DNA from: Eledone cirrhosa | Lineage: Eukaryota | Reading direction: 5' to 3' | DNA: 64,000 nt | Assembly (NCBI GenBank): GCA_964016885.1 | Contig: OZ024743.1 | Coordinates: 201,004,001-201,068,000, forward strand | In this document: positions 1 to 64,000 of the stretch, one piece after another | Position numbering within the stretch: the stretch's first letter is position 1 | Layout of the letters: each line of letters starts with the position of its first letter | Position numbers and translations under genes: made by a program | Notes under the pieces: model-generated | Database searches by the model: none | What the model was told of the DNA's origin: nothing | The model's input: the letters and a program-made list of their open reading frames with translations, nothing else

Positions 1-1690
1 GTTGGTGGTGTTGGTGGTGTTGGTGGTGTTGGTGGTGTTGGTGGTGTTCATGGTGGTGATGGTGGTGTTGGTGGTGTTGGTGGTGTTGGTGGTGTTGGTG
101 GTGGTGTTGGTGGTGATGGTGGTGTTGGTGGTGTTGGTGGTGTTGGTGGTGGTATTGTTGGTGGTGTTGGTGGTGTTGGTGGTGTTGGTGGTAGGTGTTG
201 TTGGTGTTGGTGGTGTTGGTGGTGTTGGTGGTGGTGTTGTTGTTGTTGGTGGTGTTGGTGGTGTTGGTGGTGTTGGTGGTAGGTGTTGTTGGTGTTGGTG
301 GTGTTGGTGGTGTTGGTGATGTTGGTGGTGGTGTTGTTGGTGGTGTTGGTGGTGTTGGTGGTGTTGGTGGTAGGTGTTGTTGGTGTTGGTGGTGTTGGTG
401 GTGTTGGTGGTGGTGTTGTTGTTGTTGGTGGTGTTGGTGGTGTTGGTGGTGTTGGTGGTGTTGGTGGTGGTGTTGTTGGTGTTGGTGGTGTTGGTGGTGT
501 TGGTGGTGTTGGTGGTGGTGTTGGTGGTGTTGGTGGTGTTGGTGGTGTTGGTGGTGTTGGTGGTGGTGTTGTTGGTGTTGGTGGTGTTGGTGGTGGTGTT
601 GTTGGTGTTAGTGGTGTTGGTGGTGGTGTTGGTGGTGTTGGTGGTGTTGGTGGTGTTGGTGGTGTTGGTGGTGTTGGTGGTGGTGTTGTTGGTGTTGGTG
701 GTGTTGGTGGTGGTGTTGTTGGTGTTGGTGGTGTTGGTGGTGGTGTTGTTGGTGTTGGTGGTGTTGGTGGTGTTGGTGGTGGTGTTGTTGGTGTTGGTGG
801 TGTTGGTGGTGGTGTTGGTGGTGTTGGTGGTGTTGGTGGTGTTGGTGGTGTTGGTGGTGGTGTTGGTGGTGTTGGTGGTGTTGGTGGTGTTAGTGGTGGT
901 GTTGTTGGTGTTGGTGGTGTTGGTGGTGGTGTTGGTGGTGTTGGTGGTGTTGGTGGTGTTGGTGGTGTTGGTGGTGGTGTTGTTGGTGTTGGTGGTGTTG
1001 GCGGTGGTGTTGGTGGTGTTGGTGGTGTTGATGGTGGTGTTGGTGGTGATGGTGGTGTTGGTGGTGTTGGTGGTGGTGTTGGTGGTGTTGGTGGTGATGG
1101 TGGTGGTGGTGGTGGTGGTGTTGGTGGTGTTGGTGGTGTTGGTGGTGTTGGTGGTGTTGGTGGTGGTGTTGTTGGTGGTGTTGGTGGTGGTGTTGTTGGT
1201 GTTGGTGGTGTTGGTGGTGGTGTTGGTGGTGTTGGTGGTGTTGGTGGTGTTGGTGGTGGTGTTGGTGGTGTTGGTGGTGTTGGTGGTGTTGGTGGTGTTG
1301 GTGGTGTTGGTGGTGGTGTTGGTGGTGTTGGTGGTGTTGGTGGTGGTGTTGGTGGTGTTGGTGGTGTTGGTGTTGGTGTTGTTGGTGTTGGTGGTGTTGG
1401 TGGTGTTGGTGGTGGTGTTGTTGGTGTTGGTGGTGTTGGTGGTGGTGTTGTTGGTGTTGGTGGTGTTGGTGGTGTTGGTGGTGTTGGTGGTGGTGTTGGT
1501 GGTGTTGGTGGTGGTGTTGTTGGTGTTGGTGGTGTTGGTGGTGGTGTTGGTGGTGTTGGTGGTGTTGGTGGTGTTGGTGGTGTTGGTGGTGTTGGTGGTG
1601 TTGGTGGTGATGTTGGTGGTGTTTGAGGTGTTGGTGGTGGTGTTGGTGGTGTTGGTGGTGTTGGTGGTGATGGTGTTGGTGTTGGTGAAG
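1..1690. repeat. (GGTGGTGTT)n / (GGT,GTT) degenerate trinucleotide satellite
   Basis: Pure G/T triplet array; overlapping Val/Leu, Gly/Val, Pro/Thr and His/Gln ORFs in several frames are by-products. Confidence 0.95.
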
Positions 1691-2499
1691 GCAAGTAGAA
1701 TATGGTGAGGAAACAACAGACACAGGAAACACACACACCCACATAATGACACAATAATACAATGGCTTGCACACATTCACATTCCCACACACACACACAC
1801 ACCAATATAAACATATGGTGATGATGCTTATATATGTATGATTGAACATATGTATACATATATATATATACACACAGACATATACATGCTTATATATATA
1901 TACATATATATATGTGCATATATACATATATATATATATTTAAATATACATAAATATATATGTATATATACACATACATACATATATATATGCACATATG
2001 CACTTTCACACATGCAGATACACACACACACACACACATATACATATATATATATATATAAGCATATATCCACACACACACACAAACACAAACACACAGA
2101 AATTTAGAGATGGTTGCTAAAGACAGAGAAGAGACCGACAGCCACTGACACACAGAGACAACAGACAGAGAGACACACATATAACTCAAACAATACTAAC
2201 CAATGCACTAACAACGAACCTAGGCTAATTTTTCACTTTTCCCAATGTCAGCCACAATAGACCAACGAAAGGCATTCTTTGTCATCCCAGAGCTGTGTGG
2301 AGAATTGATTGTTAAAGAATGGCCATCATAATTTCATTCATGGAAAATCTGGTGTGTGCCTGCTTAATATAGAAAGGTAGGCTAGAAGAATACAATGAGA
2401 TTTAATTGACTCATCAACGAGAGTATTATCTGAGAGCAGGATCAATACCGACACGACATTCCTATGCATTGGGACTTGCAGGAGAGAGAAAGAGAGATG

Positions 2500-2553
<54 letters not shown>

Positions 2554-3599
2554 GAGAGGGAGAGAGATAGAGAGAGAGAGAGGTGGGAGGTAAGTGGAGA
2601 GAGTTTGAAGAAAGAAAAAGAGAGTGAGAGAAAGAGTGTAGAGAGGGAGAGTAGAAACTATTGTGCATCCATGATTAACACATTGGAACTAGTAAAAGAG
2701 AGAGAGTGAGGGAGAGAGTGAGGGAGAGAGAGAGAGAGAGGTGGAGAGAGAGAGCGTGTGAGAGAGAGAGAGAGGGAAGAGAGGGGGAGATAAGCAAGAG
2801 AAGCAAGTGGAGAAAGAGATAAAGAAAAATAGAGAAAGAGAGAGAGGGAGAGAGAGGAGAAGGGACAAACTATTGTACATCCATGATTAACGCTACTGAC
2901 TCATTGCTCAAGAGGAATTCTACTCAAAGACCAACAGAATGCAATTAATGCCTATTGCATCCCTGCTTCTTCTACTTCTTCTCCTTCTTCTTCTTCTTCT
3001 TTTTCTTCTTCTTCTTCTTCTTCATCTTCATCTTCTTCTTGTATACAGCTTTGTATGTGTGATGCATGTTGGTGGTGCTGGTGGTATTGGTGGAGGTGAA
3101 GGTGGTTTTGGGAGAAGTCTAAGAAGGTGGTACTGGCTTGGGCACAAATTGTGGCAGTTTTTAACTGCCAACATTGTCAGCTCTAACTGGTGGAGGTGGT
3201 GGTGGTGGTGTTTGTGGTAGGAGTTGTAGTGGTGTTGTTGTTTTTAGCCCCAGGTCAGGCTTGATCTAAAAGTCTTTTGATGAAAGACTTTCCAGTTGTG
3301 ACCATCCCAGTCTTTTTTCTATATATATCTATGATTTCATTATCCAATATGTTCTATTTTTTTTAAAGATAGTATGCTGTAATTTGAGGGAGATTCAGCT
3401 GATATTTCTAGCAGGTAAGTGACTGGTGTTGGTGGTAGCCATAGTAGTGGTGGTAGTAATGGTAGGGTAGTGGAAGGTAGAGAAGGTGGCAGGAAAGGTG
3501 GTTGTTGGTTTTGCAGTAAAGATTGGAACAATTTTAATATCTGGGTGTCAGACTGGTTAGTTTGTTGATGGATGGCTGAATGGAAAGATTGCACAGTAG

Positions 3600-4450
3600 C
3601 TGGAGGGCCAGATTACTGGATGGCTTGATGGTTGGATGGTTAGATGGCTGGTTCATGGTTTGGCTGCTTCACTGGTTGATTAGTTGACCTGTTGAATGGT
3701 TTGATGTTTGCATGGCTAAATGGTTAGGTTAGGTAGCTTGATGCTTATCTGAATTTCTGGATGTCAAAATGGCTAGATGACTGGATGGCTAGAGTAATGG
3801 ATGGCTAGATGGTTAGATGGCTAGATGGTTAGATGGCTAGATGGCTGGGTGGTTGAATGATTAGAGGACGGGTTGGCTAGTGGTTTGATGGCTAGAGGAC
3901 TGGATAGTTGGATGGCTGGATGGCTGTATGGTTGAATGGCTAGATGGCTAGAGTAATGGATGTCTGGATGGTTGGATGGTTGGATGGTTGGATGGCTGGA
4001 TGGTTGGATGACTGGATGGTTGGATGACTGGATGACTAGAATAATTGATGGCTGGATGGCTGGATGGTTGGATAGCTGGATGGTTGGATGACTGGATGGC
4101 TAGAATAATTGATGACCGGATGGCTGGATGGTTGGATGGCTGGATGGTTGAATGACTGGATGGTTGAATGACTGGATGGTTGGATGACTGGATGGCTAGA
4201 ATAATTGATGGCTGGATGGTTGGATGGCTGGATGGCTGGATGGTTAGATGGCTAGATGGCTGGATGGCTAGGTAACTGGATGGTTGAATGGATGGCTAAA
4301 TGGTAGACTAGGTAGATGTCCAATTAGCTGATTGACAAGATGGATGTTTGAATGGTCAGGTAGTCTTTATCTAAATGGTTAGGTAGCTTGATGGTTAACT
4401 AGATTGTTGAATAGATAAATAGATGGTTATATGGCTAGATAGTTGAATAG
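3600..4450. repeat. 9-bp TGGATGG(C/T)T-type minisatellite
   Basis: Tandem ggatggctg/ggatggttg units with periodic 'ctagaataattgatg' interruptions. Confidence 0.85.
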
Positions 4451-4954
4451 TTGTCCAATGGGAGAGAGGGATAGTTGAATAGATAAACTCAAATTAATGC
4501 ATATGGGAAAATAGTTAATCAAATAATGGGTACTTAACTCTTGATGGTGTAGTAGAGGCACCATCATGACAAATAGTGTATCCTGTGCATTTTAAACTTG
4601 GAAAAGTCAACCACTTTAATTTCTGCCAGAGAAAGAGAGAAAATGAAAATGGTGGTGGTGGTGGTGTTTCAGTTGTAGTAATGGTGGTGATGGTGAGAGT
4701 AGTGTTGGTAGTGGTTGTTTTAGTGGGTCAGGGAGTTGAAACTGTGTGCGTCCATTTTGATGGCTGATGACCACAGAGTTTTGTACCTGTTGCCAAATTT
4801 AAAATATTATCTATGATGTACATGGCTCCCTTCTTCTTTTGTTAAATTGATCTTACTAGCAGGGAAAGTATACATCTAAATGATGATGAAACAGTTCTAG
4901 TCCTGTAAAAGCCATTTCTATATTAAATTTTTATATATATTATATATATATATA

Positions 4955-5770
4955 TGAATAAAATTAGTCCTTCATCAGTGATCTTCCAACCATCATTGGT
5001 ATTTCATCGCTTTAAAGACCATATACCTCCGGTTGGTGCGAGCAATGGCTAAAAAAAGTCGTTGGGATACATAAATAAAGGGGACACGAGAGTGTAAACA
5101 AACAAAGATGGTGAAGCAATGAAAAGTGAGGAAGAAGGAGTCAAGTCCCAAATTTCCATGAATATAAGTTCGGTGAAATCGTGAACGAGAGAGAATAAAG
5201 ACCATCAAACCTGGTTGGAATGTAAGCAAGGAAGGAATTCCGTACAGGTCTAACGGGAGGAAGAAGGAATCAAGTCTGTGAATTCGGTGAACGTAAGTTC
5301 TGTGAAATCGTAGACGAGAGAGAGAAAAAAAGCGACCTGCCTGACCAAGGGTGCGAAAGAAAAGAATTACACACAGGTCAAACGGGAAGAAGGAGGAGGA
5401 GGAGAGGTAGTAACAGAGAGTGAGTGAGTGAAGGGTGAGGAAGAGGCTAACAGAGAGAGTGACTGTTAGAGAGGGTAAAGATACAGAGAAAGAGGAAGCA
5501 GTAAGAACGAAATAGACGGGTCACAGCGGGGGGAAAAAATATGTGTAAATATGAGAATAAACGTGCTGCGTGGTTGCTAATGGGTTACATATGAATAAAG
5601 TTAGTCCTTCATCAGTGATCTTCCAACCATCATTGGTATTTCATCGCTTTAAAGACCATATACCTCCGGTTGGTGCGAGCAATGGCTAAAAAAAGTCGTT
5701 GGGACACGTAAATAAAGGGGACACGAGAGTGTAAACAAACAAAGATGGTGAAGCAACGAAAAGTGAGGAT
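4955..5770 (-). mobile_element. Non-coding element with ~177-bp terminal direct repeats (PLE pLTR-like partial tandem) in (TA)n
   Basis: 4955-5131 is repeated at 5591-5770 (period 636 bp); (TA)n on both sides; the same terminus recurs at 27157-27180. Confidence 0.6.
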
Positions 5771-5949
5771 ATATATATGATGACTGCCCCTCATTATTGC
5801 CATCACAAGATATCTTAACCCTGAAAATTTATATATACATATATATATTATCGGTGCTACAATTGAATGTGGCATTTTAGCCTGTCTAATGATATACAGT
5901 GTTGTGCATGGAGTTGGCAAGTATGATAAAAAAGTTCATTGGTAATAGC

Positions 5950-6530
5950 AGTGTCAGTGTGGCTGGTCATCATGTACTCTCAGATGTCATTTCTGCTGAT
6001 CTGCATTCTTTTCCACATGCTTGACAGGTATGATGAGCAGCATCTCCAACAGCAGCCTGGTATTCAACCACTGGTCTCACTGTGTGACTGTGAAGATGCC
6101 TTTTGAGTCCAGCTTTGCAGGGGCACAGCCTTGCACAGATAATGCAAGTCAGCTTCATAGGATCACCTTCACTGTCTGGAAATGCAACAGTAATACTTTT
6201 CCTGACATCCCTTGTCAGTTTCTTATTTCTGATTTGAGATGCCTCAAAATCAACTTTCCCCTCATGTGTTGTCTTTCTCTATTTGCTGCAATAAGCAGCT
6301 CTGTTTTCCCATGTATCAACAAGGATGTTCTTGTTTTCAAGGACGCTTTCAGCAAATCCTTATACCTCTGTTTTAGTTTATGTAGAGGTCATTCATTCTC
6401 CTTTAAATAACTTTCCATAAAAGAGTTGTTTTGGTAACTTAGAATCGTCCATCCAGGCAAGATGACCACTCCATTGGAGTCTTAGTTTAAAGACAAGTGC
6501 TTCTATATTTCCACACTGAGACCTTCCTAA
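5950..6530 (-). mobile_element. Decayed RTE/BovB-like LINE 3' fragment with C-terminal C2H2-like fingers
   Basis: Minus-strand LRLQWSGHLAWMDDSKLPKQLFYG...QRYKDLLKASLK, then CIICARLCPCKAGLKRHLHSH and CQACGKEC; frameshifted. Confidence 0.75.
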
Positions 6531-6814
6531 AGAAAATGGGTTAGCGAAAGGGATGACAAGTATGACATCAAGAGTGTAAAGAGGGTGATGTGAGGGAGAA
6601 AAGAAGTAAAAAAAATGTCATGGTTGTATGGTAGGATTTGACAGAATGATAGGAAATTGGAAAGGGATTGGGGGTCATCTCAGTTAATGATGGAGTGGTT
6701 ACCCCAATGATAATGAGAAAGATTACTAAAATGTTTTGACTGGTGTTGTGGGATTTATTTTTTCATTTTATTGAAGTAAAAAAAATCACATCTTAGTAGT
6801 TTAATTAAAAATTC

Positions 6815-7440
6815 ATTTATTCTTTTACTAGTTTCAGCCATTTGCCTGTGGCCATGCTATGGAACAACCTTAACCTGTTGACTGCCGTGTATATTTTACA
6901 CAGCTACAGTTGCTGCGCTGGGTTTATTTTTCAGTAAAATGACTACTCTTTTAAACAAACATTTATCAACAACCCATATCTGAATGATTGACAAAGGTCA
7001 CATCAATAAACTAGTAACCCCATCTAGCATTGAAGTTCTGAACTTTTGGGAAGGAGTTCAAACATGTTAGGACGAGTTATCTTGGCTATAGCACTGGAAT
7101 GCAGACATGTTAGGACAAGTTATCTCGTCTACGGCACTGAAGAGGTTAAAGGGATTTTAATTGATCATATCATCTCCAGTACTTATTCTTAAAATGTGGT
7201 ATTTATTTATCAATAACTTTTTGTTGAACTGTATCTTACAGGATACAAATATAGACATGTACACACAAATATATATATACATATACAATAGACTTCCATA
7301 GTTTCTGTCTTACAAATTTCACTCACAAGACATTGGTTGACCCAAGACTTTAGGAGAAGACACTTGCCTAAAATGCTTCACAGTGGAACTAAACCTGAAA
7401 CCATGTGGATGGGAAGAAAACTCCTTAACCACAAAGCTAT
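6815..7440 (-). mobile_element. tRNA-derived SINE, interrupted by a MITE
   Basis: tRNA-like head (rc of 7370-7440), 'ggcaagtgtcttct' core; its 3' part is related to 62270-62430. Confidence 0.6.
6874..7145. mobile_element. piggyBac-like MITE
   Basis: TTAA at 6870-6873 and 7146-7149; imperfect TIRs cctgttgactgccg / cggcactgaagagg. Confidence 0.65.
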
Positions 7441-8659
7441 TTTTACACTTATATTAAATTTATTTTCATTCCCATATTATCAAAGAATGGGTTTGAGGAT
7501 CTCAGCCCTAGAAATAATATATAATTATTCCTCTCAGTCTCATGTTGTTACCATGGTGACTGTAAGTTGTTCCAATGAAGTCTACTTTCACCATGCCAAC
7601 ATGTGAAGCTATATGAAACCAGTGGTAAGGGCTTAAATTCTATCTTCTATATAAATGTGTGTATATATGTGTGGTTATAAGAACATATATATACATTTGT
7701 TTATGCATGTATGTAGTTTGTAGTTTGCACATGTGTGTGTGTGAAGAGAGAAATGGAATTATTTTAGTTGGAATAATATTAGCCAAGGAGAAAGGGGAGT
7801 GTGGTGGGTGGACAGCGATGGGGAGTGATGTGGTGCAAGAATGCAGAATAGAAAAATGGATAGTTAGATGGTTGGATGGCTGGCTGGATGTTGGTTGTGT
7901 GTCACCATTGCCAAGAATAAAAGGAAGAATCCATGTCAACAAGTCTTTCTGTATTATCAAAGCCCCTCCTTACACTTACCACCACCACCACCACCACCAC
8001 CACCACCACCACCACCACTACCACCACTGCCACCACCACCACTACCATCACCACCACCACCACCACCACCACCACAACAACAACAACAGCCCTTACTATA
8101 ACACCTCTCAACTCCTCCAAATACTCCCACTTCCATTACAATTATCACCTTGCTTTTTTTCATTATTTCCTTTTGTTTGTTTCTCTTTTCTCTCTTTCAT
8201 TGTTTCTTTCTATTTTATCTTCCTATCCTCCCCCCCACATACTTCCTTTCTCTCTCTTTCTTTCTCCCCCCCCTCTCTCTTTCTTTAGCCACCTCTCTAC
8301 TTTCTTTTAGCCTCCTTGTTTTTTTAATTCCTTATGTCTCTCCCTCTTCTTTCTATTATTCTACCACAACCTCCACCAATACTAACACAACCACCCTCAC
8401 CACCACCAACACTGTTATCAGTATCAATATCAAGATCAACAACATCACCTCACAACCCTCACCACCACCAATATAGTCACCATATCTTATGGTCAGTCAT
8501 TCTTCCTCCAATATCTTAAACTCTGTTTATATCTCTCTATATCTATCTATCAATTTATCTGTCTGCCTTTCTATCTGTCTTTGTTTTGTCCCCTCTTCTT
8601 GTGAGCCCTTGTGTCAAATAAAGAAATCTATCTATCTATTTATCTATCTACCTGTCTAT

Positions 8660-8724
<65 letters not shown>

Positions 8725-8734
8725 AACTGATTCT

Positions 8735-9115
8735 TTTTTTCAAATACCACTTTGGAAGAAGAATCAGGATGGAGAGAGAGGTGCTGTACCCCAGCAAGTT
8801 TTATGAAAGGTGGGTGAAAGTGGCGAGAATGGCCCGAGTGAATGGGCCTTCTCTCTATATCAGCCTGTAGGTTGAGGAAAAGGAGGAGGAGAGGAAAGGA
8901 GTACAAGCTCTTCGTACTCCTGGAGATGAGGGTTGCACATTTTTTTCGGGGGTCTGTGTTACCCATATAAACTGTCTCCCTCTATTGGGGAAAATCGACT
9001 AACTTTTAAATTCCATCTGTGATAACATTTTACACGTTTTTATTGTATGTAAACTTCCCCCTTTGTATTTGTCCCCTTCTTTTGTGCCCCTGTGGCTAAT
9101 AAAGAAATATATCTA
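8735..9115 (+). mobile_element. L1/Tx1-like LINE 3' fragment with (ATCT)n tail
   Basis: Homologous to 36350-38960 (FKYHFGRRIRMEREVLYPSKFYERWVKVARMARVNGPSLYISL); AATAAA then (atct)n; inserted in (TCTA)n. Confidence 0.8.
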
Positions 9116-9359
9116 TCTATCTATCTACTTACCTACCTATCTATCTGTCTTTCTATCTATCTACCTATCTATCTGTTTCACCAGTGATCGCTCTCCCTCC
9201 CTCTTTCTCTCACTCTCTCCTACTTACTCACACACCCTCATCCCATCACCATTGGTGACTCAATGCAAGCAATCCAAGTTCATTTAGTCTAGCAGTCAGT
9301 CAGTCAGTCAGATCTTTGTTAAAAGGGGGCCCTAATGACAATGGTTGTCTTCAATGGCT

Positions 9360-10594
9360 GCTGGTGGTGGTTGTGGTTGTGGTGTTAGTAGCAGTATGAT
9401 GGTGGTGTTGAGGCTAGTATGGTGCTGGTAGTGCTGCTGGTGGTAATACTGGTGGTCATGATGATGCTGGTGGTGGTGGTTGTGGTGCTAGTAATAGTAT
9501 GGTGGTGGTTGTTGATGGCAGTGGTGATAGCTGATGGTAGTACTGGTAGCAGTAGTGAGGGTGATTGTGGTTTTGTTGTGATGGTGGTAGTTGTAGTTGA
9601 TTGTAGTGCTGGTGGTAGTAGTGAGGGTGATTGTGGTTTAGTGGTGATGGTGATGGTGGTAGTTGTAGTTGATTGTAGTGCTGGTGGTAGTAGTGAGGGT
9701 GATTTTGGTTTTTTGGTAGTTGGTGGTAGTTGGTGGTTGTGCTGGTGGTAGTAGTGAGGGTGATTGTGGTTTTGTGGTAGTTGGTGGTTGTGCTGGTGGT
9801 AGTAGTGAGAATGATTGGTGGTAGTAGTAGTAATGGTGATTGTGGTTTAGTTGTGATGGTGATGGTGGTAGTTGTAGTTGATTGTAGTGCTGGTAGTAGT
9901 AGTGAGAGTGATTATGGTTGTGAGGTGGTGGTGGTGATGGTAGTTATTGTAATTGTTTGTAGTACTGTGGTAGAAGTAATGGTGATTGTGGTTTAGTGGT
10001 GATGGTGATGGTGGTAGTTGTAGTTGATTGTAGTGCTGGTAGTAGTAGTGAGAGTGATTATGGTTGTGAGGTGGTGGTGGTGATGGTAGTTATTGTAATT
10101 GTTTGTAGTACTGTGGTAGAAGTAATGGTGATTGTGGTTTAGTGGTGATGGTGATGGGTGGTTGTATTTGATGGTAGTGCTGGTGGTAGTAAATAAGCTG
10201 CTTGTGGTTGTGTCGTGTTGGTAATAGTGATTGTGATGGTGGTTGTTATAGTGTTGGTATGGTACTAATTCTAATGATAAAAGTGATGGTGAAGGTATTG
10301 TATTGTTGTTGATTGTTATGTAAGCTCCTGCCCCACCCCCTTCCCAACCAGTCCTAATCCAGCAGGCATATTGGATAGGGTGTCGGGGAGGTGCATAGTG
10401 TAATAATGATGAAGATGGCAGTGGTGCTGGTGGCAGTAGTGGTGGGGTATGACAGCAACAGGAATTGGTTAGTAGTGGTGGTGGCAGCAGTGTAACAGTG
10501 GTGGTCGTGATGGTGGTGGCGGTGGTGATGGAGGTTGTGGTGGTTGTGGTGGGGGTGTTTAGAGAGGGGGTGGTAATAGAGATGATAGTGGTGC

Positions 10595-10625
<31 letters not shown>

Positions 10626-10920
10626 GTTGTTTTAATGGTGGTGGTGGTCGTGGTGGTGGGGATGTTTATAAAGGTTGTGGTTATAGAGATGATAGAGGTG
10701 TTGTTGTTGTTGGTGGTGGTGGTGGTAGTGATAGATGTGGTAGTGATGACAGTGGTGGCAGGGGTGGCGATAGTGGTGGTATTGGTGGTGGGGGTGTTGT
10801 TGATGGTGATAGAGATGATGGTAGTAGTGATGATGGTAGAGGTGATAGTGACAGAGTTGGCTGTGTTTGTGATGGTGGTGGTGATGATATACGTGGTGGT
10901 GGTGGTGGTAATAGTGATGA
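9360..10920. repeat. Compound GGT/AGT/GAT low-complexity array with internal ~60-120 bp duplications
   Basis: For example 9831-9947 is repeated at about 9979-10095. Confidence 0.8.
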
Positions 10921-11089
10921 CATCATTAGAATTGTCAATCTTCATCAATGCTACCCTCACTTTCATCATTTTCAGCATCACTATCACCACCTCCACAACA
11001 ACAACCACATCAACAGCACCACTATTGGTATTATAATCATCATCATCATCATTAGCACCACACCACACCATACCCACTATCATTATTAA

Positions 11090-11440
11090 CCGGACGCCAT
11101 GCTTTGCAGCATAGTTACGTCCCTTTACGGATTGAGTTCAAATCCCGCCGAGGTTAACTTTGCCTTTCATCCTTATGGGGTCGATAAAATAAAGTACCAG
11201 TAATACACTAGGATGATTGCTGGCCTTGTGCCAAAAGTAGAAACAATTATTAACAGGCAGTATCGGTAGAGGGTCGGACGCCATGCTTTGACGCATAGAG
11301 TTACGCCCCTTGCCATTCTAAGTTCAAATCCTGCCAAGGTTAACTTTGCCTTTCATCCTTACGGGGTCGATAAAATAAAGTACCAGTAATGTACTGGGTA
11401 ATTTGCTGGCCTTGTGCCAAAAGTAGAAACAATTATTAAC
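11090..11440 (+). mobile_element. Two tandem tRNA-derived SINEs (family S2)
   Basis: B-box gagttcaaatcc; central 'tttgcctttcatccttacggggtcgataaaataaagtacc'; tail 'ggccttgtgccaaaagtagaaacaattatta'. Confidence 0.85.
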
Positions 11441-11889
11441 ATATTTACCTCCTTACCCCAGTCTGCTTCTACCACCTCTCCTCTCCGTCTCATACCTATT
11501 ATTATATCCCTCGCCCTCACCCTGATCCTATTCAATACTCTGTACCTCTCCTCACCACCACCTTAATTAGGAGAATAACACAAAATCTCTCCTTCTATAC
11601 TAAACATTCAACTGAATATTGTTATGCTATTGTTCCAAAGACTTGTTGCTACTAACAACAACAATGATGATAATGATAACTATGTTACTGCTGAAGATGT
11701 TGTTATTGTTATTGTTGATAAAGTGTAACCGTTTTGATATGTAACAACCTGAATTTCCCCTTGGTTCAATGAAGCTAAACTGATTTTTTAAATTGTTTAT
11801 ATTTATTATATTTATTTAAATACTTCCAATCATAATTTTATGTAAGAAATTTTGTTATAGAAAAACAATGGGAGGAAACATAGCAATAA

Positions 11890-11931
11890 TTACTGAAGAT
11901 GTCACAGAAATGTGTGATGAAAGAACTTTGA
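11890..11931 (+). ncRNA. Minimal type I hammerhead ribozyme, diverged family-A copy
   Basis: TTA CTGAAGA TGTCACA gaaatg TGTGAT GAAA GAAC TT TGA; the downstream 12080-12160 resembles the family-A PLE tail. Confidence 0.6.
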
Positions 11932-12536
11932 GAAATTATATTTGTATTTATATTTTTAACTGTTGATCAATCAATGATTAACAATTATTTATGGAAATAT
12001 AAAAAAATATATATACTGAAACTAAAGCAAAAACCAAACCAAACCAAACAATGAGTGTTTTAATATTTTTTGGCAATATTAGGACAACATGACCCTCCCA
12101 AAATATAACATAATCTGTTTCAACACACAATTTCATATCAAAAACCTTGCAAAATAAATACATTGCCCTCACTTTTATAGAGTTTTATTCCAAACACCAA
12201 TATTAAAATGAGAATGCTAGTTATATTACTAAAACTCTCCAAATTATTGGTTATCATCGCAATTATTTTGAAATCATAGTCAATGTCTTTCATTAGAAAT
12301 ATGGTAATGAAAGAGTTAAGCATCCTTTATCGGAAAACCTCCAAAATCCCAAAGCTTTTCTCACCCTAACATGATTTTGTTATGCTTTTCATAAAGTAGG
12401 GAGTTTTATAACTAGATGCCCTTCTTATCACCAACCACTTTATAGTGAAGACTGGGGTCAGTTTGTCATGCCACCAGCACTAGAGAGATTGTCTGACAAC
12501 ACGAGGATCCACTCAGTAACAGTTTTTATTTAGAGT

Positions 12537-12985
12537 GAAGGCGCATGGCTTAGTGGTTAGAGCATTGGGCTTGCAATCGAAAGGTTGTGAGTTCAATTCT
12601 CGGACTGGGTGATGTGTTGTTTCCTTGAGCAAGACACTATATTTCACATTGCTCCAGTTTACTCAGCTGTAGAAATGAGATGATAGGACTGGGGTCCCTA
12701 TCATTACACTGCAAAGTGGTCGTGGAAATGCCACGGCAAAAAAGCACCCAGCCCACACTGTAAAGTGGACGTGTAGGCAAAAAAGCACCCCGCACTCACT
12801 GTAAATGAGGTTGGTGTTAGGAAGGGCATCCAGCTGTAGAAATCAAGCCAGAATCAGTTCCCATATGAGCAAGACAAGGTTAGCCGACTGGACACTGCCC
12901 ACAACAGTACAACCTGTCTAACCCATGCTAGCATGGAAGAACGGACATAAAACGGTGATGATGATGATGATGATGATGATGATGA
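12537..12985 (+). mobile_element. tRNA-head / CORE-like / RTE-tail SINE (family S1)
   Basis: A-box tggcttagtggtt, B-box gagttcaattc, 'ccttgagcaagacac' CORE-like segment, 3' part shared with the RTE 3'UTR (ggaagggcatccagctgtagaaa), (GAT)n tail. Confidence 0.85.
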
Positions 12986-13544
12986 GTGGCTGCTCTCCTA
13001 GATGAGTTGCCTTCAATATGACTTACAGAGATCAGGTCTACTCCATGGTGTCCAATTTATTCAGACTGACTGCTTTCCTAGGTGTGTTATCTTCACTGCA
13101 AGCTTATGGAGCTGATGCCTCGAAAGCTACCTTCAGGACATATGTAGTTTATATAAAACTACTTTCAGAGTGTATGTATAAGCTGTATTATGAGATATAA
13201 ATAGATCTCATGTTTTAGCTTGGGTTCCATTCTATAAATTCTCTATACAAATTATACAAATATTAAAAAATTCCCACATAATCTGTAGTCTGAAACACTT
13301 CTGGTCCCAAGCACTACGATAAAGGATTTTTAGCTTGAATTGTTGTTCATATTGTTATTGTTGTTCTTATTGCTATTGTTGTTGACACTGTTATTGTTGT
13401 TGTTGATATTGTTATTGTTGTTGTTGTCAATATTGTTGTTGACAGTGGTGTTATTGTTGATATTGTTATCGTTGTTGACAGTGTTGTTGTTATTGTTGAT
13501 GATGTTCTTAGTTTTGTTGTTACTCTTCTTGTTGATTAGGAAAA

Positions 13545-14025
13545 GGGTTGGCAGAATCAACAGAGAATTGACAACATACTTTACAGCATATAGTTACGGC
13601 CCTTTACGTTCTGAGTTCAAATCCCGCCAATGTTAACTTTGCCTTTCATTCTTACGGGGTTGATAAAATACAGTGCCAGTAATGCACTGGGGTTGATTTA
13701 ATCAACTTTCCCCTCACACTCAAATTGCTGGCCTTGTGCCAAATGTAGAAACAATCATCATTGTTGTTGGTATTATTGTTATTGTTTTCATTGTTATTGT
13801 TGATGCTGTTTTTGTTATTGTTGTAAATTGGCAGTATCAGTGAAGCGTCAGACAACATGCTTTTGGCATAGAGTTACAGCCCTTTGCAATCTAAGATCAA
13901 ATTTTTCCAAGGTTAGATTTGCCTTTCATCCTTACGAGGTCGTTAAAATGAAGTACCAGTAATGCACTGGGGTCGATTTTCTTGACTTTCCTCTCCCCCA
14001 AAATTGTTGGCCTTGCGCCTACCAA
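13545..14025 (+). mobile_element. Two S2 SINEs within (TTG/TTA)n low-complexity DNA
   Basis: Same motifs as 11090-11440. Confidence 0.8.
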
Positions 14026-14464
14026 TATTTTTTATTGATATCATTAATATTGTAGTTGTTATTATTGTTTTTGTTGCTGATATTGTTAATGCCATCTTTG
14101 ATAATATAGCTTTTGTTTAACTAATGAGCATAAAAATCACACATCAATGCTAGAAATGAGTCATCTAAATAGGGAACTTATGAACACCAACTGCAATCAC
14201 ATGAAGCATTAGGTCGAAGCTTTGAAGTCACTGTCAATTTTCTCTACAGAAAATAAAATTTCCCCTTAGCTAACATTTATTGAGTGCTTTATCAGTAAAC
14301 CTTTCAATGTTTTAATAATCAAATTTTAAACATGCACTTAAATATATATCAGTATATATATATATACATATAATAATAATAATAATAGTACTGAAATAAA
14401 ACTATTGATTAGGACCGATACACCTTTGATTGTTTTCACATATAAAGATATATACATATATATT

Positions 14465-15177
14465 AATAGTAATAATAAATTTGAAGACTAAAATTCAAAG
14501 AGGGCTCGATAAGGATAAATATATATCAAATATATAAGAACCGTAGAGTAAATATTTATTAAAATAACATATTAAAGTTTAAGCAAAGAATCACTGCTCT
14601 CACCCTTAACGGGATCTTCTGAAACTAAAAAAAATCAATCTGTGAACGCAGAAGTAAATATTTCGAAAAACGTTGCAGCTGACGGAAGACAGGAAGACGA
14701 TACTTTGGTTCGTGAAGACGTTCCCTGGCAAAGAACGGAAAAAAACGAATATAATGCATCATTATTTGGAGCGGTGAAAACAATTAAACGCAAAGACAAA
14801 ACCACGTTTATGGTATAAATGAAGTCGTAGACTAATATTCTATTAGGTGGTTCATGGAGACATTCCCTGGCAATGACGTATTATCTTCTTTTTTTCCGTT
14901 CATTGCCAGGGAACGTTTCCACGAACCAAAGTATCATCTTCCTGTCTTCCATCGGTTGCAATGTTTTTCGAAATATTTACTTTTGCGTTCACAGATTGAT
15001 TTTTTTTAGTTTCAGAAGATCCCGTTAAGGGTGAGAGCAGCGGTTCTTTGCTTAAACTTTAATATGTTATTTTAATAAATATTTGCTCTACGAAGAGCTG
15101 TTAATGAAGATCCTGTTAATGTTGAAAGCAGTGATTCTTTGCTTACACTTTAATCTGTTATTTTAATAAATAAATAA

Positions 15178-15180
<3 letters not shown>
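14465..15180. mobile_element. Family-B PLE-like fold-back element in (TA)n
   Basis: Inverted arms about 14542-14755 / 14880-15092; homologous to 30838-31965; hammerhead-like folds at 14576-14626 (-) and 15008-15058 (+), both with GAGA instead of GAAA. Confidence 0.75.
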
Positions 15181-15234
<54 letters not shown>

Positions 15235-15268
<34 letters not shown>

Positions 15269-16430
15269 AATCGTTTAACGTCCGTGTTCCACGCTTGCAT
15301 GGGTTTGGACGGGGGTTTTCTCACTTGAGGCAAGAGTGGTTATCTTGCTCGCATAGGACTATCTGGCGGGTTTTCTACAGCTGGATGCCCTTCCTAACAC
15401 CAACCACATTTACAGTGTGGGGCTGGGAGGTTTTTACCGTGTTGCCTACACGGCCACATTACAACGTGAACTGTGTGTTTTTTGACGTGACACCTACACG
15501 ATCTCATTTGTTTCGGCCTGGATATTGTGGCACCAACATAACTTTACATTGAAAGGGGCGGTGTGGATGGGGTGGGGGTGGTGGGACGGGGGTGTATTTT
15601 GTTAGAGATGCCTACTGGCTGTAGTAGGTTTGACTTTGTATTTAGGTAAGGCGGGTCTTCTCTATTACTGAGTACCGCCAAAGGTCTCGGTCCAGTGACA
15701 TTGTCTTGGTGAGGTGTAAGTGTGTGAGGTCGGAATTTATCAGCTCGTCCCAGGTTTTTCTAGGTCTGCCTATTCCGTGGCTACCGTCTATCTTTATTGC
15801 CCTGCACTTTGTTATACAGCTATCGTCCTTCATGCGCATCACGTGACCATACCAACGTAGCCTTCTCTCGAGTAAACAACATCTGATCCCTCTTATTTCT
15901 AATTTTTTCCTTAGTTCGTTTATGCTTTGCCGTTCACGTATATTACTATTACACATCCAGCGGAGCATGCAAGCTTCCTTTCTCTCTAGTCTGCGTATAT
16001 CCTCTGCTCACAATGCCCAGGTCTCACTGCCATGCAACATTGCTGTTCGTATGCAGGCATCGTACAACCTGCCTTTCATTTTTAGGGAGAACCCTTTAGC
16101 GGCTAATAGCGGTATAAGCTCTCTGAACTGTTTCCATCCAGTTCTGACTCTAGCTACTGTACTTTCAGAGAACTCTCCACCACTGCTGATTGTGTCACCC
16201 AGGTAACGGAAGGTGTCCACTATTTCTATAGAACCATCTGTGCAATGGAATGGGCTAGTATTCACCAGAGTACCGGCCACATATAAAATCTATATTCTTA
16301 GTTAGCTTACCTGTGATCCCACTACATCTTTTATGCACCCATACTTTGCATTTGGGACATAAAATGGAGTTTCTGCCTACTCCTTTCCTACACAGTGAGC
16401 ATGGCCATTTCCCAGATGGGACCAGTGCCA
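15235..16430 (-). mobile_element. 5'-truncated RTE-clade LINE
   Basis: FRYLG, HGSETW, RRLRWYGHVMR, GRPRKTW; 3'UTR ending in (GAT)n; 26-nt frameshifting deletion. Confidence 0.92.
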
Positions 16431-16441
16431 TATATATATAA

Positions 16442-16515
<74 letters not shown>

Positions 16516-16520
<5 letters not shown>

Positions 16521-16720
16521 AAAATGTTCAAGACCCCGACGGCAGAGCTCAAGCCGTTTCGAGGGCTATTTCTGGACTTAAGTCCAGAAATAGCTGTTGA
16601 AACGGCTTGAGCTCTGCCATCGGGATCTTGAACATTTTCCTATTACCCACTCTACTACCCTAAGTATTGAGTACTCTGGTGCGTTATGGTCCACCTGGTT
16701 CCTTACCACACTTTCTTCGT
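16516..16720. mobile_element. 128-bp loopless palindrome plus PLE-like tail
   Basis: 16516-16643 is symmetric about ggacttaagtcc; arms carry a hammerhead 3' half GAAA CGGC..GCCG TC; tail homologous to 17740-17870. Confidence 0.8.
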
Positions 16721-16784
16721 TATATATGTATATATAAGAAATACTAAGACCGAAATCAGAAGAGGGCTCGATAACGATTGTATA

Positions 16785-17165
16785 TCATCATCATCATCAT
16801 TTAACGTCTATCTTCCATGCTAGCATGGGTTGGACGGGTTTGTCTCACTTGAGGCAAGATTGGTCGTGTGACCATGTCTCGCTCATACAGAACTGTTTCT
16901 GGCAAGTTTTCTATGGCGAGATGCCCTTCCAAACACCAACCACATTTACAGTGTGGGCTGGGAGCCTCCTTACCATGTCTCCTATATGACCACTTTACAT
17001 TGTGGACTGGGTGCTTTTTGTTATATCACCTACACGACCACTTTACAGTGGATGGAATTAGGAGGATGGTGTAGTGGGTGTAGGGTGTGGCCTGGGGTGT
17101 ATATTGGGTTAAGAGGCGCCTACTGACTAGGTTTAAGTTCGTATGTAAGGGAAGGCAGGTTTTCT
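16785..17165 (-). mobile_element. RTE 3'UTR fragment
   Basis: (CAT)n plus 'ttaacgtc..catgggtt..atgcccttcc..accaaccacatttacagtgtg'. Confidence 0.7.
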
Positions 17166-17254
17166 GTATATGTTCAATTATATATGCATATAAATAGTTT
17201 TATGTATATGAGTGTACTTATGTATGTATATATATACATATATATTTATATATA

Positions 17255-17504
17255 TATTGTTATACTTTGGGAGGGTCCTGTTGCCAATAAGAAACACACG
17301 CACCAGTTGCTTTCACTTCAATTTATTATAAATTTCCGGTTGGTTGGTTGGTTTCACAACCGGACGTTTGTTCATATATTGTCAAAGTTCTTTCGTCGCA
17401 CACTCTGTGACCTCTTCAGTGACTGGGGATTCTTTTCTTTGTTTTGTGCATCTCCTTTGTTCTGTCCTACGCCATTTTGGATGGCGTAGGACAGAACAAA
17501 GGAG
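17255..17504 (-). mobile_element. Family-A PLE pLTR fragment with 5' hairpin
   Basis: Matches 22316-22575; 24-bp arms 17452-17475 / 17481-17504; hammerhead at 17381-17423 (-). Confidence 0.85.
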
Positions 17505-17880
17505 CTCTGGCCGATTTGACAGCTAGATCTGAACTAAGCCACCAGTATTAGAACGGCATGAATCTAGCTGAATGTATCAAGAGGTACAGTCCATATATGG
17601 GCGTACAGTGAAAGCAAAACATGCAAAAATATCTAAGCAAAAAATCCTAAAACTTTGTTGTTTTTCTTGTCAGTCACAGGGAGTGGTCAATGATCCAGGA
17701 TGTTGTGTACATAGTTAAATTCCTTCATAGTTCGGATCTAGCTGTTGAAACGGCCAGAGCTCAGCCGTCGGGGTCCTGACTCTTTTCCCATTACCCACCA
17801 TACTACCCTAAGTATTGAGTACTCTGGTGCATTATGGTCCACCTGGTATCTTACTACACCCTCTTTGTTCATATACACAC

Positions 17881-17943
<63 letters not shown>

Positions 17944-18244
17944 AGTGTAAGTGTGTGTGTTTGTGTGGGTGTGCTGAACAGACAAGTGCAAGTAGTGCAG
18001 GAAAAAAGGAAAATAATTTGAAAAAAGAAATTTTTAATTGAGAAAATAAAATACAGAAATAAATATATGAAAATTAAAACTGAAAAAGTAATTTATTAGA
18101 CAATAAGAAATGGAAGAAAAGGGAAAGGAAAGGGACTAGTTTGAGGTCCCTTATTTAAGTACTTGTTGCAGTCACTAGATATGTTCTTCCAGAGCTGACC
18201 TAAACAACGTTGGAATGAGGGGAAATTATATCATAGTCATTCTG

Positions 18245-18758
18245 TGACTGTCTGGGGGGATGGGGGATGGGGGAAAGGTGTGGGTGGGAGGAAGGGGAGG
18301 GAGGGTGATAGAGAGAAGGAGATGGAGGAAGAGTGTGGGAGGGAGGAAGGAGAGGGAGGGTGGAAGAGAGAGAGGGGGAGATGGGGGAAGGGTGTGGGTA
18401 TGGAAGCGGGTGTGGGTGGGAGGAAGGGGAGGGAGGGTGAGAGAGAGAGGGAGATGGATATGTAGAGAGATACATAGATAACACGGTGAGAGAAACATAT
18501 AAGACAAAGAGATAGAAAGAGAGAGATATAAGCAAGCAGTGAGAGAGACAGACAGACACAAGGACACAGAGAGTGAGTGAGAGAGAGAGAGAGAGAGAGA
18601 GACAGTGAGAGTGACAGACAGACAGAGAAAGTAATAGACAGGGAGGTAAAGAAAGAAAGGGAGAAATGGGGATGTAGAGAGAGAGAAAGAGAGAGAGAGG
18701 GGGGGAGATAGATAGGGAGAGAGGAAGGTAGAGAAAAAGCAAAAGAGGTAGGCAGACA

Positions 18759-18802
<44 letters not shown>

Positions 18803-18907
18803 GTTAGAGAAACAACAAAAGAGATAGGCAGACATACAGAGAGAGAGAGAGAGTGAGAGCGAGAGATAGAGACAGCAAAAGAGATAGGCAGACATAGAGA
18901 GAGAGAC

Positions 18908-18981
<74 letters not shown>

Positions 18982-19809
18982 AGAGAGAGAGAGATAGAGA
19001 GAAATGCAGGGATGGTAAACTGAAATAAGCAGAACTTGGTAATTACATAGGGAACTAATAGAACATAATTTAGACAAATTCTTCAGCATGCATGTCGTTA
19101 ACTATAATTAATCCTAATCTAAAATAAATAGTCTTCCAAAGTTGATTAGGGCTAAAATATGATTTCTTCATCGATCTATCTAATTCTTCTTCTTTCTTTC
19201 TTTCTCTCTTTCTTTCTTACTTTCTGTTTTTTTTTTGTTTTTTTTTTGGCCACAGTGTTTTGGAGCTCTGATTGTTCCCTGATTTGTTCATACATTGATT
19301 TGGCTTTCTTTTCTTTCTTCCCCCCTCTCTCTCTCTCTCTCCCCCTCTTTATCTTTCTCTCTCTTTCTCTTTCTCTCTCCCTCTCTCTTTTTTCTCTCGC
19401 CCCTCTCTCTCTTACTCTCTCTTTCTTTCTCTCTCTCTCTTTCTCCCCCCTCTCTCTCTGCACCCTCACCCTCTCTCTCCACCATCTGTCTCTCTCTCAC
19501 TTTGTTCCTTTCTTTTATTCTGTCATTTTTTTCTTTCATTGTTTTTCATTTTTTTTCCATTCTTTTATCTTTCTTTCAGACATCCATTCTTTCTTTCTTT
19601 TATTCATTCATTCTACCCTTTTTATTTCATTATCACTTTCCGTCTTCCCTTCTTTCTTTCTTTCTTTTTTCTTCTTTACATCATTCACTCTCTTTATTCT
19701 TTCTTATGCCATTCAGACTCTTTCCCTCTTTCTTTCTGACTTTCATTCTTAATTTTTCTTTTTTTACGCCTTTCACTCTCTTCCGTTCTTTCTTTCTTTC
19801 TTTCTTTTT

Positions 19810-19842
<33 letters not shown>

Positions 19843-20030
19843 TTTCTTTTTCTTTCTTCCTTTCTTTCTTTATCCCCCTTTTCTCTTTCTTTCTTTATTT
19901 CTTCTTAATGTCTTTAACTTTCTTTCCTCTCTTCTTTTCTTTCTTACATTCATTCTTTCATCTTTCAATATCTTTCTTTCTTTCTATATTTCTTCATTTT
20001 CTATTTTCATTTGCTTTCTTCCTCATCCTT
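18245..20030. repeat. GA-rich then CT-rich low-complexity tracts
   Basis: (GA)n, (GACA)n, then (CTTT)n and (CT)n. Confidence 0.9.
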
Positions 20031-20481
20031 CCGTACATTGGCCTTTAAGCTCACCCAATTCTCTCCCCAGACGTCCCCAGACCCTCCCCAGACCCTCACT
20101 CCCCCAAGACGTCCCCACCACCTCATTACTCTTTGTATTTTCTTTTTATTTCATTTTGTTGGTATTTTTAGTTTGTTGTCTCAGCAGTTACTTTTTTTCA
20201 GTTAATTTAATCAGAAATTAATTCTCAAACATCCTCAGAATATAATTTATTTATTTATATTATTTATATTGTTATTGGTTGGTAGTATAGTTATTTGTTG
20301 TTGTTGTTATTGTTATTTTAGTATAATTTAATGACTTGGAAATGAATTAAACTAAGGATTTTAAGTTAGACTATGAAATTCTTGTAAAAACAATTGTTTT
20401 GGGGTTTTATAAATATGTATCATGAAATAATATATATCATCATCATGATTGTTTTAATGTCCACTTTCCCTGCTAGAAAGG

Positions 20482-20520
<39 letters not shown>

Positions 20521-20521
<1 letters not shown>

Positions 20522-22130
20522 CCTTACATCAACAAAGCATCTAACCACCCCAAATCTACACTTAACTCTATAGTGAGGAGCATCTTACACAGAATCTCGA
20601 GGCTGTCTGCCAACGAGGACCTCTTCTTACCAAACTGCCGACTACTACAACAAAGCAGTGGCCGAATCAGGATATAGCAGCAAGATTTCGTACATCCAGG
20701 ACGTCAGCTACACTAGCCCCCCCCCCCCCCTCCCATAGGACCAGTGTAATGGCATGTCGCACCAATAACTACCGTGGCAGTGGAAATATACAGGTCGAAC
20801 TAGTAGTGTGGCAAACCTTGGCCAGCATCATAACAGCAAAGGTGGTAAGCCAGGGGGACCCCTACACCAGTGCCAACTTAGTTCGGGCAACATAATTAAC
20901 AGCAGCCTACTAGAAAAATTCCCTGTGTACGGGCTTAATAATGGTGACGGTATCTAACCAACACCTACCAGCAGGCATAGGGTAAACCAGAGCAGCCCAG
21001 CAGGGGGTAGGTTAGCACATGGGGCTAATACGAATGGAGCGCGCAATAGGCAGCAGCCCAACCGCTATGGTAGAAACACCCACCAGGGCTTAAACGACCA
21101 CACCAGCCCAACTACGACATGGAAACGCCGTTGTAATGTCATATGGTTCCTTCCCCCCTACTCTAGAAGTATAGCCTCTAACATACCTAGAATCTTCTTC
21201 GAGGCCTTAAAGAGGAACTTCCCACCTAACCACAGGTACCACCAGATCATCAACAAGAATAACGTCAAGATATCTTATTCTACTACACCTAACTTAGCCG
21301 ACCTCATACCACTGAGCAACCACAGTAAGCTCACTGGAATAAAACCAGCCCGTAATGCCAACGTTGGTGAACCCGGCTACCCAGCTGACCTTAACAATTC
21401 CGTCGCCCATAATAGTAGCAGTAATAGTAACCAGGACATTAAGCATAGTATTAGCAGTAACATCTACAATAGCAACAATATAGAGACTAATCGCAGCGCT
21501 AGTAGGGGGGCTGGCGACCAGGTTAGATACCATAGCAACGATAACAAAGGCTGTAGAAGGTGCCGTAATATGAGTAATAGTAATAGCACCATTTCGTGGG
21601 ACTATAACTACAATAATGCCAACCGCAACAACAATGGTGATGGCGACATTGATAGTAGTAAGGTTAACAGCAGACCTCACCACTCTAGAAATAGCAACAT
21701 AAAACACTGCAATTGCCGAAACCCCAACAACTGTCCGCTCCAAGGCTACTGCTTGATTAGAAATGTAATCTATAAATGCACAGTGACGAGTTAAAATAGC
21801 ACTAGGTCATACATAGGCGCCACTTCTGGGGAGTTCAAGACTAGATTTAGAACACATTTCCACTCCTTCAGAAATTGGATGCTATGATTCTCTACCTCAC
21901 CTCGCTAATTATACTACTCAATTAACCGACGCTAACATTAGCTACACTACTCAATGGGAACTTGTTAACCAAGCAACTCCATATAATTTCAGGAAAAATT
22001 GGCAGCTCTGCTTAATGGAGTTATACTATATAGTAAAGCACCCCAGGAACTCATTAATAGTCGGGCTGAAAAGATTATCAATTGCGGCCACCGACTGCAG
22101 CAATCCTTCTACAGATGGTCACCTGAACAT
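20521..22130 (+). pseudogene. Decayed Penelope-like element (thumb, linker, GIY-YIG), Naiad-like
   Basis: YINKASNHPKSTLNSIVRSILHRISRLS..SGY; VIWFLPPYS..FPPNHRYHQIINKNNVKISYS; CNCRNPNNCPLQGYCLIRNVIYKC; YIGATSGEFKTRF; QLCLMELYYI..LINSRAE..CGH; stops and frameshifts; (TA)n flanks. Confidence 0.85.
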
Positions 22131-22176
22131 GAATAACATCATATCTCCGCAGCACTTTTCATCGCACACACACACA

Positions 22177-22261
<85 letters not shown>

Positions 22262-22474
22262 CGTTTCTGAATTTGTTTAGCAAGATTCTTTATCTGAAAT
22301 CGTGTGTTGAAACCGATATTGTTATACTTTGGGAGGGTCATGTTGCCAATAAGAAACACACGCACCAGTTGCTTTCACTTCAATTTAATTTAATATATAT
22401 TTATAAATTTACAAATTTATAAATTTCTGGTTGGTTGGTTGGTTCCACAACCAGATAGTTGTTTATATATATAT

Positions 22475-22519
22475 AGTCATAGTTCTTTCGTCACACACTC
22501 TGTGACCTCTTCAGTGACT
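22475..22519 (-). ncRNA. Minimal type I hammerhead ribozyme (family A)
   Basis: Reverse complement of 26648-26692. Confidence 0.85.
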
Positions 22520-22815
22520 GGGGATTTCTTTCTTCGTTTCTGTGCCTTTCCTTTCTTCTATCCTACGCCATTTTGTTTGTGTGTGGGTTGCGTGCTCAGT
22601 TTGCGCATGCGCCACATCCGGGTGTCTGTGTGTGTTTGTGTTCATTTTTCTATTTTTCTATTTATATTTGTTTGTTTATTTATTTATTTATTGTTGGTTG
22701 GTTGTTTGTTCTATGTGTGTGTGTGTTTTCATTTTGTCTTGTGTGTGTTTTCATTTTGTGTGTGTTTTCAATTGTAAGTTGTTTATATATGTGTGTGTGT
22801 GTTTTCATTTTGTCC

Positions 22816-25134
22816 TTAATTGTAAGTTGTGATGTTGCTGTTCCACTCATATTTTCTATTTAATTTTGGTTTTAATTCTTTTATGCTTACTGCCTCTGTA
22901 ATTTGCCTAAACATTGCGTCTTTCTTGTGTGTGGATTCTATTTTTATTTCTATGCTCTCTAATTTACCCCTGTGTTCTATCTTAGCATGTTGGTAGAGCA
23001 CAGATGATTCTTTACTATCTTGGAGGTCTCGCCAGTGTTCATTTATTCGTTCCCCTATACTACGAGCTGTCTCACCTATGTACACTATATTTTTGTTTCT
23101 ACATTGTCCCTCAGTACATCTTATGCTATATACTACATTTCTAGTTTTACAGTTAATATGGGGGCTTATTTTACAGGTTATACATTTCTTATCTATACAT
23201 GAGGGTCTTTGGAACGGGTATGTCTTGCTAATAAGTGTTTTTACGGAGGTACCAGGTCTTTCTACTATCTTAATATTGAGATTATGTTTCTTTAGGGCCC
23301 TTCTAAATTTGTAGGCTAGTTCGCCTCTAGGGGTTGTATTGATGAACATTACACTCTGGTATTTATTGCTATCATACCATGAGTTTATTCTATTGGCCTT
23401 GTTCTTAGTTCTTTCTATTCTATTCCAAAATTTGCTCCTATACAAGGGGCAGGTCCCATTTATGTCATTATTTACCATTTTTTCCCATTTGGTTCTGGCT
23501 CCTTTATACACTCTGATTCTATCTCTCTGATTGTAGCCAGAGAACTGCATACGGTGGATGAAGTGTTGTATGTGTCTCTCTAGTTCTTCGGGGTTGCACA
23601 TGCGGGACACATTTCTCATCACCCGTATCAAATCCGCAATCAGTATGTTGATTTTGGTATGGTCCGAAATGGCCGAGTTTCGGTGGATCAGATGTTTGGA
23701 AGTCATGGGTTTGGCATAATGGGAATGGAGGATTTGTTTTTGGTTGTTAATAGTATCTAACCAGAGCTCTGTGTCTAGTACAGGTAATCGATGGTTGGGG
23801 TGTCTACTTGGGTAGTCTATAGTAACTCTAATGCTCTGGTGGATGGAGTTTGCTATTTGCTGGATGCTTTCCATTGTGTTTTTCTCAGGTTCCTGACTGT
23901 TCTTTAGTGGGGGTGTCTTAACTACGATGTTTATATCATCTACGTAGCGGGAGTACATTATCAGGGTTAATCTGTCTTCTAATTGTTCTTTAAGTTTTTG
24001 TTTAAGTCTACTGTCCCACCATACCATGAACAAGTTAGCTATGTCGCCTGCAATGCTAACACCAATGGCTGCTCCTTCCTCTTGGGCATATGTTTTACCA
24101 TTAAATTTGAACATATGTTCCTTAAGGGTTAATTTTATGCTGGCCCCTACCGCATGTGCAATCATTTTCTTCAGTTCATCGTGGTTTTCGGGTGTCCGTA
24201 TGGCTCTGGTCCACCCGTTCCATCTATCTGTGTGGGTTTTCTTGGCCATTGAGGTAATGGTAGGTGGTCTGCCTCTTGCTGGTCTTGTAGGGCACAGGTT
24301 GCTAAGGTCATAAGTGTCTAGGTAACTATTACTATGGGTAAGCTTAAGTAGAAGTCCCAGCTCACTGGTATCAATCCCACGGAACTCAACCTTGCTCTCG
24401 CTGATCATTTCGACGCATTTCTCCACAGCAAAATCCACGTCAATAGATGGATACAGGGACACAACATCCATACTGCCTATTATGCAGTTTGTTAGGTCCC
24501 CAGATCGGTTACCCGCGTCGATTCTGCTGAGGAGGTCCTCCGTGCTGTCACACACATCTGGGGACATCTCAATGATGGGGCGTATGATCAGGGAGAGGAA
24601 GTAGGACAGTCTGTAGTTACTAGCAATGTTAGCCCCACAGACTGGCCGTGTTGGTGGTCCCGCGACAGGGTCCCAGCCCGTTTTATGGTCTTTTCGAAGC
24701 CCATACAACGCCGGCACGTCATTGTTCCAGGCCTGGAAGTTGTTGGCAGTCCTTTTGTTGGGCTGCATTATATTTGTCCACATCACCATATGGGCATTGA
24801 GGGTTTTTTCTCTATCCTCATGCTCCTGTGGTGTTACCTCTCTTGTGTTAGTGATGTGGGGTTGCATTGCCTGGATGTAGTTTGGCAGGCTGTCAACCGA
24901 CATTCTGCCAGACTTGTCTGTTGGAAAGCATGCTATCTCTCCATTACGCGAGCGCTGCATGAGCTTACGCAAGCCATTTGCAGATTCTTCTCCCAGTTGC
25001 TGGGCCTCTATTCTATTATGCTTCTTGCTATACTGTTCTATAATATTTCTAAGTTCGGATTTAGCTATACTAAATTGTGCTTCTGTTTGTTCATCGACCT
25101 GCGACGGCAACTGCGTGCGTTTGTTAAATGGCAA
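22816..25134 (-). CDS. PLE polyprotein: reverse transcriptase + GIY-YIG endonuclease (N-terminally truncated)
   Basis: TDKSG, LYGLRKDHK, RPVC, SMDVVSLYPSI, GAAIG, RYVDD, LPVLD, Cys linker, VVYSIRC..YIGET.R.IGERINEH. The frame stays open upstream of the TTG 'start' to the inversion junction at about 25220. Confidence 0.95.
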   Translation of the reverse strand: MPFNKRTQLPSQVDEQTEAQFSIAKSELRNIIEQYSKKHNRIEAQQLGEESANGLRKLMQRSRNGEIACFPTDKSGRMSVDSLPNYIQAMQPHITNTREVTPQEHEDREKTLNAHMVMWTNIMQPNKRTANNFQAWNNDVPALYGLRKDHKTGWDPVAGPPTRPVCGANIASNYRLSYFLSLIIRPIIEMSPDVCDSTEDLLSRIDAGNRSGDLTNCIIGSMDVVSLYPSIDVDFAVEKCVEMISESKVEFRGIDTSELGLLLKLTHSNSYLDTYDLSNLCPTRPARGRPPTITSMAKKTHTDRWNGWTRAIRTPENHDELKKMIAHAVGASIKLTLKEHMFKFNGKTYAQEEGAAIGVSIAGDIANLFMVWWDSRLKQKLKEQLEDRLTLIMYSRYVDDINIVVKTPPLKNSQEPEKNTMESIQQIANSIHQSIRVTIDYPSRHPNHRLPVLDTELWLDTINNQKQILHSHYAKPMTSKHLIHRNSAISDHTKINILIADLIRVMRNVSRMCNPEELERHIQHFIHRMQFSGYNQRDRIRVYKGARTKWEKMVNNDINGTCPLYRSKFWNRIERTKNKANRINSWYDSNKYQSVMFINTTPRGELAYKFRRALKKHNLNIKIVERPGTSVKTLISKTYPFQRPSCIDKKCITCKISPHINCKTRNVVYSIRCTEGQCRNKNIVYIGETARSIGERINEHWRDLQDSKESSVLYQHAKIEHRGKLESIEIKIESTHKKDAMFRQITEAVSIKELKPKLNRKYEWNSNITTYN

Positions 25135-26351
25135 AGTCGTGGCGTGGACTCGTCGTAGGTCGAATGATTTATCGGAGGGGTTATAAAACGGAGAGTTCCA
25201 GGCTGCTGCTTTATGTGTCTAAAGACACTGCTGCTTTATGTGTAGTTAAGACACCCCCACTAAAGAACAGTCAGGAACCTGAGAAAAACACAATGGAAAG
25301 CATCCAGCAAATAGCAAACTCCATCCACCAGAGCATTAGAGTTACTATAGACTACCCAAGTAGACACCCCAACCATCGATTACCTGTACTAGACACAGAG
25401 CTCTGGTTAGATACTATTAACAACCAAAAACAAATCCTCCATTCCCATTATGCCAAACCCATGACTTCCAAACATCTGATCCACCGAAACTCGGCCATTT
25501 CGGACCATACCAAAATCAACATACTGATTGCGGATTTGATACGGGTGATGAGAAATGTGTCCCGCATGTGCAACCCCGAAGAACTAGAGAGACACATACA
25601 ACACTTCATCCACCGTATGCAGTTCTCTGGCTACAATCAGAGAGATAGAATCAGAGTGTATAAAGGAGCCAGAACCAAATGGGAAAAAATGGTAAATAAT
25701 GACATAAATGGGACCTGCCCCTTGTATAGGAGCAAATTTTGGAATAGAATAGAAAGAACTAAGAACAAGGCCAATAGAATAAACTCATGGTATGATAGCA
25801 ATAAATACCAGAGTGTAATGTTCATCAATACAACCCCTAGAGGCGAACTAGCCTACAAATTTAGAAGGGCCCTAAAGAAACATAATCTCAATATTAAGAT
25901 AGTAGAAAGACCTGGTACCTCCGTAAAAACACTTATTAGCAAGACATACCCGTTCCAAAGACCCTCATGTATAGATAAGAAATGTATAACCTGTAAAATA
26001 AGCCCCCATATTAACTGTAAAACTAGAAATGTAGTATATAGCATAAGATGTACTGAGGGACAATGTAGAAACAAAAATATAGTGTACATAGGTGAGACAG
26101 CTCGTAGTATAGGGGAACGAATAAATGAACACTGGCGAGACCTCCAAGATAGTAAAGAATCATCTGTGCTCTACCAACATGCTAAGATAGAACACAGGGG
26201 TAAATTAGAGAGCATAGAAATAAAAATAGAATCCACACACAAGAAAGACGCAATGTTTAGGCAAATTACAGAGGCAGTAAGCATAAAAGAATTAAAACCA
26301 AAATTAAATAGAAAATATGAGTGGAACAGCAACATCACAACTTACAATTAA
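25128..26351 (+). CDS. Chimeric ORF: antisense-derived N-terminus fused in frame to PLE thumb + GIY-YIG
   Basis: Residues from VVKTPP onward are identical to the C-terminal part of the 772-aa ORF; expression unknown. Confidence 0.55.
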   Translation: MAKSWRGLVVGRMIYRRGYKTESSRLLLYVSKDTAALCVVKTPPLKNSQEPEKNTMESIQQIANSIHQSIRVTIDYPSRHPNHRLPVLDTELWLDTINNQKQILHSHYAKPMTSKHLIHRNSAISDHTKINILIADLIRVMRNVSRMCNPEELERHIQHFIHRMQFSGYNQRDRIRVYKGARTKWEKMVNNDINGTCPLYRSKFWNRIERTKNKANRINSWYDSNKYQSVMFINTTPRGELAYKFRRALKKHNLNIKIVERPGTSVKTLISKTYPFQRPSCIDKKCITCKISPHINCKTRNVVYSIRCTEGQCRNKNIVYIGETARSIGERINEHWRDLQDSKESSVLYQHAKIEHRGKLESIEIKIESTHKKDAMFRQITEAVSIKELKPKLNRKYEWNSNITTYN

Positions 26352-26647
26352 GGACAAAATGAAAACACACACACACATATATAAACAACTTACAATTGAA
26401 AACACACACAAAATGAAAACACACACAAGACAAAATGAAAACACACACACACATAGAACAAACAACCAACCAACAATAAATAAATAAATAAACAAACAAA
26501 TATAAATAGAAAAATAGAAAAATGAACACAAACACACACAGACACCCGGATGTGGCGCATGCGCAAACTGAGCACGCAACCCACACACAAACAAAATGGC
26601 GTAGGATAGAAGAAAGGAAAGGCACAGAAACGAAGAAAGAAATCCCC

Positions 26648-26692
26648 AGTCACTGAAGAGGTCACAGAGTGTGTGACGAAAGAACTATGACT
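26648..26692 (+). ncRNA. Minimal type I hammerhead ribozyme (family A)
   Basis: AGTCA CTGAAGA G-GTCACA gagtg TGTGAC GAAA GAAC TA|TGACT: 5-bp stem I, 6-bp stem II, vestigial stem III, CUA site. Confidence 0.85.
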
Positions 26693-26843
26693 ATATATAT
26701 ATAAACAACTATCTGGTTGTGGAACCAACCAACCAACCAGAAATTTATAAATTTGTAAATTTATAAATATATATTAAATTAAATTGAAGTGAAAGCAACT
26801 GGTGCGTGTGTTTCTTATTGGCAACATGACCCTCCCAAAGTAT

Positions 26844-26883
<40 letters not shown>

Positions 26884-27211
26884 TTTATATATATGTAAAC
26901 GAAACTTCATCGTTTTTCTTGATATATCATCATCACTGTTTAACATCCATTTTACCTCACTGGCATGGGTTAGATGAGATATCCTGTTGTGAGCAAGGCT
27001 AGGTCAGGTGACCATGTCATCCTCATACAGAACCGATTTTGGCTTGGTTTCTACAGCAGGATGCCCTTCCTGTGGGCCACTCATATTCACATGATAGTGA
27101 CTTCTGATATTTTTCTATTGATTTGCAGTATGTATATATATATATATATATATATATGAATAAAGTGGTCCTTCATCAGTTATACAGTTATACTTATATA
27201 TATATATATAT

Positions 27212-27666
27212 ATAATAGGATATGTGTTCCTTCACGCACAAGGTGCTAAGGGACGCATGCGTCCCTTAGCGCCTTGTGCGTGAAGGAACACATATCCTAT
27301 TATTACTACTCTCCTCTACTGTTGAGACAAATTGGGTCGCTCCGACTGCTGCTAGTGATAGTTGCGGCCGGTTTGACCTACCTCCCTCTGCCTCTATCTT
27401 TACTTCGGCCCTTGAAAGAATTGTTTCTACATCATCCACTCTCATCCCAGGAACAGTTTTGATAGCGCTAGTTCGTAATTTAAATTGAAGAATTTTATAT
27501 TCTTCGAATGAAAAGAACCTTCTGACGAGAATCTTTCTTTGCAACGAAGGCCGTATGGCCTCCGTTTATTTTTGGGATTCGAAACCGATCGGTAAAGGTA
27601 ACTATAGTAGGTAAGGTCAATTTTTTAAAATTTATTTTGAAACTTTTTCATTATTTGCTAAACCTT

Positions 27667-27670
<4 letters not shown>
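27212..27670 (+). mobile_element. Family-C PLE-like element: 92-bp loopless palindrome at the 5' end plus hammerhead
   Basis: 27212-27303 is symmetric about gcatgc with one mismatch; (TA)n on both sides. Confidence 0.8.
27517..27599 (+). ncRNA. Type I hammerhead ribozyme with extended stem II and palindromic stem III (family C)
   Basis: ACCTT CTGACGA GAATCTT..[aacg-aggcc gtat ggcct-cgtt]..GGGATTC GAAA CCGATCGG TA|AAGGT; GUA site. Confidence 0.85.
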
Positions 27671-27710
<40 letters not shown>

Positions 27711-27906
27711 ACGTACATACATATATGTATACAGACGTACAGTAGTATGTATATATATACATACATGCACACATATATATATATGTACGTATGGGTTTAC
27801 CAAACATTTATTATAATGTTCGGTTTGTTTGTAAACAAACATTCCAAATTAAGCCGTACAGTGTTCGGCAACCATCGTTGCCCTTTTGTTCAACACTGAC
27901 AAAGGA

Positions 27907-27949
27907 ACGATGAACTAGTTTCAAGCTTATTAGCTCTCGTCAGCACCGT
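27907..27949 (-). ncRNA. Minimal type I hammerhead ribozyme (family D)
   Basis: ACGGTG CTGACGA GAGCT aata AGCTT GAAA CTAG TT|CATCGT; palindromic CTAG loop, GUU site. Confidence 0.88.
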
Positions 27950-28198
27950 ATACCTTCCTGCCAGATGATTGAACGTTTGAAAGTATATACTTTCCTGATG
28001 CATATTAACGGGTGAGCAGCCTAATTTGCATATCGAGTGAGTTAGTCGGCCGGGTGTACCAAAAACGATAAATGGAAAAGAATGAAATGAAATATCATTT
28101 TTCACTCTTAGTACGGCTGATACTTAAATATAAGAATTTATACGTACATACATATATGTATACAGACGTACAAACAAATCGAACATTATAATACATAC

Positions 28199-28259
<61 letters not shown>

Positions 28260-28506
28260 CATGTATGTATATATATACATACTACTGTACGTCTGTATAC
28301 ATATATGTATGTACGTATAAATTCTTATATTAAGCCGTACTAAGAGTGAGAAATGAAATTTCATTTCATTCTTTTCCATTTATCGTTTTTGGTACGCCCG
28401 GCCCACTCCACTAACTCACTCGATATGCAAATTAGGCTGCTCAGCCGTTAATATGCATAAGGAAAGTATATACTTTCAAACGTTCAATCATCTGACAGGA
28501 AGGTAT

Positions 28507-28549
28507 ACGGTGCTGACGATAGCTAATAAGCTTAAAACTAGTTCATCGT
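28507..28549 (+). ncRNA. Family-D hammerhead, predicted inactive
   Basis: Same fold but G10.1>T and G12>A (AAAA for GAAA). Confidence 0.75.
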
Positions 28550-29229
28550 TCCTTTGTCAGTGTTGAACAAAAGGGCAACGATGGTTGCCGAACACTGTAC
28601 GGCTTAATTCGGGCTGTTTGTTTACAAACAAACCGAACATTATAATAAATATTCAGTAAACCCATACGTACATATATATATTTGTGCATGTATGTATATA
28701 TATATACATACTACTGTACATCTGTATACATATATGTATGTACGTATACATACTTATATTTATATATATATATATATACATACTGCAAATCAATAGAAAA
28801 ATATCAGGAGTCACTATCATGTGAATATGAGTGGCCCACAGGAAGGGCATCCAGCTGTAGAAACCAAACCCAAATCGGTTCTGTATGAGGATGACATGGT
28901 CACCTGACCTAGCCTTGCTCACAATATGATATCTCATCTAACCCATGCCAGTGTGGTAAAATGGATGTTAAACAGTGATGATGATATATCAAGAAAAACG
29001 ATGAAGTTTCGTTTACATGTATTAAGTTTTTCTTAATATATACACTCTGCCTGTGTATCGAGTGCTCGTTTTGGTACCACCACCAGTAATTCCCTGAATC
29101 ACATACACTATATATATATATATATACATATCAGTATATGGTTGATGGGTGAGAGAAAAATATACTGAATACCGAAGTAGGGTTTTAAATATTAAATGTT
29201 CATTTTCCTCCACTAGCATAGGTTAGAGG

Positions 29230-29830
29230 AATTGTTCCGTTGTGAGACAAATTATATCAGATGACTCTTTCTTGCTCATACAGAACAGTTTCTGGCTTGC
29301 CCTTCCTAATGCCAACCAGCATATATTGGGTGCTTTATATTGTGGCACCAAAACGGCTAACTGACAGGTTGGACCTGGCTCCTTTTGTCATGTCACCAAC
29401 GTGCCAACTTTACATGGTGTACTGGGTGCTTTTTGTTGTGTCATCAACATGAGCACTTTAAAGGGTGGATTGGGTGCATTTTGTCATGTCAACAATATGA
29501 CCACCCCTCAGGATGGGCCAGGTGCTCTCCTGTCATGTCACCAGCATGAGCACCCCACATGGTGGACTAGGGGCATTTGTTGTATCACCAACATGATCAC
29601 CTTACAAGGCAGACTGGGAGCTTCTAGCCATTTCAGCAACATTGTGAGAGAATGTGTCTAGCTTGGGTTGGACAAGAGAGATATATCAACTATGGAAGGT
29701 GGAGAGATTGGGGGAGGGTGTAGTGCATATATGCAAGATGGGGATTGGAGAGGTATTTCTAAGGTGGGGTACTTAGCTGGTAAAGGGTGGAGTGTTAAGA
29801 CTTGGGAGGTGTAGACAATGTTCTTTTTGT
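29230..29830 (-). mobile_element. Old RTE-3'UTR-derived segment with diverged ~48-bp repeats
   Basis: Repeated 'tggactgggtgctttttgtcatgtcaccaacatgaccac'-like units related to 45655-46900. Confidence 0.6.
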
Positions 29831-30271
29831 CATGGCAGCAGCTTTATGGGAAGGGGAGCAGATTTGGAGCATGTCCTAGTTTCCAAGCTTGTATGTATGG
29901 GTTGAGCATAATCAGAGTGTATAAGGTGGAGAGGGTAGGGAGTATGCATATTGGACATAGTGAAGGCAAGGATATTAAGACTGGAGAAGTGGGAAGGAAA
30001 AGCTAGTTGCAGGCTAGTCTCCTCAACATGTTCCATGTCGTTAAATACTTTAATTAAAAGCTCTATGCACAGTACAATTCTCAATTCATCAGAAGTTTAA
30101 AATGGAAGAATACGTCATCGACTGTTGAAATTGTTGTTGTTGATATATCTTTGTATGTATAGAGACAAAACATATGTAAGGCATAAATTGTTGAAAAATT
30201 GTGTCAAAGAATAAAAATTATCTTGTGCAATTTATTTAGCCCTAGTTCTCAATCCATGAGAAACAAAACTA

Positions 30272-30435
30272 CCATATTGCCCGGCGTAGAAGACGGCACT
30301 TTTCCCCTAAAATAAATCTCAAAAATCTACCATTTGTCCTGGAGTCCAGAGGTTTATTATTTTTTTCAAATTTTTGGTTGTCAAAATTAGGGTGCACCCT
30401 CAAGGACGAAGCGTCTTTGGTGCTGCGAAATACGG
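30272..30435. mobile_element. pogo/Tigger-like MITE
   Basis: TA on both sides; termini ccatattgcccggcgtagaagacg / cgtctttggtgctgcgaaatacgg. Confidence 0.6.
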
Positions 30436-30750
30436 TAACCTAATTATTTCATTGGAAATCTATAACCAATGACTTGTTCACAAAAAAAAATAACATTATA
30501 TTAATATTATATATTTCTACAGCAAAGGTCAAACAATGCTTAAAAGCAATTTATAAATTTTAAATTTATATCAAATTTCAAATTAAATAGAACGGAACGT
30601 TTTGTTCTGAGAGGTACCAATACTCTGATGAAGAGAATTTTAAGTCCTAATATATTAGGATGAAAGAAAAAAGGTAATAATAATAAATAACAGGTAACTA
30701 ACATTTTTGTATCCTTCATTTTACCATCTATTTCACATTATCTTATCCTT

Positions 30751-30843
<93 letters not shown>

Positions 30844-30859
30844 TAAAATAACAGATTAA

Positions 30860-30910
30860 AGTTTAAGCAAAGAATCGCTGCTTTCACCCTTAACGGGATC
30901 TTCTGAAACT
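30860..30910 (-). ncRNA. Family-B hammerhead-like fold (U4A core variant)
   Basis: Reverse complement of 31806-31856. Confidence 0.65.
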
Positions 30911-31805
30911 AACAAAGTCAATCTGTAAACGCAGAACTGGATATTTCAAAAAACGTTGCAACCAGAGGAAGACAGGAAGACGATACTTTGGTTCGTGGTA
31001 ACGTTCCCTGGCAAAGAACGGTAAAAAACGAATAATACGTCATTAATAGGAGCGGTGAAAAACAATTACGCGCAAAGACAGAACCACGTTTATGGTATAA
31101 AAGAGGTCGTAGACTAATGTTCTCTTAGGTGGTGCATAGAGACGTTCTCTGGCAATGAACGAAAAAACGGAGATAATAAGTCATATGTGGAGCGTGGAGA
31201 ACAATAGCACGCAAAGACAAAATCACGTAAATGGTAAGCAGAAATCGTAGACTAAAATTCTAACTAGGAGACCAAATGAATCTCCGCTACAGAGTTAAGA
31301 ACAAAGTAAATAAATACAATACAGAAGTAATAGAAACAAATAAATACATACACGCAAACAGATACGTACATACACAAGCATACGCAAAACCTTACCATAG
31401 GTATACAAAACCACCAATAGTTTCAAGCAGCGTCTTTACATGGTCTCCTAGTTAGAATTTTAGTCTACGACTTCTGCTTACCATTTACGTGATTTTGTCT
31501 TTGCGTGCTATTGTTCTCCACGCTCCACATATGACTTATTATCTTCGTTTTTTCGTTCATTGCCAGAGAACGTCTCTATGCACCACCTAAGAGAACATTA
31601 GTCTACGACCTCTTATATACCATAAACGTGGTTCTGTCTTTGCACGTAATTGTTTTTCACCGCTCCTATTAATGACGTATTATTCGTTTTTTTCCGGTTC
31701 TTTGCCAGCGAACGTTACCACGAACCAAAGTATCGTCTTCCTGTCTTCCTCCGGTTGCAACGTTTTTTGAAATATCCAGTTCTGCGTTTACAGATTGACT
31801 TTGTT

Positions 31806-31856
31806 AGTTTCAGAAGATCCCGTTAAGGGTGAAAGCAGCGATTCTTTGCTTAAACT
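31806..31856 (+). ncRNA. Family-B hammerhead-like fold (U4A core variant)
   Basis: AGTTT CAGAAGA TCCC gttaa GGGT GAA AGCAG cgattct TTGCT T|AAACT; all three stems form; CUU site. Confidence 0.65.
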
Positions 31857-31962
31857 TTAATCTGTTATTTTAATAAATATTTGCTCTACGGTTCTTATAT
31901 ATTTGATATATATTTTCCTTATCGAGCCCTCTTTGGATTTTAGTCTTCAATTTTATTATTAT

Positions 31963-31998
<36 letters not shown>

Positions 31999-32529
31999 CA
32001 CAAGTGGAAGCTTAGTAAAATCGAAGCTTTGACTGTGGCCAAGGAAAACCAACCTACAATAAGGAATAAGTAGCAAAGCATTCAATAAGTCCTTAGAGTA
32101 ATAAAATTACGTTTAAAAGCTTGACAAATTGAAAATTGCGGTAGGCAAAACCCAACCATACAATACCAAAAACAACGAAAGGACTAATCAGGTAAAACAA
32201 TATATATATATATACACATATAACACTACTAACAAAGATCGCTGGTATAAATACAGCATCCTTTGGCCAGCGTCTAGCTCACCCAACAAATCTAGTGAAT
32301 TGCAGTTATGCAACTGCAATCACCTGTTCAGAGTGCACACATTTACTTTTCTAGAGCGTTGGCTGTGCCTTTGATTAGTAAAATTCCTGAACGATCGTTT
32401 CTGTAATATTTCTTTACAAATGCAGATTTTACTACTGCAACGTTCAGAAAATCACGTAAAATCAGCAGATAATTATGCAATCGGGCTATTACACATCTTT
32501 AGCAGGACTGCCCAATGATATAATAATAT

Positions 32530-35500
32530 AATTGTTTCTACTTTTGGCACATGGCCAGCAATTATCTCAGTGTATTACTGGTTCTTTATTTTATCGACCC
32601 AGTAAGGATGAAAGGCAAAGTTAACCTCGGCGGGATTTGAACTCATACCATAAAGGGCCGTAACTCTTTGCTGCAAAGCATGGCGTCCGACCCTCTACCG
32701 ATACTGCCAATCCATCGCAATAATATAATGCGGATAAGTTATACAGCAGTTCAATGCTCTCAATCATATATATATATATATATAAAAATGTTTACGTTAT
32801 ATACTATACATAATGCTGCAAACTAACTACATTTTATTGTTATATTAGGGCGGTGGATTGGCAGTATTGGTAGAGGGTCGGACGCCATGCTTGCCAGCAT
32901 AGATTTACGGCCCTTTACAGTCTGAGTTCAAATCCTACCAAGATTAACTTTGCCTTCCATCTTTACGGGATTGATAAAATAAAGCACCAGTAATGCACTG
33001 GGATAATTGGTGGCCTTGTGCCAAAAGTAGAAACAATTATTATATTAATCATTAAGGTGGTGGATTTGCAGTATCAATAGAGCATCGGACACGCTGCTTC
33101 ATGGCAGAGAGTCATGGCCCTTTAAGTTGTGAGTTCAAATCCAGACGAGTTTAGCTTTACCTTTCATCCTTACAGGGTCGATAAAATAAAGTACCAGTCA
33201 CGCACTGGGGTCGATTTAATCGAATTTCCCTTCCCCCAAATCATTGGCCTTATGCCTAAACCAGAAACCATTATTATTATATTAACCCTTTCATTACTGC
33301 ATTTCTAATGAAATACTCTGCTAATGATTTTCAATTAATCTGGAAAATAATCAAGAATTTGGAGGTATTTAGTAATAAAACTAACTTTCTCATTAGAGTG
33401 ATTAGGGTGTTAAACAAATGCTTAGCAGAATTTGGTTTAGCTCTCTACTTGTTGAGTTCAAATCCTGCTGAGGTTAATTTTGCCTTTCTTCCTTCAGGCA
33501 TCAATAAAGTAAAATACTAGTTATGTATTGCTGTAGATATAGTCAACATATAGACCCCCCCCCCCCCAAAAAAAAAATTGCTGGCCTTGTGCCATAATTA
33601 AAAAACATGGTAGTATCAGTGGAGGGTTGGACGCCATGCTTTCTAGTATAGTTACTTCCCTTTACGGTCTGAGTTCAAATCCCGCCTTTCATCCTTACAG
33701 GGTCGATAAAATAAAGTACCAGTAATGTACTGGGTAATTGCTGGCCTTGTGCCTAAAGTAGAAACAATTATTAATCTTGTGTGGATTGGCAGTATTGGTA
33801 GAGCATGAGACATCATGCTTTTCAGCATAGAGTTATGCCCCTTTAAGTTCTGAGTTAAAATCCTGCAGAAGTTAATTTATGCATTTCATCCTTACGGGGT
33901 CGATAAAATAAAGTACCAGTAATGCACTGGGGAAATTGCTGGCCTGTGCCATAATTAGAAACTACTATTATTCTGGTGCTTAATATAAATTTGTGATGAA
34001 ATATTTTTAGATATATTTAAACACTTTAAAAGAAGCTTGGTTCGGTATCATAGAAATGGGGGCTGTTTAAAGCAGTTTGGTATCAAAAGGGTTAAAATTG
34101 AAATAAAATAAAATGAAATAAAATAAAATAAAATAAACTTGCTGACAGATTTGGTATCAACCTTTGTGCAGCATAATTCCTGACAGCTTTGTTATCCCAG
34201 TACAACCACCACTCCTGCTTACCCTAAATTCTTCACCCATGCTCTTCTTTAGCTAACTGCAAGTTGATGTTCCTTTCTTTTGATATCATTTAAATTAAAG
34301 AACTTCTCATGATGAACAGATGCCAAATATAGAAAAAGAAAAAAAGCCCCCCCCCCCCCAAAAAAAAGAACAAAAGAAATTCCAGCGATGAAAATTATCT
34401 AAAATATTGTATAATAATAATAATAATAATAGCAATAATAATAATAATAATAACAATAATAGTAATGGTAATAATAAAAAACCCTAACAATAACAAAAAA
34501 AAGTAATAAAAATCTTTGAAAAAATAATAAAAGCCATCTTTATTTTATCATCAGTAATTTATCTGATGATAATAGGCCTGTCAGAGAAGGAAACCTTTAA
34601 TTTTCTCACTTTCAAAGAACAGGTCTCCATTTGCTCGATATAGTTCTAGACAGAGGCGACCAATTTGAAGAACACAAGTTTCAATTTTTCATACCATAAA
34701 TTAGTAACACTCTGAATAATGGTTTCTGATTTAGGCACAAGGCCAACAATTTTTTTTGAGGGGTGGGGTGGAGGTTGGAAGTTGATTAAATCGGCTCCAG
34801 TGTGTTACTGGTATTTTATTTTATCAAAAATGTAGGGATGAAAGGCAAAGCTAACCCAGCAAGATTTGAACTCAAAATGTAAAGGGATATAACTATATAC
34901 CACAAAGCATGTTTTCTGATGCTCTACTGATACTGCCAATCTACAGGCATCATCATCATCATCATCACCAACACCATGATGATGATATCACCATCATCGT
35001 TTTATTCAGGCCAGTGAATTGGCAGTATCGCGAGATCATTGGACACCATGTTTTGCAGCATAGAGTTATGGCCCTTTATGGCCTGGGTTAAAATCCTGCT
35101 GAGGTTAGCTTTGCCTTTCATCCTTAGGGGGTCGATAAATTAAAGTACCAGTAATACACTGGGGACAATTTCATTGACTTTCCCCTCCAGCATTGTTGGC
35201 CTTGTGCCTAACTCACAAATTATTATTAGTTCTATTCAGGTTTTTCAAAGCCAGCATTGATTAAATGAAACGCAAACTTCTATGGCTGGGATGTCCTTCA
35301 TGACGTCAACCCAAACTAGTTTTATTTTGTCTTTTAAGTATGCTACTGATCCTTGCATTTATATATAACAATGTAGGAGTAGCAGTGTTGCTGTGAGAGT
35401 GTATATAACAATGTTTAATTTACATATGTTTCCCTGTAGATATCCTTTGATGAGACCGCAATAAGTGTCAAACATTTATTAATGATCATCAACATTTTTT

Positions 35501-35950
35501 CATAACTTTGCAAATGAAGCAGCTGAAATATACTGTACAATGAATATATATTTGTACAAAAATGGTGAGAAAATACAAACTTTGTGTTTGATTGGTGAGA
35601 AGAATAGAATTTTGTTAGTAAGCTAGTGTTTAACCCTTTAGCATTTAAACCGGCCATATCTGGCCAGAACTCTCTAACCTATTTCTGTTCAAACAGCTGT
35701 AACCAGCCGCTCACACCTACATTAAGGTATTGTTCTCAAAATAAGCATCAAAATCTTGTAGAATCAGGATTGGCAGTAGCGATAGAGGGTCGGACGCCAT
35801 GCTTTCCAGCACAGTTACGTCCCTTTACGGTCTGAGTTCGAATCCCGCTGATGTTAACTATGCCTTTCATCCTTACAGGGTCAATAAAATAAAGTACCAG
35901 TAATGCACTGGGTAATTGCTGGCCTTGTGCCAAAAGTAGAAACAATTATA
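32530..35950. mobile_element. Cluster of ~9 S2 SINEs (both strands)
   Basis: Copies at about 32530(-), 32848, 33053, 33420, 33605, 33780, 34720(-), 35010 and 35768. Confidence 0.85.
33286..34091. mobile_element. piggyBac-like MITE interrupted by SINEs
   Basis: TTAA-CCCTTT ... AAAAGGG-TTAA termini. Confidence 0.5.
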
Positions 35951-36027
35951 TAAGATAACTTTATGTAAGATAAAGCTTTACTGTGAAAATGCAATAATAA
36001 ATATAGACTAAAGTAAATGCTAAAGGG
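35634..36027. mobile_element. piggyBac-like MITE with nested S2 SINE
   Basis: TTAA flanks; perfect 14-bp TIR ccctttagcattta; uninterrupted homolog at 59184-59405. Confidence 0.8.
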
Positions 36028-36349
36028 TTAAAATATACTTAATAAAAGGCCATTAGATAGAATTATGATGGACATATTATTATGGTCCCCATCGGTCACT
36101 AATGGCCATGGTTTTGCACTTAGAAAGCTTCCCTCTGGGGTACAAGCATTTACAAATATTTTTTTAAAGGATACAACTTGGGGCAGTTTTAAGTAGGTTG
36201 GTATCAAAAGGGTTAGACATTCTAAATATTCCCTTACTATAAAGTTAGTTGAAAAGAGGGAGAAAGATATACATAGACAAATAAATAGATAGCTAGAATG
36301 GTAAGTAGATAGACAGATAGATGGACAGGTAGATAGATAGATAGATAGA

Positions 36350-37629
36350 TATGTTTCTTTTATTTGCCACCAGGGCATCAAAAGTGGGACAAGTACAATG
36401 GGGGGAGTTTACAAAACAAGGCGTCCTCAATAAGGAGGAGGCAATAACAATATATAAAAATAAAATAAAATATAACAAAAAATAAAATTTATAACAAAGT
36501 CCTCAATAAAGAGGAGGCGCCTTGGGGGGTCGCACACCCCCCCCCGAAAAAAGTGTGAAACCCTTTTCCTCGGGAGCACAGAGAAGGGGTGCTCCCTTGT
36601 TCTTTCATCTTCCTCACCTATAGTCTGATGTAGAGTGAAGGCCCATTCACACGGGCCATTCTCGCCACTTTCACCCATCTTTCATAAAAACGGCTGGGGT
36701 GCAGCACCTCTCTCTCCATCCTGATCCTTCTTCCGAAATGATATCGGAAGAAACAGACCAGTTGTTGGCCAGAGAGAAAGGTGTCTGACCTCAGTCCTTT
36801 CAGACGCGTCCACCATACAAGCTCTTTCGCCATGGCTATTACGCACAGAAACACCGCCTCTTCTTCGTTTTTGAAGAGGGGAGGTGACTTGATCGTTACA
36901 ATAGACTCGGTGGTCAACCGGATCAGTCCCACCCTTGACAGCAGTTGTTTGACATAGCCCCACAGATCGGCAATGCCCGAGCAGTGTACCAATGCGTGTG
37001 CAATGGTTTCCTCGTCGCACACGCATCTGGGACAGATCTTTTTCGAGGGGTCCCTACCCGGGCGCCCGTGTCTGTAGAGCCTTTCTCGAATGGGCAGAGC
37101 CCTTCTGTAGCATTGCCAGGCCAGGGACCTCTGGAAGTTATCCATGGGTCCCGGGCTGAATGTCCTACCGAACAGGTTGGCCAGTTCGTCTTCCTCCATG
37201 CCTAGGGCTTCTCCGAGGGCGTCGTCGCACCTGCTAACCACCAGCCTTCTATAGAATGACGAGGTGGATTCTCCACTGACAGCCGGGTCCGCCTGCCAGA
37301 GAGCCGTGAGCGCCTGGACACACTCGGTGTGCCAGGCGCCCAGTTTTCTCGGTCTTTGCTTGACCCAGGATTGCAGCTCGGTGAGTGAGACGAGTCTGAG
37401 AAAGGCTCGCCTCACAAACGGGGCCCACACCGGTTGACCGGAGAGGAATACCTGAAGGATGCTATATAAGTGTTCGCCACCTCCGCCCGACCTTTTAGGG
37501 ATAGTTTGCACTCGGCCCACTTCTGGGTTAGTGCAAACACCCTGTTCGTTACCTCACGCCAGTTCTTCTCCACCTGGAGGTCTGGTCCGAACCAGACCCC
37601 GAGCAACTTCACCGGGCCCTCCGTCCAGC

Positions 37630-37630
<1 letters not shown>
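36350..37630 (-). mobile_element. L1/Tx1-like LINE 3' fragment (ORF2 C-terminus with CCHC zf-RVT)
   Basis: KLLGVWFG..W....LSLKGRAEVANTYIAS; CPRCVCDEETIAHALVHC; (ATCT)n on both ends. Confidence 0.88.
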
Positions 37631-37669
<39 letters not shown>

Positions 37670-37699
37670 TAGTGGTACTGAGTAATAGACTGAAAACAA

Positions 37700-38960
37700 G
37701 ATTTCTTTATTTGCCACAAGGGTGCACAAGAAATAGAACATTACCAGACGTGGTGGCGGGGGTTTTACATAAAAATTGTATAAACTTTAACATAAATAAA
37801 TTACAATAAACCGTATATTAAAATTAAATAACAATCAAAATCCCCAATAGGGGGAACGTTACACCCCTTACATACAACAACCCTCAACACCAGGAGCATG
37901 TTTTGTAGGTGATCCCATCTTCCCTCTTTTGTCTTCCTCAACCGACAGGTTTATATACAGAGAAGGCCCATTCACTCGGGCCATTTTCGCCACATTCACC
38001 CACCTTTCAGCGAATTTACGGGGTGCAGATAGATAAATTTCTTTATTAGCCACAAGGGCACGAAAGAAGGTGACAAATACAAATGGGGAGTTTACATGCA
38101 GGTATATGAAAATAAAACTATTAATAAACTAACAAATAACAATTGAAATCCCCAATAGGGGGGAGGCGTTACACAGGGGTTGTACACATCCCGAAAAAAT
38201 GTACAACCCTCATCTCCAGGAGCACCAAGAGTGAGTACTCCCTTCCTCTCTTCAACTTTTTCCTCAACCTACAGGCTTATATAGAGAGAAGGCCCAACCA
38301 CTCGGGCCATCTTTGCCACATTCACACACCTTTTATAAAATTTGCTGGGGTACAGCACCTCTCTCTCCATTCTGATTCTTCTTCCAAAATGATATTTGAA
38401 AATACGAACCAGTTGCTCGCTGGAGAGAAAGGTGTCTGACCTCAGCCCTTTAAACCTCGTCCACAATATAACCTCTTTCACCATAGCCATAGCACATAGG
38501 AAAACCGCCTCTCCCTCGTTTTTGAAGGAGGGTGGTGGCTTGATCATGACAATGGACTCGGTGGTCAACTGGATTGGTCCCACCCACGACAATATTCGTT
38601 CTACATAGCCCCACAGGTCGGTAACGCCCGGGCAGTGTACAAATGCGTGCGCCACGGTTTCCTTGTCGTGCACGCATCGCGGACAGATCTTCGTATGGTC
38701 CCTACTCGGCCGCCTGTGTCTGTAGAGCTTGTTTCGAACTGGTAGAGCGCCTCAGTAGCACTGCCAGGCCAGGGACTATTGGTTGTTGTCCATTGGTCCC
38801 GGGCGGAAGGTCCTATCGAACAAACTGGCCAGTTCGTCCTCCTCTATGCCTAGAGTTTCTCCGAGCGCATCGTCGCACTTGCTGCGGACCAACCCTCTAT
38901 AGAATGTCGAAGTGGAGTCTTCACTGATCGCCGGGTCCGTTTGCCGGGGTGCAGATAGAT
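37700..38960 (-). mobile_element. Two further head-to-tail L1/Tx1-like 3' fragments
   Basis: 37700-38030 and 38035-38955 are homologous to the previous copy, each ending AATAAA + (atct)n. Confidence 0.85.
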
Positions 38961-39744
38961 AGAGAGACAAACATGCAGAGAAGCAGATAGAAAGATAGAT
39001 GGATAGAGGAATAGATAGGGAGACCAGCAAGATGAAGTGTGAGTATGTGTGTATTTATAAAGATAAGCTATATCTGATAGTAAGCAATGTAGAGGAATTA
39101 TACGCACATAAACTCACATAAAAGATATGCACATACATACACACATATATTTAGATCTTTATATCTTTTCTGAAATCTGACTTGTCTGTGTGTGTGTGTG
39201 TGTTTGTGTGCGTGTGTGTGTGTAATATACATGCATGGAAGACTGTGTGAGTTTTTGTTTGTATGCCTAAGTATATTTGCATGTGTATGTCTTTATAAGC
39301 TTACATGAGGTTATATGTCTGTATATGTATTGTATACACACACACACACATACACACACATATTTATGTTTATATATTCATTATGTATTTCTGCATTTAT
39401 ATTTCACACTCACACACACACACACATGTATATATATATCTGTTTATGTGTGTGTGAGTGTGTATGAATTATTGAGAATATGTGTGTGTTTCTTAATGAA
39501 TGAAAACAAATTTGAATATGGGAGTGCCTAAATATGAATGAGTGTGAATATGCATACATAAATACATTCTTACAGACACACATTCACGCATACATAAATA
39601 AGTATATATTATAATATATATATATATATACACACACAAAATTACATACAACCTGAAGCATGACAGTAAATTGGCGGGATATATGTCGAAACCCAATCAG
39701 TATGTGTATACACAAATATGTATACATACATACAAACATACATA

Positions 39745-39776
<32 letters not shown>

Positions 39777-39794
39777 CATATATATATATGTATA

Positions 39795-39825
<31 letters not shown>

Positions 39826-39838
39826 GTCTGTGTGTGTG

Positions 39839-39946
<108 letters not shown>

Positions 39947-40298
39947 GAACAGTGTGTATCACACAGTCAAAAAGCTGCTAGGCATAAGGTATATAAGAAC
40001 CCAGATTTGATGGTTCTAACAGATGGTATTGGTATTGCTTGTCTTGGAGTCTGAATATTTTTGTGGGGGTGTGAAATATGAGTGTATGGGGGTGGGGTGG
40101 CAGTGGGTGTCTATATATGTGTGAGAGTGTGTAAGAGGGAGTGTTTAATATAAATACAGTAATGCTTCATGGTATAATATGGTATTATATTGGTTACAGT
40201 ATTTCACTTGGTTAATCTTATTATTTAAACGTGATACTGTAAAATCTGTGGAATTCTGTATTGGCAAATAGCAATAAGTGTGTGTATATATGCATGTG

Positions 40299-40329
<31 letters not shown>

Positions 40330-40689
40330 CATAAATTATGTCCATAGAGTCATTTGATAAAATATATACACTATTTCCTCTCCCAATTAGCATAATTAAC
40401 CACATAAAAAATCAATTAGACCAGGCTATAAGAATAAAGGCTCCTATGAAGAAATATTTGATAAATAAACAAAGCGGCCTATATATATATATAGTTCAAG
40501 GAAACAACAAAACAGAGATATCAAAAAACCTTATTAGTTTCACGCTTTATATGGAGAAGGGGAAAGAAAGTTTAATGTGTTGGGCTTTAGCCCTTCTTCG
40601 TGGGTACATAAAGCAGAGACAGTATCACAAAGGATAAATAAGGATAAACATAGAAAATAAAAGGAACTCAGTAGTGAAAAAAACCCCCG

Positions 40690-40791
40690 AAAATAATGAG
40701 AGTGAACAGGACAAACCGTTAAGTAATCTTGATATATATATATATATATCAAGATTACTTAACGGTTTGTCTTGTTCACTTTCATTATTTT
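40690..40791. repeat. Hairpin with (TA)n apex abutting the 5' end of an RTE copy
   Basis: aaataatgagagtgaacaggacaaaccgttaagtaatcttga / tcaagattacttaacggtttgtcttgttcactttcattattt. Confidence 0.85.
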
Positions 40792-40796
40792 TGTTT

Positions 40797-42315
40797 GGGG
40801 TCATACCAAAGGACTGGCATAGCAGCATCATCATTAACTGCTATAAGGGTAAAGGAGATGCCCTAGATAGGGGAAACTATAGAGGCATTAAATTAATTGA
40901 CCAGGTCATGAAGGTCACAGAAAAAGTTATGGCGCAACTAATCAGAGAGAGCGAATTGAGCTAGATGAAATGCAGTTCGGGTTTGTGTCAGGTAAAAGTA
41001 CCATAGACACTCTTTTCCTTGTACAACAACTACAGGAGAAGTACCTAGCTAAAAGTAAACCCCTATACTTAGCTTTTGTTGACTTGGAAAAAGCCTTTGA
41101 CAGAGTCCCACGCCCCATTATCTGGTGGGCCCTTAGAAAACTAGGTGTTGATGAATGGCTTGTGAGAGCTATACAAGCCATGTATAAAGAAACAGTCAGC
41201 AAAGTTAGAATTAACAACGAATATAGTGAAGAGTTTAGCGTAAAAGTTGGTGTTCATCAGGGCTCTGTCCTTAGCCCCATCCTATTTATTATTGCCCTTC
41301 AGGCTATAACAGAGGAGTTCAAGACCGACTGCCCATGGGAACTCCTATACGCTGATGATCTAATGCTTATAGTTGAATCAATGGCTGAACTAGAGAAGAA
41401 ATTCCAAACATGGAAGCATGGCCTAGAATCAAAAGGCCTTAAAATTAACCTGTCTAAGACTAAAGTTCTAGTATGTAGGAAGGAAAATAGGGCACTGGTC
41501 CCATCTGGGAAATGGCCATGCTCACTGTATAGGAAAGGAGTAGGCAGAAACTCCATTTTATGTCCCAAATGCAAAGTATGGGTGCATAAAAGATGTAGTG
41601 GGATCACAGGTAAGCTAACTAAGAATATAGATTTTATATGTGGCCGGTACTCTGGTGAATACTAGCCCATTCCATTGCACAGATGGTTCTATAGAAATAG
41701 TGGACACCTTCCGTTACCTGGGTGACACAATCAGCAGTGGTGGAGAGTTCTCTGAAAGTACAGTAGCTAGAGTCAGAACGGGATGGAAAAAGTTCAGAGA
41801 GCTTATACCACTATTGGCCGCTAAAGGGTTCTCTCTAAAACTGAAAAGCAGACTGTATGATGCCTGCATACGAACAGCAATGTTATATTTTTAGTGAGAC
41901 ATGGGCATTGTGTGCAGAGGATATACGCAGACTGGAGAGGAACGAAGCTTGCATGCTCCGCTGGATGTGTAATAGTAATATATGTGAACGGCAAAGCATA
42001 AACGAACTAAGGGAGAAATTAGGAATAAGAGGGATCAGATGCTGTTTACTTGAGAGAAGACTACGTTGGTATGGTCACGTGATGCGCATGAAAGACGACA
42101 GCTCTATAAAAAAGTGCTGGGCGATCAAAATAGACGGTAGCTACGGAGTAGGAAGACCCAGAAAAACCTGAGACGATTTGATAAATTCCGACCTTACACA
42201 CTTACACCTCTCCAAGACAATGTCACTGGACTGAGATCTTTGGCGCTATGCAGTAATACAGAAGACCCACCTTGTCTAAGTACGAAGCGAAACCTACAGT
42301 CAGTAGGCACCTCTT
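40797..42315 (+). mobile_element. RTE-clade LINE, RT domain onward, degenerate
   Basis: KGKGD..NYRGIKL, QFGF, FVDLEKAFD, GVHQGSVLSP, LYADD, internal PHD-like Cys cluster, RRLRWYGH; stops and frameshifts. Confidence 0.95.
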
Positions 42316-42621
42316 AACGGGTGACCATGTCTCGCTCATATAGGATTATCTGAAAGGTTTTCTACGGCTGGATGCCCTTCCTAACACCAACCACGTTTAT
42401 ATATATATAATATATGCAGAAGTGTGAGTATAAACAACTGAAAAGTGCAATAAATAAAATGTAGAATTTAACATATTAACAGTTTGACTTATCTGTGCAT
42501 TACCATTGGTTTCTCAGACATAAATAGATATTTCTCACTCCTCATAATAACACCTATTGCCTTACACATATGAGACTTAGTTGCATATTAAGTTGTGCAC
42601 TAAGCTTCTGAAGTGATTTCA

Positions 42622-42955
42622 TCATTTCATTTTACGTCCGTTTTTTCCCTGCTTGCAAGGGTGGAACGGGAACTGATTCTGGCTTGATTTCTACAGCTGG
42701 ATGCCCTTCCTAACACCAACCTCATTTACAGTGAGTGCTGGGGGCTTTTTAGCCTTGGCACCTGCACGACCACTTTGCAGTGGAATGATACGGACCCCAG
42801 TCCCTATCATCTCATTTCTACAGCTGAGTAAACTGGAGCAATGTGAAATAAAGTGTCTTGCTCAAGGAAACAACACATCACCTGGTCTGAGAATTGAACT
42901 CACAACCTTACGATTGCAAGGCCAATGCTGTAACCACTAAGCCATGTGCCTCCTT
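42622..42955 (-). mobile_element. S1 SINE
   Basis: Reverse complement homolog of 12537-12985. Confidence 0.85.
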
Positions 42956-43329
42956 GAAGTATACAATAAATTTATGTCTCTATATACACAGTGTCGATGT
43001 AACCTAGACTCTGTAAATGTATATATCAAATTACATATTGAATATATAGACATGTCAACATGCCAAATATATATATTTTTAATTGATTTTTGAGCCTAGT
43101 AGGATTCTCATTAGAAGCTATATTTACCATATAAACAACCACAAGGAAATATGTAACAAAGAGGCTTGTATATATTATTACTTATAATAGTATTTTGAAA
43201 TGGATATATTAATTTGCATATTATTAGTGCTCATGTTGTTGTTAATTTTGATATACATATTAAGTTGTGCATTAAGTAGTTGTAGTATACAATAAATTTA
43301 TATTTGTATATCATCATCATTATCATGCC

Positions 43330-43780
43330 AACCATTACTTCTGGTCATAAATCTTGGAGAATGACCAAAAGAATAAGATCGGGTTCTTCCAAAGGGTCTT
43401 TGGAGTACATTGCTCAGAGATCAGAAAGTCATTCCAGGTAGAGCTGCTACTTCTTTGTATTGGCAGATCACAACTCTGATGCTATGGGCATGTGGTTAGA
43501 ATGTCGCAGGAAAGAATCGCTGGACAGATTTTACAGGCAAAAACAACCAACAGGAGACCCAAGGGTAGATCACAAGCAGGATGGTTGGATAACATCCATG
43601 AGCTTGGTTGGTCTTGCTTGGGGATCTAGCTGGATCAGTTGGCGACGGTTGCTTCTGACATGACCCGCTGGAAGGATGGTTTGAGGACACTGCCCTCACA
43701 ACTCTCAGGAATAAGTGAGAGAAGAAGAAGAAGAAGAAGAAGAAGAAGAAGAAGAAGAAGAAGAAGAAGAAGAAGAAGAA
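43330..43780 (+). mobile_element. Decayed RTE-like 3' fragment with (GAA)n tail
   Basis: Degenerate RPKGRSQAGWLDNIHELGWSCLGI segment followed by a long (GAA)n run. Confidence 0.55.
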
Positions 43781-44429
43781 AGAATGAAGCATCTTACTCT
43801 ACAACACAATATGCCATCGAGTCCAGGGAATCAAAGCCACAACCATAAGGTCCTGCGCCTAACACTCCAACCACTAGGCCACCACATAACTTCACAAACA
43901 TAAAGAGACATAAATAAATATGACAAAGCTGTGAATCCAGTAATCTATATTTACTACCATACAACGCCCTTTTATCTTTCTTTATTAACACCAATCTAGA
44001 AATTCTTTTACTTATGTTTTCATCTTTTTTATAACAATTTTTTTACCAGAAAATTATTTCGAAAACATTGACTTGTGTAATTTGAAAGATATCTATTTTA
44101 TTTTTGAAGTTATATCAATAATGTTGATTTTGTTTTGAAAATAGTTTTTCTTTTTGTCTTTATCAACATTATTAAAGAATAATATTATGTTGTTTTTCTT
44201 AGTACCTATCAGAATTATTAACATCTAAATGTTGTGTTGTCTTAAGGAGGAGCTATCATCTAGATCACCATTTTGGAAATATCACAGGGTGGATTCAGTC
44301 AACAGTGAAGCAGTTAACGCCTATTTTCAGCTCTATTTTCATTTTCGAATCATGACAAAATCCTGGAAATTTTTTGAAAGTACATACATGCATACACACA
44401 TATATATATATACATACATACATACATAT

Positions 44430-45036
44430 GATGGCTGCCAACTCGTTTTCGAGTACGGCCACTACTTTATATCCATGTAGGAGAACCCCTACCGATGCGC
44501 TGAACGAGTGTGACTTCTTAGTCCAGCCAACGACTTGAAAACTCTGGTACAAACACTACACTTGTGACAATTACTGACACATAGTGCTGGGCCCATGGTA
44601 CCATGTGACGACAAGTGCAGAGAGATCTCCAGATATAAAGCAATGCCTGTGCCGTGAAGCTTTTATAGTGAGCAAAGGCACTGCACAAAGCCAGTCCCAC
44701 TCTCTTAACCAAGATGATATTTACCAAAAAGAAGAACAAGTCAACATCATTGGATACCATCAGGGTTGCAGGTGTTATATCAGAGTTTTCCTTCTCCTAG
44801 AACTCTGCCTTGAAAAAAGCTAAGGGGTCATCTCTCCTGGTGATTTTGGATGGGCATTGACACTTAAAGAGCTCCTTTGCCCTTTGACAGGTTTGTTTTT
44901 ATTCCTGCAGGATATCCAAAGTCACCCTCCTCACCAAGAAACCTTGGTGGGGTTGCCAGTTTAGTCGCCAACGACCCGACCATGGGGCAGGTTGTACTGG
45001 GATACATGTTACCAGTAGCACCAACTGGTGACCTGA
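44430..45036 (-). mobile_element. Probable non-autonomous LINE derivative in (ATGT/ACAT)n
   Basis: GC-richer 600-bp island bounded by catacata repeats; hairpin-rich 5' end; no ORF. Confidence 0.45.
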
Positions 45037-45654
45037 CATACATACATATATATGTATACATACATACATGCATCCATACATACATATATACATACTGCAT
45101 ATACATACTGCATATACACATGTACAGATACAAAGCATATGCACTTGCACACATACAACTCAAAACATACACATCCCCACATACAATAACATCCATACCT
45201 GCACACAGATGCATGCATGTAGACATGCATACATATCTACCTAGTTGGTGTTGTGTAAATTCCAACGAGAGAGTTTTGTATCTATGTTAGAAACCGACCC
45301 TCTCTCCCTCTATTGGCAAAAACAAATGTTTCAGTGCATTGTCTATAATGTGCTGAAACATCTGTGACCTGTAGTAGGCAACTGATAAAGGGAAAATGTC
45401 TATCTCTTCCTCATGTTCCCTTAACTTTCTAACACTCGTTATTAGTAACCATGCAGCCTCGTCCCTCTCTAGCCATATTTATATATATATATATATATAT
45501 ATTCATCATCATCATCGTTTAACATTCATTTTCCAAGCTAGCATGGGTTAAACGGTTTGGTCCATTCTGAAACAGGTCAGATCAAATGACTCTGTCTTGT
45601 TCCACAGAACCGTTTTTGACTTGGTTTCTACAGCTGGACGCCATTCCTAATGAC

Positions 45655-46900
45655 AACGACTTTACAGTGTGAACTGCGTGCTTTTTGTCATGACACCAAC
45701 ACGACCACTTTACAGAATGGACTGGGTGCTTTTTGTCGTGTCACCAACATGACCACTCTACAGTGTGGACTGCGTGCTTTTTGTTGTGACACCAACCCAA
45801 CCACTTTACAGTGTGGACTGGGTGCTTTTTGTCATGGCACCAACATTACTACTTTACAGTGTGCACTGGGTGCTTTTTGTGATGGCACCAGCATGACTAT
45901 TTTACAGTGTGGACTGTGTGCTTTTTGTCATGGCACCAACATGACTACTTTACAGTGTGCACTGGGTGCTTTTTGTCATGGCACCAACATTACTACTTTA
46001 CAGTGTGGACTGGGGGCTTTTGGTCATGGCACCAACATTACTACTTTACAGTGTGGACTGGGTGCTTTTTGTCATGGCACCAACATGACCACTCTACAGT
46101 GTGGACTGCGTGCTTTTTGTTGTGACACCAACCCGACCACTTTACAGTGTAGACTGGGTGCTTTTTGTCATAGTACCAACATGACTACTTTACAGTGTGG
46201 ACTGGGTGCTTTTTGTCATGGCATCAACATGACTATTTTACAGTGTGGACTGGGTGCTTTTTGTCATGGCACCAACATGACTACTTTACAGTGTGCACTG
46301 GGTGCTTTTTGTCATGGCACCAACATGACTACTTTACAGTGTGGACTGGGTGCTTTTGGTCATGGCACCAACATGACTACTTTACAGTGTGCACTGGGTG
46401 CTTTTTGTCATGGCACCAACATGACCACTCTACAGTGTGGACTGCGTGCTTTTTGTTGTGACACCAACCCGACCACTTTACAGTGTAGACTGGGTGCTTT
46501 TTGTCATAGTACCAACATGACTACTTTACAGTGTGGACTGGGTGCTTTTTGTCATGGCATCAACATGACTACTTTACAGTGTGGACTGGGTACTTTTTGT
46601 CATGGTACCGACATGACCACTTTACAGTGTGGACTAGGTGCTTTTTGTCATGGTACCAACACGACCACTTTATAATGTGGACTAGGTGCTTTTTGTCATG
46701 GTACCAACATGACCACTTTATAGTGTGGACTGGGCGCTTTTTATCGTGACACCAATACGACCACTTTATAGTGTGGACTGGGTGCTTTTTATCGTGACAC
46801 CAATACGACCACTTTATAGTGTGGACTGGGTGCTTTTTATCGTGACACCAATACGACCACTTTATAGTGTGGACTGGGTGTTTTTTGTTGTGGTACCAAC
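45655..46900. repeat. 48-bp minisatellite (~26 units) grown from the RTE/SINE 3'UTR motif
   Basis: Unit accaacatgactactttacagtgtggactgggtgctttttgtcatggc, preceded by RTE tail sequence at 45505-45655. Confidence 0.95.
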
Positions 46901-47003
46901 ATGACCAGTGTGGTGTGGGCTGGGTATTTTTGTCATGGCTCTATACCACTATACATATATAGACAGATACATATACCCCGCCCCCCTCTCTCTATATATA
47001 TCC

Positions 47004-47034
<31 letters not shown>

Positions 47035-47076
47035 CAATATATTAATAAATGGAAACTATATTTATAAAACCATAAT

Positions 47077-47142
47077 TATTATATTATATATATTTCAAGG
47101 GCAACCAAGGCAAATTATGGTACACTTTCATCAGATAAAATA
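47077..47142 (-). ncRNA. Type I hammerhead ribozyme (family E)
   Basis: TATTTTAT CTGATGA AAGTGTACCA..TGGTTGCCCTT GAAA TATATA TA|ATATAATA; the sister copy at 47973 has ATAAAATA, a perfect stem I partner. Confidence 0.7.
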
Positions 47143-47237
47143 CAGATTTGTTTTATAAATAAATATTGACATACCCGGAAGAAAGACAACCTTAACGGTT
47201 GAAGTTCCCTTGATAGTGGAGATAATATTTTATAACC

Positions 47238-47275
<38 letters not shown>

Positions 47276-47596
47276 CAAAATGTTGAAGCTGCTTGTGTTC
47301 TGATGAGATGTATGTGTATATTTGTGAAGAGTGATATGATATCAAAGCTAGTGATATGATATCACTGAATTTGACACAATATCCTGGTTTATTTGGTATT
47401 ATATTCACAACTATTCCATTATCTCTAGATGTACAAAACTAAATTCATTAGTGCATACACACACATGCACACACACAGAGACACACATAGACACACACAA
47501 GTATAATAACTATATGTCCAACTATATGATGAGGATGATGGTGTGAGTGAATTTGTGTACTTATGTATGTATACGTCTATGCATAATCTCTCTCTT

Positions 47597-47628
<32 letters not shown>

Positions 47629-47828
47629 CTAGTAGAAGAGTGGTGGGTTATATCCGTAGTAGTAGAGAACTCAGTCCATGGGACGAGTTTGGTAACAGTA
47701 GTTCCACAACAGTTAGTTCACCCTACCTAGATCAAATGTTTCACCGTATATATATATATTTATATATATATATATATATATATACACGTATATATATATG
47801 TGTGTGTGTGTAATGTTTAATATAGAAA

Positions 47829-47882
47829 TGACTTCTACATGGCTAGAACTGTTTCATTCAAAAGAAATCATCAGGAATGCCA
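47829..47882 (-). ncRNA. Type I hammerhead ribozyme (family F)
   Basis: TGGCATTC CTGATGA TTTC tttt GAAT GAA ACA gttctagcca TGT A|GAAGTCA; GUA site; related 3' half at about 4885-4930 (+). Confidence 0.65.
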
Positions 47883-47884
47883 AC

Positions 47885-47928
<44 letters not shown>

Positions 47929-47929
<1 letters not shown>

Positions 47930-48170
47930 CAAGATATTAAATAAATGGAAACTATATTTATAAAACCATATTTATTTTATTATATATATTTCAAGGCAAC
48001 CAAGACTACCATGGTGCATTTTCATCAGGTACCCTTGGTTGCCCTTGAAATATATATAATAAAAGGAATATGATTTTATAAATATAGTTTCCATTTATTT
48101 AATATCTTGGAATATTTACTCCACTAAACAGTTGAGTGCTCTAAATCAGTTATAAGCATTTATGTTTGTC
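47929..48170. mobile_element. Family-E fold-back with apex inside the hammerhead
   Basis: Arms 47929-48004 / 48034-48110; the left copy ends 2 nt beyond CTGATGA (48022-48028). Confidence 0.8.
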
Positions 48171-48201
48171 AGAATTCCAACAAATTAAATACAAATTCTA
48201 C

Positions 48202-48316
<115 letters not shown>

Positions 48317-48779
48317 TTCTCACAACACAAAATATGAACAGATTATTTTCAACTCCTAATTTTTGATTTTTAAATTCTAATTTTAATATCTAATATTTGA
48401 TAAGATGAATTACATTGAAACATGGACCTATCCTTGGTTATTCATTGCTGTTTACTTTGTGACTTCAAATCTGGCCTAAGCACAACAGTATTGAGTTGCC
48501 ACATAAACAATACTTTTGATGATTGGTGGGTGAAAAAGAGGCAAGAAATCCCAGTAGAAGGAAGCCACAATAGGAGAACCAATGGAAGATCTTGAGCAGA
48601 CATGGTGAGAGCTGATCTCAACTGCTAAAGCTTATAGAAGAGATGGTGAAGGAATATGACGAGGGAAGATATTCTGTGCTGAAAAGGACCTATCCAACCA
48701 ATGCAAGCCTGGAAAAGTGGATGTAAACATGATGACGCAGATGATGATGACAAGCTCATCACACATATTCAAACACATA

Positions 48780-48862
48780 CAGAGGGTGTCCTCCAAAAAT
48801 GTATATACACTTTGGTTAGAATGTCGTTGAATTATGTATATATCTTTTCGGGCACCCTGTGT
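48780..48862. mobile_element. Tc1/mariner-like mini-MITE
   Basis: Termini agggtgtcc..aaaaatgtatatac / gtatatatcttttcgggcaccct. Confidence 0.5.
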
Positions 48863-48874
48863 GTGTTTATATAC

Positions 48875-48950
<76 letters not shown>

Positions 48951-48955
<5 letters not shown>

Positions 48956-49154
48956 GATGAAATCGAAAATGCAACTGGAGTCTTATTTTTAAAAAAATAT
49001 ATATATTTATTTGGTTCCTTTACCGGTTTCGGTAAAGGAACCAAATTTTTAAAAAATAAGGCTCCAGTTGCATTTTCGATTTCATCTTTTTTTCTTTATA
49101 CTTTCACTCGTGTAGGACACATCGGTTATATTTCATTTTGTAAAAAAACCTCAC

Positions 49155-49160
<6 letters not shown>
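48951..49160. mobile_element. Fold-back hairpin in (TA)n with apex at a hammerhead 3' half
   Basis: Arms 48951-49025 / 49030-49091; minus strand reads cc GAAA CCGG TA AAGG across the apex. Confidence 0.75.
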
Positions 49161-49209
<49 letters not shown>

Positions 49210-49225
49210 AATATATATATATATA

Positions 49226-50475
49226 TGGGAAATGGCCATGCTCAGTGTGTAGGAAAGGCGTAGGTAGAAACTCCATTTTATGTCCCAAATGCAAAGTATG
49301 GGTGCATAAAAGATGTAGTGGGATCACAGGTAAGCTAACTAAGAACACAGATTTTACATGTGGCCGGTGCTCTGGTGCAATAAGTAGCAGCAAGTGCCCA
49401 CAAAATACTAGCTCTTTCAACTGCGCAGAGGGTTCTATAGAAATAGTGGACAGCTTCCGTTACCTGGGTGACAAAATCAGCAGTGGGGGAGGGTGCTCCG
49501 AAAGTACAGTAGCTAGAGTCAGAACTGGATGGAAAAAGTTCAGAGAGCTTATACCACTATTAGCCGCTAAAGGGTTCTCCCTAAAAGTGAAAGGCAGGTT
49601 GTATGATGCCTGCATACGAACAGCAATGTTGCATGGCAGTGAGACCTGGGCATTGTGTGCAGAGGATATACGCAGACTAGAGAGGAACGAAGCTTGCATG
49701 CTCCACTGGATGTGTAATAGCAATATACGCGAACGGCAAAGCATAAACGAACTAAGGAAAAAATTAGAAATAAGAGGGATCAGATGTTGTTTACTCGAGA
49801 GAAGGCTACGTTGGTATGGTCACGTTATGCGCATGAAAGACGACAGCTGTATAACAAAGTGCAGGGCAATAAAGATAGATGGTAGCCACGGAGTAGGCAG
49901 ACCCAGAAAAACCTGGGACGAGCTGATAAATTCTGATCTCACACACTTACACCTCTCCAAGACAATGTCACTGGACCGAGAACTTTGGCGGTACTCAGTA
50001 ACAGAGAAGACACGCGTTACCTAAATACAAAGTAAAACCTACTACAGTCAGTAGGCATCTCTAACAAAATACACCCCCGTCACACCACCCCCACCCTATC
50101 CACACCGCCCCTTTCAATGTAAAATTATGTTGGTGCCACAAAATCTAGGCCGAAACAAATGAGATCGTGTAGGTGTCACGAAAAAAAACACACAGTCCAC
50201 GCTGTAATGTGACCGTGTAGGCAACACGGTAAAAACGTCCCAGTCCCACACTGTAAATGTGGTTGGTGTTAGGAAGGGCATCCAGCTGTAGAAAACCTGC
50301 CAGACAGTCCACGCTGTAATGTGGCCGTGTAGGCAAGACGGTAAAAACCTCCCAGCCCCACACTGTAAATGTGGGCAAGACAACCACTCTTGCCTCAAGT
50401 GGGAAAACTCCCGTCCAAACCCATGCAAGCATGGAACACGGACGTTAAACGATGATGATGATGATGATGATGATA
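49226..50475 (+). mobile_element. 5'-truncated RTE-clade LINE
   Basis: 259-aa ORF: PHD-like CRKGVG..CPKC..HKRC..CGRC, FRYLG, RRLRWYGH; 3'UTR + (GAT)n. Confidence 0.95.
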
Positions 50476-50478
50476 TAC

Positions 50479-50524
<46 letters not shown>

Positions 50525-50532
<8 letters not shown>

Positions 50533-50690
50533 TAAAATAACAGATAACAGATTAAAGTTTAAGCAAAGAATCGCTGCGTTCACCCTTAATGGGATCTTCT
50601 GAAACTCTAGGGTTCTTATATATTTGATATATATTTATCCTTATCGAGCCTTCTTTGGATATTAGTCTTCAAATTTATTATTACTATATA
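50525..50690. mobile_element. Short family-B PLE-like fragment (inverted arm + tail)
   Basis: Hammerhead-like 50556-50606 (-) joined directly to the family-B tail. Confidence 0.75.
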
Positions 50691-50838
50691 TATATAAATA
50701 TATATATAAATATATATATAAATATATATATATATACATATGTGTGTGTATATATATATATATGTGTGTGCGTATGTGCACATAGACAGAGTGAGAATGA
50801 GAGAGTGGGAGAGCGTGAGGAGAGAGTGAGAAGGAGAG

Positions 50839-50887
<49 letters not shown>

Positions 50888-51245
50888 AAAAATACAACAC
50901 TAGAAAGTATAATAATGATATAGGTTGTTTTTAGTTATGTTGATATGACTGCTTAACGGCAAGAGTTCGCGAGTGATGAAGCTATGTTTCTTACATTACA
51001 TTGAGGGTAGATCAAAACTGCATTAGACAGAGTATATTCTCCACCAAGAGATATAGAGTAGCAAAGAGGCAGAGTGGGGGATAGTAAAGAGTACATAACA
51101 GAGTATTTATAATGAAAGCCAAAAAAGTAGTTGAACTAAAATATATGAAGCAAAATATCTAATAAAATAAAAGTATATAGGGTATCCAATTTTACCAAAT
51201 ATTTCATGCATACATATGTATATGCATATGTATATGCATATGTAT

Positions 51246-51290
<45 letters not shown>

Positions 51291-51346
51291 TATACATATA
51301 TATATATATATATATGAGTATATGAATACATATATATATATGTATA

Positions 51347-51390
<44 letters not shown>

Positions 51391-51454
51391 CATATATATA
51401 TATATATACAGTATATATATATATAAATTCATATATATATCATCATCATTCATC

Positions 51455-51815
51455 ATCATCATTTTCTTTTACATCCGCTTTTCCCTGCTTGCAAGGGTGG
51501 GACGGGAACTGATTCTGGCTTGATTTCTACAGTTGGATGCCCTTCCTAACACCAACCTCATTTACAGTGTGGGCTGGGTGCTTTTTTGCCGTGGCACCTC
51601 CATGACCACTTTGCAGTGGAATGATAGGGACCCCAGTCCCTATCATCTCATTTCTACAGCTGAGTAAACTGGAGCAATGTGAAATAAAGTGTCTTGCTCA
51701 AGGAAACAACACATCACCAAGTCTGAGAATTGAACTCACAACCTTTCGATTGCAAGGCCACTAAGCCATGTGCCTCCATATATATATATATGATAGAGAC
51801 AATGCATATGTTTGT

Positions 51816-51883
<68 letters not shown>

Positions 51884-52250
51884 CTGTGTGCATGTGTGTA
51901 TGTATCATCATCATTCATCATTTCATTTTACGTCCTATTTTCCTTGCTTGCAAGGGTGGGACGGGAACTGATTCTGGCTTGATTTCTACAGCTGGATGCC
52001 CTTCCTAACACCAACCTCATTTACAGTGAGTGCTGGGTGCTTTTTTGCCGTGGCACCTCACCGACCACTTTGCAGTGGAATGATTTGGACCCCAGTCCCT
52101 ATCATCTCATTTCTACAGCTGAGTAAACTGGAGTAATGTGAAATAAAGTCTCTTGCTCAAGGAAACAACACATCACCCGGTCTGAGAATTGAACTCACAC
52201 CCTTTCGATTGCAAGGCCAATGCTCTAACCACTAAGCTATGTGCCTCCAT
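51455..52250 (-). mobile_element. Two S1 SINEs
   Basis: 51455-51778 and 51905-52250, homologous to 42622-42955. Confidence 0.88.
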
Positions 52251-52473
52251 TATATATATATCTGTATATGCATCATGATGCATAGATGAGCTGACAGAAA
52301 AAAAGAAAAAACTGAACATAAGAACAATTAGATGCTGCATACAGGAGAGAGGATTGCACTGGTACAGACAGGTAATGCATTTTATCATATCATTGCCAGT
52401 ACCACCTCATGTGTGTGTTCATGTCTGTGCACATGCATTTATATAAATATATATATATAAGTATATTTGTATA

Positions 52474-52509
<36 letters not shown>

Positions 52510-52516
<7 letters not shown>

Positions 52517-53185
52517 TAAAATAACAGATTAAAGTTTAAGCAAAGAATCGCTGCTTTCACCCTTAACGGGATCTTCTGAAACTAACAAAGTCAATCTGTA
52601 AACGCAGAAGTGAATATTTAAAAAACGTTGCAACCGGAGGAAGACAGGAAGACGATACTTGCTCTACGGTTCTTATATATTTGATATATATCTATCTATC
52701 TAAGGCGGGTAAAATTCCCGAGATCCATGGACGAGTTCTCTCCAGCGGTCTCTGTCCCTCATTATCGCTGCCATGTCCTGCGTCTCCAACAGACCAGTGT
52801 CTGTCCTTAGGGCATCAACATACGTTAACCTTGGTCTTCCTCTTCCAGTGTGTCCATGTAGGGGCTCCCACAGGAGCACTGAGTGCAATGTCAAAGAGCA
52901 AAGCCTGGGCGGCGTGCCACAGCTTGAGATCGGTGTGGAAGTCGGACCTTCATAAAGACCTGAAAATCCGCCTCTTCATTGCTGTAGTGGAGTCTGTGCT
53001 GCTGTATGGGTCTAAGACTTGGACACTGACCAAGAAACTCACTCAGATGGTGGATGGGTGCTACACGAGAATGCTGAGGATGGCTCTGAACATGCTCACC
53101 GACATCCAGAGTTGATATATATATTTGATATATATTTATCCTTATCGAGCCCTCTTTGGATTTTAGTCTTCAAATTTATTATTAT

Positions 53186-53190
<5 letters not shown>
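52510..53190. mobile_element. Family-B fragment interrupted by a 5'-inverted RTE-like LINE insertion
   Basis: Hammerhead-like 52533-52583 (-); LINE 52692-53117 flanked by the 18-bp TSD tatatatttgatatatat. Confidence 0.85.
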
Positions 53191-53228
<38 letters not shown>

Positions 53229-53268
53229 AGAAAAAGGAGAATCAGTGTTGCGATATATTACAGTGTTG

Positions 53269-53364
53269 GACATATTACAATCGTTTCTCTGGCGACCAGC
53301 TCGAGGCACGATCGATGTGATGATCGTACCTAACTCTGAAAATTGCAAGGTCCTCAGATACGTC
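53269..53364 (-). ncRNA. Type I hammerhead ribozyme with long stem II (family G), partly decayed
   Basis: GACGTAT CTGAGGA CCTTGC..AGGTACGATC atcacatc GATCGTGCCT..GCCAGA GAAA CGATTG TA|ATATGTC. Confidence 0.7.
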
Positions 53365-53414
53365 TTGATTCTATGAAGCAGATTTTCCTATTATATATAT
53401 ATATATATATATAC

Positions 53415-53864
53415 AGATAAATCTACCACTCAACGGTAGGGTCTAAACCATATAAAGAACTCAATGTAATCCGTATGTAGATGTCGTGAAGCAAAGTTTA
53501 AAATACAAAATTTTTTTTATCAACGATAAAATTCAATTGGATACAGAGTCAAAATAGAAATATTAAAACAATGAAATTAAACACAAAACTGTTAATTCAT
53601 AGTAAAACACATTATTTTACGATCGTTTCTGGGGGGTAGTCGTCTGCATGTTCATTTAATTATTGATCTATGTAAAACATATTACAAAATATCATAGTGA
53701 GAAAAGAATACATACGTCTTCACTACTCGCCGCATATTTTTGTAATATGTTTTACATAGATCAATAATTAAATGAACATGCAGGCGACTACCACCCAGAA
53801 ACGATCGTAAAATAATGTGTTTTACTATGAATTAACAGTTTTGTGTTTAATTTCATTGTTTTAA

Positions 53865-53869
<5 letters not shown>
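53415..53869. mobile_element. Fold-back element in (TA)n
   Basis: Arms 53558-53692 / 53734-53869; each carries GAAA CGATCG TA facing outward. Confidence 0.8.
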
Positions 53870-53930
<61 letters not shown>

Positions 53931-53940
53931 TGAGTATTTG

Positions 53941-53986
<46 letters not shown>

Positions 53987-54551
53987 TATGCATATAAACA
54001 AGCTTAAATTTTCATTGTGCTGAGGGACTATGAGGCTAACAGAAAATATAGGAAAACTCAGATGCAGAAAAACAACTGTAAATACAGTTAGTTACTATAA
54101 GTAGCTTAGAAAATCAGGTAAAGACTCTTTACAGATGGAAAAAGTGACTAGTGATCACTATGAAGAATCAAACCTCATATTTTTCAGATACCAGCTGACT
54201 GTTCTAACCACCTAGCTAAACACACTCCCTACAACAATCTGCCTCTAAATTAGGAAATTATATCACACAGTCCCTCAATGCTTCAAAAGTTCAAAATTTT
54301 CATATAATGTTGTTTACATTCAAAGAAAACTGTTTGATTTAGATTCTTAATTTAGACACCGATTGTTTGGCTCTGTTGTTAGAGCACTTCGCTGGTAACT
54401 TAAAGATATCATGTCTAATTCCTCATAGTTACTGCTGACTACATTTTCTTGTCCATAAGGGGTCTTTATTAAATTTTCTAAGCAGATTATAGCAACCAAC
54501 TGTGTTTACAGTTGTATTCTATGTCTTAGTTTCCTACAATATCTGTGAGCC

Positions 54552-54644
<93 letters not shown>

Positions 54645-54648
<4 letters not shown>

Positions 54649-55437
54649 ATACTTTGGGAGGGTCATGTTGCCAATAAGAAACACATGCACCAGTTGCTTT
54701 CACTTCAATTTATTATAAATTAAATTTATAAATTTAGGAATTTATAAATTTCCGGTTGGTTGGTTGGTTCCACAACCAGACGATTGTTCATATATTGTCA
54801 AAGTTCTTTCGTCACACATTCTGTGACCTCTTCAGTGACTGGGGATTCTTTTCTTTGTTTTTGTGCCTCTCCTTTGTTCTGTCCTACACCATCTTGTTTT
54901 TGTGTCTAAGTTAACCAATGGTTGAAAAGACTGGATGATCATAATTGTAATGCCTTTGATCATATGTTTGATCAATCAGGGCTGAACTATAATTAAACAA
55001 CAACAACTCTCATGATTTTAGGGAAGTGACTGGGGATTCTTTTCTTTGTTTTTGTGCCTCTCCTTTGTTCTGTCCTACGCCATCTTGTTTTTGTATCTAA
55101 GTTAACCAATGCTTGAAAAAGATGGATGATCATAATTGTAAAACAAGATGGCATAGGACAGAACAAAGGAGAGGCACAAAAACAAAGAAAAGAATCCCCA
55201 GTCACTGAAGAGGTCACAGAATGTGTGACGAAAGAACCTTGACAATATATGAACAATCGTCTGGTTGTGGAACCAACCAACCAACCGGAAATTTATAAAT
55301 TCCTAAATTTATAAATTTAATTTATAATAAATTGAAGTGAAAGCAACTGGTGCATGTGTTTCTTATTGGCAACATGACCCTCCCAAAGTATAACAATATC
55401 TGTTTCAACACACGTTTTCAGATAAAGAATCTTGCTA

Positions 55438-55445
<8 letters not shown>
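54645..55445. mobile_element. Family-A pLTR fold-back with captured host DNA
   Basis: Arms 54645-54900 / 55140-55400; hammerheads at 54797-54839 (-, CUU site) and 55201-55243 (+, U16.1>C); the spacer copies 56078-56203. Confidence 0.88.
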
Positions 55446-55488
<43 letters not shown>

Positions 55489-55489
55489 A

Positions 55490-55517
55490 CTAGCAGTGTA
55501 TCCCGGCGTTGCATGGG
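55490..55517 (-). mobile_element. Helitron-like 3' terminus
   Basis: Minus strand cccatgcaacgccggg hairpin, 8 nt, then CTAG-T. Confidence 0.5.
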
Positions 55518-55620
55518 TAATAATATATATAGATATATATATCATCATCCTAAGTGTGATCCTAGTAAGTCTTTGTATTTTTGCATCCCTGTGTTTGTTT
55601 TGTTTTATTTGTTCATATAT

Positions 55621-55692
<72 letters not shown>

Positions 55693-55738
55693 GAAGAGGG
55701 AGGGGGGGAGAGAGAGATTTATATATACATTCATACAA

Positions 55739-55780
<42 letters not shown>

Positions 55781-55822
55781 GTATGCATTCAAACAAGAGA
55801 AGTACATACATAATGATTTCCC

Positions 55823-55853
<31 letters not shown>

Positions 55854-56329
55854 ACCACTATCACTCACACATACACACACGAAATGTAAATATATGCTGG
55901 CTAATGAGTATCTTGAATAGTATGTTCTCATTAGCAGGACCATACCACTAACCCAATATTTGGTTATAAAAACACAGTTGATGTGGTTATGTCATTATTG
56001 CATTAATTACAAAGCCAACTGTTTCAAAACATTTTATTCGGTCAAGAACCAGTTCAAGGTTACATATAGTTAATCATCTTCCCTAAAATCATGAGAGTTG
56101 TTGTTGTTTAACTATAGTTCAGCCCTGATTGATCAAACATATGATCAAAGGCATTACAATTATGATCATCCAGTTTTTTCAACCATTGGTTAACTTAGAT
56201 ACATTATACAATGTGTTCTTTTCGTTGAGAAAGTAGATTAGAGGTTGTAAGATCATTTTGCTGCTATTTCTAGCGACTCAGTATTATCCTAAAGGTTCTC
56301 TCATTCAGGTGCGCGTTGGTTGAGTGTGA

Positions 56330-57000
56330 TGGCAGAGTGTGTTTCTGGAGTGTGTTAATGGAGTGTGATAGACGTGTTTGATGGTGGAGTGTGTTTCTGG
56401 AGTGTGATGGTGGAGTGTGTTTCTGGAGTGTGATGGTGGAGTGTGTTTGTAGAGTGGGATGGTGGAGTGTGTTTGTAGAGTGGGATGGTGGAGTGTGTTT
56501 GTAGAGTGGGATGGTGGAGTGAGTTTGTAGAGTGGGATGGTGGAGTGTGTTTGTAGACAGGGATGGTGGAGTGTGTTTGTAGAGTGGGATGGTGGAGTGT
56601 GTTTGTAGAGTTTGATGGTGGAGTGTGTTTGTAGAGTGGGATGGTGGAGTGTGTTTGTAGAGTGGGATGGTGGAGTGTGTTTGTAGACTGGGATGGTGGA
56701 GTGAGTTTTGTAGAGTATGTTAATGGAGTGTTTGTAAAGTTTGTTGATGGAATGTACTGGGAGAGTGTGATGGTAGAGAGTGTTTGTAGAGTTTGATGGT
56801 AGAGAGTGTTTGTAGAGTTTGATGGTAGAATGTTTGCAAATTTTGATGTTAGAGAATGTTTGTAGAGTTTGATGGTAGAATGTTTGTAGAGTTTGATGGT
56901 AGAATGTTTGTAGAGTTTGATGGTAGAGAGTGTTTGTAGAGTTTGATGGTAGAGAGTGTTTGTAGAGTTTGATGGTAGAATGTTTGCAGATTTTGATGTT
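56330..57000. repeat. 26/24-bp minisatellite
   Basis: tgggatggtggagtgtgtttgtagag, shifting to tttgatggtagaatgtttgtagag. Confidence 0.9.
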
Positions 57001-57898
57001 AGTGTATGCTGGGGGGGGGGGTGTGATAGTGGAGTGTGATAATGGGCTGATGATGAATTGTAATAATGGTCCTTCTGTAACAATCCATACAGAATCCTGA
57101 GTAGTATTTTTTCATAAAGAGATTCTCTTGCTGGTTTTACCCTCTCTGATTGTTATCATCTCATGTTGTCTTCTCCCCACCTTCCTATATCCAGTCTCAC
57201 CCCCACCAGTGATGCTTCTGAATATTTATTACTGACCAATGTGAATGTTTATTTCTGCAATCATTTTTGCACTGACCAAACTAAATATACTATTCAGCAG
57301 TCCTTTTATACTGACCAATGCATACATCCACCTCATCTCTCTCACATTCCCTATCATCCCTCATTTTCTTATTCCATCTTTCTCTCCCTTTTCCTTTCCT
57401 CCCCTCTCTCTTCCCCCCCTCCCCTCTCTCTCTCTCTTTGCAGAATTACATTACATTTATTAATAAAAATATTACTTCTTTAATAACAGTTCCACATTTA
57501 GTGATAGAGACATCAGCTCTGTAATCATTTTCCAATGACCAACAGAACATTGTCTTTCTCAGCTATTTTCTTCATGATAACTCATTAAATTTTTGCCAAT
57601 TCTCCACAAATTCCAAGAGAAAAAATAATGGGAATAAAAGGAGGGAAAAAAGTAATAAAAAATATGATAAAAATATTCCAATTGAGAGCTTTAGTATGAC
57701 AAAAGTTCTTCCATAAATATTGATTGGTGACTAACTGTTGTTTCTTTAACAATGGATGTCAAGAACCTTTTCAACCAAAATAATCATCTCTATTCCTTCA
57801 TCAACTGCTCTCTAACCATCTTCCTCTTTCTCACAAAGCAGAATAATGGTCTCAGTTGGAACAACCCACGAACACACCCACACATAAATATGCATACT

Positions 57899-57947
<49 letters not shown>

Positions 57948-58239
57948 ACACACCCACATACACACACACACACACACACATATGCATACTCACACCCACA
58001 CATAAATATGCATACTCACACATACAGACACACACTATGTCTTATCATCATCATCCAGTTGGAACAACCCCAAACACACTTACACATAAATATACATACT
58101 CACACACATATATACACTCACACACACATTGTTTCAATATTTCGAAAACCAGATTAATGGTATCAGCAGGAATTACTTCCCTTATTTCCACCTCTCCAAC
58201 ATATCTCAAAAACCAGAATAACAATTTCTTGTCCAATAC

Positions 58240-58357
58240 TCTCCCAGCCTGTAGCCTCCATTCCCTATATTTGATTCCTCTCCCAGCCTCTGGCCTCCAT
58301 CCCCTATATTTGATTCCTCTCCCAGCCTCTGGTCTCCATCACCTATATTTGATTCCA
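58240..58357. repeat. 39-bp tandem repeat x3
   Basis: ctcccagcctctggcctccatcccctatatttgattcct. Confidence 0.85.
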
Positions 58358-59183
58358 AAAGAACAATACCTTATTGTCAACAATTGACTTTTTTTTTCGT
58401 TTGTTATTAATGCTTGATATCTTCTATTTAAAATGAAAACAAAAATATATAGTTTTAGCTGTTATTGCTATGAGTGGCTATAAATATTTTTATGCAACAT
58501 ATCACCATGTATATGAATTAGTCAAGTTATTACAACATTGGATGAAATGCTTCTTGGTATTCATTCTGTTTCTCTGCAATCTGAGTTCAAACTCCACCAA
58601 GGTTAAAGGTCAACTTTGCCTTTCATCCTCATGAAGTCGATAAACAAAGAAGCAGCCCATTACTGGGGATGAATTCATCCTCTGTGTATTTTTATCATCC
58701 CCTACTCTCTCTCTCTTTCTCTGCAAGAAATTGGCTGTGTTCAGACATGGAGAGCTATGAGCTAGACTCCTTCAGAGTTAAATTAGCCAAACAATTAGTC
58801 TACCACAGAGACGTAAGTAGGGTACAGAAAGCATGGCATATACTAGGAGCATCACTTAAGGGGAGGGGGCAATGCCATTTGGACTAGGGGCACTTTTTAT
58901 TAATGTCAGATAAACTATTGACAGAGAGTGAAGAAAAACTTTTTCAGATGTATGATCTGTCTTTGATTATCATGGGTGAGAAACACTATGGTGGCTGGAT
59001 CATTAAACCATTTATATAAATTATTAGGCCAATAGGTAAAAATAAAGTGTTGGGAATTACACGACAACATAGGCATACCTCATAACATGACTTGTCAAAT
59101 ATCTTTATAGGGTCTAATTTTTAGGTATACTTAAACATAAGGGATACTGGTTGAACAAATGAAAATGCAGTTTAATACCCTAA

Positions 59184-59405
59184 CCCTTCAGCATTTAAAC
59201 TAGCTGTATCCGGCCAGAATTCTCTCACCTCTTTCTGTTCAAACTGGCTGTAACTGGCCGCTCATACTTATGTTAAGGTATTGTTCTCAAAATAAATAAT
59301 GTATATAATCTCATAGATTCAATATTATGTGAGATAATTATGTGAGGTAAATCCTTTACTGCAAAAATACAATAGTAAATATAGGGTAATGCAAATGCCA
59401 AAGGG
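59184..59405. mobile_element. piggyBac-like MITE
   Basis: Homolog of 35634-36027; CCC..GGG-TTAA termini. Confidence 0.75.
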
Positions 59406-60226
59406 TTAAACCCTCATTTATTGAAACTGTGCTGTCAATCCTATGGTTTAACAATTAATATGTAGCTTGCCACATGCAGCCCTTTAAGACCAAAGGATGC
59501 TGGCCCATGAGTTTTTACTGTAGCCATTTTGGTGCCAAATGTTGTGCTGTGATGTCAACTCCTTGATGGATGACATTTATGTAATTACATTCCTAGTACA
59601 TGGTGTACTTCTGAATGTAGAAAGATAAGAAACTGGAAAAACTAACTTTGACCACATTATAGACAAGGAAAATGCAGTTGTAATTTCTATGTATTGTTTT
59701 CAATTGAAAAATAAATGAATGTGATTGGTATTTTTGAACTGATTGTATGGTTATCTGAAAGACAGGTATCATATGTTTGGGCATACTATAAAACCAAAAC
59801 CTTCTGTTACCATATTCCTAAGACAATGCTGTTAATTTTCAAATAAATTTGAAAATAATCAAGATTTGAAAGGATTTAAGAATAAAACTAACTTTTTCAT
59901 TATTTATTTTGTTCTGAGTTCAAATCTCACCGAGGTTAGCTTTGCCTTTCATACTTAATGGGTCGATAAAATAAAGTACCAGTAACACACTGGGTTGTTT
60001 TTACCAACTTTTCCCTTCCCCAAAAATTGTTGGCCTTATTTATCTCGTGTTTAGAATATAATGAAAGTTCTCACATGTGACATCATGGAAAATTTAAAAA
60101 TAAATATAAGCACTTAGAAATAAACAGTTTGTAGTATTGTAAGACCAATGGTGGTTTAAGGTGATTTGATATGAAGGGGATTAATGAGGGGGAATTGGTA
60201 TACAATGTTTCTGTTGTTGTTTAGAA

Positions 60227-60450
60227 AAATACAGTGACTCATTGATTGTGAAAGGTGTAACATATGGGAAAACTAAAGGAAAAGGTTGATGTGAAAATAT
60301 TATTGTAAGGTATTCGATACAAAAGCATCTGGAGTACATCAAAGAACATGGTGGGCTTTTTAATTTATTTGCAGCTGAGATTTCAAACAAAGGTGCAACA
60401 AACTATTTCCCAATAGTTCTGAGATACTTTCAGTTTGAGAAGTGAGTGTA
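60227..60450 (+). pseudogene. hAT-like transposase fragment
   Basis: YSDSLIVKGVTYGKTK..*CENII..FNLFAAEISNKGATNYFPIVLRYF resembles the region around the first catalytic Asp of hAT transposases; contains stops. Confidence 0.5.
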
Positions 60451-60491
60451 ACATGTGTTACTTAACTTTTATAACAATAACAATGAATATT

Positions 60492-61870
60492 AAAAGGCCT
60501 TAAAATTAACCTGGCTAAGACTAAAGTTCTAGTTTGTAGGAAATAAAATAAGGCGGCGGTCCCATCTGGGAAATGGCCATGCTCAGTGTGTAGGAAAGGC
60601 GTAGGTAGAAACTCCCTTTTATGTCCCAAATGCAAAGTATGGGTGCATAAAAGATGTAGTGGGATCACAGGTAAGCTAACTAAGAACATAGATTTTACAT
60701 GTGGCCGGTGCTCTGGTGCAATAAGTAGCAGCAAGTGCCCACAAAATACTAGCTCCTTCAACTGCGCAGAGGGTTCTATAGAAATAGTGGACAGCTTCCG
60801 TTATCTGGGTGACAAAATCAGCAGTGGGGGAGGGTGCTCTGAAAGTACAGTAGCTAGAGTCAGAACTGGATGGAAAAAGTTCAGAGAGCTTATACCACTA
60901 TTAGCCGCTAGAGGGTTCTCCCTAAAAATGAAAGGCAGGTTATACGATGCCTGCATACGAACAGCAATGCTGCATGGCAGTGAGACCTGGGCATTGTGTG
61001 CAGAGGATATATGCAGACTAGAGAGGAACGAAGCTTGCATGCTCCGCTGGATGTGCAATAGTAATATACGTGAACGGCAAAGCATAAACGAACTAAGGAA
61101 AAAATTAGAAATAAGAGGGATCAGATGTTGTTTACTCGAGAGAAGGCTACGTTGGTACGGTCACGTGATGCGCATGAAAGATGACAGCTGTATAACAAAG
61201 TGCAGGGCAATAAAGATAGACGGTAGCCACGGAGTAGGCAGACCCAGAAAAACATGGGACGAGCTGATAAATTCCGACCTCACACGCTTACACCTCTCCA
61301 AGACAATGTCACTGGACCGAGACCTTTGGCGGTACTCAGTAATAGAGAAGACCCGCCTTACCTAAATACAAAGTAAAAACCTACTACAGTCAGTAGGCAT
61401 CTCTATCAAAACACACCCCCGTCCCACCACCTCCACCCCACCCACACCGCCCCTTTCAATGTAAAGTTATGTTGGTCCCACAACATCCAGGCCGAAACAA
61501 ATGAGATCGTGTAGGTGTCACGACAAAAAACACACAGTCCACGCTGTAAATGTGGCCGTGTAGGCAACACGGTAAAAACCTCCCAGTCCCACACTGTAAA
61601 TGTGGTTGGTGTTAGGAAGGGCATCCAGCTGTAGAAAACCCGCCAGACAGTCCACGCTGTAATGTGGCCGTGTAGGCAACACGGTAAAAACCTCCCAGCC
61701 CCACACTGTAAATGTGGTTGGTGTTAGGAAGGGCATCCAACTGTAGAAAACCCGCCAGACAGTCCTATGCGAGCAAGACAACCACTCTTGCCTCAAGTGG
61801 GAAAACCCCCGTCCAAACCCATGCAAGCGTGGAACACGGACGCTAAACCTGATGATGATGATGATGATTA
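60492..61870 (+). mobile_element. 5'-truncated RTE-clade LINE
   Basis: 259-aa ORF nearly identical to 49245-50024; duplicated 3'UTR module; (GAT)n tail. Confidence 0.95.
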
Positions 61871-62454
61871 AAGAGAAGAACAATACTATATTATACGAAA
61901 AGAAAACAAAAGAATAAACCTGAGAGTTATCTTTTCTGCTTTAAGTAATAAATCCAAATTCTTTTGCCCATTCATGGTTAAATGCAGTAAGTCCTTTTTT
62001 TCAGTGTTTTTTACAGATACAATAACAAAACCAAAACAACCAAAAAACCCCCAAAATATCAAAATCAGCCACACTTTATCTTGGACAGACTTCTTTCTAA
62101 TGTGTGTTGACAAAATTGACATGTAAATTGCAGATAGACAGCAAGTTGCCAGTTAAAAATATATATTAAAAAAAAACTCTGTAAAACGTGCTCTCACATT
62201 TTAACTTAATGGTTATAAAAATATGTTTTTTTAAATGTTATTACTCTTTTATTTTCTATTCATTTTTTTTTATTGGCTGCAGTCATTAAACTGCAGCCAT
62301 GCTGGGTGGGGCAGCACCCTAAAGGGATTTTATTCGATCCTATCGACCCTAGTATTTATTTTATCAAGTCTGGTACTTATTTTATTGATCACATTTTTTT
62401 TGTCAAAATATTAAATTACAGAAAACAGACACAGACTTAAATGGAAAAACACAG

Positions 62455-62700
62455 AGAGAGATGGTGACATGGTCTAAAGACAAAAATAGATTGTGACATT
62501 GTCTAATGACAGAGATAGACTGTGACATGGTCTAAAGACAAAGATAGACTGTAACATGGTCAAAAGGCAGAGAGAGACAGTGACATGGTCTAAAGACAGA
62601 GATAGACTGTGACATGGTCTAAAGGCAGAGATAGTCTGTCACATGGTTGAAAGACAGAGAGAGACTGCGACATGATTTAAAGACGGAGATAGACTGTCAT
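62455..62700. repeat. 29-bp minisatellite (~8 units)
   Basis: tgtgacatggtctaaagacagagatagac. Confidence 0.9.
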
Positions 62701-63819
62701 AGTCATTTGGAGAGAATAATCTCAAACAAGATATATTTTTCCTGAAGCTCTCCATAAAGTTGAAGTCTTCAGTTATGTGGCTAAATCTCAGTTATATACA
62801 CATATATAGATACATATACACACTCACACACACACATATATATATCTTACGCTTACAAACAAACTGCTTTCTACTCAATGTGACAAATTAGATATCATTT
62901 CAAAGCGATTAAATCAGGGACCAAACACTTACACTAACCTTAATTAGTCACACTACACTTGATAGTTAAATGATCTGCAGTCATAACAATTTTCTGACTT
63001 AATGGATCCACATTACTATAGTCATGTAAGTTTAGGCTTCCAACAGTCACATCTTATACAAGGACCTTAAATATATATATATATACATATATTATTATTA
63101 TAATTATAATAATAATAATAATAATAACAACAACAACAATAATAATAATAACAACAAACAGAAGTCCTCATATCTTCCAATGTATGTCAAGACTAATGGA
63201 AAGTGTATTTTAATATGATATATGAAATTACTTGCTAAGGGAAATATCATAACATCATATGATATGCGTTATTTCTTAAGTGATAAACTTCTTACAAAAA
63301 CGAAAACTAAGCATGTGAATTATTTGTGTTTCTTCTTAAAGGCTAAAAACTATATATAGGGATAGTTAACGAATCAAGTTTATTGGATTACAGGAATGGA
63401 ATTGTATTGACAATTTTAAATTTTATGCCTGAAAACCAATAGTTATTATAATGTAGACTATAAAAAAATTGTCTTAAATATCAAACTGGAGACATACCAT
63501 GTTGATAATTGATTTTGATAGTAGATTAGAAATATATCAGGCTGTGAATTATTTAGTGAGCCAGGATCAGACAACAAAGACTTGTGAAATATGAGAGTTC
63601 ACAGATGTAACTAAAGAAGGTTAACATTTTTTAAAAGTAATCCCCAAATATTTTGACATTGGTGAGACCAACTGAACTCATGTAGGCATAGCAATACACA
63701 TGAAAATAATTTACACAAAATTGTATACAAATCATTAACAAGAACTTGAGATGTCAAAAGAACTACAAAGCTGGAAAGACAAAGACCGTTGTTGTTGTTG
63801 TTGTCGTCATCATTATCAT

Positions 63820-63970
63820 TAAATCCCACTGAGGTTAACTTTACTTTTCATCCCTCCGAGTTTGATAAAGTAAAGTACTAGTTAAATAGTGGGGGATCAA
63901 TATAATCGACTGTAACCATTCCCCTGCCTCAAAACTTCTCATTTTGTGTCAGCATTAGAAGTTGTTATTA
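63820..63970 (+). mobile_element. S2 SINE fragment (others at about 58520-58680 and 59910-60040)
   Basis: aaatcccactgaggttaactttacttttcatccctccgagtttgataaag. Confidence 0.7.
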
Positions 63971-64000
63971 TTTGGGGGTTTTGCTGTGACAGACAACTTT

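Follow-up and report, generated by a model that had tools for sequence, protein, structure and literature searches.

A fixed U4A core substitution in the type I hammerhead motif of a high-copy Hydra-clade Penelope-like element of Eledone cirrhosa

The motif and its copies in the window

Direct examination of the window (the whole 64,000-nt stretch of Eledone cirrhosa DNA analyzed here) located a hammerhead-like motif at 31790-31865 (+). It is a type I hammerhead, and the element that ends with it is a young Penelope-like retroelement of the Hydra clade (RT + GIY-YIG ORF). The parts of the motif, the insertion that carries it and the other copies in the window are as follows.

31790..31798, +: distal stem I helix, 5′ strand, 9 bp (ACAGATTGA); upstream of the putative transcription start
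31799..31805, +: stem I bulge CTTTGTT, with two subfamily-variable sites
31806..31810, +: stem I 5′ strand AGTTT; 31806 is the putative capped transcription start and a hot spot of 5′ junctions with an extra G
31811..31817, +: core box CAGAAGA, with A4 at 31812 in place of the conserved U4
31818..31830, +: stem II, U.U (31818/31830) closing three C-G pairs (CCC/GGG), loop GUUAA
31831..31851, +: G12-A15.1, stem III (5 bp AGCAG/TTGCT, 7-nt loop, G15.2-C16.2), U16.1 and U17
31852..31865, +: stem I 3′ strand AAACT (31852-56) and distal helix 3′ strand
31866..31967, +: 3′ terminus, either short (near 31880) or extended by a tail of ~85 nt ending in (TA)n, with two putative RT start sites (tail mechanism after PMC11167929)
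31442..31967, +: 5′-truncated Hydra-clade Penelope copy (3′ UTR, hammerhead, tail), 96% identical to a stretch of the same genome, L031
30836..31414, -: second, inverted copy belonging to the 31442..31967 insertion; its A4 hammerhead occupies 30860-30910
14465..15172, strand unassigned: older inverted-pair insertion, A4 + A14G in both arms, with a third, incomplete copy at 15106-15172
50525..50687, -: short copy (A4 + A15.1C) that begins at stem I and has an inverted tail attached
52509..52660, -: 5′-truncated copy with an intact A4 hammerhead

All the parts that the sequence-only reading had named (three stems, core CAGAAGA, stem I AGTTT/AAACT, U.U with CCC/GGG, AGCAG/TTGCT and the CUU site) are present, and the distal helix pairs ACAGATTGA (31790-98) with TTAATCTGT (31857-65). 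The helices surround the core in the type I order, both the descriptor and the model built from relatives (see below) spanning the whole motif. Measured against C3 U4 G5 A6 N7 G8 A9, the box departs at position 4 only, the six other positions agreeing with it. G12 A13 A14, A15.1-U16.1 and H17 are all in place (GAAA at 31831-34, U16.1 at 31850, U17 of the CUU site at 31851, the would-be cut falling between 31851 and 31852), with these features broken in three of the six window copies.

The bare CAGAAGA 7-mer occurs in the window at chance frequency (8 seen, 6.6 expected), and a three-stem descriptor left free at position 4 gives 9 matches in the window and 0 in 20 window shuffles. An Rfam scan of the window returned no hammerhead family match up to E 1, canonical motifs included, so that its silence on the A4 motif is not caused by U4A. 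The expectation that standard searches would miss the motif is borne out by CUGANGA descriptors, which do miss it.

Six full copies had been claimed for the window. A4 is indeed present in all six; since 14576/15008 and 30860/31806 are inverted pairs, they represent only four insertions, and the descriptor finds the rest of the core intact in only three of the six copies. A14G is also present in copies 14576 and 15008, while copy 50556 has A15.1C, lacks the distal 5′ strand and begins at stem I. The 30836..31967 insertion is a 5′-truncated inverted pair in (TA)n, with one arm short-ended and the other bearing an 85-nt tail; inverted 5′-truncated pairs are the usual Penelope layout (PMC8557442). 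The 3′ UTR of the element additionally contains an internal duplication of ~138 nt (31454-31573 vs 31592-31715, 76-78% identical).

The host element

The element was defined from 15 stretches of the same genome lying between paired motifs, and is in full ~3.3 kb long with a single ORF. In one of these stretches (L031), 197 nt separate the motif from the ATG that follows it, and a second motif stands at the 3′ end. The ORF (examined in L031, L038 and L079, with motifs compared by eye to passages of File S4 of PMC8557442) encodes an RT with a C-terminal GIY-YIG and no CCHH. It carries SDKTG (DKT), LRWRA, CNCRNRADC (CxCX5C), CDLC (CxxC) and CKH (CxH); the RWK motif reads RWR, a replacement of K by R that is also seen in Hydra-1_Crog. 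A Pfam search with the ORF gave nothing useful. The (TA)n insertion, the pLTR, the tail and the inverted truncated copies characteristic of the clade are all found, the one departure being that the motif homologous to its canonical pLTR hammerhead carries U4A. By its motifs, the element classes as a Hydra-clade Penelope. By visual inspection of the 150 best ORF matches (best candidates only), about 21 have an open 713-codon frame. A MITE or other DNA transposon with fixed-length terminal inverted repeats was ruled out, as the inverted arms differ in length from copy to copy and represent the truncated ends of an RT element of 3.3 kb.

Other features of the window include another Penelope-like insertion at 22316-26851, with 1,610-nt inverted arms and an open 800-aa RT/GIY-YIG frame (22819-25218, -). 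Its canonical-core CUA/CUU hammerheads lie at 22514 and 26653, with others at 17419, 54835 and 55205. A fragment of a second Hydra-like family (20525-22100, +) has a frame with a long Asn/Ser-rich insert; N-rich inserts are known from rotifer Penelopes (PMC3846280). Weak tRNA-like Rfam matches, just above the gathering score, at 12544-12607 and 52182-52239 are possibly SINE heads, and positions 1 to about 2000 are taken up by a long array that repeats every 9 nt and is strongly skewed in G/T. Elsewhere in the genome, retrozyme-like tandem arrays of ~310 bp and ~480 bp carry canonical hammerheads (G000:C1:5388688-5392688 and 5541124-5546354).

A4 is fixed throughout the family

A pattern with the stem I and stem II context fixed matched A4 at 22,116 places in the same genome and C, G or U at 240, that is, A4 in 98.9% of 22,356 copies. 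Among the first 100 of the 240 exceptions the bases are divided almost equally (C 31, G 34, U 35), which is the pattern of later decay; at ~0.4%, U4 stands at the level of later mutation. The genome-wide consensus thus proved to be A4 and not CTGA, in agreement with the proposal that A4 was in the propagating master. Moreover, A4 was present in 26 of 26 hammerheads found beside ORF matches in stretches L076-L105, and a pattern anchored downstream of the motif counted 43,839 element ends.

A looser pattern gave 27,881 matches, with 5 CTGA among the first 100. These CTGA matches, considered as a candidate U4 subfamily, were rejected because each is a fold-back junction with position 4 in its middle. 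Such a junction, centred exactly on that position, recurs (G000:C1:4182319-4182353, L019/L020 and others); it makes CTGAAGA on one strand and inflates counts of canonical cores. Contigs from four sequencing runs listed no change at position 4; those under the two other organism labels numbered just 3 and 5 and were near-identical, for which reason this was not taken as cross-species conservation.

Relatives and the polarity of the change

An ORF alignment that included 37 relatives, out of 120 listed, led to 77 metagenome loci (from the best 80 of 302 matches), 42 of which contained 45 distinct hammerheads. Position 4 is U in 44 of these, C in one and A in none, and no A4 was found in the relatives' loci with a descriptor allowing one core mismatch either. 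As relatives keep U4 and none has A4, we take A4 to be the derived state of this family. The relatives have C15.2-G16.2 in 43 cases, U.U in 17, A7 in 12 and U17 in 5; U.U and A7 are commonplace in the Hydra clade, and G15.2-C16.2 with a CUU site and a longer stem III are further departures of the present family from it. Lone natural core variants were also encountered in the neighborhood of related elements, namely U4C, C3U (with its partner base unchanged) and A13U (L117:2167; L132, - strand, 2542; L144:1635). The canonical CUU/CUA hammerhead family of the window was tried as a sister outgroup and ruled out, its 800-aa ORF giving no match to the Hydra profile.

Of 20 relatives' hammerheads whose distance to the ORF match was measured, 17 precede it by 159-222 nt and the other three by 333-392 nt, so that the motif, 197 nt before the ATG in L031, occupies the homologous place. 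Scoring used a relatives' model built from 39 of the 45, six being dropped (near-duplicates, one over-long motif, the U4C motif and one off-position motif). Under this model the window A4 copies score 14.9 bits, with an E of 0.076, whereas natural U4 copies reach 23.7-24.1 bits (E about 4e-5 to 5e-5). Two-sided changes were seen in 10 of 11 stem pairs among the relatives, whose motifs had been picked for pairing, and in none within the element's own family. The designation as a hammerhead is upheld by descent, through homologous position and the relatives' model. Other families of the same genome hold ~61,000 canonical CTGAWGAT...TGAAAS motifs (control 298).

These data bear on the suspicion that the resemblance to a hammerhead is due to chance, or A4 to a mutation shared locally. 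The three-stem fold is not the MFE structure (z -0.6), the A4 copies reach an E of only 0.076 and Rfam is silent, as such a reading would have it. Against it stand the position shared with the relatives, the empty shuffles, the far better scores of natural U4 copies under the same model, and the genome-wide counts of 22,116 to 240. This explanation is by now largely refuted, and we regard it as highly improbable.

5′ junctions suggest a capped start at stem I

The sequence AGTTTCAGAAGATCCC is preceded by G in 1,887 matches, 97 of the first 100 being, by eye, junctions to foreign or inverted sequence, and by A or C in 1,595 matches together, of which ~59 of 100 are junctions by the same visual classing. 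The resulting estimate is ~1,830 junctions with G vs ~940 with A + C, in AT-rich targets. The inverted partner could template roughly a fifth of the extra-G cases. Untemplated G from copying of the cap is established for retroelements. In ~1,800 copies an additional G thus stands precisely where stem I begins, which points to a capped transcription start there, at 31806; these junctions are a new observation of this study. The last bases of the bulge together with stem I read TTAGTT, and we take TTAGTT/TCAGTT at the start of stem I to resemble an initiator. A loose initiator-like pattern precedes 17 of the 45 relatives' hammerheads (a count made without a control).

Given a start at 31806, the downstream copy alone would be able to form the distal helix; the short copies would have been made from RNA uncut at the hammerhead. 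The distal helix with its CTTTGTT bulge, part of the sequence-only reading, is present and 9 bp long, and on this start site it would have no counterpart in the 5′ copy. More generally, our analysis suggests that insertion ends alone may map a transcription start and put a hammerhead at a capped 5′ end.

A canonical-core family represented in the window at 47833-47877 (L185), with ~17,000 ends, is laid out in the same way, with a short end, a tail and TA targets. It too has many 5′ junctions at the start of stem I (roughly a third of 100).

Conservation of the fold

In a sample of 139 copies, some of them chosen for their core or for being non-A4, subfamily-level changes number 0 in helices or core vs 9 of 54 unpaired upstream sites variable; conservation of the tail is roughly on a par with that of the fold. 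The contigs from sequencing runs show changes of only 2-7%, several of them at CpG. The lack of subfamily change fits selection on the fold.

The possibility that a dead ribozyme was retained by selection as a structure recognized by the RT finds a basis in the putative RT start sites, which 3′ ends place beyond the cut site at distances of 29 and about 115 nt, and in variable sites 1905 and 1915, which flank the distal helix strand while 1906-1914 are invariant at the subfamily level. It is at odds with the missing compensatory change within the family, with the conservation of the tail, and with the Poseidon element PAc, whose 5′ truncations to +20 of the ORF, removing the CUGANGA box, were still active (PMC11167929). 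The putative transcription start, with which the motif overlaps, and the youth of the family account for the conservation just as well, which leaves the earlier suggestion of a motif kept as an RT recognition structure without specific support; we consider it improbable.

Is the A4 hammerhead active?

Most likely, in our assessment, the A4 hammerhead is slow or dead, since published CUGA mutants are weak and unrescued and Penelope insertion in vitro has no need of cleavage. In a type III construct, single and double mutants of the CUGA region all had low activity, the C3-G8 swap excepted, and second mutations did not rescue CUGA mutants (PMC9901934), while U4 has been linked to the A6-N7 phosphate (PMC3088659). 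Insertion of PAc in vitro was unaffected by hammerhead catalytic mutants, uncut RNA being the main substrate (PMC11167929), and Naiads flourish without canonical hammerheads (PMC8557442). A comparison of titles and abstract starts, figures not being searchable, found no report of a natural U4A hammerhead, and no U4A cleavage rate was found in the portions of the literature covered.

The predicted penalty of the three-stem fold is about 4.0 kcal/mol (3.97), within the range of the 45 relatives (median 5.0); A4 adds only 0.3 kcal/mol to it (3.97 vs 3.67 with U4). On the other hand, A4 permits a competing 5-bp helix over G12-A15, predicted with p 0.1-0.4 in three of four contexts and 0 in one, as against ≤0.02 for U4. 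CUU is a poor cleavage triplet, and together with a possible A14-U17 pair (predicted p 0.3-0.5) it may represent a further handicap to cleavage. A CUU site can be cut (PMC6908138).

Junctions at the cut site were considered as an indicator of cleavage in vivo. They are rare in the A4 family (847 matches, with 34 of 100 being junctions, or about 290 of 43,800 ends). The canonical-core family proved equally poor in them (about half of 179, or about 90 of 17,400 ends, 17,399 exactly), so that their scarcity is uninformative on U4A and was rejected as a test.

A slow but working U4A hammerhead, rescued by contact between the bulge and loop II in the 3′ copy or by the protein of the element, has several points in its favor. 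The remaining core bases and three stems are intact, the fold has undergone no subfamily change and is no costlier than that of relatives, and G15.2-C16.2 preserves the pair. A natural U4C viroid variant is still functional in vivo and other core variants keep low activity (PMC3088659), and one Penelope hammerhead, that of PAc, cleaves only with its protein (PMC11167929). The unrescued CUGA mutants of the type III construct (PMC9901934), the absence of A4 from all 45 relatives, the CUU site and the predicted competing helix speak against it, and we consider it unlikely. A more specific variant would have the hammerhead work only in the downstream copy (where distal helix and bulge are available) or with protein, the capped upstream copy staying uncut and the 3′ end being trimmed without decapping the mRNA; to this we would give quite a low probability. 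The proposal of an active natural core variant has published CUGA mutagenesis arguing against it. Overall, the motif is built like, and descends from, a Penelope type I hammerhead but departs from it at U4, and we would not file it as an active hammerhead.

A model for the element

The reading we prefer, with a probability of roughly 60%, is that of an A4-fixed type I hammerhead of a high-copy element, likely slow or dead, the element likely spreading from uncut RNA. Transcription would start, capped, at the first stem I base (31806). RT would start internally, 75 or 160 nt downstream of the start base (or else at the corresponding sites of the 3′ copy), and would copy through the uncut hammerhead. 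The motif would persist through the youth of the family and through the place of its bases, which overlap the transcription start and are followed closely by the sites where RT begins. More speculatively, loss of cleavage may have been tolerated or favored, since a cut at +46 would leave the only mRNA without its cap.

With copies numbering in the tens of thousands, open ORFs and a core change that is both fixed and uncompensated, this family offers a ready natural comparison with the canonical-core families of the same genome. If the A4 hammerhead is dead, it would demonstrate in vivo that amplification can dispense with cleavage; if active, hammerhead core rules and search descriptors would have to change.

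Comparison with known systems

The closest known system is the Hydra clade of Penelope elements (Craig et al. 2021, PMC8557442), whose authors call the role of Penelope hammerheads unclear. The present element shares with the clade, as described there, the C-terminal GIY-YIG, DKT, RW(R), the CxCX5C linker and CxxC/CxH, as well as (TA)n targets, inverted 5′-truncated pairs, a tail and a U.U + A7 hammerhead near the 3′ end. In contrast, ctga is present in 28 of the 28 Hydra rows listed in File S2, where the present family has A4. It further differs in G15.2-C16.2 and CUU (C-G and GUH in the clade), a longer, non-palindromic stem III and a length of ~3.3 kb vs <3 kb.

The Penelope hammerheads of Cervera and de la Pena (2014, PMC4209133) are likewise type I motifs in the pLTR with an extra base after A9, and include a family-level core variant (U3-A8); activity in vitro is low. 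However, U3-A8 is a compensatory swap, whereas U4A has no partner change, and stem III here is of the monomer type. Natural core substitutions, including the viroid U4C, and tolerance of U10.1-U11.1 were described by Perreault et al. (2011, PMC3088659); each of these is rare and isolated, unlike A4, fixed in >22,000 copies, and U4A was found neither in the passages of that paper that were covered nor in the text of its 11 supplements. Finally, Anolis Poseidon PAc (Frangieh et al. 2024, PMC11167929) resembles the present element in its internal RT start at two sites, optional tail, AT-rich targets and uncut RNA as template, the difference being that its hammerhead is canonical, protein-assisted and overlaps the ORF start, while here a variant core lies 197 nt before the ATG.
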